A stretch of 64,000 bases of DNA from an uncultured Planctomycetota bacterium (GTDB lineage: Bacteria; Planctomycetota; Planctomycetia; Gemmatales; Gemmataceae), in the NCBI GenBank assembly GCA_963849325.1, contig CAWKHF010000004.1, positions 160,001 through 224,000 of the forward strand, written 5' to 3'. Every line of letters begins with the position of its first letter. Positions within the stretch are counted from its first letter, which is position 1. Positions 1 to 64,000 of this stretch are shown here, piece after piece. Both the position numbers and the translations under genes were made by a program. The notes beneath the pieces were generated by a model. The model had not been told where the DNA came from, made no database searches, and saw nothing but the letters and a program-made list of their open reading frames with translations.

Positions 1-552
1 CAGCACGCCATGCAGGAGGCGCTGTACGGCCCGCTCGGCGCCAACACCGTGCCGCCGCGACAAAGGCACTTCGCCGTCAAGACGGAGCTGCCTAGCTATG
101 CCGAGCAGATCGCCGACTTGAAGAAACAGGGGGCAAAGTTGGTGACGGTGTTCGGCATCGGCCGCGTCTGTCACATCGCCTTCTGGGAGCCGCACTTCGC
201 CGCTGAGTTCGCCGGCGAGGCGGAGTGGAAGAGGCAGACCCATCGGCTCGGGGCACGACTGCATCCGTTGACCATCGAGCAGAACGCGCTGACCAGCTTC
301 CGCAGCCGGACGACGTTGGTGCCCGCGTTCGCCAATACCATCGGGCCGGCGCTGTTTCTGGCCGCTGACCGCATCATCGGCGGCGCCGACGGCGTGCTCG
401 GCCGCGGCATGCAGTGGCAAGGGCTGTCGCTGCGCATGACGCTGCTACACGAACCGACGCCGTGGATACCCAGCAGCTACATGCCGACGTTGCCGGGGAG
501 ATTGTTTTATCTGCGCGAGCTGGGTGAGCCGCTGACAGCGGAGTGTCATTAA
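1..552 (+). CDS. Glucosamine-6-phosphate deaminase/isomerase (NagB)-like protein, 5' truncated by window
   Basis: Open frame from base 1; [13 protein letters not shown] resembles the NagB GIGxNGHIAFNEP motif. Confidence 0.65.
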
Positions 553-557
553 ATCCT

Positions 558-614
558 GTTTAGCCGCGACGCGCAGCGGAGCGCGAACGCGCTCCGCTGC
601 GCGTCGCGGCTAAC
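558..614. repeat. REP-like palindrome family A (GTTTAGCCGCGACGCGCAGCGGAGCGCG ... reverse complement)
   Basis: Long inverted repeat; related copies at 11778, 32561, 33068 and 43628. Confidence 0.9.
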
Positions 615-2560
615 CGAAGGGCGATGCCGTCAACGGCAGCTCCACCCGAAAACAGGCGCCGCGGCCCGTGGGGCTGGTCTGCAAACTCAGCCGGCCTCCG
701 AGCAGCTGCGTCCAGCGCCGCGCCAGCGCCAGCCCCAAACCGACGCCGCCGGCCGTCTCGTCGGCGCCGCGTCCGCGACGGAAGGCGCGGAAGATCAATC
801 GTCGGTCCTTCACCGGCACGCCTGGCCCGCGATCCTCGATCTCGAACAGCAGTCGGCCCTCGCTCCGCGCGCAGCCACAGTCGGCGGTCCTCGGCGCCGC
901 GGCTGTACTTGCAGGCGTTGTCGATCAGGTTGCCGAGCACTTGCCGCACCAGTTCGCGGTCGGTCCACAGCGCCGCGTCCGCCGGCAGCGTGTTCTCGAC
1001 GATCAGTTCCTTCTCGGCATCCTGACAGCGGCCGGCCCAGGCGGCGCGCACCTGTTCGAGCAGATCGCCGAGGAATACCTGGCTGTGATGGAGACGCGGC
1101 CGTTGGCTCTCCAGGCGCGAGAAGTCGAGCACGTTGCCGACCAGGCGGTTGAGCCGGTCGGTCTCGGCGTGCAGCGTGTGGATGTACTCGTTGCGTTGTT
1201 TGTCGTCGCGTACCAGGCCGTTGACCAGCATGTCGAGGTAAAGCCGCAATGTTGTCAGTGGCGTCCGCAATTCGTGGGTGACGGCCGACACAAAACGGAT
1301 GCGGCGCTCCGACAGGTCCAACAGCGACCAGCCGCCCAGGCCGACGGCCAGCAAGGCGAAGAGGGCCGCCAGCCAGGCCAGGGCCAGGCCGATGCGCAGC
1401 GGCGTCCAGCCGGGGTCGGCCGGCGACGCCGACGGGCCGGGGTCCAGCTGCAAGGGCAGGGCCGTCATGGTGCGCTCCGGCTGCGACGGCACCGCCTCGC
1501 GCATCGGCACCACCTTCGCCTCGGGGAACAGGTCGGCCACTTCGTGGGCGAGCATCTCCTGCAACGCCGGGCCGTCGAGTACGATGCCCTGGCAGATGTC
1601 GGTGTCCTCGATGCGGACCAGGCGAAAGAGGACGAGATGTTCCGGACCCGCCGGTGTCTCCAGCCAGAGGGGGACCATCGGACTGAGGTGTACCAAGACC
1701 TCGGTTCCCGCCGAGCGCGAAGGAGCCAGCGGCGCGAACCAGTTGGCCCCATTGCCGGGCACGGTGTTGAGGGCCAGGTCTTTCGGCACGCGCTTGGGGC
1801 TCTTGCCCTCGTTGAGCAAGCGGTTCTGCTGATCGCGGCGAGTGTTGTACTCCTGGGCCAGCGCCTGGTTCGGATAGGAATTCGTTCCCTGGGCCATCTG
1901 GGCGGTATTATCCAAGTTCAGCAGGTAGGGACCGGATTGCCCGGCGGGGTTGACCGCGTTGTCCAGATTGTTCTGGGCCAGCAATACGGCCGTGTCGCGC
2001 ACCGTGGCCGGCTGGGTGTGCTCGGCGGCTCGCTCCAACAGGTCGGCGACGGGCAGCTGCCGCGTCAACTCGGCCAGTAGACGCTGTCGCGCGGGAGTGA
2101 CGTTGTTCAGCGTCAGCTTGCCATGGATGCCGTTCAGCAACCGGGTGAGCTTGGGCGACAGCACCTGCGGCGATTCCCAGCCGACCGTCCGGTTGGTCTG
2201 GAAGTGCAGCAGCATCCACGGGGGCAATTCGGTATTCAACAGGGGCGAGGGTTCCAGGACGCTGCCGCTCGAACAGCAGACGCCGAAATTGTTCAACGCC
2301 AGCGGAAGGGGATAGACGGCACTGTAATGGTTGAAGGGACGACTGTCCTCGCGGGCCAACAGAGGCGAGACGCGGCTATCGAGCCGCCACAGCGCCAGCC
2401 GCAGCAGATTGCCGCGCTCGGACTCGACGCGCTGTTCCAGCTGTTCGCGCTCCAGGCGCAGGGCGGCGGCGGTGGCCCAACCCAGACCACCCGCCACCAG
2501 GCCGGCGATCATCGCGAAGCTGAACAATCCCGCGGGTTTGCCGCGCAGCCAAGGTCTCAT
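610..2560 (-). CDS. Membrane sensor histidine kinase (HisKA-HATPase_c), one frameshift near 850
   Basis: Two TM segments, H-box VTHELRTPLT, N-box NLIDNACKY; G-box GGVGLGLALAR continues in the 610..819 frame. Confidence 0.9.
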
Positions 2561-3300
2561 GAGTGTCCCTCCTTGTCGAACGATGGCTCCAGCGGCGTCA
2601 ACTCGGGTGCGGCCATGTAGCCGTGGGCGCGGACGGTGAGGATGGCCTCAGGCGTCTCGCGGCCGGACGGATCGCGCAGCTTGGTTCGCAGTCGGGCGAT
2701 GTGCATGTCGATGGTGCGTGTCTCCAGCCCTTGCGGCTCGATGCCCCAGAGGCGCGTCAGCAGTTCCTCGCGCGACACGGCCCGCTTGCGGTGCGCCACC
2801 AGGAAGCCGAGGATGGCGCTCTCCGTCTCCGACAGCTCGCCGCGTTCCTTGGTGGACCAGCAGATTTCGCGGCGCTCCAGGTCGATGACGGCGCGGCCCA
2901 GCCGTGCCCCTCGCACCTCGGCGGGCCGGCCCAGTGAGCGGCGCAGCACCGCCTCGACGCGGGCCAGCAATTCGCGGGCGGAGAACGGCTTGACCACGTA
3001 ATCGTCGGCCCCCATTTTGAGACCGCGCACCCGGTCGTCTTCCGTGCCGCGCGCCGTGAGGATGATGACCGGCAAGGTGGCACGGACGCGGCGCAGCTCC
3101 TGGAGCACGTCCAGGCCATCTCGGCGCGGCAGCAGCAGGTCGAGCAGCACCAGATCGACGCCCGGCCGAATCGCCTCGGTCAATCCCTTATCGCCATCGC
3201 CGGCCTCGGCGACCTCGTAGCCGGACGCGCGCAGGGCATCGGCGATGCCGCGGCGAATGGGCTGCTCGTCCTCGACGATCACGATACGGGCGCGGTGCAT
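2557..3300 (-). CDS. OmpR/PhoB-family response regulator
   Basis: Receiver motifs IVEDE, LLDLLLP, ILTAR, VVKPF plus winged-helix RTIDMHIARLRTKL; 4-nt overlap with kinase. Confidence 0.95.
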   Translation of the reverse strand: MHRARIVIVEDEQPIRRGIADALRASGYEVAEAGDGDKGLTEAIRPGVDLVLLDLLLPRRDGLDVLQELRRVRATLPVIILTARGTEDDRVRGLKMGADDYVVKPFSARELLARVEAVLRRSLGRPAEVRGARLGRAVIDLERREICWSTKERGELSETESAILGFLVAHRKRAVSREELLTRLWGIEPQGLETRTIDMHIARLRTKLRDPSGRETPEAILTVRAHGYMAAPELTPLEPSFDKEGHS

Positions 3301-3326
3301 AACTCATTACCCCGTGCATGGAAGAG

Positions 3327-3458
3327 AAAAACCACGAATCACACGAATCACACGAATAAAGACCAAGAAAGATCGGCAGGCATTGCCTTGTCTCTCCATT
3401 TTGAGGGTCCGCTCATCCCCTGGTTTTTTGTCTTTTATTCGTGTGATTCGTGGTTTTT
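3327..3458. repeat. Nonamer-based palindromic element (ACCACGAATCACACGAATCACACGAAT ... ATTCGTGTGATTCGTGGT)
   Basis: Inverted arms built from CACGAATCA units; same architecture as 44734..44868. Confidence 0.8.
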
Positions 3459-3490
3459 CTGCTTCGATCTCCCTCAAGCCCGATGGAGCT

Positions 3491-3534
3491 ATTGTAACCG
3501 CTCTCGCCGCCTCGCTCTGTAACGAGATGGTAAC
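3491..3534 (-). promoter_or_regulatory. Putative promoter of the two-component operon with OmpR-type direct repeats
   Basis: Minus-strand TACAAT at 3491-3496; GTAAC repeats at 3519 and 3530 (11-bp spacing) at and just upstream of the -35 position. Confidence 0.45.
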
Positions 3535-3834
3535 GAAGCCCTGTTTTCTCCAGATACGCTTCATGAAACGACCTTGACCGATTGAGCAGTCGGGACTATA
3601 CGCGGTTCGACTTTCCATCGGAACCTTGAGTGAAAAGAAACGACTAAAGTTTCCAGGCCGGGTCCGCAGCGCGATCACGATGAGAATGCTGTACCGGCGA
3701 GACGTGGAGGCGAGTCCACGACGGAGACCGGGGGGTCTCCGAAGAAGATAGGGCAAGGGGGTCTCCTCGGATTGCTGAGTTCACATCAGCAATCGGCAAT
3801 CCGAGAGGCGGCGCATTCCATGAAGGAGGCGAGG

Positions 3835-6800
3835 GTGGCTAGGGCAAACAAGCGAAAATGGGTCAACCTCGTTGCCGGCCTGCTCGTGGGCACGGCAGCG
3901 CAACCGCTGGCATTGTTCGCCGGCCCGGACATCGGCCTCTCCTCCCTGCAGCTCCACGCCGACCGCGAGGAGTTGGTCGTGGCCCAGTTTAGCGGCGGCC
4001 CGTCGCGCGCCCACGTCGCGCTCAACGGTGCCATCGACGCGCAGCGGTTGGGCGATCTCGACACCGCCGCCGCCCTCTTCCGCGAGGCACAAGCGCGGCA
4101 AAACGACCTGACCCCGGATGAGCGCCGCGATCTCGACCGTCTGCTGGCGGCCAACGCCCTGGCCCTGCAGGCGCGGCGCGATGCCCGCGAACAGCTGGGT
4201 CAAGCGGAGACGGCCTTGCTCCAGGGCCGCGCCGCCGACGCCGCCGTCCTCATCAAGAGGATCACCGCCAACGAGCTGTATCTCAGTGCCGCCGACAAAC
4301 AGCGCTTCCGGGCGTTGTGCCAGAAACTGCACGTTCAGCCGGCCGCCTCCGCGGGTGTGCCCACGGGCAACCCCACCGCGCAGGCCCATGCCAAATTACA
4401 GGCGGCCCGCGCCGAACTGTCCAAGACCAACCTCAACGCCGCCGAAGCTCTGACTCGTGAGGCCGAACAGCTCCACGGAAACTTCGGACCCAACGAGGAT
4501 TCGCCCCGCCGGATGCTCGAAGATCTCGATAAGGCTCGCAAAGATCCCCGCACCATGCTCCTGGCCGCGCGCGCCGCCCTGCAGCGCGGCGAACTGGACC
4601 ATGCCGAGCAATTCGCCCACACCGCCGAGCAAATCGGCTCTACCTTCACCTTCCCCGTCTGGGGCGATACGCCAGGGAAAGCCCTCAAGGACATCCAGAC
4701 CGCCCGCGCTGCCGCCGGTTCGCAGAAGGCCGCCGCGCCAGCGACGGCGGCGAGCGTTCCCTCCGAGCAGGCCGTCCACACCGAGAAGGCCCGCGCCTTG
4801 ATCCTGCAAGGGCGGAAGGCCCTGGCCGCCGGAGACACCGCTCAGGCGCGCAAGTGCGCCGAGCAGGCTGCCGCCCTCAAGGCCGACCTGCACTGGGTTG
4901 AAGACAACCCCGCCAAGCTGCTCGACGACATCGCCCGCGCCGACACCAAGGCGGGGCCAGTGCCGGGCGCACCCTCTCCCACCGCCTCGGTACGCACCAA
5001 GGAGGATGGACTCGCCTTGCTGCAGAAAGGCCGCGAGCAGCTGGCCCACGGCGAGCTCGAGGAGGCCAACAAGACGGCGGCTCGGTTGCACGCCGCCAAA
5101 CATCTTCACTGGGGCCTGTTCTTCGAGGACACGCCCGACAAGCTCCAGGCCAACGTCGATCATGCCCGCGCCCAGCGCAGCAAGGAGAAGTCCGTCGAGC
5201 TGATGGCCGAGGCCCGCCGCCGCTTCGAGAAGAAGGATTACGACGGCGCCGAAAAGCTCGCTTACGAGGCCCAGAAACTGCACGGCAGTTACAGCATCTG
5301 GGATCTCGGCGACCGCCCAAGCAAGCTGCTGGCCAACGTCCAATCGCAGCGGCTGAAGGAGCGGCGCGTCAAGCTGCCTGATCCGCCCGTGATGGCCAAG
5401 GGAGAGGCCGACCTCAGCCACGGCCCGCTGGCCCAGCTCGACAAGAAGCCGGACACGCCGCCGTCGCCAAACGTGGCGCAGGCACGGCTGCTGCTGGCCG
5501 ACGCGCGGACTGCGCTGCGCACCGGCGACACCGCCAAGGCGCGTGCCCTTGCCGATCAGGTGCGCGACATGCACATCGCCTGGAACAACCCCGGCGACGA
5601 CACGCCCGAGAACATTTACCGCGAAATCGACCGCCTGTCTCCGGCACGTCCGCCGGTGGCAGCGATGTCGCCCGCGGCGCTGCTCGCCAACAAGCCGTCC
5701 GCGCCGCCTGCGGCGACGGTCGCCGAGAAGCCGCCCCACCCGACGCCGGTCCCCCTGCCGGGTAGCGATGTCCGGTCGGCCCACGCGCGGGCCTGGCAGC
5801 TGATGGCCGATGCCCGCATGATGCAACGACAAAATCGACTCATCGAGGCCCGCGACAAGATCGTCGAGGCGCAAAAGCTCGGCGTCGCCTTCCGTCCCGA
5901 TGAGGAAACGCCCGATCAGATCTATCAGCAGATCGCCTTCCTCGCCCGTCAGCGCATCGACAGCCTGCTTACCCACGCCAACGAGACTGTCCGCTTCGGC
6001 ACGCAGGCGCCCGCCGTCCGTCGTCAGGCAGCCGAGAAGGATCTGGCGCAGGCCCGGCAGCTCGCCGTCGCCTTCGGTCAGGATACCCAGCCGATCGAGC
6101 GCACTCTGCTGTTGGCCCAGCAGCTGAACGGCATGGGCGGCGTCACGCTCGTCGCCACACCGCCGGCGACCGGCGGCATGTTGCCGCCGGCGAGCATCGA
6201 GAAGGGTGGACCTTCCGCCGTCCCGGCGCCGGCCTCCCCGCAGGCCCGTGGGATGAAGCTGCTCGACGACGCGCGGCTGGAGCTGAGGGCGGGGCAGACG
6301 GCCACGGCGCGGCGCCTGGCCGAGGAAGCCTGCAACTACGGCGTGCGCGATCAGGCCCTGGCCGTGCTGCGCAGCATCGACACCGAGGAATTCAACCAGC
6401 GTTGTCTGCAAGCCAATCACGCCTTCAGCGCCGTGGTCGCCGCCTACAATCGCCACGAGTACCATCAGGCCGGCTTGCTGCTGGCGGCCATCGACATCAA
6501 ACTGCTCGACGGCCCGCGACAGAGCCGGCTCCGCGAGATCCTCAGCACGCCCGAGATGCAGCCGGCCGCTCGCGGCATGGCGATCGCCCTCACCAGCGGC
6601 CAGGCCACGGAGCCGGGCGACAAGACCGCCGGTCCTGCGTTCAACCCGCAACTCAACCAGGCGCCGAACGCTGCCAGCGTGGGCAAGGCGCGGGCCACGG
6701 ACGCCCCCGACCAGTCGCTGCTGGCACGCACCCGCGCCCTGCGCGAGGTCAAGTTCCAGCAGCTTCGTCAGAAGAGCATGGACGTGCAGACGCAGGCACT

Positions 6801-9130
6801 GGACCGTTTCCGCAGCGGACAAACCGATGCCGCCGTGGACATGCTCCAGGACTATCTCGTCGAGTTGTCGCAGGAACAGCTCGACGCCGGCCAGTTGACC
6901 TTGCTGCGCCGCCCGATCGAATCGCGCGTGCAGCAGTTCCGCCTCATGAAGGCGCAGGTGGACTTCGCCAACCAGTCCACCGCCTCGCTCAAACAGAGCA
7001 AGAACGAACGCCTCAAGTTCCAGAACGCCGAGCAGGTCAAACAGAAGAACGTGGCCGAGTTGATGAAACAGTACAACGAACTGTTCAAGACCGGCAAGTA
7101 CTCCGAGGCCGAGGCCCTGGCCCTGCGCGTCAAGGAGCTGGACCCCGACAACCCCATGGCCACCGCCGCCATCACCATCGCCCGCACCCAGCGCCGCAAG
7201 GACGAGTATGAAACCAACAAGGAGAACAAGGAAAAACTGTTCCTCGATGCCATGAACGAGACCGACCGGCAAGGGGACTCCAAGGCGATCAAGAGCGGCA
7301 TCACCTTCGAGGAGGATCGCGAGCGCCTGGCCATCATCCGGGGCCGCAAAAATCTCAACGATTTGACCCTGCCCATGCCGCGCAAGACGGCGGAAGAACG
7401 GGAGATCGAGCGCAAGCTGAATTCGCCGGTGAATTTGAACTTCACCAATGCGCCGCTGCGGCAAGTCATCGACGACCTGCGTGCCTTCAAGGCCGTCAAC
7501 ATCTACGTCGATGATTCGGCCCTGGGCGAGAAGGGCATCAGCCAGGACATGCCGGTCAGCATCAAGCTCGAGAACATCTCGCTCAAGTCGGCCCTGAACC
7601 TGCTGCTGCACTCGGTCCACCTGACGTACTTCGTCAAGGACGACGTGCTGCAGATCACCACCGAGGACCAGGCGCGCGGCAAGCTGGAACCGAAGGTCTA
7701 CCAGGTGACCGATCTGGTCCTGGCCGTGGAGAATTTCGGCCAGGTCGGACAGACGGCACCGTCGCAGCTGGGCATCGAGAACGTCAACCAGCCGGTGACG
7801 GGCGCGCCGTCGCCGGTGACGGGTCCGTACTCGCTCAATGGCGGTCAGCCGGTCGGGGCGCCGATGGGCGGCTCGCTGTCCCACGGCGGCGGAGCCTTCG
7901 CGTCCGACCCCACGAACTCCGGCCAGCCACAGATCACCAAGCAACGCTCGCAAACCAACGAGGAAATGCTCATCAAGCTCATTACCAACACCATCGCGCC
8001 GCGTAGCTGGGGCGAGCAGGGCGGGCCGGGCACCATCGAGTATTTCCCCCTGACGATGTCGCTGGTGATCAACCAGACGCCGGACATCCAGGATCAGGTC
8101 GCCGACCTGCTGGCGGCCCTGCGCCGTCTGCAGGACCAGGAGGTGGCCGTCGAGGTCAAGTTCATCAGCATCGCCGAGGACTTCTTCGAGCGGATCGGCG
8201 TCAACTTCAATCTGAACATCGTCAACAAGAACAGCACCAAGTATCAGCCGCAGTCTGACTTCCGGCGATTTCCAACAGGCCGGCTACATCAACCAGTTCG
8301 TGCCGAGTAACTTCATCTCCGGCCTGACACCGGCCGGCACCCTGACGAGCGACCTGAACATTCCGATCACGACCAACACCTACAACCAGGCCATTCCGCC
8401 GTTCGGCGGCTATCCCGGCGTGCCCGGCTTCGGGGGTCTGACGCTGGGTTTGGCCTTCCTCAGCGACATCCAGGTGTTCCTATTCATGGAGGCCGTCCAG
8501 GGCGACATCCGCTCCAACGTCATGCAGGCGCCCAAGCTGACGCTGTTCAACGGTCAGACCGGCACCATCCTGGTGCAGGACTTCCAGTTCTTCGTGATCG
8601 GCGTGCAGGTGGTGCCGCAGTTGGGCCAATTCACTTACTTCCCGCAAACGTCGTTATTCCCCCTGGGCGTATCCTTGACCATCCAGGCGGTCATCTCGGC
8701 GGATCGACGTTTCGTACGCCTGTCGCTGACGCCGAGCATGTCGAACCTGGTCAACGGCGAAATCAACCTGTTCCCGGTGGTGACGCCGATCTTCCCACTG
8801 TTCGACGGCACGGCGACCGGCCAGCCGGTGGTCTTCACGCAATTCGTGCAGCAGCCGCGCTTGACGCGCGTGTCGGTGCAGACGACCGTGGCCGTACCCG
8901 ATGGCGGCACCGTACTCATGGGTGGCCTGAAGCGCCTGTCCGAGGGCCGCAACGAGTTCGGGCCGCCGGTGCTCAGCAAGATCCCGTACTTGAATCGTCT
9001 GTTCCGCAACCAGGCCTACGGACGGTCGGCCGAGAGCTTGCTCATCATGGTCACGCCGCGCATCATCATCCAGGCCGAAGAGGAAGAGCGGCAGACCGGC
9101 TACGTGGCCCCGCCGCCGGTCATTCCGTAG
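3835..9130 (+). CDS. Very large secretin (type II/III secretion system GspD/PilQ-like) with N-terminal helical repeats; frameshift near 8255
   Basis: STN-like VNLNFTNAPLRQVIDDL, N3 domain LVINQTPDIQDQVADLLAALRR, secretin C-terminus VPDGGTVLMGG...PVLSKIPYLNRLF...LLIMVTPRII; start could also be ATG 3820. Confidence 0.85.
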
Positions 9131-9157
9131 TTCTGAGTTCTGAGTTCTGAGTGAAAA

Positions 9158-9207
9158 CGCCGGGCGGCGAGCAGGTATCCCGAACTGCTCGCCGCCCGGT
9201 GTCTTTT
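9158..9207 (+). terminator. Intrinsic, probably bidirectional, terminator
   Basis: Stem CGCCGGGCGGCGAGCAG/CTGCTCGCCGCCCGGTG followed by TCTTTT and preceded by AAAA, between convergent genes. Confidence 0.75.
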
Positions 9208-9212
9208 ACTCA

Positions 9213-9359
9213 GTGTCTGTCCGGTAAGCCCCTCTCCCCCGGTACTCCGGGGGAGAGGGGTTGGGGTGAGGGGGTGCGGTTTCCGCAGGTTTGCCGCCCC
9301 CTCACCCCCAACCCCTCTCCCCTGAGTACGGGGGAGAGGGGGGCTTAGGGGACCGACTC
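9213..9359. mobile_element. MITE-like composite: imperfect ~16-bp terminal IRs around a CCCCTCACCCCCAACCCCTCTCCCC-type palindrome, TCA duplication
   Basis: GTGTCTGTCCGGTAAG vs reverse complement GAGTCGGTCCCCTAAG; TCA at 9210-9212 and 9360-9362; removal restores an ACTCAGA heptamer run complementary to (TCTGAGT)3 at 9132. Confidence 0.6.
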
Positions 9360-9376
9360 TCAGAACTCAGAACTTC

Positions 9377-10633
9377 TCAGAGGCGTTCCGGCAGCAGCAA
9401 GACGGCGGGAGACTGCAACTGTCGCAGAATGGCGTTGGCGAACACGGCACCGACGGCGCCGTCGATGACGCGATGGTCGAACGACAACGACAGATACACG
9501 AGGTCGGCGGGGCGGACCTGGCCGGCGTCGTAGACGGGCCGCTTGACCACGCGGCCGATGCCGAGGATCGCCACTTCCGGGGGATTGATGACCGGCGTGG
9601 CGATCAGACCGCCGAGGTTGCCGACCGAGGTGATGGTGAAGGTGCCGCCGATCAGGTCTTCGCGGCGCGACTTGCCGGCACGGGCGGCGCTGCTCAAGCG
9701 TTCGATCTCGCGGGCGAGGTCGCCGATGTCCTTGTGGTCGGCGTCGTGAAGGACGGGCACCATCAGCCCCGAAGGCGTGGCCACGGCGATGCCGATGTGG
9801 TAGCGATCGTGCAGCACAATCTCGTCGGTCGTCTCATCGAGGCTGGCGTTGACGAGCGGCACTTCCTTCAGGGCGGCGACGACGGCTTTGATGAAGAAGG
9901 CCAGGTAGGTCAGCTTGACGCCGGCGCGAGCGTAGGTGTCGCGCAGGCTTTCGCGCAGCTTGACCAGGTCGGTGACGTCGCATTCCTCGACGTAGCTGTA
10001 ATGAGGAATGGTCCGTTTGGACAGCACCATGCGCTGAGCGATGGTGCGGCGCAGCCCCTGCATTTTGAGGCGCGTGCCGGGTTTGCCGTAATCTCGTTCG
10101 ACCTCGGCCGGCGTGGTCGCGGCTGTCGGCGACGCCGGCGCCGGCATCCGCGGAGTCAGATCCTCGATCAGGATGCGTCCCTCGGGTCCGCTGCCGTGGA
10201 CCGCGCCCAGGTCGATGCCGAGCTTGCGAGCCAGGTGCCGCACGGAAGGGGCGGCCTTGACGGGCAGGGGACCGCGCTCGGTCGGCCGCGCGGGACCGTT
10301 ATGGTTGGCCGACTCCGTGCGCAAGGGGCGCGTCATGGTCTCGGCGGCCTTCCCCGTCGCCGCGACCGCGACCGTCTGTCCCGACGTTGCCGCCGGCTGC
10401 CGGGCGCTGTCGTAAGTGAGCAGGACCTGGCCGACCTTGATCTGCTGACCGGGCTGAACGCGCAGGCCGGTGATCGTCCCGGGGAAGGGCGACGGCACTT
10501 CCATGGTGGCCTTGTCGGTCATGACCTCGGCGAGGGGCTGACCACGCTTGACGGCATCGCCGGGCTGCACCAGCCAGCGGATCAGCTCGGCCTCGTACAC
10601 GCCTTCGCCGATTTCGGGCAGTGCGAAGTCCAT
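9377..10633 (-). CDS. 2-oxoacid dehydrogenase E2 (dihydrolipoamide acyltransferase)
   Basis: Lipoyl domain EVMTDKATMEV, E3-binding AAPSVRHLARKLGIDL, catalytic SFDHRVIDGA. Confidence 0.95.
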   Translation of the reverse strand: MDFALPEIGEGVYEAELIRWLVQPGDAVKRGQPLAEVMTDKATMEVPSPFPGTITGLRVQPGQQIKVGQVLLTYDSARQPAATSGQTVAVAATGKAAETMTRPLRTESANHNGPARPTERGPLPVKAAPSVRHLARKLGIDLGAVHGSGPEGRILIEDLTPRMPAPASPTAATTPAEVERDYGKPGTRLKMQGLRRTIAQRMVLSKRTIPHYSYVEECDVTDLVKLRESLRDTYARAGVKLTYLAFFIKAVVAALKEVPLVNASLDETTDEIVLHDRYHIGIAVATPSGLMVPVLHDADHKDIGDLAREIERLSSAARAGKSRREDLIGGTFTITSVGNLGGLIATPVINPPEVAILGIGRVVKRPVYDAGQVRPADLVYLSLSFDHRVIDGAVGAVFANAILRQLQSPAVLLLPERL

Positions 10634-10651
10634 GAAGGGAATCCTCCCGAG

Positions 10652-10697
10652 CGCTTGCGGCTTAGCACGATGAGGGAAGAGCGCTAAGCCGCAAGCG
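10652..10697. repeat. REP-like palindrome family B (CGCTTGCGGCTTAGC ... GCTAAGCCGCAAGCG)
   Basis: 15-bp inverted repeat; second copy at 34426..34566. Confidence 0.8.
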
Positions 10698-10702
10698 GCC
10701 GA

Positions 10703-11764
10703 TCATGCCGCTTCCGTGACGACGGCGTGCAGGGCGTCCTTGATGTTGGGCAGCTGCGGCACGGTATTCTGCTCGTACACGTGGTTCAGTCCGATGCCCG
10801 GCACGTGCTTGCCGGCCACCAGGCGCGGCCGAACCAGCAGATCGTAGAAATGTTCGTCGATGATCCGCCTCAGCAGGTGTTCGCCGTAGTTGGTCACTTC
10901 CGTGTCCTCGTTGACGATCAGCAGCCGGCCGGTCTTCTGGACGCTGGTGCTGATGGCCTTCCAATCGTAGGGGAAGATGCTGCGCAGGTCGAGCACGTCG
11001 CAGCGGCGGCCGGTCTCCTCCGCCAACTCGTCGGCCGCCTGCACGCATAGGGGTAGGGTCCGGCCATAGCTGACGACCGTGACGTCGGCTCCCTCGCGGA
11101 CCAGCGACGCCACGCCGATCGGCACATAATGGGGTCGTAGGTCCGGCCAGCGCGGCTGCCAGCCGGCGCGGTCGCCGACCGGGGCGTCGATGCGCTCCTT
11201 CAACTCCTGCTCGCTGTCCGGCTCGCCGGGGATCTTGTGTTCGCCGCGCATGCGCAGCAGTGCCTTGGGCAGCAGCACGAGCACCGGGTTGGGATCGATG
11301 ATGGCCGACAGCATCAGCCCGTAGGCGTCGAGCGGATTGCTGGGCATGACGATCTTCCAGCCAGCCAGCCGGCTCGCCCAGCTCTCGAAGGAGTGCGAGT
11401 GGTACAGGCTGCCGCGGATGCCCGAGCCGCTCGGCGTCATGAGCACAAGGGGCATCTCGTAGTTGCCGGTGCTGGCCCAGCGCTGGTTGCCGGCCACTTT
11501 GAGCAGGTCGATCGTGTTAAAGCCGTAATCGCAGAACTGGATCTCGGCGACCGGCCGACCGCCGGCATAGGCGATGCCCATCGCCGTGCCGATAATGCCG
11601 CGCTCGTCCAGAGGCGAGTTCCACGCCGTCTTGAGTCCCTGCGTGGCCGTGAAGACGCCGCCCAGCGGCGGACCCACGTCCTCGCCGAAAACGTCGGTGA
11701 CGCCGAGATGTTCCTCGCCGTAGTGCAGGGCCAGACGGACGGCTTGAACCAGCGTGGCCATCAA
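10703..11764 (-). CDS. 2-oxoacid dehydrogenase E1 beta subunit (branched-chain type likely)
   Basis: FGEDV...GGVF, NSPLDERGIIG, AEIQFCDY, HSHSFE, DLRSIFPYD. Confidence 0.92.
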   Translation of the reverse strand: MMATLVQAVRLALHYGEEHLGVTDVFGEDVGPPLGGVFTATQGLKTAWNSPLDERGIIGTAMGIAYAGGRPVAEIQFCDYGFNTIDLLKVAGNQRWASTGNYEMPLVLMTPSGSGIRGSLYHSHSFESWASRLAGWKIVMPSNPLDAYGLMLSAIIDPNPVLVLLPKALLRMRGEHKIPGEPDSEQELKERIDAPVGDRAGWQPRWPDLRPHYVPIGVASLVREGADVTVVSYGRTLPLCVQAADELAEETGRRCDVLDLRSIFPYDWKAISTSVQKTGRLLIVNEDTEVTNYGEHLLRRIIDEHFYDLLVRPRLVAGKHVPGIGLNHVYEQNTVPQLPNIKDALHAVVTEAA

Positions 11765-11777
11765 ACCCTCGATCCAA

Positions 11778-11842
11778 GTTTAGCCGCGATGCGCAGCGGA
11801 GCGCGAGTCTTCCCCGCGCTCCGCTGCGCGTCGCGGCTAAAC
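11778..11842. repeat. REP-like palindrome family A
   Basis: GTTTAGCCGCGATGCGCAGCGGAGCGCG ... CGCGCTCCGCTGCGCGTCGCGGCTAAAC. Confidence 0.9.
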
Positions 11843-11863
11843 GAAGTTATTCCTCGACGCCCT

Positions 11864-12949
11864 CTAAACGCCCGGTAATCCCGTGTAATCTTCCGGATAA
11901 ACCACGTCAACCGGGCTGGGCGCGTAGGTGTGTCTCTCCACGTCTGACGGCTGCGGCATCGGCTCGTTGAGCACCTGCTCGACGGCGGCCTCGACTTCGG
12001 CCAGCGCCTCTTCGTGCGTATGCTCGATGGCCACCGCGTCGAGCAGACCGACGCGAGAAAGCTTCTCCTCGAACAACTCGATCGGGTCGGGTTCGCTCCG
12101 CACGCGCTGGGCGCCGCTGGACGACGAGTGCCCGTAGAGGCGCGATACCTTGGCCTCGATCAGGAACGGGCGGCGCTCGTGGCGGCAGTAGTCCATGGCG
12201 CGGCGGATGGTGTGCCAGCTGGCGATGGGATCGTTGCCGTCCACCACTTCGCCGCGGATGCCGAACGCCTTGCCGCGGTCGATAATGTGCTTCTCGCCGT
12301 GCTGGCTGCACGCCGACGTCGAGATGCCCCAACCGTTGTTGGTGACGATCATCAACACCGGCAGCTCGTTACCGGGCCGGCTGCTCCAGACGAGGCAGGA
12401 GGCGAAATCGCCCTCGGCGGTGCCGGCGTCGCCGCCGGTGACGAGGGTGATGCCGTCGCCGCCGTAACGCTTCTGCACCAGGGCCGTGCCCGGCGCCATG
12501 AGGTACTGCACCTCGACGACGGAGGTGACGGGGATGACGTTCCAATCGCGGTGGGCGAAGTGGCCGACGAAGTTGCGGCCCATCGAGTGGGTGTCGGTCG
12601 CGGTCATGGCCATTTGCCGAATGCTTTCCAGCAGAGGCATGCCCATGGCGATCAGAGTGGCGCTGTTGCGATAGTGCAGGTGAAGGTAGTCGAAGGCGGG
12701 GCCGTGACCTTTTTGGACTTGCAGACCCAGGCAGGTGTTGAACGCTTCCTCGCCCGGCCCTCCGATCCAGAAATACCCCTGTCCCGATTTGCTCATCTTG
12801 ATCATCCGCTCTTCCATGGTCCGCGTGCGAACCATGAGGCGGTAGATGTCCAGGCAGCGCTCAGCGGGCAGCGCTCTGCGCCCGCTGTATACATCAGGAG
12901 CGAGCAGGCTGACCCCCTCGTCCCCGAAGGAATTGCTTTCATTCGGCAT
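11864..12949 (-). CDS. 2-oxoacid dehydrogenase E1 alpha subunit (TPP-dependent)
   Basis: TPP motif GDAGTAEGDF...NNGWGIS, RLYGHSSS; GGAGGAG RBS before ATG 12949. Confidence 0.92.
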   Translation of the reverse strand: MPNESNSFGDEGVSLLAPDVYSGRRALPAERCLDIYRLMVRTRTMEERMIKMSKSGQGYFWIGGPGEEAFNTCLGLQVQKGHGPAFDYLHLHYRNSATLIAMGMPLLESIRQMAMTATDTHSMGRNFVGHFAHRDWNVIPVTSVVEVQYLMAPGTALVQKRYGGDGITLVTGGDAGTAEGDFASCLVWSSRPGNELPVLMIVTNNGWGISTSACSQHGEKHIIDRGKAFGIRGEVVDGNDPIASWHTIRRAMDYCRHERRPFLIEAKVSRLYGHSSSSGAQRVRSEPDPIELFEEKLSRVGLLDAVAIEHTHEEALAEVEAAVEQVLNEPMPQPSDVERHTYAPSPVDVVYPEDYTGLPGV

Positions 12950-13238
12950 GCCGCGTCTCCTCCTCGGAGGACTGTTGTGTCCCGCGTCGTCGGCCGTCCC
13001 GTTCCGGAGGGCGCGGCCGACAGAGGCGGGGGCGAAAGTTCCTGGGGCCATCCATGCCGGGGAGGGGCCTCTTTCCTATTTTACGCTTCTCGCATTGCGC
13101 AGCGGTAGACCGGCTGCGGGATACCGCTTCTTCTTTCCCCATATCGGCCGGTGACGATATTGGCAATTCCATTTTTTTTCACCAACGGTAGTTGACGACG
13201 GGGAGGAAGGGAAAGTCTGGGATGCCTGGACAGATTGC

Positions 13239-14614
13239 TCAGGTCGGCGGAGCCGCGTTTGGTCGTGGTCCTCTCTCTTCCGATGGAAGGTTGACGGACG
13301 CGCTCGCCACGGCCAGGACGGCGGATGGCGGCAGCAGGGGCCGTGCCGGCTCGGCGTACAATCCCAGGGCCGGCACCGAAACCAACTCCTTCTCGGGATA
13401 GCGCAGCGCCGTCAGCCGACCGCCGAAGACGCAGCCGGTATCGATGTTGATGGTGTTGTGGAGCCATTCCGGTTGGGCCACCGGCGTGTGGCCGTAGACG
13501 ACCATCGCCGGGCCGCGATAGTCCGCCGCCCAGTTGAGCCGAACCGGCAGGCCTGCGTCGTCCGTCGCGCCCGTCGTGTCGCCGTAGAGGGCGAATGCGC
13601 GCACCCGAGCCGAGTCGCGGCCTTGCAGTTCCTCCTTCAGACCGGCGTGAGCGACCACCAGCTTGCCGTCATCGAGGACGTAATGACTGGGCAAGCCGTC
13701 GAGGAACGTCCCCACGCGCTCCTGGAACGTCTCGGGTTCCGCCCCCAGCTGGGTCAGCGATTCGGCCAGCCCCTGGCTGATCTTCACGTCGCGGCCCTTG
13801 AGCTTGCGCAGCAGCTTGTCGTCGTGGTTGCCAATGACGCACAGGGCGTCGCCGGCCGCCACCATGCCCATGACCAGGCGGAGCACGGCCGGGATGTTTG
13901 GGCCGCGATCGACCAAATCGCCGACGAAGACTGCCTTGCGCCCTGCGGCGGCCGCACCGCGAAGTCCGGTCGCCCCTCGGCATCCGCTCGCGCCGCGACC
14001 TCGTAGCCGAGCACATGCAAGAGCGCTGTCAGCTCCTCGAAGCAGCCGTGTACGTCGCCGAGGAGATCGAACGGCCCGTGCTCCTCGCGGCGGTCGATGC
14101 CCAGCCGCCGGCGCTCGATGACGAGCGAAGCGACTTCCTCTGCCGAGGATAGGACGGAGACGGAATGAAAGCCTTCCTTTTCCAAACTCTCCATCGCTTG
14201 GCGCAGCAGCTGCGCGTGTCCCTGGATCACCTGCGAGCCGACCTGCCGGCCGTGGCGCTGCCGGTCGTAGTCCTGGCATACGTCCTCGGGCAGATTGAAG
14301 ACGATGGCTGCGGTCAGGTAGTGATAGCGCTTGGCCACGGCGAGGAGCTGCTTGCGCGCCTCGGCCTTGAGGTTGGTCGCATCGATGACGGTGAGCCGCC
14401 GGCGGGCCAGCCGTTTCTCCGCGGCCAGGTGTAGCAGCTCGAAGGCATCGCGACTGGCCGACTGATCGCTCTCATCGTCGCTGACCATGCCGCGGAAGAA
14501 GTCGGAGGATAGGATCTCCGTTGGCTGGAAGTGCCGGCGTGCGAAGGTGGACTTACCGCAGCCGGAGGGACCGACCAGGGCGACGAGCGACGGTTCGAGG
14601 ATGGTCAGTAGCAT
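13239..14614 (-). CDS. Polynucleotide kinase-phosphatase (Pnkp kinase + metallophosphoesterase domains, no ligase domain); frameshift near 13945
   Basis: P-loop GPSGCGKST, ILSSD, IDATN; GDVHGC, GDLVDRG, GNHD, YGHT, IDTGCVFGG. Confidence 0.88.
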
Positions 14615-14691
14615 GGGCGTTTCCCTCCATTGCGGGGAGAGACACCGAAGCGGCCGCAGATGTTCGCTGCCGGCGGTTTCGCGGTCGGGAT

Positions 14692-15256
14692 TCAGGGACT
14701 CTTCTTCGTTCGGCGCGTCAATTTGACGTTCCACTCCACGCGCTCCTTCGTGCCGCGCACTCGATGGACATAGTGATACGGATGACCGTCTTTCGGGTCG
14801 AATCGCGCTGTGGCGAAGTTGGGTCGCTGGGCCGTCTCGTCACGCCTTAGCGCCGCCTCGATCTCGTCGAGCAGCGCCGGCACCCCATAATGCCCCGGAT
14901 CATCCGACGACAGCGCCAGCAAACCCGCTCCCGCGACGATCGCCAGCGACGGATCGAGATAAACGACCTCGCCAGTGTCCACGACGAGCACCACGCGGCC
15001 GGAGCGGACCCCCACGAGATATTCCTGCTCCCCGGCCGGACTGCCCTCCTGCTCGCTCTTGACTAGGTATTCCAGATCGTAGTCGGCCGGCGCGTTCTCG
15101 CCAGAGTCGCCGGGCCTCCGCCAGCTGCTCGGGCTTCAGCTGGATGCTGAGGTTGTAGACGATGGGCACGACGACCGCCGCCGCGGCCAGAACGGCCAGC
15201 ACCAGGAAAAAACCCATCCAGCGCCGCGATCGGGGGCGAGAGGAGGGAGGTGTCAT
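14692..15256 (-). CDS. Hypothetical membrane-anchored protein; frameshift near 15090
   Basis: N-terminal TM (WMGFFLVLAVLAAAAVVVPIVY) joined to the 14692..15015 frame. Confidence 0.6.
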
Positions 15257-15279
15257 GCACAGGTTCATCCGCAGCTGGC

Positions 15280-16538
15280 TTAGGGCACCTTGAGGCGCTC
15301 GGCGAAGGTCTCGGGCAGCTCGGCCTTGGCGATGACGACGACGCCCTGCTCGGTGACCGTGAAGCCGCGCTGCCGGTCGTGTTCCAGGTCGTAGCCGATG
15401 GTCGTGTTCTGCGGGATCTTCACGTCCTTGTCGATGATGGCCCGGCGAATGCGGCAGTGCCGGCCGACGTCGACGCCGTCGAACAGGATCGACGACTCGA
15501 CCACGGCGAAGCTGTTGACGCGGACGTTGGGCGACAGGATGCTGCGGCGGACGTGGCCGCCGCTGATGATGCAGCCCTGGCAGACCATGCTGTCGTGGGC
15601 CTCGCCGCGGCGAGCGTGATCGCCGACGCCGTCGTCGAAGACGAACTTCGGCGGCGGCAACTGCGGCTGATAGCGTGCGGATCGGCCATTCGCGGTCGTA
15701 CAGGTTCAGCACCGGATCGATGTCGATGAGGTCCATGTTGGCCTGGTAGTAGGCGTCGAGCGTGCCCACGTCGCGCCAGTACGGCACCGCCTTGCGGTTC
15801 TGGTCGCGGAAGCGGTAGGCGAAGACGCGGTGCGAGTCGAGCATGCGGCGGAATGATGTTCTTGCCGAAGTCGTGGTCGCTGTCGGCTCGGGTCGCGTCC
15901 TGGCACAGCAGCTCGTACATGGTGCGGGCCGTGAACACGTAAATGCCCATCGACGCCAGGCATTGGCCGGGATCGTCCGGCAGCGTCCGGCGGCTCGTGC
16001 GGCTTCTCCAGGAAGCCGACGACGCGGTCCTCCCGGTCCACGTCCATGATGCCGAAGTGGACGCCCTCCTTGCGCGGCACGGGAATGCAGCCGACGGTCA
16101 GGTCGGCGCCGCGCTCGAGGTGCGGCGCGGATCATGTCGCCGTAGTCCATCTTGTAGATGTGGTCGCCGGCCAGGATGAGGACGTAGCGCGGGTCGGCCT
16201 TCTCGATGGTGTAGATGTTCTGATAGATGGCGTCGGCGGTGCCCTTGTACCAGTTCTCGTCGATGCGCTGCTGCGGCGGCAGCACCTCGATGTACTCGTC
16301 CAGTTCGCGGCGGCAGGAAGCCCCAGCCGGCGGCGATGTGCCGGTCGAGGCTGCGGGCCTTGTACTGGGTGAGCACGAGGATGCGGCGAAGGTCGCTGTT
16401 GATGCAGTTGGACAGGGTGAAGTCGATGATGCGATACAGGCCGCCGAAGGGCACGGCCGGCTTGGCGCGGTCGCGGGTCAAGGGTTCCAGCCGCGTGCCC
16501 TTGCCGCCGGCCAGGATCAACGTCAACACGTCTCTCAC
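15280..16538 (-). CDS. glgC: Glucose-1-phosphate adenylyltransferase, several frameshifts
   Basis: [75 protein letters not shown]-terminal hexapeptide repeats. Confidence 0.93.
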
Positions 16539-16641
16539 AATGCCGCTCTCCTTCCCCTCACGTCCTCCCATCCTCTCCTGGATTGGTTGGTCTGCCCCTG
16601 CGATCTCCGGAGGAGCCTTCGCCGTTGATACTATCGCGTCT

Positions 16642-17718
16642 CTAGCGGCCGCTGTCCACACTGTACCGTCGCGCGCACGCCTGGACGAGCCGGTCGAGGC
16701 TAAAGTGTTCGGCGACGCGCTGACGGCCAGCCTCGCCCAAGCGCGGTCGCTCGGCGGGATCGTCCAGCAGCCAGCGCGTCTGCCGAGCCAGGGCGGCCTT
16801 GTTGTCTGGCTCGACCAGAAAGCCGGTCGCGCCGTCCACGACGACCTCGGCCAGGTCGGGACAGCGCGAGGCGACGACCGGCCGACCGGCTGCCATCGCC
16901 TCCAAGGCGGCGCCGACGCCGCCGCCGCGCAGGCTCGGCACCCAGACCACCTCCGCACGCTGCAAATAAGGGGCCGTATCGGCGCAAGGGCCGAGAAAAT
17001 GGACGTGCTCCAGGGCGTCGATGCGCCGCGCGAAGTCCTCGACGCGCGGCCGATCCGAACCGCCGCCGACGAGGAGAAGATGAACGTCGCCGTAGAAGTG
17101 GCGCAGAATGTCGAAGGCCCAGACCGCCTCACGGAAGCCCTTGTGCCATTCGATCGGCCCCAATCCCAGCACGACGCGGTCGGCAGCGGTTATGCCCGGC
17201 CATGATGCCGGCTCGGCCGCACTCGCGGGCAGCATCACGGCGGGAGCGACGACGGCGATGCGCGGGTCGGCGACACCAAGACGACGATAGCGCTCGGCCT
17301 CCGTCGCCCCAAAAGCGATAACGCCCTCCACTCGCCGCAACAGCCAGCGATCGAGCCGGCCAGGCGGCTGGGCGGCCGGCGCGGCGTCACTGACGAGCAA
17401 TCGATCCACCGCCCGGCTGCCGCTCCCTACCACCGCCCGCAGCGCCGTCGTGCCCCAGACGTGCAGCACGTCCGGCCGCATCGACCGCACCAGCCGGCGC
17501 AAGGCGACAAACGGCAGAATGTCAAACGGCCGCTTCCGGCCCAGCACTTCGACTTCGATCCCCTGCCGGCGCAGCGACTCGGCCCACGGCGAAGTCGTGC
17601 CCAGGACCACGACGCGCACACGGAAGGACTCGCGCGGCAGGCCCGCCGCCAGCAGCGTGAGTTGCCGGGCGGCGCCGCCGTAGTGCAAGCTCGGGATGAC
17701 CAAAAGGACGGTTCGCAT
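16642..17718 (-). CDS. GT-B fold family 4 glycosyltransferase
   Basis: GGAARQL N-terminus; [14 protein letters not shown]. Confidence 0.9.
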
Positions 17719-18012
17719 AAGGAGCTATTTCACCAAGCCGGACCTTCATGAGCCGTTCTCCAGGCACGATGAACGGAGGAGGCCGTATTGAACAGAATAA
17801 ACATGGAGGAGAAAAGGGGGAATGTCGAGCTTGAGGATAGCACCTCCTTGACGGGACGGGTAGCATTTGTTCAGATTTGAGTTGGTTAAGAGAGAAAGGC
17901 GGAGACTGACGCTTTCGTCACCGCTCTCTCTCCTATCTCCGGGCAATTATTGCAAGCAGGGGAAAGGGTTCACGGTAGGATGACAAAGGACTCGCCGAGT
18001 GGAGAGGATCGC

Positions 18013-19311
18013 ATGGCACGCACGGGACCGTCTCAACTCTGGCTTTTCCCTGCTGAAGAAGTATCTTCGGTTCGGGATGCGGCGGCTTCCACCTTTATCG
18101 ATAATATGGCTTTGCCGGTCCATCGCTGGTTCCGTTACAGCGCCGGCTTCTCCGCGGAGTGGGTGGAATCGGTACTCGCCAGCACGCGGCGGTCAGGCCC
18201 CGTCACCGTGCTCGATCCGTTCGCGGGTGCCGGCACAACGCTCCTTGCCGCGGAAAAACAGGGGGTTCCCTCCTACGGAGTGGAAGCTCATCCCTTCGTG
18301 AGGCGCATCGCCCGAGCCAAGCTGCTGTACCGCAGCGATCCCGACGCTTACCTCCGACGCGCGGGAGAGGTCAAGCGACTGGCCCCAAGTTTGCCGGCGC
18401 GTGTGGCGGACTACCCGGGCCTTATCCGCAAATGTTTCACGGATGATTCGTTGGCTTGCTTGGACCAATTACGCCGCGCCTGGGAGAAGACCGACGATCA
18501 ATCGGCCGCGTCCCAGTTGGTCTGGTTGACCGTGGTGGCGATTCTTCGTTCGGCCTCCCATGCCGGGACGGCACCGTGGCAGTACGTTTTGCCGCGCAAG
18601 ACGAAACGGTCGCCCCTACATCCTCTCGCCGCCTTTGAGGCGATGACGGCGATGATGGCCACGGACATGCGTACAGCGGGGCGTGCGGAAGGACCGACGG
18701 CAATCCTTGTCGCCTCGGATGCCCGCACCTGTGCGGGCATCCCGGATCAATGGGCCAACTTGGTAGTCACTTCGCCGCCCTACGCCAACAATTACGATTA
18801 TGCAGATGCTACCCGTCTCGAAATGTGCTTCTGCCGAGAGATCGACGGTTGGGGAGACCTGCATCGGGCCGTGCGCCGGCACTTGATTCGGTCTTGCTCG
18901 CAACACGTACCCGAACGCGCGGTGGACTTGCAGCAACTTTTGTCCGCTCCCGAATTGACGCCGATCCGCCCGGAAATCAGTCGTATCTGCGAGCAACTGG
19001 CCGCCGTGCGCCAGGAGAAAGGGGGGAAGAAGACCTATCATCTGATGGTGGCCGCCTATTTCTTCGATCTGGCTCGGGTCTGGTGCGCTCTCCGGCGCGT
19101 CTGTCAGCGGCCGTCTCGTGTTTGCTTTGTCCTCGGTGATTCCGCGCCTTATGGGGTTTACGTCCCCGTCATGGACTGGTTGGGACGCCTGGCCGTGGCC
19201 GCGGGTTTCTCGACCTTTGAATTCGAGAAAACGCGCGACCGGAATGTGAAATGGAAAAACCGCAAGCACCGCGTTCCGCTTTGCGAAGGACGTCTTTGGG
19301 TTCAAGGGTGA
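18013..19311 (+). CDS. Amino-DNA methyltransferase (likely N4-cytosine, alpha motif order)
   Basis: HRWFRYSAGFS, motif I DPFAGAGTT followed by catalytic TSPPY; GGAGAGG RBS. Confidence 0.88.
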   Translation: MARTGPSQLWLFPAEEVSSVRDAAASTFIDNMALPVHRWFRYSAGFSAEWVESVLASTRRSGPVTVLDPFAGAGTTLLAAEKQGVPSYGVEAHPFVRRIARAKLLYRSDPDAYLRRAGEVKRLAPSLPARVADYPGLIRKCFTDDSLACLDQLRRAWEKTDDQSAASQLVWLTVVAILRSASHAGTAPWQYVLPRKTKRSPLHPLAAFEAMTAMMATDMRTAGRAEGPTAILVASDARTCAGIPDQWANLVVTSPPYANNYDYADATRLEMCFCREIDGWGDLHRAVRRHLIRSCSQHVPERAVDLQQLLSAPELTPIRPEISRICEQLAAVRQEKGGKKTYHLMVAAYFFDLARVWCALRRVCQRPSRVCFVLGDSAPYGVYVPVMDWLGRLAVAAGFSTFEFEKTRDRNVKWKNRKHRVPLCEGRLWVQG

Positions 19312-19315
19312 ACCG

Positions 19316-20191
19316 ATGGCGGAATCCGCAGCACACAAGTGGGGGCAAATCATCGGCGAACTCCTGCAACTCTCCTTGCGGGAGGAGTTGCAAAAGGTGG
19401 CCGACCGTCATCAACTCTACCTCGACTACCAGAGAGACCGCCCCGCTCGGAAAGGCTCCCGAGTATCTTGGCAAGACCGCTACGGCAACAGCCACGATTT
19501 GGATTACGTGTTCGAGAGAGGGGGGACAGACACGGTGATCGGACAGCCCGCCGCGCTCATCGAGGTGGCCTGGAGACGATACACGAAGCACTCGAAAAAC
19601 AAGGCGCAAGAGATACAGGGTGCCGTCCTGGCCCTGGCCGAGACGTACAGTCATTTTCGTCCGTTCCTCGGCATCGTCTTGGCTGGCGAGTTCACCCGCA
19701 ATGCCTTGGCCCAACTTCGCTCCCACGCCTTCAGCGTCTTCCACATTTCCTACGCCGAGATCATGAATGCGTTCGCATCGCTTGGGATTGATGCCACCTA
19801 CGATGAAAGCACTCCCGAGCGTCGATTTCGAGAGAAGATCAAGCAGTACCAGGCGCTTTCGTCGTCTCAGATCGCCAAGCTCAAACAGGCTCTGCTCGTT
19901 TCTCCCCACCCCGACCAATCGCCGCTGAAATCGTTCCTGGAAACGCTCGATGCGTCCCTGGCACGCCGCATCGTGGGCATCACCGTCCTGGTCCTCCACG
20001 GGGAAGCTCAACAAATCGCCACCGTTACCGAAGCGATCAACTATCTCCAATCTTACGACGACGCTCGGCATAGTACGGGTCCGGCAGCCCGGTATGAGAT
20101 CGACGTGCGCTACAACAACGGCGATGTGATCCACGGCATCTTTCAGGCCAAGGATGCTGCAATTGGCTTCCTCCGCCGCTCGACCGTGTGA
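19316..20191 (+). CDS. Putative Type II restriction endonuclease (PD-(D/E)xK-like)
   Basis: 4 nt downstream of the MTase, atypical codon usage, HDLDYVFE...LIEVAWRRYTKH acidic motif. Confidence 0.6.
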   Translation: MAESAAHKWGQIIGELLQLSLREELQKVADRHQLYLDYQRDRPARKGSRVSWQDRYGNSHDLDYVFERGGTDTVIGQPAALIEVAWRRYTKHSKNKAQEIQGAVLALAETYSHFRPFLGIVLAGEFTRNALAQLRSHAFSVFHISYAEIMNAFASLGIDATYDESTPERRFREKIKQYQALSSSQIAKLKQALLVSPHPDQSPLKSFLETLDASLARRIVGITVLVLHGEAQQIATVTEAINYLQSYDDARHSTGPAARYEIDVRYNNGDVIHGIFQAKDAAIGFLRRSTV

Positions 20192-20278
20192 TCCGTTGCC
20201 GTCTCTCCTTCTCGCTCCGACAATATCCCTGGTGAACTAGATGCTCGGTCGGGTCCGCCCGGGAGAAAGGGCCTCATC

Positions 20279-22996
20279 ATGGACAAGCCGTTCGGCAGTC
20301 CGGCGCAGCTCCGCGTCGGCGATCGGGATTACACCATCTTCCGCCTCGACGCCGTGGCCCGCGTCCATCCGCGCGTGACCCGGCTGCCGTTCTCGCTGAA
20401 AGTCCTGCTCGAAAACCTTCTCCGCTGTCAGGATGGCCTGACCGTTCGTCCCGAGGACATCACGGCGCTGGCCAGCTGGGAGCCGAAGGCGCAGCCGAGC
20501 AAGGAAATCGCCTTCATGCCGGCCCGCGTGCTGTTGCAGGACTTCACCGGCGTGCCGGCCGTCGTCGATCTGGCCGCCATGCGCGACGCCATGAAGCAGA
20601 TGGGCGGCGACCCCAAGCGCATCAACCCGCTGCTGCCGGCCGAGCTGGTCATCGATCATTCCGTGCAGGTGGACGACTTCGGCAGCTCGTTGGCCTTCCG
20701 CACCAATGCCGACATGGAATTCCAGCGCAACCGCGAGCGCTACGCCTTCCTGCGCTGGGGCCAGAAGGCGTTTCGCAATTTCAAGGTCGTGCCGCCGGAC
20801 ACCGGGATCTGCCATCAGGTCAATCTCGAGTACCTGGCCCGCGTTGTCTTCGTCAACGAAGAGACGAAAACGGCCTATCCCGATACGCTGGTCGGCACCG
20901 ATTCGCACACGACGATGATTAACGGCCTGGGCGTGCTCGGCTGGGGCGTCGGCGGCATCGAGGCGGAAGCCGCCATGCTCGGACAGCCGCTGTCCATGCT
21001 CATTCCCGAAGTAGTCGGCTTCAAGCTGACCGGGCAACTCCGCGAGGGAGCGACCGCCACGGACCTCGTGCTGACCGTGACCCAGATGCTGCGAAAGAAG
21101 GGCGTGGTTGGCAAGTTCGTCGAGTTTTACGGTTCCGGCCTGGCTGGTCTGCCGCTGGCCGATCGCGCCACCATCGCCAACATGGCGCCGGAGTATGGCG
21201 CCACCTGCGGCATCTTCCCCGTGGACGCCGAGACGCTGAAGTATCTGCGCTTCACCGGCCGGCCCGACCCGCTCGTCCAACTCGTCGAGGCGTACACCAA
21301 GGAGCAAGGGCTGTTTCACACGCCGGACACGGCGGAGGCGATGTACTCCGATACGCTGGAGCTGGACCTCGGCATGGTCGAGCCGAGCCTCGCTGGACCT
21401 GAGCGCCCGCAGGACCGCGTTGCCCTGGGCGAGGTCAAGCAATCCTTTGCGAAGGAGCTACCCGGTCTCTTGAGCAAGGCCAAGGGCAAGACGGGAGCCG
21501 CCCCGGCCGCGGGCGCCGGTGCGGCCGTGAAGGTCGCGCTCGGCAAGGACAGCGCCGAGCTGCACCACGGCTCCATCGTCATCGCCGCCATCACCAGCTG
21601 CACCAACACCTCGAATCCGTCGGTCATGCTCGCCGCCGGCCTGCTGGCCAAGAAGGCCGTCGAGAAGGGCTTGCAGACCAAACCGTGGGTCAAGACGAGC
21701 CTGGCTCCCGGCTCAAAAGTGGTCACGGACTACCTCGCCGAGTCAGGCCTGATGCGTTATTTGGAACAATTGCGATTTCATTTAGTCGGGTATGGTTGTA
21801 CCACGTGTATCGGGAATTCCGGCCCGCTGCCGCCGGCGATCTCGCACGGCATCGACGAGGGCAACCTGGTCGTCGCCGCCGTGCTGTCGGGCAATCGCAA
21901 TTTCGAGGGCCGTATCCATCCCGAGGTGCGGGCCAATTACCTCGCCTCGCCGCCGCTGGTCGTCGCCTTCGCCCTGGCCGGCCGCATCGACACCGACCTG
22001 CACACCGAACCGCTCGGCCACGATGCCAAGGGACAGCCCGTCTTCCTCAAGGACATCTGGCCCAGCCGCATGGAAGTCGAGGAGGCGATCCGCTCCTCGG
22101 TGCATTCGGAGATGTTTCACAAGGAATACGGCGAGGTCTTCCAGGGCGACGAGCACTGGCGCGGCATGCCGACGCCGGAGGGCGATCAATTCGCCTGGGA
22201 TCCCCATTCCACCTACGTCAAGCATCCGCCGTACTTCGTGGACATGAAGCCGCGACCGGAACCGGTGCGCGACATCCAGGGCGCCCGCGTCCTGGCCGTG
22301 CTCGGCGACAGCATCACGACCGACCACATCTCGCCGGCCGGCTCGATCAAGCCGCAAGGACCGGCGGGACAGTACCTCGTCAGTCACGGCATCGCGGTAC
22401 AGGACTTCAACTCCTTCGGCTCGCGGCGCGGCAATCACGAAGTCATGGTGCGCGGCACCTTCGCCAACGTCCGACTCAAGAACCTGCTGGCACCCGGCAC
22501 GGAAGGCGGCGTCACCCGCCACCTGCCCGACGGAGCGCAGATGTCGATTTACGATGCCTCGGTGAAGTATCACGAGGAAAAGGTGCCGTTGTTGGTGCTG
22601 GCCGGCAAGGAGTACGGTTCCGGCTCGTCGCGCGATTGGGCCGCCAAGGGGACGCTGCTGCTGGGCATCCGCGCCGTCCTCGCCGAGAGTTACGAACGCA
22701 TCCACCGCTCCAACCTCGTCGGCATGGGCATCCTGCCGTTACAGTTCCGCGACGGCGAAAGCGTCGCCAGCCTCGGCTTGACCGGCGAGGAAGTCTACGA
22801 CCTGGAAGGTCTGTCCCCGTTGTTGGAGAGCGGCCTGGCCGGTGGACGGGAGATCAACGTCAAGGCCCGCGGCGCCGACGGCAAGGAACACGCCTTCCGG
22901 GCCGTGGTCCGCATCGACACACCGCAGGAAGTGCGCTACTACCAACACGGCGGCATCCTGCAGTACGTGCTGCGCCAGCTATTGGCCCCGAAGTGA
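20279..22996 (+). CDS. acnA: Aconitate hydratase A
   Basis: [59 protein letters not shown]. Confidence 0.98.
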
Positions 22997-23015
22997 CGGC
23001 GACGAACGGATACCG

Positions 23016-23195
23016 TCAGCGGAGCGGCCTCATGCGGAGCCGCGACGTGATCATCCGCGAATGGGAGCGATAGCGGAGCAATTTCAAGCCGGCCTGTCGG
23101 ATGCGCGGAGGAAACGCGACGCAGGCAACGATCAACACGAGCACGTAGACCACGAACACATACATCAGCCAATGCGACAGGATCACATTCAACAT
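23016..23195 (-). CDS. Small single-TM membrane protein (59 aa)
   Basis: AAGGAG RBS before ATG 23195; hydrophobic helix followed by Arg-rich tail. Confidence 0.5.
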   Translation of the reverse strand: MLNVILSHWLMYVFVVYVLVLIVACVAFPPRIRQAGLKLLRYRSHSRMITSRLRMRPLR

Positions 23196-23700
23196 CGTTA
23201 TTCTCCTTGAAGTGCTGCTCCCCGAAAGAGGAGACTTGCCACGGTTCCTCTTCATTCGCCCGGCCGGCGTTCATCGGCCGGAGCTTAACGAAAAGTAATA
23301 AAAGCAATCATCGTACCGGAAGGGGTGCCGGATCAAGAAAAAACAGCAGCCTTTCGGAGATTATTTCTTAAACGGTTACCTCCATTGCGTTTGCGCAACG
23401 TATTCCGGGAGATTTCTTTTCGGTTTACGGTCCCCTTCCTCCGGCCCTTTGGCGTCAGAGGGGGCGTCGGGGTGCGGCCATCCCTTCCCAGGCGGGGGAA
23501 TACTGCTCATGGGGAGAGTTCCTTTGGGGGCGGATAGCCGGTCGTGTCGAATCTTCTGGATTCACTGAAACAGTCCTCCTCCGCGGCCGGTATACTGTCC
23601 TTTGGACCCGCGAGGCAGGAGTTGGACCTCCGTGGAGATGCGCAGCCCCGCCGTCGGCCGGTGGGCTTCGCGGTCCTTCTCGACAAGAAACGGTGATTCC

Positions 23701-25746
23701 ATGATGACGACCCCTTGCATCCGGACGAGTTTGCTGGCGCTGGCATTGCTTTTCGTGGTCCCGTGGGGGGCCGCTCCTCTGCGCGGCGATGACAAGCCGT
23801 TGTCGGCGATCGCAATCGGCGCTCGGGCGCCCGAGCACGGTTCGCTCCGCGACCTGCGCGGCAACCGCCGAGCGCTCTCCGGCTTCAAGGACCATCGCGC
23901 CCTCGTCCTCGCCTTCCTCGGCACCGACTGCCCCATTTCCAACCTCTACGCCCCCGCCCTGATCGAGATGGAGAAGAAGTACCGGGCCAAGGGGGTCCAG
24001 TTCCTCGCCATCTACGCCAACGAGCACGAAGACCTCGATCGGGTCGCCATACACTCCTACGACCGCGACGTGCCGTTCCCCGTGCTGAAGGACTTCGGAC
24101 AACGCCTGGCGGACACGCTGGGCGTCGAGCGCGTGCCGGCGGTCGCGGTGCTCGATAAGGATTTCATCCTTCGCTATCGCGGCCGGATCGACGATCGCTA
24201 TGGCGTGGCCGTGCGCCGGCCGAAGGCGACGCGCGACGACTTGCGGCAAGCCATCGAGGAAGTCCTGGCCGGCAAAAAGGTGAGCGTCGCCGAGACCGAA
24301 CCGGACGGCTGCCTGCTCGATCGCGCCGGCAAGAAGCCGGCCCGCAGCGGCGTCACCTACACCAAAGACGTCGCGCCGATCTTGCAGCAGCGCTGCCAGG
24401 CGTGCCACCGGCCGGACCAGTCCGCGCCGTTTTCGCTGTTGACGTATGAAAACGCGGTGAAGCACGCGCGCATGCTCAAGGAAGTGACGACGCAGCGGCG
24501 CATGCCGCCGTGGCACGCCGACCCGCGGCACGGGAAGTTCACCAACGACCGCCGCCTGAGCGACAAGGAGATCGAGACCCTGGCCGCCTGGGTCGATGCC
24601 GGCACGCCGCGCGGCGACGACAAGGACTTGCCCAAGCCCGTCGATTGGGTTGCGGGCTGGCGGATGGGCAAGCCAGACCTCGTGCTGCAAATGCCGGCCG
24701 AGTACGAAGTGCCGGCCGACGGCGTGGTGCCGTACAAGCAGTTCACGATGGACCCCGGCTTCCAGAAGGACGTTCGGGTCGAGAAGGGAGAAGCGCGGCC
24801 GGGACCGGGAGCGGCCGGCGTCGTGCATCACGTCGTCGTTTACATCCTCAAGCCGGGCCAGAAGCAGCCCTTCGACAACGAGGGCAACATGAACATCCTC
24901 GTCGGCTGGGCGCCCGGCGACCTCGGCCTGGTCTGCCCGCCCGACACCGGCCTGCGCGTGCCCAAAGGCTCGAAGCTGATGTTCGAGATGCACTACACGC
25001 CCAACGGCACGGCCGTCAAGGACCGTTCGTCGATCGGCCTTATCTTCCGCAAGACGCCGCCGAAGTACGAAATGCTCATGAATTCCTTCATGAATGAGTC
25101 GATCCGCATTCCGCCGCGCGATCCGCACTATCGGGCCGAGGCCGTCATGCGCTTCCCCGCCGACGCCCGCATCCTCAGCCTGGTGCCGCACATGCACTGG
25201 CGCGGCAAAGATTACTTTTACGAGCTGATTTATCCGGATGGCCGCAAGCGGACGCTGCTGTCGGTGCCGCGCTGGGACTTCAACTGGCAGAACACCTACC
25301 AGTTCGCCGAGCCGATCCAGGTGCCCAAGGGGGCGCGTCTGCACGCCGTCGCCCACTGGGACAACTCGCGCAACAACCCGTACAACCCCGACCCCGACAA
25401 GGAAGTACGCTTCGGCCTGCAAACGTGGGAAGAGATGATGGTCGGCTGGTGCGTCTATACCTGGGAGCGGCCGGACACGGCCGCGAAGCTGGCCGCCGCG
25501 AAGGTCGATCCGGCCGAGAAAATGTTCGACCGCCTCGACCGCAACGGCGACGACGTGATTACACCCAACGAAATTCCCGAGCAATTCAAGCTGTATCTGA
25601 AAGTCCAGGGGATTAAAATCCCGGAGCGCATCACGCGCGAGGAATTCGGCCCGATCTACGAGGAGATGCGCAAGCGTTTCCAGAAACCGAAAGCCAAGGA
25701 AGACAAGAAACCGGCGGACCAGACGCCGACGCAAAGGAAGCCATGA
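23701..25746 (+). CDS. Exported redoxin - cytochrome c - copper type II monooxygenase-like - EF-hand fusion
   Basis: Signal peptide; CPIS redoxin site; CQACH heme motif; VHH, HMH and EEMM copper ligands; DRNGDDVITPNE EF-hand. Confidence 0.8.
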   Translation: MMTTPCIRTSLLALALLFVVPWGAAPLRGDDKPLSAIAIGARAPEHGSLRDLRGNRRALSGFKDHRALVLAFLGTDCPISNLYAPALIEMEKKYRAKGVQFLAIYANEHEDLDRVAIHSYDRDVPFPVLKDFGQRLADTLGVERVPAVAVLDKDFILRYRGRIDDRYGVAVRRPKATRDDLRQAIEEVLAGKKVSVAETEPDGCLLDRAGKKPARSGVTYTKDVAPILQQRCQACHRPDQSAPFSLLTYENAVKHARMLKEVTTQRRMPPWHADPRHGKFTNDRRLSDKEIETLAAWVDAGTPRGDDKDLPKPVDWVAGWRMGKPDLVLQMPAEYEVPADGVVPYKQFTMDPGFQKDVRVEKGEARPGPGAAGVVHHVVVYILKPGQKQPFDNEGNMNILVGWAPGDLGLVCPPDTGLRVPKGSKLMFEMHYTPNGTAVKDRSSIGLIFRKTPPKYEMLMNSFMNESIRIPPRDPHYRAEAVMRFPADARILSLVPHMHWRGKDYFYELIYPDGRKRTLLSVPRWDFNWQNTYQFAEPIQVPKGARLHAVAHWDNSRNNPYNPDPDKEVRFGLQTWEEMMVGWCVYTWERPDTAAKLAAAKVDPAEKMFDRLDRNGDDVITPNEIPEQFKLYLKVQGIKIPERITREEFGPIYEEMRKRFQKPKAKEDKKPADQTPTQRKP

Positions 25747-25881
25747 GGCGAAATATCCCCCGTTTCCGCCGGCTGACCGCCTCACGCTCGACGGACGAGG
25801 AAGCGCTCAAGTAACCTACCTCCCGCGTCGATAAGCTTGGCGGTCTGGATCGATCCGCGGCGCCGACGAGGGGAGGAGAGG

Positions 25882-26471
25882 ATGCGTTTCGGCCGTGCCT
25901 CGAAATATGGAGCGGTCGTGGCGGGTATGCTGGCCTGGAGCCTGCTCGCCGTCGCGGCTGCCCCGATGAGCTCGCCCGCCCCCGTCCCGGAACAGTCCGT
26001 ACAGGCCATCTTTCCCGCCCTTTCCCTGGAACAACTGGCGTGCATGAGCTGGTGTGAACTCGAACAGTTGTACCGCCAGGCCGGTCCCGGCACGATGCCG
26101 ACCGGCTACCTGCGCGGCCGAGCCATCTACTGTCCCGGCGCCTTCCTCACGCCGACGCGGTTGAAAGTCAGCGAGGCCATGTGGCACGGCAAGCACTTCT
26201 GTCCGGCCGACGGCATGCTCATCAATCAGTGGTGCCTCGGACTCCAGGCCGTGCGGGGCGCGTCTGTTACGGCACGAGCTGGCTGGACGGAGGACCGTCC
26301 CTTGTCATGGATTATCGCGGCATGTCGCACGTCTGGTCCGACGTGCGCGACGAGCTGCGCGAGGTTGCGCCCGGCGTCTACCTGGGGCTGATGTATCGCT
26401 GCAAGGCGGGGCAGCCACGGATGAAGATGTTCTTCGCCCTGGAAATGCCGGCGTGCGCTCCCTGTCCCTAA
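25882..26471 (+). CDS. Hypothetical exported protein; frameshift near 26255
   Basis: Signal peptide, GGAGGAG RBS; WHGKHF frame joins VRDELREVAPGVYLG frame. Confidence 0.65.
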
Positions 26472-26506
26472 CCGAAGGAAGACCCGAGCGTCCGCGATAG
26501 CGGCTT

Positions 26507-27864
26507 CTATCGCTTGCCGACCGATTTCGTGCTCGGTTCGGCCGGGCGGTGGTCCGGTACAGGGTCGTGCCTGGCCCCCCACTGGAAAAGCAGGACCAGA
26601 AGCAGGACGAGAGTGAGCAGCACGGCACTGCTGGCGCCGCTAACCAGGAGCAGGCGTTTGCGTTCCGCCGCCCGTCGCTGTTTGCGCTTGCCGTCGTCGG
26701 ACTCGACCGTGTCCGGCCTCAGCTCGGCAAAGGTATCGGCGCTGACGGCCGGCGTCGGGACGGCGGGCGCGGCCGGAGGCGCCACGGGCAGGGATGACGG
26801 GGTTGCCGAGACCGCGGCGAGTGGAGCGGCGAGTGGAGCGGCGAGGGTGAGGGCCGCCAGGGCGGCGACCAGTTCCGCCGGCGTCTGGAAGCGATCAGCG
26901 GGTCGCTTGGCCAGCAGACGATGCACGATCGCCGCCACCGGCGACGGCACGTCGGGACGGAAATCGCGCACGGATTGCGGCCGCTCGCTCTGATGCTTGA
27001 GCAGCTTCTCCAGGGCGTTGCCACCAGAGAAGGGCGCTCGGCCGGCCAGCAGAAAATAAAAGGTACAGCCCAGGCTGTAGAGGTCGGCGCGGATGTCGGC
27101 CGAGCGCGCGTCCATCGCCTGCTCGGGAGCGACGTAGTCCGGCGTACCGATCATCACCCCGTCGCCCGTCAGCGACGCGCCGGACATTTCGGCCTGCGAT
27201 TCGGGCGTCAACCGGGCCAGACCCATGTCGAGCACCTTGACCACCCCCTGTCGGGTCAGCAGCAGGTTGTGCGGTTTGATGTCGCGGTGGACCAGGCCTT
27301 TGTCGTGGGCGTGCTGCAACCCCAGCGCCGCCTGCCGCACGCAATCGCACGCTCGGGCCACTGGCATTGGGCCGTACTGCTTGACGTAATGGGCCAGGTC
27401 GACGCCCTCGACGTACTCCATGGCGAAGAAGTGCGTCCCGTCGTGCTCGTCGGCGTCGAGGGCGAGCACGATGTTGGCGTGGGACAGCTGCGCCGCCGCC
27501 TGGATTTCCCGACGAAAGCGGCGCACGGCATCGGGGTGGGACAGCCGTTCCTTGCGGATGACTTTCAAGGCCACGATCCGCGCCAGCTTGCGGTGGCGCG
27601 CCTTGAACACTTGCCCCATACCGCCCTCGCCCAGCCGTTCCAGCAGGAGGAACGACCCAAGCACGAGTTGATTGGCTCGGCCCTGGAAGAGCTGATTGAC
27701 CTGGAAGGGCGTCAACCAATTGCGGCGCACCAGTTCGCCGGCCAGGGGCGCGGGTCGGCGAACGTCCCGGCCGGCTGACGGGCCAGTTCCGCCAGCTGCT
27801 CCGGCTCCAGCAAGGGAACCCGACGCAGCGCATCCATAAAGGAGGAGACGGACGCGAAGGACAT
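26507..27864 (-). CDS. Hanks-type Ser/Thr kinase with C-terminal TM, short copy; frameshift near 27748
   Basis: GEGGMG, VALK, HRDIKPHN, DMG, GTPDYVAPE, DLYSLG. Confidence 0.9.
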
Positions 27865-27918
27865 ACCTTCATCCCTGGGGGGAAGATGGTGACGAGTCGT
27901 GCTCTCCGCATGGAGCAC

Positions 27919-27948
27919 AATATATCGCCGCGCACGGTCGTATGGCAA
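27919..27948 (-). promoter_or_regulatory. Sigma70-like promoter of the short kinase copy
   Basis: Minus-strand TTGCCA-18-TATATT, conserved as TTGGCA-18-TATAGT upstream of the long copy. Confidence 0.55.
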
Positions 27949-27992
27949 GAGGCGAGTGGCGTGAAAAGTCCATCGCCGCTCCGAATCCTCTT

Positions 27993-30900
27993 TCAACGCG
28001 GTGGCGAGCCCAGGCGCAGCAGGTACACGGTGCCATCGACGTGGCCGACGGCCAGGTGCCGGCCGTCGCCGGCGAGTGCGCCGGCGTGGACGGGCAGCGG
28101 CACCTTCATCGTCTGCCGCTCCTTGCCGCTGATACTGTCGCGGACGATCGCCAATCCGTCCAGGCCGGCCGACACGAGTTGCTTGCCATCCGGGGTAAAA
28201 GCGAGAAAACGGACCTCTTTTTCATGTCCGGGCAGGCTAGCCCGCTCCCGGCCGGTCGCGGCGTCCCACAGCCGCACGCGCCCGTCCTTCCCGCCGGAGG
28301 CCAGTACCCTGCCGTCGGGGCTGAAGGCCAGCGCCGCCACGTTCTCCGCCGGCCCGGCGCAGGTGGCGCGCCGCTGGCTGTTCTGCGCGTGCCATACCTG
28401 CACGACCCCGTTCGCGCCCGCCACGGCCACGCTCCGACCATCGGGGCTGAACGCCAACGCGGTGATCGGCTGGTCCAACCGCTCCACACGGTCCATGTCG
28501 CCGGTTTCCACCCGCCAGAACTTGAGCGCCTCCGTCCGCCCCGCCTGTCGCCAGCATCTTGCCGTCGGGGCTGTAGGCGGCGGCCTGCACGAGATCATCG
28601 TGGGCCGGCGCGGAACGCTGTTCCTTGCCGGTGGCGGCGTCCCAGAAGACGAGTTTTTTGCCGCCGTCGTTGGTGACCAACGTGTGCCCATCGGGCCGAT
28701 AGGCGCCGCACACCGGGCCGGCCTGCACCGGCAGCATCGCCCGCTGCCGCGGCGCGGGGCCTTTGAGATCCCATAGGCGAACCGAAAGGTCCGCGCTCAT
28801 CGAAGCGAGCGTGAGGTCGTCCGAGGCGAAGGCCAACCCGGTGATCCGCTGAACGTGTCCGGGACCAAAATGACGTTGCTGCGGGGTGGCCGAGGTGATG
28901 TCCCACAGGTGGACCGTGCCGTCGTTGCCCGCCGTGGCCAGCGTTCGGCCGTCCGGCGCGAAGGACACGGACCAGACCAGCCCAACATGGTCGGGGACAG
29001 AAGCGATCTGTTCGAGTTGTTTCTTTGACACGTCCCATAAGCGCCAGTGGCTACCCCAGAAGCCGCAGGCCAGCCGCTGACCGTCGGGCGAGAAGGCCGC
29101 GTCGTTGGTCGCTTCACCAAGCCACGGGCCGGTGACTTCTACCGGATCGGCCACGGTCATGTCCCACAGGCGAAGCGTGAAATCGTGCTGGCCGGATGAG
29201 GCGAGGAGCTTGCCGTCCGGGCTGAAGGTAAGCGACACCACCCAGTAGGTGTGGTTCTTGAGGACCGCTCGCTCTTTCGGTCCCTCGCCGGACAGGTCCC
29301 AGACACGGATGGTCTTGTCCGTGCTGCCGGTCGCCAGCGTCTTGCCGTCGGGTGAGAAGGCGGGCTTGCAGAGACTGCCCGTGTGTCCCTTGAGCACCGC
29401 CCATTCCCCGGATCCTCCGGAGATGTCCCATAAACGGATCGTCGGCGGTTCGGTAGCGCAAGGGATCGCCAGTCGTTTGCCATCCGGCGACAACGCCACC
29501 GCCTCGATTCCCGAGGGAAACCCCTTGATGATGCGTGTCTGTCGGGGTTGCTCTCCGCTCACGTCCCAGAGGACGACGCTGGTTCGTCCGCTCGTGGCCA
29601 GCATCTTGCCATCGCGGCGGAAATCCAACGCTGATTGAGGTTGCTCCGCTTTCAAGACCGCTTTGACGGTCAGATCGTTGGGATGCAAGAGGCGGATCGT
29701 GCCATCGCCGGTGTTGCAAGCCAGCCAGCGGCCATCCGTACTGTACTGGACATACGCCCGGTTCGCCGCGGCCGAGTAATCGACCCAACTGCGATGATCG
29801 CCGAGCACGGCCAGCAGCTCTTTCGGCTGGCCGTCCAGCTTCTGCTCCGGTGACAGCGGCATGTCAGTCAAGGCATCCAGCGGCGACGGCAGCCGCATGA
29901 GCCATTCCGCCGCCTCGATCGCTGGCCGCGTGCCGGGGTAGGCGCGGCGGAAAGCAACGAGATCCTCGCGCAGCTTGATGCGGTCGGTCGCGGGTGCCTC
30001 GGCGCGGACACGCAGCGCCTTCCACTCCTTTTCGGCCGCTTCCGCACTGGACGCCTGCGGGGTGCCGGCCCGCGTGTCATCCGGGACGGGGCGCTCTCTC
30101 GATCCTCCCTTGAAGATCAAGACCAGAAGCAGGACCAGGACCAGCAGAACGCCGCCGCCGGCCGCACTGAGGACCAGCAGCCGTTTGCGCTCCGCGGCCT
30201 CCCGTTGCTTGCGCGAGCCGTCCTCGGTGCCCCGCATATCGGGGCGCAGGTCCGCGAAGGTGTCGGAGCTGACGGCTGGGGTCGGCGCCGCACCAGCAGC
30301 CGGATCAGCCACGATGGCGGCGACGGGGGCGCTGGGGACCAACGCCGCGGCGAGTGCGGCGATCAGTTCCGCCGGCGTCTGGAAGCGATCGGCGGGCCGC
30401 TTGGCCAGCAGGCGATGCACGACGGCCGCCACCGGAGGCGGAACGTCCGGGCGGTAATCCCGCACCGGCCTCGGCTGCTCGTTCTGATGCCGGAACAGCT
30501 TCTCCATCAAGGAGCCGCCGGGGAAAGGCACCCGGCCGGTCAAGAGAAAATAGAAGGTACAGCCCAGGCTGTAGAGGTCGGCGCGGATGTCGGCCGAACG
30601 CGCGTCCATCGCCTGCTCCGGCGCGACGTAGTCCGGCGTCCCCATCATCGTGCCTTCCGCCGTCAGCGCCGTACACGACGCTTCGTCCGGCGATTCCGAG
30701 CGCAGCCGGGCCAGGCCCATGTCGAGCACCTTGACCGTGCCGGTCTGCGGCATCAGCAAGAGATTATGCGGCTTGATGTCGCGGTGGACCAGGCCGCGCT
30801 CGAAGGCGTGCTGCAAGCCCAGCGCCGTCTGCCGCACGTACTCCCATGCCTGCGCCACCGGCAGCGGGCCAACCTGCTTGACGTGCTTGGCCAGGTCCGT

Positions 30901-31361
30901 ACCCTGGACGTACTCCATGGCGAAGAAGTGCGTCCCCTCGTGTTCGTCGGCGTCGAGGGCGAGTACGATGTTGGGATGAGACAGCTGCGCCGCCGCCTGG
31001 ATCTCGCGGCGGAAGCGGCGCACGGCGTCGGGGTGGGACAACCGTTCCTTACGGATGACCTTCAAGGCCACGAGTCGCCCTAGCTTGCGGTGGCGCGCCT
31101 TGAACACTTGTCCCATGCCGCCTTCGCCCAATCGTTCCAGCAGGAGGAACGGCCCGAGTACGAGCTGCGCGGCGCGGCCCTGGAAGAGCTGATTCACCTG
31201 GTAAGGCGTCAGCCAGCCGCGGCGCACCAGTTCGCCGGCCAGGGTGCGCGGATCGCGGAACGTCCCGGCCGGCTGACGCGTCAACTCCGCCAGCTGCTCC
31301 GGCTCCAGCAGCGCGACCTGCGCAACACGTCCAGAAAGGAGGAAACCGACGCGAAGGCCAT
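27993..31361 (-). CDS. Ser/Thr kinase - TM - WD40 repeat protein; frameshifts near 31315 and 28545
   Basis: Kinase motifs plus many GH...AFSPDG...IRVWD repeats. Confidence 0.9.
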
Positions 31362-31521
31362 ACCTTCATCCCCGGGCGAGGATGGCGACAATTCGTGCAA
31401 CCCGCATTGGGCAAACTATATCGTGGCGCACCGTCGTATGCCAAGAGGCGAGGGCCGCGGGACGCCGACCGCCGCTCCGAACTTGCGTGGCGAAGCGTCC
31501 ACTTTTATCATGCATCAGAGT

Positions 31522-31602
31522 TCGGGTGGCGGGTGGAGGGTGGCGGGTGGAGGGAGAAGATGTTCTTCTCCCTCCACCCGCCGCCCTCCACCCGCCACCC
31601 GA
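31522..31602. repeat. Heptamer-based palindrome, (GGGTGGC/A)n arms
   Basis: TCGGGTGGCGGGTGGAGGGTGGCGGGTGGAGGGAGAAGA-TGT-near-perfect reverse complement. Confidence 0.85.
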
Positions 31603-31618
31603 GGGGAAAGGCTGGCCC

Positions 31619-32566
31619 GTGATCCACTATCGAACGTTCCGCAACGGCGATCCTCCGGGGCTGGTCGAAGTCTGGAACGCGGCCTTTGCCGGCCGCGGGG
31701 CCGTCCGCTTGCAAAGCCCTTCCTGGCTCGAATATTTTCTGTTCTCCAAACCCTATTTCGATCCGGAGGGTCTGCTGGTCGCTTGCGTCGAGAACCGGGT
31801 CGTCGGCTTCGCCCTGGCCGGCTTCGGACCCAACGACACCGAAAGCGCGCTCGATCCGCACAGCGGCGTCCTCTGTCTGCTCGCCGTCCTGCCTACGCAC
31901 CGCGGTCAGGGTATCGGTTCCGAATTGCTGCGTCGCGCTGAGACGTATTTGCGCAGCCGGGGGAGCCAAGAGTTGTTCGCCGGACCCACGTACCCGCTCA
32001 ACCCGTACACGTTCGGCCTGTACGGCGGCAGTGTCTCGCCCGGCTTTCTCGACAGCGACCCGCAAGCTCGCCCCTTCCTCGAACATCGGGGCTACGCGCT
32101 CGCCAATACCAGCCTGGTCTTGCAGCGCTCCTTGCAGCAGGCGCTCAGCGTCTCGGACGGACGTTTCGCCGCGCACCGCTTGCGCTACGAGGTCCACGCC
32201 GGTCCCTTCCTCGGGACGACGTGGTGGCAGGAGTGCGTTCTTGGCCCCGTCGAACTGCACGAGTATCGCTTGCAGGACAAGTTGACCGGCCGCACCGCCG
32301 CCCGGGCGCTGATGTGGGAGATGGAAGTGTATACGCAGCGCTGGAACGAACACGCCATCGGCATCAGCGACATCGTCGTGCCCGCCGAACTGCGCCGCCA
32401 AGGGCTGGCCAAGTTCCTGCTCGCCCAGATCCTGCGCTATCTGCACGATCAATTCTTCAGTGTTGTCGAAATCCAGGCACCGGCCGACAACACCGCCGCC
32501 GTCAACCTCTTACGCGGCCTCGGCTTCGAGTCGGTTGACGCCGGACATCTCTACCGGAAAGTTTAG
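31619..32566 (+). CDS. Tandem GNAT acetyltransferase (MshD-like architecture)
   Basis: Two acetyl-CoA motifs HRGQGIG and RRQGLA; GTG start. Confidence 0.85.
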   Translation: MIHYRTFRNGDPPGLVEVWNAAFAGRGAVRLQSPSWLEYFLFSKPYFDPEGLLVACVENRVVGFALAGFGPNDTESALDPHSGVLCLLAVLPTHRGQGIGSELLRRAETYLRSRGSQELFAGPTYPLNPYTFGLYGGSVSPGFLDSDPQARPFLEHRGYALANTSLVLQRSLQQALSVSDGRFAAHRLRYEVHAGPFLGTTWWQECVLGPVELHEYRLQDKLTGRTAARALMWEMEVYTQRWNEHAIGISDIVVPAELRRQGLAKFLLAQILRYLHDQFFSVVEIQAPADNTAAVNLLRGLGFESVDAGHLYRKV

Positions 32567-32595
32567 CTACGCCTCAGAGCGCGTCGCGGCTAAAC
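32561..32595. repeat. Degenerate family A palindrome between convergent genes
   Basis: GTTTAGC...GCGCGTCGCGGCTAAAC; contains both stop codons. Confidence 0.65.
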
Positions 32596-33060
32596 GGTGC
32601 TCAGCTCCGCTACCAACTGTTCATAACGATCTCCTCTCCCTTCCACCACGGCGCGACGGGAGCTTTCCCCCGTCACGGACAGCGTTACGCGCAGGTGTTC
32701 GGAGGGGAGACAACCCGGCACACGATCCGCCCATTCGACCAGGCAAACGCCGTCCGCCTCGAAGTATTCATGCACGCCCAGGTCGGCGAACTCCCCTTCC
32801 GTCTGGAGGCGGTAGGCGTCGAAGTGATAGATCGGCAGTTGGGCCTGGTATTCCTGCACGAGAACGAAGGTCGGACTGGTGACGACTCGACTGTCGGCGA
32901 TGCCCAGTCCCTCGGCGATGGCCCGCGCCAGATGCGTCTTGCCGGCCCCCAGCACGCCAACCAGGGCGAGGACCGAACCGGGCCACAGCCGTTGTCCAAG
33001 CCGACGCCCGAACGTCTGCGTCGCCGCCAGGTCGGGCAGGTCCACGATCAACGCTTTCAT
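32590..33060 (-). CDS. tsaE: t6A biosynthesis ATPase TsaE
   Basis: GVLGAGKT, VTSPTFVLVQEY, HFDAYRL, VEWAD. Confidence 0.95.
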   Translation of the reverse strand: MKALIVDLPDLAATQTFGRRLGQRLWPGSVLALVGVLGAGKTHLARAIAEGLGIADSRVVTSPTFVLVQEYQAQLPIYHFDAYRLQTEGEFADLGVHEYFEADGVCLVEWADRVPGCLPSEHLRVTLSVTGESSRRAVVEGRGDRYEQLVAELSTV

Positions 33061-33067
33061 GAGATGG

Positions 33068-33148
33068 AGGTTTTCGTTTCGCCGCGACGCGCAGCGGAGC
33101 GCGGGACTGTCCTGCGCTCCGCTGCGCGTCGCGGCGAAACGAAAACCT
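33068..33148. repeat. REP-like palindrome family A (variant with extended arms)
   Basis: AGGTTTTCGTTTCGCCGCGACGCGCAGCGGAGCGC ... GCGCTCCGCTGCGCGTCGCGGCGAAACGAAAACCT. Confidence 0.9.
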
Positions 33149-33153
33149 AAACC

Positions 33154-34374
33154 CTAAACGGCCTTGAGCACAAGACAGGTATTGCTGCCGCCGAAGCCGA
33201 AGGAATTGGACACGGCCACACGGACCTTCGCCGGACGCGCCTCGTTGGCGACGTGGCACAGCCGGCATTCGGGATCGGGTTCGTGCAGATTGATCGTCGG
33301 CGGCAGCGTCTTTCGTTCCATCGCCACCAGGCAGGCCAGGGCTTCGACGGCGGCGGCGGCAGTCAGCAGATGGCCGGTCATGCTTTTGGTCGAACTGATG
33401 GGCACGCCCTGGATGGCGTCGCCGAAAACCGCAGTGAGGACGCGCGCCTCGGCGATGTCGCCGACGGGCGTGCTGGTGGCGTGGGCGTTGATGTACTCAA
33501 CGTCGTCAGGACTGCAGCCGGCGTCGTCGAGGGCTTCGCGGACGGCGGCCGTCGCCGGCTCGGGATCGGGACTGGGGATGACCATGTTGAAGGCGTCGCT
33601 GCGGGCGCCGTAACCGGCTACCTCGGCGTAGACGCGGGCGCCGCGGCGACGAGCCGTGGCCGACGGTTCGAGCACGAAGACGGCGCCGCCGTCACCCATG
33701 ACGAAGCCGTCGCGTTGACGGTCGAACGGCCGGGAGGCGGCCTGCGGTTCGCCGTTGCGGCGCGACAGGGCACGCAGGTTGCCGAAGCCGGCCAGGGCCA
33801 TCGGCGTCACCGCCATGTCACAGGCGCCGGCCAGGCACACGTCCACCCAGCCCAGCTCGAGCCAGTGGCGAGCCTGGGCCAGAGCGACGTTTCCACTGGC
33901 GCAGGCCGCCGACACGCTCAGCGTCGGCCCGGTCAGGCCCAGCACGCGCCGCGTCCGGGCGAGCATCGCTTCGCCGTCCTGCTGCGGCTCCCAGACGCGC
34001 CGGCCGCCGGCCAGGGCGTCGGTCTCCCAGACTTCCAGCAACTCCGCGCCCACGCCCAGCGCCAGGCCGATGCGGACCTCGTCTCGCCGTTCCCACCAGC
34101 CGGAATCGCGCAGGGCGCCGACGCAACACCAGCGCATCAACTGTTCCAGGCGGTGCAGATGAGCGAACTCCTCGGGATCGACGCCATCGGGACAAGGAAC
34201 GTCCCGCAGCTGGCCGGCGATTTGGCTGGGGTGTTCGGACACGTCGAAGCCCTGGACGCGGCCGATGCCGGAGCGCCCGGCCAGGAGCTGATCGGCGAAA
34301 TCGGCGTAGGTATGGCCCAGCGGCGTGGCCGTGCCCACCCCCGTAATCCAGACCGCGCTGGCGTGGCTCACCAT
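33154..34374 (-). CDS. fabF: Beta-ketoacyl-ACP synthase II (FabF-like)
   Basis: Cys-His-His triad SAACASG, HATST, KSMTGHL; NSFGFGG; alternative start 34407. Confidence 0.88.
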   Translation of the reverse strand: MVSHASAVWITGVGTATPLGHTYADFADQLLAGRSGIGRVQGFDVSEHPSQIAGQLRDVPCPDGVDPEEFAHLHRLEQLMRWCCVGALRDSGWWERRDEVRIGLALGVGAELLEVWETDALAGGRRVWEPQQDGEAMLARTRRVLGLTGPTLSVSAACASGNVALAQARHWLELGWVDVCLAGACDMAVTPMALAGFGNLRALSRRNGEPQAASRPFDRQRDGFVMGDGGAVFVLEPSATARRRGARVYAEVAGYGARSDAFNMVIPSPDPEPATAAVREALDDAGCSPDDVEYINAHATSTPVGDIAEARVLTAVFGDAIQGVPISSTKSMTGHLLTAAAAVEALACLVAMERKTLPPTINLHEPDPECRLCHVANEARPAKVRVAVSNSFGFGGSNTCLVLKAV

Positions 34375-34440
34375 GTTTTCTCCGCTCGGCCAACCATGCC
34401 TTCTCATCTCGAATCCGTACCTAGGGCCGCTTGCGGCTTA

Positions 34441-34529
34441 GAGGCTCTAACAAAATGTGGCAACACGTTTTCAACGTGTTGGATTGTACGGCACGTTACA
34501 AACGTGCCGCCACATTCGGTTAGTGCCTC
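34441..34529. mobile_element. 89-bp MITE-like element with TTA duplication inserted into a family B palindrome
   Basis: Ends GAGGCTCTAAC / GTTAGTGCCTC, TTA at 34438-34440 and 34530-34532; removal restores the perfect 18-bp IR GCCGCTTGCGGCTTAGCG. Confidence 0.75.
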
Positions 34530-35398
34530 TTAGCGGGGCAGCGGCCAACGCTAAGCCGCAAGCGGCTGGGGGATCCCGTCCGGGACAACTCAATCCGGCT
34601 GACGGAATCGAGCAGTTGAATGACGCGCGTCTCTCCCCGGCCCTCGCCGCGAAGCAGTTCCAGCAGCGCTTCCAGGCGCAGGAGGTCGAAGCCCGATCCC
34701 GCGTTCTCGGCTGGGCCCGCAGCGCCGGGAGTCTCCCGAGTTGGCGCGCCGCACACGACACGCAAACGAATGCCGGCGTTCCGCCGGCCGATCGGCGTGA
34801 GGGCCAGGGCCAAACCGAGACATTGAGTCCCCGCCGCGGGCCGGCCGGTCGCCTCGGGAGGCCGTTCCGGGTCCAGGCAGGTCAACACCACCCACACACC
34901 CGGCAACTTCTGTCCTTCGAGCATGGCGGCGGCTGCCAGCAGAACCTCGGCGGCGCCGCCCGGCCCACCGCCGACGCCGAAATTCGGGCCGTGGACCTTG
35001 AGGGCCTGGCTGACCGTGCCGGAAAGCGAGTGCAGCGAACGGTGAGGGATCAAATGAGGCGAAACGCCCCAGGCGCCTTCCGCCTGGAAGCGCTGAAGCG
35101 CCGCGGCCATCGCCGGCCGACCCAGGAAGCGCGGAGCGGCGACCACGCCCCAGTCGCGGAAGTCGGTCGCGTGCAAGCCCCAGCGATCGATGGCCTGGTA
35201 GACCGCCGCCAGACCGGCGACGGTTTGCTCGTCGGCGTGTTTGAGGAAGGACGCCGGCAGAGGTTCGCCGTGGATCGGACCCGGTTGACGGCGCAACTCG
35301 GTCAGGGACTCCAGCGCCACATGCACCGTCGCGTCCGCCGTCACGTCGCAGCAAACCGCGCCCTCGAGCGAGGAGGACTGTTCATGAACTGGCTTCAA
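34520..35398 (-). CDS. Ketosynthase N-terminal-like (chain-length-factor-like) protein lacking the catalytic Cys
   Basis: GVSPHLIPHRSLHSLSGTVSQALKVHGPNFGVGGG matches the KS vSP..ip....n......s......GP segment; directly upstream of FabF. Confidence 0.6.
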   Translation of the reverse strand: MKPVHEQSSSLEGAVCCDVTADATVHVALESLTELRRQPGPIHGEPLPASFLKHADEQTVAGLAAVYQAIDRWGLHATDFRDWGVVAAPRFLGRPAMAAALQRFQAEGAWGVSPHLIPHRSLHSLSGTVSQALKVHGPNFGVGGGPGGAAEVLLAAAAMLEGQKLPGVWVVLTCLDPERPPEATGRPAAGTQCLGLALALTPIGRRNAGIRLRVVCGAPTRETPGAAGPAENAGSGFDLLRLEALLELLRGEGRGETRVIQLLDSVSRIELSRTGSPSRLRLSVGRCPAKRH

Positions 35399-35728
35399 AC
35401 GGCACGAATCCTTTCGCTTCCCACTCCATCCTTGGAGTCCTCCGCCGGAACGCCGGGGCGGGGCGAACCACGTCGGGCAAGGCCTCCACTCCTTTACGGA
35501 GCAAGGACCACGGACGCCCCCGGAGAGGCAAAGTGCAGATGGTGGTACTCCAATTCGCCCAACCTGTCAACGCGAGATCGTGAGAACACCGGCCGTTCCC
35601 TGGAGTTATTATCGGCCGCGATCGCGCGCTACCTTTGCCGGCGACCGCTTCTTTTTTGCAATTCGCCGTCGCTCTCGGTAAGCTGGAGAAAGTTGTTTAC
35701 GGAGGCTCGCATGGCGAAAGTCACCCGT

Positions 35729-35815
35729 CCGAGCCGCGACCGTCCGGGAGCGGGAGAGCACCGCTCCCGGACGGTCGCGGCTCGGTAACACCGCTCCCGG
35801 ACAGTCGCGGCTCGG
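35729..35815. repeat. REP-like cluster (CCGAGCCGCGACCGTCCGGGAGCGG), one forward and two inverted copies
   Basis: Copies at 35729, 35761 and 35791. Confidence 0.88.
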
Positions 35816-35855
35816 TCCTTCCGATTCCATCCCCCATTTGACAGGATTCTCCCCG

Positions 35856-38800
35856 ATGTCCCGTATCCCCCGATCTCCCTTGGCGATCCTGGTCCTCACC
35901 CTGCTTATCGGCCGGACGAACGCCCAGGAACCGATCCGCCTCGCCCGCACCCCGGACATCTCTCCCGACGGCAAGCTCGTCGCCTTCAGCTACCTCGGCG
36001 ACATCTGGGTCGTCGAGACCATCGGCGGCACGGCCCGGGCCGGTCACCTCGCACCCCGCTCACGACATCTCCCCCGTCTTCAGCCCCGACGGCCACATGC
36101 TCGCCTTCAGCTCCAACCGCCACGGCAGCTACGACGTCTTCGTCGTGCCGGTCCAGGGCGGCCGGCCGCGCCGGCTGACCTTCGACTCGGCGACCGACAT
36201 GGTCTGCGGCTGGACGCCCGACGGCAAGAACATCCTGTTCGCCTCGACGCGCAGCACGACCTTCCCGCCCAGCTACGAGCTGTACACCGTGCCGGTCGAG
36301 GGCGGCATGACCCGGCGCATCACCGCCGCCGAGGGCAAGGAAGGCGTCTTCTCGCCCGACGGCGACCGGCTCGCCTACGTCCGCGGCCCCGGCACCTGGT
36401 ATCGCAAGGGCTATCGCGGCTCGTCCAACGACGACATCTGGATCTGCAACGCCGACGGCGGCCACAACCGCGCAGCTGACCGCCTTCAACGGCCAGGACA
36501 ACTCGCCCATGTGGGGCGCCGACGGCAAGACCTTCTACTACGTCAGCGAGATCCACGGCACCCCGGCCAACATCGTCCGCCTGACGCTGGACAGCGCCTC
36601 GGCGTCCCCCGGCGGCGGCAAGCCGGTCGTCAAGCCCGCAGCCGATCACCTTCCACAAGGACGACGGCGTCCGCCGGGCCCGCATCTGCGCCAACGGCGA
36701 GTGGATCGTCTACGAGTGCGGCGCCGACCTGTGGGTCGTCTCCACCCGCGAGGGCGACGCCGCGCAAGCTGGCCATCGAGGTCAACGCCGACGACAAGGC
36801 CAACCCGGAGCAGCTCCAGGTCTTCACCAGCGGCGCCACCGAGTTCGCCCTGTCCGCCGACGAGAAGTACATCGCCTTCGCCGTCCACGGCGAGCTGTTC
36901 CGCATGAGCGTCGGCCCGAACGCCAAGGCAGTGCAGCTGACCGACGGCCCGTCCAACGACCACGGCGCCGCCTGGGCGCCGGACGGCTCCAAGATCATCT
37001 TCGTCTCCGACCGCAACGGCCACGAGGACCTGTACCTGCTCGAGGCCGACGATCCGGAGCACCCCAAGCTGACCGAGGCCCACCAGTTCAAGGTCACGCA
37101 GCTGACCAACACGCCGGAGGCGGAGATCGGCGTCAGCTTCTCGCCCGAACGGCAAGCGCGTCGCCTTCCTCCGCGCCGGCAAGCTGTGGACCATGAACCC
37201 CGACGGCAGCGATGCCAAGGTGGTCGTCGCCGACGTTCAGGTCTTCGACTACGAATGGTCGCCGGACGGCAAGTGGATCGTCTACGCCCGCCGCGACGGC
37301 TCCTTCGCCAGCGAGCTGTACATCGTCCCCTCCAGCGGCGCCGACGGCCGACAACCCGGCCCGCAACGTCACCCGCTACGCCACCTACAACGGCGACGTG
37401 ACCTGGAGCCACGACGGCAAGAAGATCGCCTTCCTGAGCGAGCGGCGCGGGCCGGCGAACCTGTACGTGCTGTCGCTGCAGAAGCCGCCCGCTCCCGGTT
37501 ACACGGAGCGGCGCTTCCTGGGCGGCACGAGCGTGTCGATCGACTGGGACGACATCCACTGCGCGCCCAGCCGGCCGCGCCCGTGGCGGCGCTGACCGCG
37601 GCCATCTCGCCCGACGGCACCAAGGTCGCCTTCCGCGACGCCAAGGAGCACGACCTGTGGGTGGCCAGCACCAACGGCGGACACCTCACGCGCCTGACCA
37701 CCGGCCACGTCGGGCCGCCGCAGATCACCTGGTCGAAGCCGCGCAGCGCCCTCGGCTCCGCGACCGGCGGCGACCTCCTCTATTTCCTGGACGAGTCCGG
37801 TTCCATCCACCTGGCCCGTGCCTCGGGCAGTGCCGGTCCCTCCGCTGCCCTTCCGCATCAAGATGAGCATCCGCAACGAGGAGTTTACACCGAGATGTTC
37901 GACCAGAGCTGGCGCTACCTCGGCCGAGAACTTCTACGACGCCACGTTCCACGGCCACGACTGGAACGCCGTCCGGGCCAAGTATCGCCCGCTGGTCAAG
38001 CACGTCGGCCATGAAGGAAGACCTGTATTCGCTGCTCTACCTGATGATGGGCGAGCTGAACGCCTCGCACCTGGGCATCACCGGCTACAGCACCGCTCCG
38101 GACGAGGAGACGGCCGACCTGGGCCTGCTCTTCGACGAAGCCTACCGCGGCCGGGGTCTGAAGATCGCCGAGGTCCTCAAGCGCGGCCCGGCCGACCGGC
38201 GCGGCCTGAGCCTCAAGCCCGGCGAATTCGTCCTCGCCATCGACGGCGCCGAGGTGACGGAGACGACCGACCTGAGCCAGCTGCTCAACGGCAAGGTCGG
38301 CGAGACGGTCGCGCTGCAGGTGTCGGCCAACCGGCGGCCGGTCCCAAGGAGCGCCGCCGTCGTCGAGATCCCGGCCGTCAGCCGGCAACCAGGTCGGCCC
38401 ACTGATGTACGACCGCTGGGTCGAGCGCAACGCCCGCCGCGTCGCCGAGATCAGCAAGGGCAAGCTCGGCTACATCCACATCCCCAGCATGGACGAGGCG
38501 GGCCTGGACCGCTTCGTCCGCTCGCTGTACTCGGACAACTTCGACAAGGAAGCGATCGTCCTGGACGTCCGTTACAACGGCGGCGGCTTCACGCACGATC
38601 AGGTCCTCAACTACCTCGGCAGCCGCGAGCACACCGTCTTCCAGCAGCGCGACGGCGGCCAGGGACTGGTGCTGCGTTCGTACGACCGCAAGTGGAACAA
38701 GCCGCTGGTCCTGCTCATCAACAACCGCTCCTACAGCGACGCCGAGATCTTCCCCAACGCCTTCCGCACGCTGGGCCTGGGCAAGCTGGTCGGCCAGCCG

Positions 38801-39104
38801 ACCGGCGGCTTCGTCATCGGCACCGGCTCAGTGCGGCTGATCGACGGCTCGATCTTCCGCATTCCCGCGCATCGGCGTCTACACGACCAAGGGCGTGAAC
38901 ATGGAGAAGGAAGGCGTCAAGCCCGACGTCCTGGTCGACGACCACCCCGACCAGCTCGCCAAGGGCATCGACGCCCAGCTCGACAAGGCCGTCGAGGTGC
39001 TGCAAGGCGAAGTCATCGTCTGGAAGAAGAAGAACGAGGCGAGCGTGGTCAGCAAACCCGGCGACAGTGGCCCGGTAACGCCGGTAGTTCCTCCCCCTAA
39101 GTAG
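35856..39104 (+). CDS. Tricorn-like S41 protease (PD40 propellers, PDZ, S41 domain), many frameshifts
   Basis: SPDGKLVAFSYLGDIW repeats, GELNASHLG, GYIHIPSM, DVRYNGGG, SYSDAEIF, EKEGVKPD. Confidence 0.88.
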
Positions 39105-39118
39105 GGAACGGATTTTGA

Positions 39119-39173
39119 TCCGAGCCTGAAGCGTAAGCGAAGAAATGTCTCTTCGCTTACGCTTCAGCTCGGA
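39119..39173. repeat. REP-like palindrome / possible terminator
   Basis: TCCGAGCCTGAAGCGTAAGCGAAGA ... TCTTCGCTTACGCTTCAGCTCGGA just after the protease stop. Confidence 0.75.
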
Positions 39174-39455
39174 GGAGTTGAGGAGTTGAGATTCCCGACT
39201 TTCCCTTTGCCCTTTGGGGTCGGCAGCCATAAACTTGTCATGCATCCTTTTGCCGCGCTCCGCCCGTTCGTCGGTGGAGGATGTAACGGAAATAGCTGAG
39301 GCAGGGACAGGAAAAAGGCCATAGCCGGACAGGTCCGTCCAGGATCCTCTCGCGCCGTCGGCTTGCCGATGGCGCGAGGGATACTCGGCTTGGCAGGGAC
39401 GCGCCCGTGTGTCCGTCACCCTGATCAGCCAGGTGTCCAGCCACGAGGTACGCAC

Positions 39456-40149
39456 ATGAGCAACTCTCTGCTCGTCGAATACTTCAGTCAGGTCCCGGAA
39501 GGCCGCTCTGACGCCAAGCCACGGATGACGCGCAAGGAGGCCATCGAGGTCTTCAAGCATCGGGTCGCCGAGCGCTACAACGAAGGCACGCTGATACGCA
39601 TTCTGGAGCACGGCGATAGCGCCGCCCGCCGCGCCGCCCTCCTTGCCTTGGGATTACTGGGCACGCCGGACGTTTGTTCGGCCGTTGCGGCCCGCCTGCG
39701 CGATGAGGACCGCGACGTCGCCCAGATGGCGGCCGATACCCTGTGGACGCTGTGGTTTCGCGGCGACAGCCCCGCCAACAACGAGGAGCTGCAGCGACTG
39801 GCCCGCGTCCGCGATCGCCACAAGGCGCTGGCCGGACTCGATGCGCTCATTCTGCGGGCGCCCGAGTTCGCCGAGGCATACAATCAGCGCGCCATCGTCT
39901 ACTTTCCGGCTCAAGCAGTTCGAGCGCTCCGTCGCCGACTGCGAGAAAGTGCTGGCGTTGAACCCGCATCACTTCGGCGCCCAGGCCGGTCTGGGTCAGT
40001 GTTACTTGCAGATGCGCAAGCACCGAGCGGCGCTCAAGGCGTTCCGCAACGCCCTGCGCATCAACCCCCAGATGGACGGCGTCGCCGAGACCATCCGCGC
40101 CCTGGAGAACGCCCTCGGCGAAGAAGGACGCCGCGACGACAAGAAGTGA
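39456..40149 (+). CDS. HEAT-repeat + TPR protein; frameshift near 39905
   Basis: ARRAALLALGLLG HEAT unit; PEFAEAYNQRA and NPHHFGAQAGLG TPR units. Confidence 0.82.
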
Positions 40150-40155
40150 GACCAC

Positions 40156-40222
40156 CCCGGCGAGCGGGGGGCGTAAGCCCCCTGTTGCGCGCAACAGGGG
40201 CTTACGCCCCCCGCTCGCCGGG
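40156..40222. repeat. REP-like palindrome family C (GGCGAGCGGGGGGCGTAAGCCCCCTG)
   Basis: ~32-bp IR between convergent genes; each arm has an internal hairpin. Confidence 0.85.
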
Positions 40223-40235
40223 CCGCGAAACCTTT

Positions 40236-40685
40236 TCACGCCACCACCGGGCCTGCCTCGATGACCAGGCTTCCCGGATGGCAGCGCACGGCCGTCAGGT
40301 GGATCCGCAGACGTAGCTTCTGGACCGCCGTGTGTTTGGCCAGATCGACGTGAATGGATTCGTCCTCGATGCGGATGCCCGGTTCCTGGGCCGTCATGTC
40401 TCGAAGGGTCTTCAGCAGGACGCCGCGCAACATCCCGGCGGGGAGACCGGACACCTTGATCGACGCCAGACGCGCCTCCACCGCGCTGCCGGCGCCCTTC
40501 ACCTCCCACAAGGTCTCGAAAGCCATCTTCATGAACAGGGCCGAGTATTCGCCGAGGATGACGATCCCTTCGGGCGTCAGCCGGACGCGAAGATCCTCAA
40601 CCGAGCTGCCGCTGGGCGTGAACTCTGTCAACAGGTCGTTGATTTCCGCGTCGGTGATCGATAATTTCAGTGAGTGAATTTCCAT
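40236..40685 (-). CDS. Hypothetical protein
   Basis: Host-like codon usage, GAGG RBS, operonic position. Confidence 0.7.
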   Translation of the reverse strand: MEIHSLKLSITDAEINDLLTEFTPSGSSVEDLRVRLTPEGIVILGEYSALFMKMAFETLWEVKGAGSAVEARLASIKVSGLPAGMLRGVLLKTLRDMTAQEPGIRIEDESIHVDLAKHTAVQKLRLRIHLTAVRCHPGSLVIEAGPVVA

Positions 40686-40692
40686 CCCCGCC

Positions 40693-41438
40693 TCATCCCT
40701 CCCCATCGGACACGGCCGCGAACGTCACTTCCGCTTCGCTGGTGTACCAGACGGTAGCTCCGTTCACCAGATCGACTTTGACGATCGGGCCACGAAAGGC
40801 GCCGTCCGGATCGCGCCCTTTTCCACGTCCAGTTCGGGCACAACGATCTCAAACGGTTGTCCCTCGGTTGTCGCCCGGATTAATTGATAGGCGGCCACCG
40901 AGCGATCCAGGACGACGTATAGTTCCAGCGGTCCCTCGGCTGTGCCGACGACCTCGCCGCACACGCGCAGCTCTCCGCGGTCTCCAGTCAAGATAGCGGA
41001 GCGGCGCAGGCCGCGCAAGAATGCGGCGCAGCGCACCTCCAGGGCCACCTCGCCCCACAAGCCGCCCTGCTCCGCCGTCCCTTCCACGTCCACGACCAGC
41101 TCGTTGCGTGCGTGCAGCAACGGCGTCACCTCGAACTCGAACGGCCGGGCCGGCTCCTCGTGGTGTCCGAGCAAGTGGTCATTCAACCGAACCTCCGCCT
41201 GTCCGGCGACGCCCTCGAACGTCAGCCACACGCGCTCATGAGCGTCGATGCGTCCGGGATAGCCAAAGCGACGACGGAAGCGAACGCGGCCGGCGAAGCC
41301 GGGCAGTCCGGCCTCGCCCCAGCGACAGGGCATCGTCATCCGGCACGGCGAAGGCAGCGACTCGCTCTCGTTCCGGTCGCGTCGGGCCAGAGGCTCACAC
41401 TCCCACGGTCCACGCAAACGAATGCGGTGCGGGTACAT
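40693..41438 (-). CDS. Glycoside hydrolase family 2 sugar-binding-domain protein; probable frameshift near 40820
   Basis: IRLRGPW, RFRRRF, LTFEGV...VRLN...FEFEVTPLL...NELVVDV...GGLWGEVAL. Confidence 0.7.
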
Positions 41439-41447
41439 GACGCTTTC

Positions 41448-42779
41448 TCAGGTCCGCGCTTGCAGTTTCAACCAGATGGGGCGATCTGGTTGCAGGGTCA
41501 ATTGCGGGCGCGGCAGGACGGGCGGGCCGGGCGGGCGGGTGAAACGGAAGCGCTGGGCGATGGTGGCCAGCACCAGGGACAGCTCCATCAGGGCGAAATT
41601 GTTGCCGATGCACAACCGCTGTCCGCCGCCGAAGGGGAAGTAGGCGTAGCGCGGCAGGCGGCGGGCCAGGCCATCCGCCCACCGAGATGGATAAAAACGC
41701 TCCGGTTCCTCGAAAAAGCGCGGGTCACGATGGACCACCCACTGGCTCATGAGGACCGTGGCGCCTGCCGGGATCGTGAAACCGTCGATCGTGCAGGGCT
41801 GGATGGCCTGCCGGCCGATGGCGTAGGCGGGCGGATACAGGCGCATCACCTCCTGCACTACTCTGTCGGTATAAGGCAGATGCGGCAGGTCGGCGGCCGT
41901 CGGCGCGCGGCCGCCCATCACTTGCCGCAGCTCCGCCTCCAAGGACTCGACCACTTCCGGATGCTGCGCCAGCAGATACCAACACCAGGACAGGGCCAGC
42001 GCCGTCGTCTCGTGCCCGGCCAAAAACAAGGTCATGGCCTCGTCGCGCAGCTGCTGGTCGCTCATGCCGGTGCCGTCGCTCTCGTGGCGGGCGTGCAGCA
42101 GGATCGACAGCAGGTCGTTCTGTTCGCCCTCGGCGCGGCGCTGGTTAATCAGCCCGTACAGGATCGCGTTGAGACGGCCGACGGCGCGGCGGATGCGCAG
42201 GTTGCCGGGCGTCGGCACGCGCTCCGGGATGCGGAGGACTCGGAAGAAACGCTGGCTGAAGGTGCCCATCGCGTCATGCAGGGCGCGGCCCACCTCCTCG
42301 GATTGGCCGGTCACGTCGGCGCCGAACAGCGTCTTGGCGGCGATGGCCAGCGTCAGCCGGCGCATCTCGGTGTGCAGGTCGCGCACCTCACCGTCGCGCC
42401 ACGCGGCGATTTGCTTCTGCGCGAACGCCACCATGTCCGGAGCGTAGGAGGTAATGCGCTCGCGCTGGAACACCGGCTGAATCAAGCGCCGCTGCTTCAG
42501 CCAGAAATCGCCTTCGCTCGTCAACAGGCCGTTGCCCAACAGCAGCCGATTCATGCGCAGGGCGTAGTGTTTCGTGAAGTTTCGGCTGTGCAGGATCTGC
42601 TCGATGAGGTCGGGATGGTTGACGAAAAAGATCCGCTTCAGTCCAAAGCGCAGGGTGACGCAATCGCCCCAGTCGCGGGCGCTGCGCAGGTAGAAGCCGA
42701 GCAGATCGCGGCGCATCTCGGGCAGATGGCCGCTGAGGAAATGCCCCTTGGGGCCGGGCGGAATGGGCACTTTTCCCAT
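41448..42779 (-). CDS. Cytochrome P450
   Basis: AGHETT, EVMR (ExxR), PERF, FGGGQRLCIG heme-Cys motif. Confidence 0.96.
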   Translation of the reverse strand: MGKVPIPPGPKGHFLSGHLPEMRRDLLGFYLRSARDWGDCVTLRFGLKRIFFVNHPDLIEQILHSRNFTKHYALRMNRLLLGNGLLTSEGDFWLKQRRLIQPVFQRERITSYAPDMVAFAQKQIAAWRDGEVRDLHTEMRRLTLAIAAKTLFGADVTGQSEEVGRALHDAMGTFSQRFFRVLRIPERVPTPGNLRIRRAVGRLNAILYGLINQRRAEGEQNDLLSILLHARHESDGTGMSDQQLRDEAMTLFLAGHETTALALSWCWYLLAQHPEVVESLEAELRQVMGGRAPTAADLPHLPYTDRVVQEVMRLYPPAYAIGRQAIQPCTIDGFTIPAGATVLMSQWVVHRDPRFFEEPERFYPSRWADGLARRLPRYAYFPFGGGQRLCIGNNFALMELSLVLATIAQRFRFTRPPGPPVLPRPQLTLQPDRPIWLKLQART

Positions 42780-42821
42780 GTCAGGAGCACCTTCCGGAAG
42801 GGTGAATCGTTCTCATGCGGA

Positions 42822-43564
42822 TCACGATTCACGATCCTTGTCCATGTCGTGAAGCAAGTGCGAGTAATCCGCATAGGGTGTCTCGTCGGGCGGACCCTGG
42901 GCGTGGAGATAGGTGCTGTCCGCCAAAGCGCCGCGCAGGGCGACGAGGGAGCTGGAAACGGTCCCCCGGTCGCCGGCGCGGAAGCACATCGGCGGATCTT
43001 CCGGTTCGTGCTGCGCACACAACTGCCGCAGCGCTCGCACGCACTCTTCGCCGTGGAGTAGCGTTGTCGGTTGAGCCAGTCCAGCGCGTGCTGGAGCCGG
43101 GCATCACTGGCATCATTGATGTCGCGGTTGGTCAACACGTGCAGTCCCGGCGGCAGCGGACGGACGCGCAGCCAATCGCCGGAGTGGATCACGACGGCCC
43201 GTCCGGCGTCGGCACAAAGGAAGTTGCAGCCCGCATAATCGTTCGATTCCAGGGCGCGGATGGCATGATCCATCGCCGCCTCGGCCGAGCGACACATCAG
43301 CAGCTCGCGGGCCAGCAGACCTCGGCTGCGCGGTCGGGACGGCGGTTCCGACTTGGGCCGGTTGGTGACGGCCACGAGCACACGATTCGCGTTGACGCCG
43401 AACCACGTTCCGCCGGCCAGCGGATCGAGGCCGGCCACGGCACGGATGGATCCATCCAGCAGGCGAGGCGGTTCGCCGCCGCGACGGTAGTATTCTTCTC
43501 GATTGGCCCCGGCGACCACGGCCGCATCCTCGACCACGCGGAAGAACAAGGCCAGCAGACACAT
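42822..43564 (-). CDS. NRDE/TANGO2-family protein; frameshift near 43045
   Basis: N-terminal MCL, ANREEYYRR, GGTWFGVN, VTNR, SRGLL, GTVSSS. Confidence 0.88.
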
Positions 43565-43627
43565 CCCCGCCTCCTCCCGTTGCGGCACAGCTGCGAAAAA
43601 AAGGGTCCCTCCCGCTCTCCGCCTCTC

Positions 43628-43681
43628 GTTTAGCCGCGACGCGCAGCGGAGCGCGCGTTCCGCTGCGCGTCGCGGCTAAAC
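43628..43681. repeat. REP-like palindrome family A
   Basis: GTTTAGCCGCGACGCGCAGCGGA ... TCCGCTGCGCGTCGCGGCTAAAC. Confidence 0.9.
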
Positions 43682-43744
43682 GGGTCGGAAAGGGAGGATC
43701 CCTTGTTTCCATTCTACGCAACGGGCATCTATTGCGCCTCTTTC

Positions 43745-44716
43745 TCACGCACTCTTGCGCACGGGTTCCGGTGTGCGGGGGGCCTGGCGGAGATGTCCCA
43801 GCGAGATCGTCCGCGGCGCCTGGTCGAGCAGGGCGTCGATGGCCTGCAAGCGCGGCAGCAAACCCCGGCCGTTGGCGATCTGAATGGCCAGCCCCGGCCG
43901 CGCGTTCGCCTCCAGGAGCATCGGCCCGGCGTTTTCGTCCACGACGATATCGACGCCGATGTATCCCAGGCCGACTGCCCGAGCCACGCGGCGCGACATA
44001 TCCAATACGTCGGCCCAGTACGGCACCCTCATGCCGACGACGGGCCGTCCCGTGTCGGGATGATGCTCGATGAAGCGATTGCGCTGAACGGCATGATGCG
44101 TGACGCCGGTTTCCAGATCGACGCCGGTGCCGATGCCGCCCTGATGCAGGTTGGCCCGGCCGTTGGACGCCCGGGTCGGCAGACGAAGCATGGCCATCGC
44201 CGGTTCGTTGCGATAGAGGATCACGCGCATGTCGGGGATGCCCTTGTACGTGACGGTCTCGAACGCCCGGTGCAAGCGGATACGCTGCTGCACGATGGCT
44301 GTATCGGGCTGGCCGCCCAGGGAATACATGCCCGAGAGGATGTCGGACAGGTGCTGGCGCAGAGCGTCGAGCCGCAGCTTTTCGCCGTTGTGACGCAGAT
44401 ACGCGCCTCCCTCGCGGCCGACCACGACGAGCACGCCGCGGCCGGCGGAGCCGCGGTTGGGCTTGATGACGAAGTCGTCGCGCTCGCCGAGCAACTCGGG
44501 CAGGCGGCGCAGCATCGAATACGACGAGACCTCGGCATAGACCTCGGGCGTGGGCACGTCGATGCGACGGCACAGTTTCGCCAGGCGCAGCTTGTCATCG
44601 ACGAGGGGGAACAAGGAGCGCGGGTTGTGATCGAGGATACAGGCCGCGTTCCGGCGATTCATGCCCAGGATCCCCAACTCGCGCAACCGCCGAGCCGCCT
44701 TGAACAACCACAACAT
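43745..44716 (-). CDS. Alpha-L-glutamate ligase-like ATP-grasp protein (RimK-related)
   Basis: GILGMNRRN, PLVDDKL, FVIKP, ANLHQGGIG, LEANARPGLAIQIAN. Confidence 0.92.
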   Translation of the reverse strand: MLWLFKAARRLRELGILGMNRRNAACILDHNPRSLFPLVDDKLRLAKLCRRIDVPTPEVYAEVSSYSMLRRLPELLGERDDFVIKPNRGSAGRGVLVVVGREGGAYLRHNGEKLRLDALRQHLSDILSGMYSLGGQPDTAIVQQRIRLHRAFETVTYKGIPDMRVILYRNEPAMAMLRLPTRASNGRANLHQGGIGTGVDLETGVTHHAVQRNRFIEHHPDTGRPVVGMRVPYWADVLDMSRRVARAVGLGYIGVDIVVDENAGPMLLEANARPGLAIQIANGRGLLPRLQAIDALLDQAPRTISLGHLRQAPRTPEPVRKSA

Positions 44717-44733
44717 GCCCTACCTCCAAAATA

Positions 44734-44868
44734 ATTCACCACGGAAAACACGGAAGACACGGAAAAAATGACAAAAAGAAAGAGGGAAGGGAGTGGTCGC
44801 GTCTCCGATTGCTTATTCTCTTCTTCTTTTGTCTTTTTTCCGTGTCTTCCGTGTTTTCCGTGGTGAAT
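44734..44868. repeat. Nonamer-based palindromic element with perfect 35-bp arms
   Basis: ATTCACCACGGAAAACACGGAAGACACGGAAAAAA ... exact reverse complement. Confidence 0.9.
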
Positions 44869-44872
44869 GAAT

Positions 44873-46516
44873 TTATAGTTCACTATCGATGGCCCAGTGG
44901 TGGTCTTCATGGGCCGGCGGTTTCAGGAAATCGCGGAAGCGGAACAGTTCCATGAGGCGGTATCCGGTGTAACGGCCGATGAGCAGCTGCGCCGCCATGA
45001 TAAGCCCGAGCGTCTCGGGGAAGCGAAACATGTGCTGCACCAACTCGCCGCTGCTCAGGACCAGGGCGATGACCGTGGCGATGAGCATGGTCTGGAACAG
45101 CGTGCGGAACGAAGCGCTGGTGCTGTCCTCCGTCTCCAGCGTCCAGAAGCGTTCGACCATGCCGCACAGAATAATCATGGGGAACAGCGAGATATAGCGC
45201 GTTGTGGGAGCGCCATAGACGTTGGCGGCCACCACGGCGGAGATGAGCACGATCATGATGAGCGTCAGCATCGTGGCGACGCGCGGCACTTGCAGCAGGT
45301 GATAGTAGTCCAGGACGCGGCGCATGAGCCAGCCGATGAGCAAGATCGTCACGAACACGAGAATGCCCGGCAGGCTGTGCAGGTCGTGGAATGCCAGCCC
45401 GATTAACGCCGGCGCGAAGGTGCCGAAGCTGCTCAGACCGATGACGTTGCGGAAGACACAGATGATGAGCGCCGCGATGGGCAAGAGCAGTAGGATCTCG
45501 ACGAGGCGGCGCTCGGCCGGCGGCAGGGTGAACAGAGAGAGGTTCAGGAACAGGCGCTTAAGCGGCGAGACGCCCGCTGCGTTGGCGTCGGGCGCCGGCA
45601 GGCGTTCGACGAGGACGGCGAAATCGAGGTCCTTGACGTGCCGCCCGCGTACCAGCGGTTTTTCGCCGAAGCCGAAGACGAGAAAGGTTGAAGGAACGCG
45701 GCCGAAGTGCTGATAGAAGGGGCACATCGGCAGCCAGTGGCCATAGGTGGGCAGCCACGCCTCGACCCAGTAATGGGGCGGCTGTTCCGCCCCTTTGGAC
45801 AGGGCCAGGCCGGTGACTATGCGGGCGGCGATGCCGCGATTGCGCAGCAGCGCCAGCAGCAATCGACTCTTCGCCAAGCGATCGCCGTGCTTGTTTTTCA
45901 GACACTCGACCGCGCCGGCCGAGTCGCCGTCCACCGGGTCGTTCATGATGTCCTGGGCGACGAAGCGATACAGCGCCTCGGCAATGTCGTGCTGGTTGCG
46001 CGGACTGTCCAGGTCGGCGCACAGGTCCCGGGCAACCACCGAGATGGACTCCTCGTTGGCGGCGCGGCCGCTGTCGTTGCCGAGATATTCTCCCGGACGA
46101 GGAGGCGCGTAAAGACCCGTGGTGAGATGTTTCATGAGGGCGTTGGGCCGGTTGACCTCCACGGCGACGTGGAACTCACAGCGGGCGCGGAACGGGCCGT
46201 CGGGCGCTCCGCCGCGCTGCGACCATAATACGAGGCGTCGCTCGGGGTGACGTGCTTCCGGCGGCTTGGGGAACAGTTGCTCGCTCTGGTAGGCGTCGTC
46301 GAGCACCTGTTGGCGGTCGAGATCCAGCGGCGTGGCCGTTGTCAGGCGCGCGTTGCCCAGGCTGGTGCCGTGTACCGCCAGGGTCACTTTCCACGCACCC
46401 GGCCCGCGCGGCCGGCGCAGCTCATCGCCCAGCACCTGTTGACGGACCACCATGACGGCCACGGAAAGCGCGGCCAGGACCGCGGCCGTCAATGCACACA
46501 GCGTCGTCCTTGACAT
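44873..46516 (-). CDS. Inactive transglutaminase fused to 7TM domain
   Basis: TGase-like GDRLAKS...GIAARIVTG...HYWVEAW; 7TM LLPIAALII...NVIGLSSFGTFAP...GRYTGYRLMELFRF. Confidence 0.9.
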   Translation of the reverse strand: MSRTTLCALTAAVLAALSVAVMVVRQQVLGDELRRPRGPGAWKVTLAVHGTSLGNARLTTATPLDLDRQQVLDDAYQSEQLFPKPPEARHPERRLVLWSQRGGAPDGPFRARCEFHVAVEVNRPNALMKHLTTGLYAPPRPGEYLGNDSGRAANEESISVVARDLCADLDSPRNQHDIAEALYRFVAQDIMNDPVDGDSAGAVECLKNKHGDRLAKSRLLLALLRNRGIAARIVTGLALSKGAEQPPHYWVEAWLPTYGHWLPMCPFYQHFGRVPSTFLVFGFGEKPLVRGRHVKDLDFAVLVERLPAPDANAAGVSPLKRLFLNLSLFTLPPAERRLVEILLLLPIAALIICVFRNVIGLSSFGTFAPALIGLAFHDLHSLPGILVFVTILLIGWLMRRVLDYYHLLQVPRVATMLTLIMIVLISAVVAANVYGAPTTRYISLFPMIILCGMVERFWTLETEDSTSASFRTLFQTMLIATVIALVLSSGELVQHMFRFPETLGLIMAAQLLIGRYTGYRLMELFRFRDFLKPPAHEDHHWAIDSEL

Positions 46517-46563
46517 CTGTTTGCCTCTCTACCCGGAGAAACACCACGCCGCGAGGAACTCGC

Positions 46564-48640
46564 TCACTGCCCAGCGCCGGCATTCGCTGGAGTGCCGGCG
46601 CTGGCTTGCACGGACTCCCAGCGGACGTGGAAGCGCAGTGCCTCCGTGTCCTGCGGCCGGGGCATGGCCAGCAGATAGCCGCAGCGACGCCGCTCGTCCC
46701 AGCAGAACACCCAGCGCTTCGACGGCAATCGGCTGCTCAGCTGAGGCGTCAATCCCGCCCGCGCTCGTGGCAGATGGACCTCGGCGAAGATGAACGGCAC
46801 CAATGGCCGCCGCTCCTCGACCTTTTCCTTGCGCACCAGGCCGGCGAATCGTCCGTTGGGCAACAGGGTCACTTGATACTTGTCCGTCCGCACGACCGTT
46901 TGCGCCTGCCTCGGCAGAGACACCGAGATGGTGTTGCCCTGGACCTGGGAACGGACGGAGGGCGGGCGCAAGGCTTCGTTTGCGGACTTAGGGGGCGAGG
47001 GTAGCTTCAAGGTTGGATCGCCCCATAAGGTAAAGGCCCAGGCGGAGCGAAGGTTGGCGCCGGTGCGCGTCGCTCCCTTGCCTAACCGCTTCTCCTTGAG
47101 CAGCGAATAGGCGAGCAGGAAATTCTTGGCCTGCCGCAGTGCGTCGCCGGTCGAGCGGTCTTCGTACAGCAGGGCGTTGAAGAAAGACAGCGAACAGGCC
47201 CCGCCCGAGCCGGAATAGGTGCGCGTCGAGGAGCCGATCACACTGACGGCCCCACGACTGAGGACGGAGCTGGACCGCGCTTCGGTCAGCGCCAGACAGC
47301 TTTGTAAAAAGACGAACGTGGCTGGCAACGGCTCGTCCCAGGTCGGAAACTCGAAGTCGTTCATGAGCGTGCCGGAGTGCCCCTCCCACAAAAACAGGTC
47401 GTGCAACGGCAATTGCCGGCGCACCTCGTCGCGGTTGACCTGGCTTCCGATCATCGTGGTCGTGTCGTAGCCGGCGTTGCGCAGGCTGGCGATGGTGTTG
47501 CGGGAAAAGGTTTCGAGCAGGCTGAGTCCGCCGCCGGAATTGCTCGCCACCAGCGCCTTGCGCGGTCCCTGTGCCTCGGCCAACAGCCGTTGGCGGGCCA
47601 GCATCAACGTCACCACGGCGCGGTCGGCGTGGAAGAGCCGGCCGGTGGCGAAGGTGAACGGTCGATTGCCGCTGGGCGTCAACGGCTCCATCTCGATGTG
47701 CGGATCCTTGTCGCCGGGGATGGGATTGGGTCGCTGCCACATCGGAATCGCTCGCAGGTTGGCCACGAGCAGCATCGCATCCACGCGGCGCAGCGCCTCG
47801 CGCCGCAGGGCGCGGTCCATGACATCGGCCACGTTCGTCCCCGCCGGATTGGTCAGCAACAGGGCGGCGTGCTTGCGCAGCGCGATCCACGGCGCCAGCG
47901 CCGACGTGCCGCCAAGGTCACCGCGCACGTCGGCCGGGTTCGTCACGACCACGGTTTCGATACGCTCTCGGCGGGCCAGTTGCTTTTGATACGCGATTGC
48001 CACGGCGCATCTCGCTCGCCAGCGGGATGCGTTCGACGCCTGGAAGCTGTGCGGCGAGCTTGTCGGCCTTGCCGACGAGGTAGACGCGCTGTGTCTGCCA
48101 TTCGCCGAGTCGTTTCGCCAGCTTGATTTCTTCTCCGCTGCGGCCATGTACCACGTACAGCGGCGCATGCAGCACTCCGGCGAGGCAGGCCGCCTGGAGC
48201 AAGGCTCCGCGCGGATGGGCCGGACAGACAACCACGTCGTCGGCCCGGCGGAACAGGGATCGCCAGAGACTGGTCGGCGGCCCGTGCGTCCACACCACCG
48301 GGGACGACGTCTTGATGCCCAGGCGGCCTTCCATCTCATGGACCGCCTCGGCGCTGGTTCCTACAGGAACGATACGCGCCGGCTTGTAGGCGTTCAGGAA
48401 CGCCTTCAGGTACGGTGCGGCCTTCGAGGAATCGAGCAGCAAGACACTGTCCTCGCGCCACGCGGACAGGGCGGCACTCAGGACGATCAGGTTTTCGTCG
48501 GGCAGATCGCCGGCCAGGTAGACGGCACGCTCCGCCTGCGGCGACGCGGCCGATAGACGCGGACTTGCACTCGCCGCGCAAACGACCAGCGCCAGGGCGA
48601 GGCAGGCCGAACGACTGAGCATCCGTGCGAGAAAGGGCAT
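46564..48640 (-). CDS. Exported C25 (gingipain/caspase-fold) peptidase-like protein; frameshift near 48000
   Basis: Signal peptide; FATGRL, WEGHS (His), FLQSCL (Cys), TGDALRQAKN, FTLWGDPTL. Confidence 0.72.
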
Positions 48641-48889
48641 TGATGAGGATCCTCAGAACAAGGGCGGTTGGCTGAGTTCGTGGGAGCCGCCGCGGTCAGA
48701 GAGGAAACGCTACCCGGCTGACATGCCGTTGAGCACGGCCGACATCTTGCAACACGTCCGGGAAAAATGCCAGAGCATTACCCCGGCCGACGAGACGATA
48801 GCGAAGGCACGAAGACCGTGGAAGCTGGGTCATCCGGGACGAGGCGGCGGCGTTGTTCATTCCGGCCCCAGTTGCTACGATGGGTCGCC

Positions 48890-49597
48890 ATGAAGGACAC
48901 GAACCCCCTCCGTACTCGCGCCGGCCAGATCGTTCGTCAGCTGTCCCGGCTTTACCCCGACGCCCACTGCGCCCTGCATTACGCCAACCCCCTGCAGCTC
49001 CTCGTCGCCACCATCCTCTCGGCCCAGTGTACCGACGAGCGCGTCAACCAGGTCACGCCGGCCTTGTTCGTCCGCTACCCCGACGCCCTCGCCTTCGCCA
49101 CGGCCAACCCCGCCGAGCTGGAGACGAGGATTAAATCGACCGGCTTCTTTCGCAACAAGGCGAAGAACATCATCGCCTGCTGCCGGCAACTGATGGAGCA
49201 TCATGGCGGTCAGGTGCCGCGGACGATGGAAGAGCTGGTGCCGCTGCCCGGCGTCGGACGCAAGACGGCGAACGTCCTCCTCGGCAACGCCTTCGACGTC
49301 CCCGGCATCCCGGTCGATACGCACGTATCTCGACTGAGTTATCGCATGGGCTTCACGGAACACTACGAACCCGTGAAGATCGAGCGCGACCTGATGGCCC
49401 TGATTCCGCGCGAAGAATGGACGATGTTCGGCCATCGCATGATCTTCCACGGTCGGCAGGTCTGCCACGCGCGCAAACCGCTGTGCGATTCGTGCGTCCT
49501 GGCCAAGCTCTGTCCACGGCGCGGCGTGGAGGAGTTGGAGAAAATCGGGGAGCATATCGATGAAATCAAAGAGAGACAAAGGAAGGGGGTAAAATGA
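48890..49597 (+). CDS. nth: Endonuclease III
   Basis: LLVATILSAQCTD, HhH LPGVGRKTANV, VDTHV, 4Fe-4S CHARKPLCDSCVLAKLC. Confidence 0.96.
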   Translation: MKDTNPLRTRAGQIVRQLSRLYPDAHCALHYANPLQLLVATILSAQCTDERVNQVTPALFVRYPDALAFATANPAELETRIKSTGFFRNKAKNIIACCRQLMEHHGGQVPRTMEELVPLPGVGRKTANVLLGNAFDVPGIPVDTHVSRLSYRMGFTEHYEPVKIERDLMALIPREEWTMFGHRMIFHGRQVCHARKPLCDSCVLAKLCPRRGVEELEKIGEHIDEIKERQRKGVK

Positions 49598-50822
49598 ACA
49601 CCTTGCTCGATCGCTTTTGCCGTTACGTCCGCATCGACACCACGGCCGATGAGTCGGCCACGATCTATCCCAGCTCGCCGGGACAACTCGAACTTGGGCG
49701 AATGCTGACGGAGGAACTGCGCAGGCCTGGGTTTGCGCGACGCCGTTCAGGACGAACACGGCATCGTCCTGGCCACGATCCCCGCCACGGTTCGGCACAG
49801 CGCCCCGACCATCGCCTGGATCGCCCACGTCGATACCTCGCCGGAGACGACCGGCCGCAATGTCCAACCGATCGTCCACGCCAACTACGATGGCCGCGAC
49901 ATCGTGCTGCCGGGCGATCCGAGCAAGGTGATCCGTACCGCCGACAATCCCGAGCTGCTAACGCTCAAGGGTAAGACCCTCATCACGACCGACGGCACGA
50001 CGCTGCTGGGCGCCGACGACAAGGCGGGCGTGGCCGTCATCATGGAGGCGGCGGCCCAGCTGATGGCCCGGCCGGAGTTGCCGCACGGGCCGATTCGCGT
50101 CTGCTTCACCTGCGACGAGGAGATCGGCCACGGCGTCGATCACGTCGATCTGACCAGGCTGGGCGCGGTCGTCGGTTACACGCTGGACGGCGGTGGGCAG
50201 GGCGAGATCGACGGCGAGACGTTCTCCGCCGACCTCGCCGTCGTCACCATCCGCGGCATCAACATTCACCCCGCCATCGCCAAGGGACGCATGGTCAACG
50301 CGGTGCGCCTGGCCGGCTTGTTCCTCGATCGACTGCCGCGCCTGTGTCAGTCGCCGGAGACGACCGCCGACCGTGAGGGATTTCTGCATCCCTACCGCAT
50401 CGAGGGCGGCGTCGCTGAAGTGACCCTGCGCATTCTGCTGCGCGACTTCGACACGCCGCGCCTCGCCGAGCACGCCGAGCTGCTGCGCACGATTGCCCGC
50501 ACCATCCAGGCGGAGTATCCGCAGGCGTTGATCGACGTCAAGGTGACGCCGCAGTATCGCAACATGGCCGACGGCTTGGCGAAGGAGCCGCGCGCCCTGG
50601 CGTGTGCGCGAGGAGGCGATGCGCCGGGCCGGCCTGGAGCCGAAATTGACTATCGTGCGCGGCGGCACGGACGGCTCGCGCCTGACCGAATTGGGCCTGC
50701 CCACGCCGAACCTCTCGACCGGCGAGCACAACCTGCACTCGCCGCTGGAGTGGACGTGCCTGGAGGAGATGGCCACGGCCGTGCGCGTGCTGGTGGAGTT
50801 GGCCAAAGTTTGGGCCGAATGA
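49594..50822 (+). CDS. pepT: Peptidase T; frameshifts near 49725 and 50605
   Basis: AHVDTSP, TDGTTLLGADDKAG, DEEIG, RGGTDG, HSPLEW. Confidence 0.93.
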
Positions 50823-51014
50823 GCGGTCCCGTTGGATGGCCCTGTTACCATCGTTGCGCGTGAATGCGGGGGCTGACGTAGCGCTCGTTGACCTCCGGAT
50901 GGATGGCTCCTTTCTCGACCCGGCAGTTTGACCGGCCGACAGCAGCGGTCTAAAGTTGTTCGCCGCCACAAGGCGGGATAGATACTCTCCGGTCAATGGA
51001 AGGATGGATCAGCG

Positions 51015-51221
51015 ATGGGTGCAGAACTCAGTCCGGCGTTTTGGCTTGTCACCACCGCTGTTGCCGGCACCTTCGCATTCCTTGCCATCAGCCGCCCGTG
51101 GCGATTTCTCCGGGCGAGAACGCACTGCCCGCAGTGTAAAAAGATGCTGCCGCGCTGGAACTGCTGGGGATGGGCGCAGGTCTGGTCCTGCTCGCGCTGT
51201 GGCTGTCAGGTCGGCCGCTAA
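51015..51221 (+). CDS. Small membrane-anchored zinc-ribbon protein
   Basis: N-terminal TM, then CPQC and CSRC; AGGA RBS. Confidence 0.6.
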   Translation: MGAELSPAFWLVTTAVAGTFAFLAISRPWRFLRARTHCPQCKKMLPRWNCWGWAQVWSCSRCGCQVGR

Positions 51222-51278
51222 CCACCTACCACCTACCGGCAGCGCCGCGCGTCGAGCCGTCGGCACGCTGTGAAGGCG

Positions 51279-51680
51279 TCAAACCTCATCCTGTCCGGCG
51301 CCGTCCCCGGCTGAATAGAGACCCTGCGGGGAAAGCTCTGGGACGAGTACGGACGGAATAGTCGCCGCGGCAGGGAGGAGAGGCACGAGGCGGGGCCGGT
51401 TCGGTTCATCGGGGCGGCTCGCGGCGCTGGAGGCGCCCGTTGGCCGTAGCACGTCGGTGACGTCCTCGATCTCTTCCGCTGCGAAGACGGTCCAACAGCC
51501 GATCGCTTCGCCGTCCATGCGCACATAGTAAGATTCCCAGCCGGCCTCCGAGGCTTCCTTGCCCCCCAGCACCGTACCCTGACAGCCAGGGAGATAGCCT
51601 CGCGTCAGACCTGGCGTCGTTACGCGCACTCGGTCGCCCGCCTTGAACTCGCCTCGCATATTCCGGCCCTCGGACGCCAT
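51279..51680 (-). CDS. Hypothetical protein with SH3/KOW-like N-terminus
   Basis: FKAGDRVRV...GTV...YYVRMD...FAAEEIE pattern. Confidence 0.45.
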   Translation of the reverse strand: MASEGRNMRGEFKAGDRVRVTTPGLTRGYLPGCQGTVLGGKEASEAGWESYYVRMDGEAIGCWTVFAAEEIEDVTDVLRPTGASSAASRPDEPNRPRLVPLLPAAATIPSVLVPELSPQGLYSAGDGAGQDEV

Positions 51681-52020
51681 TGTCCTGCTACCCTCCGAGG
51701 CAAGTTTGCTCCGCGCCCGGGGGCGAGTCAATGGTTGCGGGCGGCGCCGGACGGAGTTTTTCGTCGCCGATTCAGGGACCGACGCAAAGATACGCCACGG
51801 ACATGCGTGGAAAGGTGGCACGCCGGCCGGCACCCTGCGGAACCAGGGTCGGAAGTATCCCGGCTTCGCGCCGGCCGCGTCCCGCAGGCTGGCGCAAGGC
51901 CATCGGGGCCGGATCGCGCGGAAGAAGGCGGAGCGTTCCGCATTCTCATGGGGTCTGATGCCGCGCCTCCGACCACCGGAGGGTACGCTTAAATTGCGTT
52001 CAGTCTTCCCTTTAGGTCAG

Positions 52021-52093
52021 TAGCGGCGGCTGGGATCGAACCAGCGACACGCGGCTTATGAAGCCGCTGCTCTAACCGCTGAGCTACGCCGCC
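52021..52093 (-). tRNA. tRNA-Met (CAT), probably elongator; CCA not encoded
   Basis: GGCGGCG acceptor stem, TAGCTCAG D-arm, GCGGC-TTCATAA-GCCGC anticodon arm, GGTTCGATCC T-arm. Confidence 0.93.
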
Positions 52094-52124
52094 AATGGAG
52101 AGCAAGTCATCCTGTCTGACAATG

Positions 52125-52152
52125 ATTCTACCCCTCCGGTTCGCCCTGGCAA
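52125..52152 (-). promoter_or_regulatory. Sigma70 promoter of the tRNA
   Basis: Minus-strand TTGCCA-16-TAGAAT. Confidence 0.65.
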
Positions 52153-52289
52153 GCCCGTCAAATCCTACGAAGACCACTCTCTCAGGTAGCGGTCGATGTA
52201 GAAGGCATAAAATAAGGTCGCGGGTTCCAGAGGAGACGTTGCGGTCGGCACACGCTCGTCCCGCGTCGTCTGTCTCAACGGGCTTTGAT

Positions 52290-53115
52290 TCAATGCGGCG
52301 GCAATTGCGGATTGCCGGCCGCTTCCTTGTCGTGGATCTCGATAGCTGTCACGCAATTCGTCAGCGCTCCCGTCATTATGTGGACCTTCACCCATGAATG
52401 CTCCGCGTGCGTCCGGCCGTATTTCTCGTCGTACCAGCGGTCGAACCTGCACGCGGAGAAACCCGACGAATCCGCCACAAACTTCGTTTCCAGAGCCTTG
52501 AGCGCAAGGGGGTCCGAGACACCATCCAGCGCAGGACCGGCGTAGCTTCCTCGCTCTCAAAGAACCGGGCGATGACGCTGTAGGAAACCGCCTCGCCGAC
52601 GTGGCCCTTCTCTTGCGCATGCGCAGGTCCGTCATAAATCTCCTGCCGGATAGGGTGGAAAACACCTTGAAACAGGCGGCGAACGCTTGATCCGCAAGGC
52701 GAGCAGGCGGACGGACGCGCGTTGACTCACGCTCCGGTTACTCGATGCCGGCGCATAAATCGGTCAGTAATTGTAGAAATTCTGCTTTCTCGTTGGTCTG
52801 TGCGGCGCCGTAGGCGGGCCAGTCCTGTTTGTAGGTTTTTCGCGGGCGCTGGATCGGTTCGCCGCCGACAATCTCCCGTATTGGCTTGCCGAGCCGAGCA
52901 TCGGAACTCTTGCGGAGTATGTCCACGCGGACGGCGATGACATGCTTGCACGGCTCTTGTCTCAGTTCATAATCCGCGCAGGTACAAGAGACGGGATGGA
53001 GCGTCACCTTGTACTTCTCGACAGAAGTAAGGGAGAAGACGAGCCTGTGTCCGTCCTGCTTAATGACGCGGCCACGGACAACGAGTTCTCTGGCTTTTTC
53101 CATGCGAGCGTCCAT
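52290..53115 (-). pseudogene. Transposase remnant with N-terminal SWIM zinc finger
   Basis: CTCADY...CKH SWIM; DWPAY, DSSG and WVKVHI resemble IS903 NWPTY, DSTG and WRKLHL; in-frame TAA at 52738, frameshifts, C-terminal half missing. Confidence 0.8.
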
Positions 53116-53299
53116 CGAATAATCTCCGATGATGTCCGCACGACGAAGCCGGATAATGAGGTTGTGACACCGTCCGGCTTCGGTCGTGCGGCTGACCAGC
53201 CCTGATGGAAGTTGGCACTTCCATCAGGGCTTTACTTTTCACGAGTTATATGGTAATAAAAATAGTCAGAAAATCGCAGGTCCATAGGAAGGAGAAATC

Positions 53300-53503
53300 A
53301 TGGGCAGGCCACGAAAAAGCGGGGATTTGCTGATGAATGTGCCGCTGCGGATCATGCTGACGACCGTACAGAAGCACATGATCGACGAAGCGGCTCAAAT
53401 GGACGGATTGGACACGTCAGCGTGGGCGCACCCCATTCTACTGAGGGCGGCGCAGGAACGGGTTGCGAGAGCCGGCGCGGCCAAGAAACGGACGACGAAG
53501 TGA
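53300..53503 (+). CDS. Small ribbon-helix-helix (DUF1778-like) DNA-binding protein
   Basis: AGGAGA RBS; MGRPRK...PLRIMLT..QKHMIDEAA...TSAWAHPILLRAA. Confidence 0.7.
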   Translation: MGRPRKSGDLLMNVPLRIMLTTVQKHMIDEAAQMDGLDTSAWAHPILLRAAQERVARAGAAKKRTTK

Positions 53504-53957
53504 ATACATCAAAAAGGCAGCATATATCAGAGGACACGCCGGGGCACTGGTGGTTCGCGTTCTCCCACATTCCCGCTACGACAGTAGCGAGATATTGTCA
53601 CAGCTGATACTATGAAACGCCAAGAGCCGAGCCTTGCTGGTAACAAGGTCGGCCCTTGACGATTCGCCCTTCCTATCTGGCGTGGCGGCGCGTTTGCTGT
53701 GTAGGCTACCGCCGCCTCGTCAGAGCATCTAGAAAGGGTTCCTCTATTGGGAACTCGTAAACGGGCTGCGCACTTCCGCCGTCACCTCCGTTGTCTCCAG
53801 CGGTCCCTAGCGTCTCGGCTCCGATTGCTCCATCGTCGGCGATTCTGGCTCAGCTTTCCGCGCCGTAAGCTTCGCTCGATGTTGGGTACGCGCCGTAGTC
53901 ACTGACCGCTAGGAGTCCTATCGACTAGGGTGTCCTCCGTATCGGAGGACACCTGAT

Positions 53958-54056
53958 TTATCCACTGTTTTCCACAGACGGCCACCGCTATCCACAGGTA
54001 GCCAAGTGTGTCCACCTGTGTCCACCTGTGTCCACCTGTGTCCACCTGTGTCCACG
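53958..54056. repeat. 10-bp-period tandem array of DnaA-box-like units
   Basis: TCCAC or a close variant at 53961, 53971, 53981, 53991, 54001, 54011, 54021, 54031, 54041 and 54051. Confidence 0.85.
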
Positions 54057-54378
54057 TCATCCATAATACACGCTAGCGTTACTTTCGCAACCAGTATCCT
54101 AGTTGCCTGGTTACCTAGTTACTGGTTACTCATCATTCAGGATGACCAGAATCCTCAGATTTCCAGTCATTCCTTGAATCATCGCTGCTCATTTAGTGCA
54201 GCCTAAGCATCTTGCCAGTGTCGAGATTTCTGCAACAGCGGGCTGATTCAAGAATCAACCGCGTTTAGTGTATCAAAGCCGTCTCAACGTCCTAGACTTC
54301 TCACTCCGCACCGCTCCGCGTCCGGTGTCGGCGATGTCCGGCTGGGGAAGGCGTAGGAGATATTTGTACAATAACGAC

Positions 54379-57300
54379 ATGGATGCCTCGGACCCCCTTG
54401 CCTTGTTCCTGCCGCCCGTGCAGCGCTGGTTTCGTGCGATGCTCGGCGAGCCGACGGCGCCACAGCGTCTCGGCTGGCCCGCCATCGCCGCCGGGCAGAA
54501 CACGCTCATCCTCGCTCCGACCGGCTCCGGCAAGACGTTGGCCGCCTTCCTCGCCTGCCTCGACGCCCTGTGGCGGCAGCCGGATTTGCCGCGCGGCGTT
54601 CGCGTCCTGTACATCTCGCCGCTGAAGGCGCTCAACAACGACATCCATCGCAACCTGCAACTGCCCCTCGAAGGCGTTGCGCAAGCAGCGAATGACATGG
54701 GCATGTCCCTGCCGGCGCTGGAGGCGGCGGTTCGCACCGGCGATACGCCGGCGGCGGAGCGACAGCGCCTCATTCGCCGCCCGCCGCACGTCCTCATCAC
54801 CACGCCCGAATCGCTGCACTTGCTGCTGACCTCGCGCGGCCGGGAAACGCTGCGCGGCATCACGCACTGCATCGTCGATGAAATCCATGCCCTGTGCAGC
54901 AACAAGCGCGGCGTCTTCCTCGCCCTCTTGCTGGAACGCCTGCAAGCGCTTCAGTCGAAGGAGTTCGTCCGCATCGGCCTGTCGGCGACGCAGCGGCCAT
55001 TGGAGGAAGTGGCGCGCTACCTCGGCGGCAGCGCGCCGGACGCCGAAGGCAACTGGCGGCCGCGGCCAGTGACGATCGTTGACGCCGGGTTGCGCAAAGA
55101 ACTCGACCTGCGCGTCGTCAGTCCTGTCGAGCAATTCGGGCCGCTGTCGGAAGGGTCGGTCTGGCCGTCCATCTATCGGCTCCTGGGTGACGAGGTTCGC
55201 CAGCATCGTTCGACCATCGTATTCGCTAACAATCGCCGCGCCGTCGAGCGCATCACGGCCTGTCTCAACGAGGAAGAGGAGATCGCTCGCGCTCATCACG
55301 GCAGCGTCGCGCTGGAGGTGCGGCAGCAGATCGAGGCGGCGCTGAAGGAGGGCCGTTTGCCGGCGGTGGTGGCGACTGCCTCGCTGGAGCTGGGCATCGA
55401 CATGGGCGCCGTCGAGCTGGTTTGCCAGGTCGAATCGCCCGGCAACGTCGCCCGCGCCTTGCAGCGCGTCGGCCGGGCCGGCCACCTGGTCGGCCACAAA
55501 AGCAAGGGTCGTCTCATTCCCAAGACGCCCGGCGACCTGCTCGAACAGGCCGTACTGGCCCGCGAGATGGCGGCCGGTCGCGTCGAAGACATCCGCGTGC
55601 CCATCAACTGCCTCGACGTGCTCGCCCAGCAACTCGTCGCCTGCGCTGCCGTGGACGATTGGGACGTGCCGGAGTTGTACGCCCTGGTTCGCCGCGCCTA
55701 TCCCTACCGCGACCTGTCGCCGCACGCCTTCGAGACCACGCTGGAAATGATTGGCGGACGATACCGCTTTGTTGACAATAAAGATCAAATAAATCACAAG
55801 AGGAGCGCACCACTTGCCGCGCTCCAGCCGCGCGTCAGCTGGGACCGCGTTCACAATCGCTTGCTCGCCCTGCCCGGCAGCCGGCACATGGCCCTGGTCA
55901 ACGGCGGGACGATACCGGACACGGGACAATACGCGGCGTTTGCCAGCAACGGGACGCGGATCGGCGAACTCGATGAGGAGTTCATCTACGAGCGGCGCGT
56001 CGGCGATACCTTCCTGCTGGGCACGAACGCCTGGAGACTGGAACGCATCGAGGCGGATCGCGTGTTCGTGTCGCCGGCGGAAGGGGCGCCGGCGATGGCC
56101 CCCTTCTGGAAGGGCGAGAATACCGGCCGCAGTTACGACCTCGGCCGGGCCATCGGTGTCTTTCTCCGCGAACTGGCTGGCCGACTCGACCAGCCGGGTT
56201 GTCTCGACTGGCTGGAACACGAGTTCTTCCTGGACCGAAAAGCGGCCCGTAATCTCCGCTATCACGTCGAGCGACAACTGCGGGTGACGGGCTGCTTACC
56301 CACGGATCGCACCCTCGTCGTCGAGGCGTCGCGCGATCAGCTCGGCGACTGGCAAGTCATCCTGCTCAGCCCGCTGGGCAATCGACTGCACCTCTCGCTG
56401 CGCCTGGCGCTGGAGGGCCGGTTGCGGCAGCGGCTCGGTTATCAGCCGCAATGCCTGCACCACGCCAACGGTGTCCTCGTCCGCCTGACCGACACGGATG
56501 AACCCGTCCTCGACCTGTTCGCCGGCCTGACGCCGGAGAACGTGGAGGGGTTGATCCTCGATGAACTGGCCGACAGTGCCCTGTTCGCCCTGCGTTTCCG
56601 GCAAAACGCAGCGCGGTCGCTGCTGTTGCCGCGCGGCCAGCCGGGACGGCGAGCGCCGCTGTGGCTGCAACGACTGCGCGGCCGCGATCTGCTGCAGGTC
56701 GCTCGCCAACATCCCGACTTCCCCGTGATCGTCGAGACGTTCCGCGAGTGTTTGCACGACCATCTCGACGTGCCGCGTTTGCAGGAATTGCTCGCCGACG
56801 TCCAGGCCGGCCGCGTCGAGGTGGTGACGCGCCGTGCCGAGACGCCGTCGCCCTTCGCGGCCGGGCTGATGTTCTCGTTCACGGCCGCATTCATGTACCA
56901 GCAGGACGGCGTCGAGGCGAACGACGATCGCTCGCGGGCGCTGGATCGACAGTTGCTCGAACAATTGGTCGCGCCCGAGCGGCAGGGGCATTTGCTCGAC
57001 CCGCGCGGTGCAGCAAGTGGAGCGCCGCTTGCGCGGCGTCGGCCGGCCGCCGCGCTCGACGGCGGAGATGGCCGAGTGGCTGCGCCGCCTCGGCGACCTG
57101 ACGCCGGAGGAGTTGGAAGGGCCGATGGCCGCCTTCCTGGAGCAGCTGCAAGCCGAGGGCCGCGCCTGCCGCCTGGAGTTGCCGAGAACGCGAGGCCAGC
57201 GCAGCTCGCCGCTACGCTGGGTGGCCGAGGAGGACGTAGAGCAATATCGATGGGCGTTCGGACTGGACGGCGCCGCGGGCACGGAAGAGAGGCAGGCGGC

Positions 57301-58817
57301 GGGAGCGGCGATCCTGGCGCGGTTTCTGGCCACGCACGCCCTGGTCGGTTTGTCCGACGTGCTGGCGCGGTATCCGTTCGAGCCGGACTGGGCGCGGCGG
57401 CAGATGGAGGAATGGACGCGAGCCGGCCGCGTCGTCGCCGTGTCCGCTCCGGACAGTGAGACGGTGCAGTGGTCCGACCCGGCCAACCTGGAGCAGGTAC
57501 AGCGCGGCAGCCTGGGCATCCTGCGCCGCGAGGTCGTCACCTGTTCGCCGCCGCAGTTCGCTGATTTCCTGCTGCGCTGGCAGTGCCTGCATCCCGAGGC
57601 GCGGCGCGGCGAAGGCGATGGTTTGGCGGACGTGCTGGGTCGTCTGCAAGGTTTGGCCCTCGACGCCGAGTTGTGGGAACGGACGGTCCTGCCGGCCCGC
57701 GTGCCGGGATACCAGCCGCGCTGGCTGGACGAATGGATTGCCGGCGGCGCCGGAGTGTGGGTCTGTCAGGGTGAGCCGGCGGAGGACGGCGAGGCGGGTC
57801 GCATCGCCTTTCTTGGCCGGGAAACGCTGCGGCAACTGCCCGCGCCCGTCTCCCCCGAAGGGACGGCACTCGGCGAGGATGCCGGCCGCGTACTGGACCA
57901 TCTGCGCGGCCGCGGCGCATCGTTCCTCACCGATCTCGCCGCGGACCTCGGCATGTCTCCCGGCGCCGCGCGAACGCCCTCGGCGGACTGACACGGCACG
58001 GCCTGGTGACGAACGACCACTACGATGTCATCCGATCAGGGGGCGAACGGCCGGCGTTAGCCGGCTGGTACAGATCCCACCAGCCGGCTAACGCCGGCCG
58101 TTCGCCCTCAATCGCGCGGCGAGCGCCGCAGCGGCCAGAAGGCCGCTGGTCCGTCGTGGCGTGGGGGCGTCCCGAACCCGAGGCGCACGCCGTCGCGCAG
58201 GCGGCGCTGCTGCTGGAGCGCTACGGGATCGTGGCCCGCGAGTTAGCCCTGATTGATCCCTGGCTGCTGCCGTGGCGCATCCTCTACGAAGTCCTCAGCC
58301 GCATGGAGCTGGCGGGCGAGGTGCGACGCGGTTACTTTGTCGAGGGACTCTCCGGCGCCCAGTTCGCCCTGCCCGAAGCGGCCCGGCAGCTGCAAGAACT
58401 GCACCTGCCCTCGACCGCGACGTCCCCGGCGCTGCTGCTGCACAGCATGGACCCGGCCAACCTGTACGGCTCGGGTGCTCCCTTCGACATTCCCTTACTC
58501 GATGGCGGCACCCGCCCGCTGCTGCGCCGCCCCGGCAACTGGCTCGTCCTCCGCGCCGGCCGGCCGGTACTGCTGATCGAGCAGCACGGCAAACGGCTGA
58601 CCGCACTGGCCAGCGCCAGCCGCGACGACGTCGCCGCCGCCGTCGCCTGTCTGCCGGGCATCTTCGACGGCTCGCGCGGTTCGGCGCGCGCCACAAGTTG
58701 ACCGTGGAGGAGTGGAACGGACAGCCCATCACGTCGTCGGAGGGCCGCGCCCTGCTGGAGACGGCCGGCTTCGTCCGCGATTACCAGGCCATGACGCTGT
58801 ACGCCGTCTGGCGTTAG
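54379..58817 (+). CDS. lhr: Long-form Lhr DEAD/H helicase with C-terminal winged-helix/glycosylase-like region; frameshifts near 57008, 57975 and 58685
   Basis: APTGSGKT, YISPLKAL, TTPESL, DEIH, LSAT, SLELGIDMG, QRVGRAGH, GGTIPD, C-terminal RRGYFVEGLSGAQFA and DPANLYG. Confidence 0.92.
58041..58107. repeat. Family C-like palindrome inside the lhr coding sequence
   Basis: Perfect 29-bp IR GGGCGAACGGCCGGCGTTAGCCGGCTGGT with a 9-nt loop. Confidence 0.85.
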
Positions 58818-58834
58818 AGGGCGGAGGGACTGCC

Positions 58835-59590
58835 GTGTCCGTAAATCCCGAATGGCAGCCGGCCGCGCGGCCGCCCCAACTCGCCGCCGAGGACGTACAC
58901 GTCTGGCGCATCGTCCTGGAGTGCGGCGACGCGGCGCTGGCCCGGCTGGACGCGAGCCTGGCGGACGACGAACGGCGGCGGGCCGAGCGCTTCCACTTCG
59001 AGAAAGACCGCCGTCATTTCATCGCCGGCCGCGGCGCCTTGCGGACCCTCCTCGCGGGCTATCTCCACCAACGCCCCGACCAGGTGCGGTTTGCCTACAC
59101 CAACTACGGCAAACCTCTGCTGGCCGACGACACCATCCCTCCTCTACGTTTCAACCTCAGTCATGCGCACGGGTTGGGCCTCCTGGCGGTAACGCTCGGC
59201 CGGGAGATCGGCGTCGATGTCGAACGTATCCGCGACGATCTCGACCGGGAACCGCTGGCCGAGCGTTTCTTTTCGCCGCGCGAGGTGGCCGACCTGAAGG
59301 CGCTGCCGCCCGAACTGCGACGCGAAGCCTTTTATCAGTGCTGGACGCGCAAGGAAGCCTACATCAAGGCCGTCGGCAAGGGCTTGTCGCTGCCCCTGGA
59401 TCGCTTCGACGTGAGCCTGCGTCCGGGAGAACCGGCGGCACTGCTGGCCACGCTCGACCATCCGCACGAAGCGCGGCGCTGGTCGATGCGCAGCTCTGCG
59501 CCCGGCGAGGGATTCGTGGGGGCGCGAGTCGTCCAGGGGCATCCCTGGCGCTTATGGTGCGGTCACTGGGTAGCGGACGAAGACCAGTAA
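58835..59590 (+). CDS. Sfp-type 4'-phosphopantetheinyl transferase
   Basis: YGKP, FNLSH, IGVDVE, WTRKEAYIKAVGKG. Confidence 0.93.
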   Translation: MSVNPEWQPAARPPQLAAEDVHVWRIVLECGDAALARLDASLADDERRRAERFHFEKDRRHFIAGRGALRTLLAGYLHQRPDQVRFAYTNYGKPLLADDTIPPLRFNLSHAHGLGLLAVTLGREIGVDVERIRDDLDREPLAERFFSPREVADLKALPPELRREAFYQCWTRKEAYIKAVGKGLSLPLDRFDVSLRPGEPAALLATLDHPHEARRWSMRSSAPGEGFVGARVVQGHPWRLWCGHWVADEDQ

Positions 59591-59606
59591 ACGCAGAGAG
59601 CAACCA

Positions 59607-60446
59607 TCAAGGCATGGCCAGCAGGGCGTCCCAGGTAGTCACATCCAGCACCCGCTCGATCAGACTTTCCAGTCGATCGAGGTCCATAATGGCTTCGAGG
59701 GTCGAGACGACCGCTGGCGGGGGCGATCCGAAGCGTTTTCGACCCAAACAAAGCAAGTTCTTCCGAGCCTCCGCCACGGCCCCTTCCGCCAGTATGAGTT
59801 GATAAGCCGAAGACTCGCGCATGAGCCGTACTCCTTGGAACAACGAGGTTATCGTTTCGAGAGGCAAACGCAGACCCGTCAACACGTAAGCGGCTGTCCA
59901 CAGTAGGGCTTCTTGCTCCGGATCGGCGTCTCGCGCCAGCCGTTGGCTCATCCGGCTGAGCACTGCGGGCAATCCCTCCTTCGGTACGTCGGCGAGCATG
60001 GCTATCGGTAGAATGCCCAGCCCACCACTCAAGATCGTCTCCACGGGGAGTTGCCAAGCCCGCACCACCTGGTAATGAAATTCCAGGTACGGCGGCTCGC
60101 CAGGGAAAGCATCCCGATAGATGCCACTGTATCGGGGCGAGTCGGCTTCGGGCCGCAGCAGCAGAAGGACCGTACGCACGCGCAATCGGTGCCGGTGCCG
60201 CAAAAGGGTATTATACCATTGCAGCTGCTCGCCGGGGTCGGTGCGCGGGCTGCTCTGTAACTCCAGGTGCAACAACCAGGGATCGTCCGACGCGATCCGA
60301 ATGACCTTGTTGGCATCGGCGCTCACCGTGGAGACATCGGCGTCGATGACATCCACCGCCGCGGTAGAAATACCGAGCAAGGCCAACCAGTCGGCCGGAT
60401 AGCTGGCGATCAGGTCCTTCAGCGAAGCATCATAGGGTTTGGACAT
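59607..60446 (-). CDS. Rpn-family (recombination-promoting nuclease / YhgA-like) protein with DUF4351-like C-terminus
   Basis: [44 protein letters not shown]. Confidence 0.8.
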
Positions 60447-60641
60447 GCGAAGGTGCCTTTCGCGTTCTCCGAACCGGCGTTCCGGGCCATTGTAGGGACG
60501 ATCCGTGAAAAACGGGCGGTCGGCGGCACCGGGCCGCAACATACCCCATACTTGAGCGCGAGACGATCGCGCGATGGTCTGCCGTTCACCGTGCGCGGAG
60601 ACCGACTATCGGCGCGGAGCGTTTCGAGAAGAGGGGATGTG

Positions 60642-61365
60642 ATGGCGGGGCCGAACGATACCGCGGTGGACAATACCCCCCTGGATGGGCCGGACTGGGG
60701 CGAAGACCTGTTCGACAACACGCTCGAATTCGCGGACAATCCCGAGCCGCGTTGTCCCTGTGTGCTGGTCCTGGACACCTCGCAGTCCATGGCTGGCGAA
60801 CCGATCGCCGCCCTGAACCGTGGGCTGAACGTCTTCCGGCAGGAATTGCTGGCGGTGCCGCTGGCGCAAGCGCGTCGAAATCGCCGTCCTCTCCTTCGGA
60901 CAGGACGTCGAGATCGTCCAGGATTTCGTCACGGCCGATCGCTTCCAGCCTCCTCTGTTGCGGGCGGAGGGCGAGACCCCGCTGTGTACCGCCATCCTGA
61001 GGGCGCTGGACCTCGTGGAGAAACGCAAGGAGCGCTACCGGGCCAACGGCGTACCGTACTCGCGGCCGTGGGTGTTCCTTCTCACCGACGGTATGCCGCA
61101 GGGCGAATCGCTGGAGACGACACGGCAGGCGGTGCAGCGAGTGCGCGCGGCGGAGGCGGAGCGACAGGCCGCCTTCTATGCCGTCGGCGTCGAGGGGGCG
61201 AACATGAAGCTGTTGGCGCGGATCGCGGTTCGACCGCCCCTGAAGCTGGACGGCCTGCGCTTCACCGAGTTGTTCGCCTGGCTGTCGGCGAGCACCGCCC
61301 GCGTCGCCACGACCTCGGCCGGCGAACCGGCCGAACTGCCGCCCATCGAGTGGGGAACGACCTGA
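60642..61365 (+). CDS. terY: TerY-like vWA domain protein; frameshift near 60868
   Basis: [22 protein letters not shown] (MIDAS), [23 protein letters not shown]. Confidence 0.85.
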
Positions 61366-61396
61366 GAGCGTCATTCGACCCGCGGAGGGCCGCCGG

Positions 61397-63094
61397 ATGG
61401 AACAGAAGCAAACGTGCCCCGAGTGCCATCTGACCTTCGAGGCGCCGCCGACGGAGGCGGGGGTGCTGGTCTGCCCCCTGTGCGATACCGTATTCTCGAC
61501 GCCACCGCCGGTCGTGGCCGACGCGCCGGCGCCTCCACCCGCGGCACTGGTCCTTTCGGCACGGCACGTGCTCAAGGGGTGCCTGGCCGTCGCCGGCCTT
61601 CTCTTCGTCGTCGGCGGTCTCGTGTATGCCTATCGCCTGGTGACGAACCTCGAACCGAAAGCGGCTCACGCGACAGCCGCCCCGACCGTCTCTCCAGCCG
61701 AGTCCGAACCGCCTTCGGTGATCGAAGTCCTCCCGACCACGCCGGAGCCTCCGCCTTCGCCGCCGCCGCCACCGCCGGTCGTCCTGGAGCCGAAACCGCA
61801 TCGCCTATCCGCCTCGGCAAAACCGCCTCCCCTGCCGGAAGTGTCGCGTCGGCCGTTGTCGCTGCCGGAGCGCGTCAATCGAGCCATCGACCGCGGCGTC
61901 GCCCATCTGCACAAGAATCGCAGCGGTCATAAGGAGTATCGCAATTATCTTGGATTGCTCGGCTTGACCTTCCTCGAGTGCGGTATCCCGGCCAAGGATC
62001 CGTTCGTGCAGCAAATCGCCGCCTGGCTGCGAACGCGAGAACGCGACCTCACCGGCACCTACGAGTTGTCGCTGGCCATCCTCTTCCTCGACCGCCTGAA
62101 TGATGCGCGCGACCGGGTGTTGATTCGCACGTTCGGACAACGTCTCCTGGCCGGCCAGATCGAAGGAGGCACCTGGAGCTATTCTTGCCTTGCGAATGAC
62201 AAACGCCGTCATCTCGCCGGTCGATCTCCCTCGGCCCCGCTCATACCGGAGCTGCCGCAAATCATCACCTGGAGGAACGCGACCCCGCTCCACAACCCGG
62301 CCGCGCGGCCGCGGTCGTTCGTCTATCGCGGCGACAACTCCAATACCCAGTTCGCCATCCTGGGTCTGTGGGTTGCCCAGCGGCACGGCGTCTCGGTTCG
62401 ATCCGCGCTCCTGGCCACGGAGCAATATTTCCGGCAGACGCAAGGCTCCGACGGCAGCTGGTCGTACCACACGCGCTTGCAGGCGTGCCGCGATTCCATG
62501 ACCTGTGCCGGGCTGATGAGCCTGGCGATGCGTTATGGCGTCATCAACGGGCAGGGCAGAGACATTCGACCCGATCGGCCGATGCCCGTGAATGACCGCG
62601 CCATCACGCAAGGGTTGCGCTTCCTCGGCCGATCGCTCGACGAGGTGGTCGTGATGGATGGGCGCATCCTGGGCGCGGAGGCCCGCGATCCACTCTATTA
62701 TCTGTGGTCGCTCGAACGCATGGCGATGATCTACGATTTGAAGAAGGTGGGCGACAAGGAGTGGTATCCGTGGGCGGCGGATCTGCTCGTGCAATCGCAG
62801 CAGAGGGACGGCAGCTGGCTCGCTCCCTACCCACCTCCCGTCGGCACCTGTTTCGCCTTGCTCGTCCTGAAACGCAGCAACCTCGCCCACGACCTGCAGC
62901 TGACCGTACAAGGACAGGCACCGTCCCGCGGCGCGGAACTCGGCGGGCCAACGATTCGCCAGGGTCCGGGCGCGACGCTGGGTCCGACCACGGCGCCGCG
63001 AGGTTCGGCGGACATGCCGGGCACCGCCGTACGCGGTGGGACGCTCCCCCCGCTGGGACCGACAACGACGCAGGGAATAGGGAAAAGGGAATAG
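61397..63094 (+). CDS. Zinc ribbon - TM - Pro-rich linker - prenyltransferase/squalene-cyclase (alpha/alpha toroid) repeat protein
   Basis: [59 protein letters not shown]. Confidence 0.8.
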
Positions 63095-63119
63095 GGAATA
63101 GGGAATAGGGAATAGGGAA
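63072..63119. repeat. Heptamer tandem repeat (AGGGAAT)~7
   Basis: Directly visible; contains the stop codon of the preceding gene. Confidence 0.9.
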
Positions 63120-63139
63120 GAGAACGTCCGGAGTTGTGG

Positions 63140-64000
63140 ATGCGCGTACGGCTGGAAGGACAGGCGCTGGAGCTGACGCTGGAAGGCCCGCTGCTGGGCC
63201 GCGGAGGGGAAGCCTCCATCTACGCGGTGCCCGGCCGGTCGGACCTGGCCGCCAAGATCTACCACAACCCCAGCGACGAGCACGCGGACAAGCTGGCCGC
63301 CCTGCTGTCCGCGCCGCCGGTCGCGCCGCCGGAGCGCGGGCAACACGTAACCATCGCCTGGCCCATCGGCCGACTGCTCGAGGCCGGCGACGACGGACGG
63401 ATGGTCGGCTACCTGATGCCGCGCATCGACAACGCCCGCCTGCTCTGGGAGGTCTACAATCCCGGTGTGCGCCGCGAACTGTTTCCGCACTTCCATCACG
63501 GTTCGCTGCTGCGGACGGCGCGCAACCTCGCCGCCGCCGTGCGCACGCTGCACGAGTGCGGCTACGTCGTCGGCGACCTCAACGAATCGAACGTGCTCGT
63601 CACGTCGCAGGCGCTCGTCACCCTGATCGACGTGGATTCGTTTCAGGCGCCCGGCCGCGATCGGCTGTACCGTTGCCGCGTCGGACGGTCGGAGTACACG
63701 CCGCCGGAATTGCAAGGCGCCTCGTTCGCCGACGTGGACCGCTCGCCGACGCACGACGCCTTCGCCCTGGCCGTGCTGATCTTCCAGCTGCTCCTGCAGG
63801 GCGTCCATCCGTTCGCCGGGACGGCCGTAGGCGGGGACGAGCCAGACTCGGTCCCGGCGCGCATCGCCGCCGGTTCCTGGCCCTATGCCTGGAGGCGAAC
63901 AACTTCCGTTCGGCCGAATCCGCACGTGCCGCCGTGGTTCGTGCTGCCGCCGTCCGTGCAGGAATTGCTGCGCCGCTGCTTCGAGGACGCTCACGCGGAG
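63140..64000 (+). CDS. TerY-P-type (YegI-like) protein kinase, 3' truncated by window
   Basis: Translated by hand (absent from ORF track): LGRGGEASIY, AAKIYH, YLMP, GDLNESN, IDVDSFQ, EYTPPELQG, DAFALAVLIFQLL, HPFAG. Confidence 0.88.
   Translation, partial: MRVRLEGQALELTLEGPLLGRGGEASIYAVPGRSDLAAKIYHNPSDEHADKLAALLSAPPVAPPERGQHVTIAWPIGRLLEAGDDGRMVGYLMPRIDNARLLWEVYNPGVRRELFPHFHHGSLLRTARNLAAAVRTLHECGYVVGDLNESNVLVTSQALVTLIDVDSFQAPGRDRLYRCRVGRSEYTPPELQGASFADVDRSPTHDAFALAVLIFQLLLQGVHPFAGTAVGGDEPDSVPARIAAGSWPYAWRRTTSVRPNPHVPPWFVLPPSVQELLRRCFEDAHAE

Follow-up and report, generated by a model that had tools for sequence, protein, structure and literature searches.

Positions 52281-54280 of the window (i.e., the whole 64,000-nucleotide stretch of DNA analyzed) very probably represent a dead element, present once in its genome, that belongs to a planctomycete branch of SWIM-DDE, IS903-like (IS5-family) cargo transposons, and this judgment extends to the history of the copy (Table 1). 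IS903, a textbook example of a minimal insertion sequence, has ends that begin with GGCTTTG and makes a 9-bp target duplication. The earlier note on this DNA had proposed a distinct IS903-related, cargo-carrying lineage, and the proposal was upheld both by the ends and duplication shared with IS903 and by the fused SWIM finger, the RHH gene and the passenger DNA that come in addition.

Table 1. Features of the element and of its neighborhood, with positions in the window
Feature	Position	Strand	Basis and remarks
tRNA-Met (CAT), left neighbor, 5' end towards the element	52020..52093	-	ARAGORN; Rfam tRNA, 68.3 bits
Tyrosine-integrase gene remnant, first ~18 codons	52113..52168	+	84-90% nucleotide match to the G177 and G107 loci
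Target-site duplication, left copy, GTCTCAACG, 9 bp	52272..52280	.	Repeat finding
Left terminal inverted repeat, GGCTTTGATTCAAT	52281..52294	+	Pairs with the right end at 12/14
SWIM + DDE transposase pseudogene	52290..53115	-	Domain matches; tblastn with the closest intact relative
Two long hairpins/palindromes, candidate operator or terminator	53136..53231	.	Inverted repeats; fold z -7.1
RHH-type gene, intact, 67 aa, with a GGAGA Shine-Dalgarno-like motif upstream	53300..53503	+	ORF, homologues, profile, AF2 model
Structured non-coding domain, two-hairpin core at ~53610-53738	53545..53750	-	Folding z-scores, covariance model
10-bp-phased array of (A/T/G)TCCAC units	53958..54065	+	Repeat analysis
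Right terminal inverted repeat; minus strand reads GGCTTTGATACACT	54267..54280	-	Pairing with the left end
Target-site duplication, right copy, GTCTCAACG	54281..54289	.	Repeat finding
lhr (large helicase-related), right neighbor	54379..57459	+	DEAD, Helicase_C, WH_Lhr and DEAD_assoc domains

Intact proteins combining SWIM and DDE_Tnp_1 domains were also encoded in the same genome, and a protein database search retrieved 3113 proteins at E <= 0.001 (8000 scored); among the 120 database proteins listed, 103 harbored both Pfam domains. Intact relatives matched PF01609 at E values from 5e-21 to 8e-23, with elements of 3.2 to 4.3 kb in planctomycete genomes (probably Gemmataceae). The element from genome G153 (~3177 bp) was present in 6 copies, with 9-bp duplications CCCTGGCGA and GCGTGGCCC, those from G167 (4046 bp) and G177 (3819 bp) displayed exact 9-bp duplications, and two metagenome elements displayed 9-bp duplications matching at 8 of 9 positions. 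All of them had the same layout (end-transposase-RHH-cargo-end), and GGCTTTG-type ends were found in the window element and in six bounded relatives. The traits that had been put forward for comparison among intact homologues, namely the SWIM fusion, GGCTTTG ends, 9-bp target-site duplication and divergent RHH gene, proved to be shared, an RHH homologue adjoining the transposase in 19 of the 23 relatives' loci. The passenger slot of the relatives held 1-2 kb of variable DNA (a RelE/HTH pair, unknown ORFs or non-coding DNA). The closest relative of the window copy was only 66% identical over the N-terminal protein and 74% identical at the DNA level, and a contig search with the G177 transposase yielded no confirmed closer relative. 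A metagenome scan returned 36 transposase loci with a best identity of 55%; an RHH homologue was detected in 4 of these loci, many of which were short contigs cut near the gene.

The nearest named elements were of the IS903 type within the IS5 family (ISVa2 and ISPko1). ISPko1, found among the named transposase matches, is assigned to the IS903 group in PMC3281130. The lineage shared with this group a DDE_Tnp_1 core, NF033579 being the best NCBIfam model for its transposases, as well as the 9-bp target duplication, present in the window element and in those of G153, G167 and G177. Four intact relatives scored 102.6, 93.3, 111.3 and 110.1 bits with NF033579, short of its curated cut-off of 140, and the ISVa2 transposase scored 387 bits. 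The transposase of the lineage was 28% identical to that of ISVa2 over 178 aa (E 2e-13), and the ISVa2 ends, GGCTTTGTTGC, read exactly as the G177 element does over its first 11 nt. However, the enzyme of the lineage carries an N-terminal SWIM zinc finger (~110 aa, for a total of ~417 aa) and is accompanied by a second, divergent RHH gene, neither being a trait of the IS903 group. While ISVa2 is 1054 bp long with a 306-aa transposase, elements of the lineage span 2-4.3 kb with passenger DNA, and the lineage is not of the simple-IS type (~1 kb, one ~300-aa transposase and nothing else). No published account of a SWIM-bearing IS903-like lineage was found in the literature searched, and the lineage may be undescribed.

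In the window copy, a transposase remnant with a SWIM finger had been recognized from the letters alone, and domain matches and tblastn agreed. The ORF at 52738-53115 (minus strand) matched the SWIM zinc finger PF04434 (E 2e-7), the ORF at 52290-52478 (minus strand) matched DDE_Tnp_1 weakly (22.6 bits, under the cut-off of 23), and the closest intact relative, used as a tblastn query, aligned in three frames over its residues 21-187, 189-226 and 226-296. The reading frame is interrupted by an in-frame stop codon at 52738-52740 and shifts twice, near 52620 and near 52507. The pseudogene runs to the position equivalent to residue 296 of 440, so that ~145 C-terminal residues are lost, and with them two members of the DDE triad, the second D and the E. 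Only the first third of the DDE_Tnp_1 domain was retained. Besides carrying the stop codon and the two frameshifts, the transposase gene has lost ~430 bp from its 3' part. The copy is dead, with no likely present activity: it is unable to move on its own, and the genome keeps no element with matching ends. As in MITE-like non-autonomous deletion derivatives, both ends and the target duplication were kept without a working transposase; unlike these, the window copy is single rather than part of a multi-copy family, is 2 kb long and has its accessory gene intact.

The gene at 53300-53503 diverges from the transposase gene and is conserved beside it in the lineage, in line with the divergent RHH gene described earlier, and RHH homologues were encoded in 37 of 200 other genomes of the same family. 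The RHH fold of its product was supported at the family level only. The family profile matched CopG (7ak7, E 0.011) and NikA (E 0.056) in the PDB, as well as TacA and ParD, and the Pfam NikA-like model matched 19 of 26 family members (best E 9.4e-7), while no Pfam or NCBIfam model passed for the 67-aa protein of the window itself. The AF2 model (mean pLDDT 87) displayed an extended, strand-like arm and two helices, and the Foldseek top list consisted almost entirely of RHH proteins, all at E >= 0.12. Between the two divergent genes, palindromes were located at 53136-53191 and, as a perfect 15-bp stem, at 53198-53231. By analogy, a small RHH dimer, encoded divergently, would share this palindrome-rich control region with the transposase and would most likely repress it.

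The rest of the element (53504-54280, 777 bp) had been described as ~780 bp devoid of a convincing ORF, and it indeed showed no codon-phase GC signal and no homologue for any of its ORFs. No second copy of this cargo DNA was found in its own genome, no homologue in 200 family genomes (RHH part apart) or 10 genus genomes, no match in plasmids or phages, and no tblastx or blastn match in the relatives' elements. An Rfam search gave no match at E <= 1, and noise only at E <= 10.

The cargo displayed folding z-scores of -6 to -7.7, biased to the minus strand. Strong folding was limited to three islands, the other 18 segments of 250 nt staying within |z| <= 2.1, and control segments from four relatives (n = 16) ranged from -2.5 to +1.1. 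A two-hairpin module of ~135 nt recurred beside the RHH-transposase pair of G113, a genome from a different genus, which gave the one accepted match of the covariance model in 150 genomes, with the same gene order and strands. Between the G113 and window modules, both partners were replaced in 10 pairs, and 98.2% of cells were paired, as judged from a single homologue in an alignment fitted to the model; this result was reached by 1 of 500 shuffles, and slid controls gave 0-1. Homology of the G113 module is based on model score, conserved unpaired stretches and position; plain blastn did not find it, and the ends of the G113 element were not definable in a search for them. Further matches of the model were put down to generic hairpins: those in G177 (24.7 bits), G167 (16 bits), G201 (wrong strand), G138 and G197, the last of which (~28 bits) has no RHH or transposase gene nearby.

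The strongly folding islands, and the conservation of one module in another genus, argue that the 777-bp part is not random filler. It is about an even call whether this part is decayed passenger DNA (a dead gene plus a minisatellite) without function, its folding coming from leftover palindromes or terminators. Relatives hold protein-coding passengers in the same slot, the cargo lacked homologues in all the genomes, plasmids and phages searched, unrelated bacteria carry this 10-bp minisatellite too, and the covariance model also catches unrelated long hairpins at bit scores such as that of G197. Decay alone, however, fits poorly with the depth and minus-strand bias of the folding, with its confinement to three islands against flat controls, and with a sole model match that adjoins an RHH-transposase pair and differs by double-sided pair changes. 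The cargo might also give rise, on the strand that is sense for the transposase, to a structured RNA that would run from ~54056 to 53508, have a conserved two-hairpin core of ~135 nt ending in a hairpin followed by UUUCAU, and function as a partner to the RHH-transposase module within part of the lineage; this proposal we consider quite improbable.

The TCCAC array is preceded by a hairpin at 53929-53953 and includes 4.9 perfect copies of TGTGTCCACC at 54007-54055. A 27-mer from the array was found elsewhere only in two unrelated bacterial genomes, in intergenic DNA, and none of 7 bounded relatives displayed a comparable array; a role as a shared functional site was rejected on these grounds. 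A reading of the array as DnaA boxes found no support either: three of the four near-consensus boxes of the window lie at 53958-53996, the total of four compares with 3.35 expected by chance, and each tandem unit departs from the consensus at 3 of 9 positions.

The transposase stopped right at the left end, as tblastn and the comparison of ends both showed in agreement with the earlier reading, which had left the choice between an internal deletion and the use of a surrogate end. The deletion is now favored by the position of the stop codon and by the match at the terminus. The transposase-frame stop codon lies inside the left inverted repeat, 9 nt from the terminus (the closest intact relative has it at 10 nt), and the left terminal 13 nt matched the true left terminus of this relative at 10 of 13 positions (our own reading). 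Such a comparison favors a left end that would be the true one, kept after an internal deletion. The ~430-bp loss would most likely have stopped ~14 bp short of the true left terminus, sparing just these outermost bases with the natural stop codon. For a deletion to stop so near the terminus (14 bp) would be a coincidence, unless the truncated form had been selected by later mobilization in trans. It is unlikely that an internal stretch of the transposase gene resembling GGCTTTGA(T/C) was used instead as a pseudo-end, the 2-kb unit being made by transposition itself. Transposase homology does reach within ~14 nt of the terminus, and the next codons of the closest relative (L-V-K-A, ...GTCAAGGCG...) resemble the terminal ATCAAAGCC; yet this resemblance extends to only 6 of 9 positions and needs a 3-nt indel, while the true left terminus of the relative fits better and has its stop codon at a near-equal distance.

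A 9-bp direct repeat and 12-bp inverted ends had been read as the limits of a ~2-kb unit, and they held on comparison with the whole genome. The inverted ends (GGCTTTGAT...) paired at 12 of 14 positions directly inside both GTCTCAACG copies, their core being GGCTTTGATTCA at 52281-52292 and TGTATCAAAGCC at 54269-54280 (11 of 12 paired). The terminal 12-mers gave one forward and one reverse match in the 8.16-Mb genome, i.e., this locus only, and a genome search found the element DNA in a single copy. The chance of an exact 9-mer repeat abutting both ends was ~4^-9 for that pair (our own calculation). GC content was 0.50-0.61 in the element versus 0.66-0.69 in its flanks. These results support 52281-54280 as a bounded transposed unit. 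The inverted repeat is short (12/14) and the copy single, which counts against this reading.

The placement of the element between tRNA-Met and lhr, as given earlier, was confirmed by ARAGORN, Rfam and the domains of lhr. In same-genus genomes, lhr was present in 10 of 10, with tRNA-Met within 1.5 kb upstream in none, and the similarity upstream of lhr ended ~45 bp before the start codon; this genus-conserved region begins near 54334 and is left intact by the insertion. On the left, the flank resembled same-genus genomes in the tRNA and the beginning of the integrase gene, and nowhere else. A complete integrase gene follows tRNA-Met in two of these genomes (G177 and G107), the full G177 gene carrying Phage_integrase (PF00589, E 1.9e-10), and the DNA between tRNA-Met and the lhr promoter had already become the scar of an integrase-bearing island before the insertion. 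A search for an empty site found none: synteny has been lost in the relatives, and 0 of 10 same-genus genomes have the tRNA-Met/lhr junction. Since the junction is unique to this genome, it is the GTCTCAACG duplication alone that points to an insertion, by which the element would have entered as a whole at GTCTCAACG, in the interval that separates tRNA-Met from the lhr promoter. That the repeats are chance features within a decayed integrative-element scar beside tRNA-Met, as the surrounding scar and the lack of an empty site for comparison might suggest, is already all but refuted by an exact 9-mer that abuts both copies of a terminal motif unique in 8.16 Mb and common to at least five other bounded relatives, also with 9-bp duplications.

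From family knowledge and the anatomy of the elements, a transposon of this lineage would work through a DDE_Tnp_1 transposase whose N-terminal part is a SWIM zinc finger and which would bind inverted ends beginning with GGCTTTG. Insertion would proceed by a 9-bp staggered cut, giving the 9-bp duplication, and the interval from the RHH gene to the far end would serve as a slot for variable passenger DNA.

The only special interest of the window copy lies in its conserved, strongly folding non-coding module. If this module did encode a structured RNA, the latter could be a regulator of the antisense/attenuator type or an RNA passenger, and the element would then count as an IS5-family transposon that has an RNA component of its own. 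For the family, these planctomycete elements provide evidence for a large sister lineage of IS903, with more than 3000 database proteins labelled only "transposase", that fuses a SWIM finger to its enzyme, keeps a small RHH gene adjacent and ferries passengers in an open slot. The lineage merits a name and a model, for its recognition in genome annotation, and offers a simple system to ask how the behavior of an IS903-type transposase is altered once a putative DNA-binding finger is fused to it and a putative repressor accompanies it.

The 2-kb IS903-like unit described in the earlier note, with its 9-bp repeat and inverted ends between tRNA-Met on the left and an Lhr-type gene on the right, was correct in coordinates and description. 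Copies of the 9-mer GTCTCAACG flanked it (Table), and the inverted ends GGCTTTGATTCA and TGTATCAAAGCC, abutting the inner side of these copies, matched at 11/12 positions (12/14 when extended). The bounded unit was exactly 2000 bp long, its GC content was 0.50-0.61 against 0.66-0.69 in the flanks, and neither terminal 12-mer occurred again in its own 8.16-Mb genome. The unit is supported as a dead, single-copy member of an IS903-like lineage of cargo transposons, accompanied by a ribbon-helix-helix (RHH) gene and using a SWIM-DDE transposase (SWIM zinc finger plus DDE_Tnp_1).

Table. Features of the element, its surroundings and bounded relatives (window positions unless a relative's locus, L, is named; G, other genomes; fold z against dinucleotide-preserving shuffles)
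Feature	Position	Strand	Details
tRNA-Met	52020-52093	-	left neighbour
Tyrosine-integrase gene start	52113-52168
9-mer, left copy	52272-52280
Element	52281-54280
ORF matching start of DDE_Tnp_1	52290-52478	-	weak match, 22.6 bits (cut-off 23)
SWIM zinc finger ORF	52738-53115	-	PF04434, E 2e-7
Two long hairpins	53136-53231		fold z -7.1
Small divergent gene	53300-53503		intact ORF; GGAGA ribosome-binding site
Non-coding part	53504-53960	-	fold z -6.95 (plus strand -4.2)
Non-coding part	53961-54280	-	fold z -6.14 (plus strand -2.2)
Non-coding part	54056 to 53508	-	fold z -7.66
Terminator-like site	53541..53518	-	prediction
Promoter-like site	54090..54063	-	prediction
TCCAC array	53958-54065		units in 10-bp phase
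Perfect array copies	54007-54055		4.9 copies of TGTGTCCACC
9-mer, right copy	54281-54289
Lhr-type helicase gene	start 54379		right neighbour
G153 element, six copies			3177-3179 bp; ends AGCTTTGCAC; 9-bp duplications CCCTGGCGA, GCGTGGCCC
G153 second element	L088 2123-5538		3416 bp; ends GGCTTTGCACCACG; duplication not found
G167 element			4046 bp; GGCTTTG-type ends; exact 9-bp duplication
G177 closest relative	L095 2667-6963		4297 bp; ends GGCTTTGTTCC; duplication not preserved
G177 second element	L095 7045-10863		3819 bp; GGCTTTG-type ends; exact 9-bp duplication
Two metagenome elements			3922 and 3293 bp; GGCTTTG-type ends; duplication 8/9

The SWIM-finger transposase remnant recognized earlier was borne out by both domain matches and by tblastn with the closest intact relative (G177 L054 1042-2364), which had 66% amino-acid identity in the N-terminal 125 aa and 74% identity at the DNA level. 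The remnant was spread over three frames, the first equivalent to residues 21-187 (G177 numbering) with one in-frame stop at 52738-52740, and the next two, each after a frameshift, to residues 189-226 and 226-296, after which it ran into the left end of the element. About 145 C-terminal residues were gone, and with them the SGDKAY and RSNVES motifs, in which two triad residues (second D and E) lie. This copy of the gene is dead.

The transposase indeed stopped right at the left end, its frame ending at a TGA (52290-52292) 9 nt from the terminus; the natural stop of the closest intact relative, a TAG, was 10 nt from the terminus of that element. The terminal 13 nt of the two agreed at 10 positions (read by eye), and homology to internal transposase codons stopped ~14 nt from the tip. 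An internal deletion of ~430 bp, sparing the outermost ~14 bp of the true left end, would probably account for this arrangement. It was favoured over a surrogate end, in which an internal L-V-K-A coding stretch would act as pseudo-end, because that unlikely alternative requires a 3-nt indel and matches at only 6/9 positions. The ~430-bp deletion could have preceded insertion (trans-mobilisation) or followed it.

The element was inserted on the 5' side of the tRNA gene and ahead of the lhr promoter region, which is conserved in the genus from ~54334 and intact in the window. Two same-genus genomes carried a tyrosine-integrase gene ~165 bp after tRNA-Met (L064 1809-2990; L057), of which the window retained only the first ~18 codons; the tRNA-Met/lhr interval is therefore the scar of an integrative element. 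Because none of the ten same-genus genomes joined tRNA-Met to lhr, the element was placed in a rearranged scar, with no empty site among them for comparison.

Intact genes with both domains were present in the window's own genome (42-57% identity), and of 8000 database proteins scored, 3113 matched at E <= 0.001; both Pfam domains were found in 103 of the 120 matches listed. The SWIM-DDE database proteins, several of them from Gemmataceae, were called only "transposase" by their sources. In all bounded relatives, as in the window's element, one end was followed by the transposase gene, the small gene divergent from it and a passenger region, up to the other end. Their SWIM fusion, GGCTTTG-type ends and duplications (9 bp or 8/9, save two elements without) and the divergent RHH gene supported the distinct IS903-related cargo lineage proposed in the earlier note. 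Passengers varied, with one RelE/HTH pair and, elsewhere, family-less ORFs of 343, 382 and ~217 aa. The former, a HigBA-like toxin-antitoxin pair, was carried by the 3416-bp element of G153, present in at least three copies.

Also in G153, the flanks of two 3178-bp element copies (L037/L038) were exchanged in reverse complement, which suggests inversion by recombination between copies. On contig 5 of G177, the 4297- and 3819-bp SWIM-DDE/RHH elements were separated by 81 bp in head-to-tail orientation, the longer one carrying three TTAGGGAACAA-like repeats in the sub-terminal part of its right end. A ~440-bp leader (L008 1029-1500, C6; L010 1030-1470, C5; 71% identical) preceded each of two intact SWIM-DDE genes of the window's own genome, both of which lacked an RHH gene and a GGCTTTG left end. 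Besides an odd tRNA-like gene (88-nt 'tRNA-Ala(agc)', 78-nt 'tRNA-Ser(gct)'), this leader held a hairpin and a promoter-like TATAAT.

Plasmid searches matched solely IS5-family transposases (<= 30% identity), none covering the SWIM part; those named included ISVa2, ISPko1, ISRhba5, ISAs4 and ISSod12. ISPko1 is assigned to the IS903 group by PMC3281130. ISVa2, examined directly, was 1054 bp long with ends GGCTTTGTTGCGTAATTC and a 306-aa transposase, which scored 387 bits against NF033579 and, along 178 aa, had 28% identity with the G177 enzyme. NF033579 was also the best model for the SWIM enzymes, at 93-111 bits, below its cut-off of 140. The SWIM-DDE lineage resembled IS903-type elements in ends, duplication and catalytic core; it lacked their simple one-gene architecture, and its enzymes fell under the curated NF033579 score. 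The ends of IS903 itself start GGCTTTG, and it is not known to carry a SWIM domain. By these comparisons, the lineage would work like an IS903-type element. Within the literature searched, no account of an IS5/IS903 element with a SWIM domain was found; the family is abundant, though apparently unnamed.

Homologues of the small divergent gene were found in 37/200 other family genomes. One adjoined the transposase gene in 19 of 23 relatives' loci (L065-L087; missed in L066, L072, L076 and L087), and none stood beside the three other intact or partial transposase copies of the window's own genome. The profile of a 26-member alignment, from which the fold evidence was drawn, matched CopG (7ak7, E 0.011), NikA (0.056), TacA-type and ParD chains, and 19/26 members matched Pfam NikA-like. 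The AF2 model (mean pLDDT 87) displayed an extended arm and two helices, and the best Foldseek list held nearly all RHH proteins, yet at E >= 0.12. The product was called RHH-type with moderate confidence, because the window's protein on its own was below threshold for every family model (Pfam, NCBIfam). It would be a putative repressor of the hairpin-containing control region shared with the transposase.

The ~780 bp noted earlier as having no convincing ORF (53504-54280) showed no codon-phase signal: GC differed by 0.02-0.18 between codon positions, compared with 0.24-0.32 for most 150-nt windows of the two genes. No homologue was found in the own genome, 200 family genomes, same-genus genomes, plasmids, phages or relatives' elements. 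This region folded much better than shuffles, with the stronger z on the minus strand. Scanned in 250-nt windows, 51300-55549 displayed just three strong-fold islands, all within the element (absolute z <= 2.1 in the other 18 windows), while matching regions of four relatives gave z of -2.5 to +1.1.

Of 150 family genomes searched with a covariance model made from a single sequence, 53545-53750, one gave a match: G113, with 28.2 bits and a per-genome E of 5.6e-4. Unrelated long hairpins also scored ~28 bits, and other weak matches were dropped as generic hairpins. The G113 match lay 186 bp past the stop of an RHH homologue, adjoining a full SWIM-DDE gene, with the order and strands of module, RHH gene and transposase as in the window. 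Plain blastn did not detect it. MAFFT put the identity of the two modules at 60% and the model-guided alignment at 69%; the transposase N-termini were just 36% identical, and the unpaired stretches GGAAGGGCGAA-CGUC and CGUUUCAU were kept. Both sides had changed in 10/46 shared pairs, with 98.2% of cells paired, a covariation level attained by 1/500 shuffles (slid controls, 0-1) and counted on two sequences in an alignment fitted to structure. The structured module is probably real and conserved, and a candidate RNA at most.

Elsewhere in the window, a 44-nt GC-rich (0.82) near-perfect hairpin (565-608) scored 21 bits with the model. Two short repeat families flanked the G113 transposase locus (L141 6066-6252, ~190 bp; 9934-10048, ~115 bp) and may be MITE-like elements; their identity was 77-92%, and the matches listed included 25 and 13 other places in that genome.

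Three units of the TCCAC array differed from the DnaA-box consensus by at most one base; the count of such boxes across the window was at chance level, and a DnaA-box reading is not supported. Two unrelated bacteria had the array's 10-bp minisatellite, (GTGTCCACCT)n, close behind the end of a gene (L097 1997-2035, a Fuerstiella MAG; L098 1995-2070, Geomonas). In G113, CAGTGGATAGC and CCACTGGACAACCACA motifs like the array units lay ~320 nt upstream of the module (L141 6460-6500), on the same strand relative to it. No function is claimed for the array.

The interest of these results rests on the lineage and the conserved structured module, not on the fossil copy.
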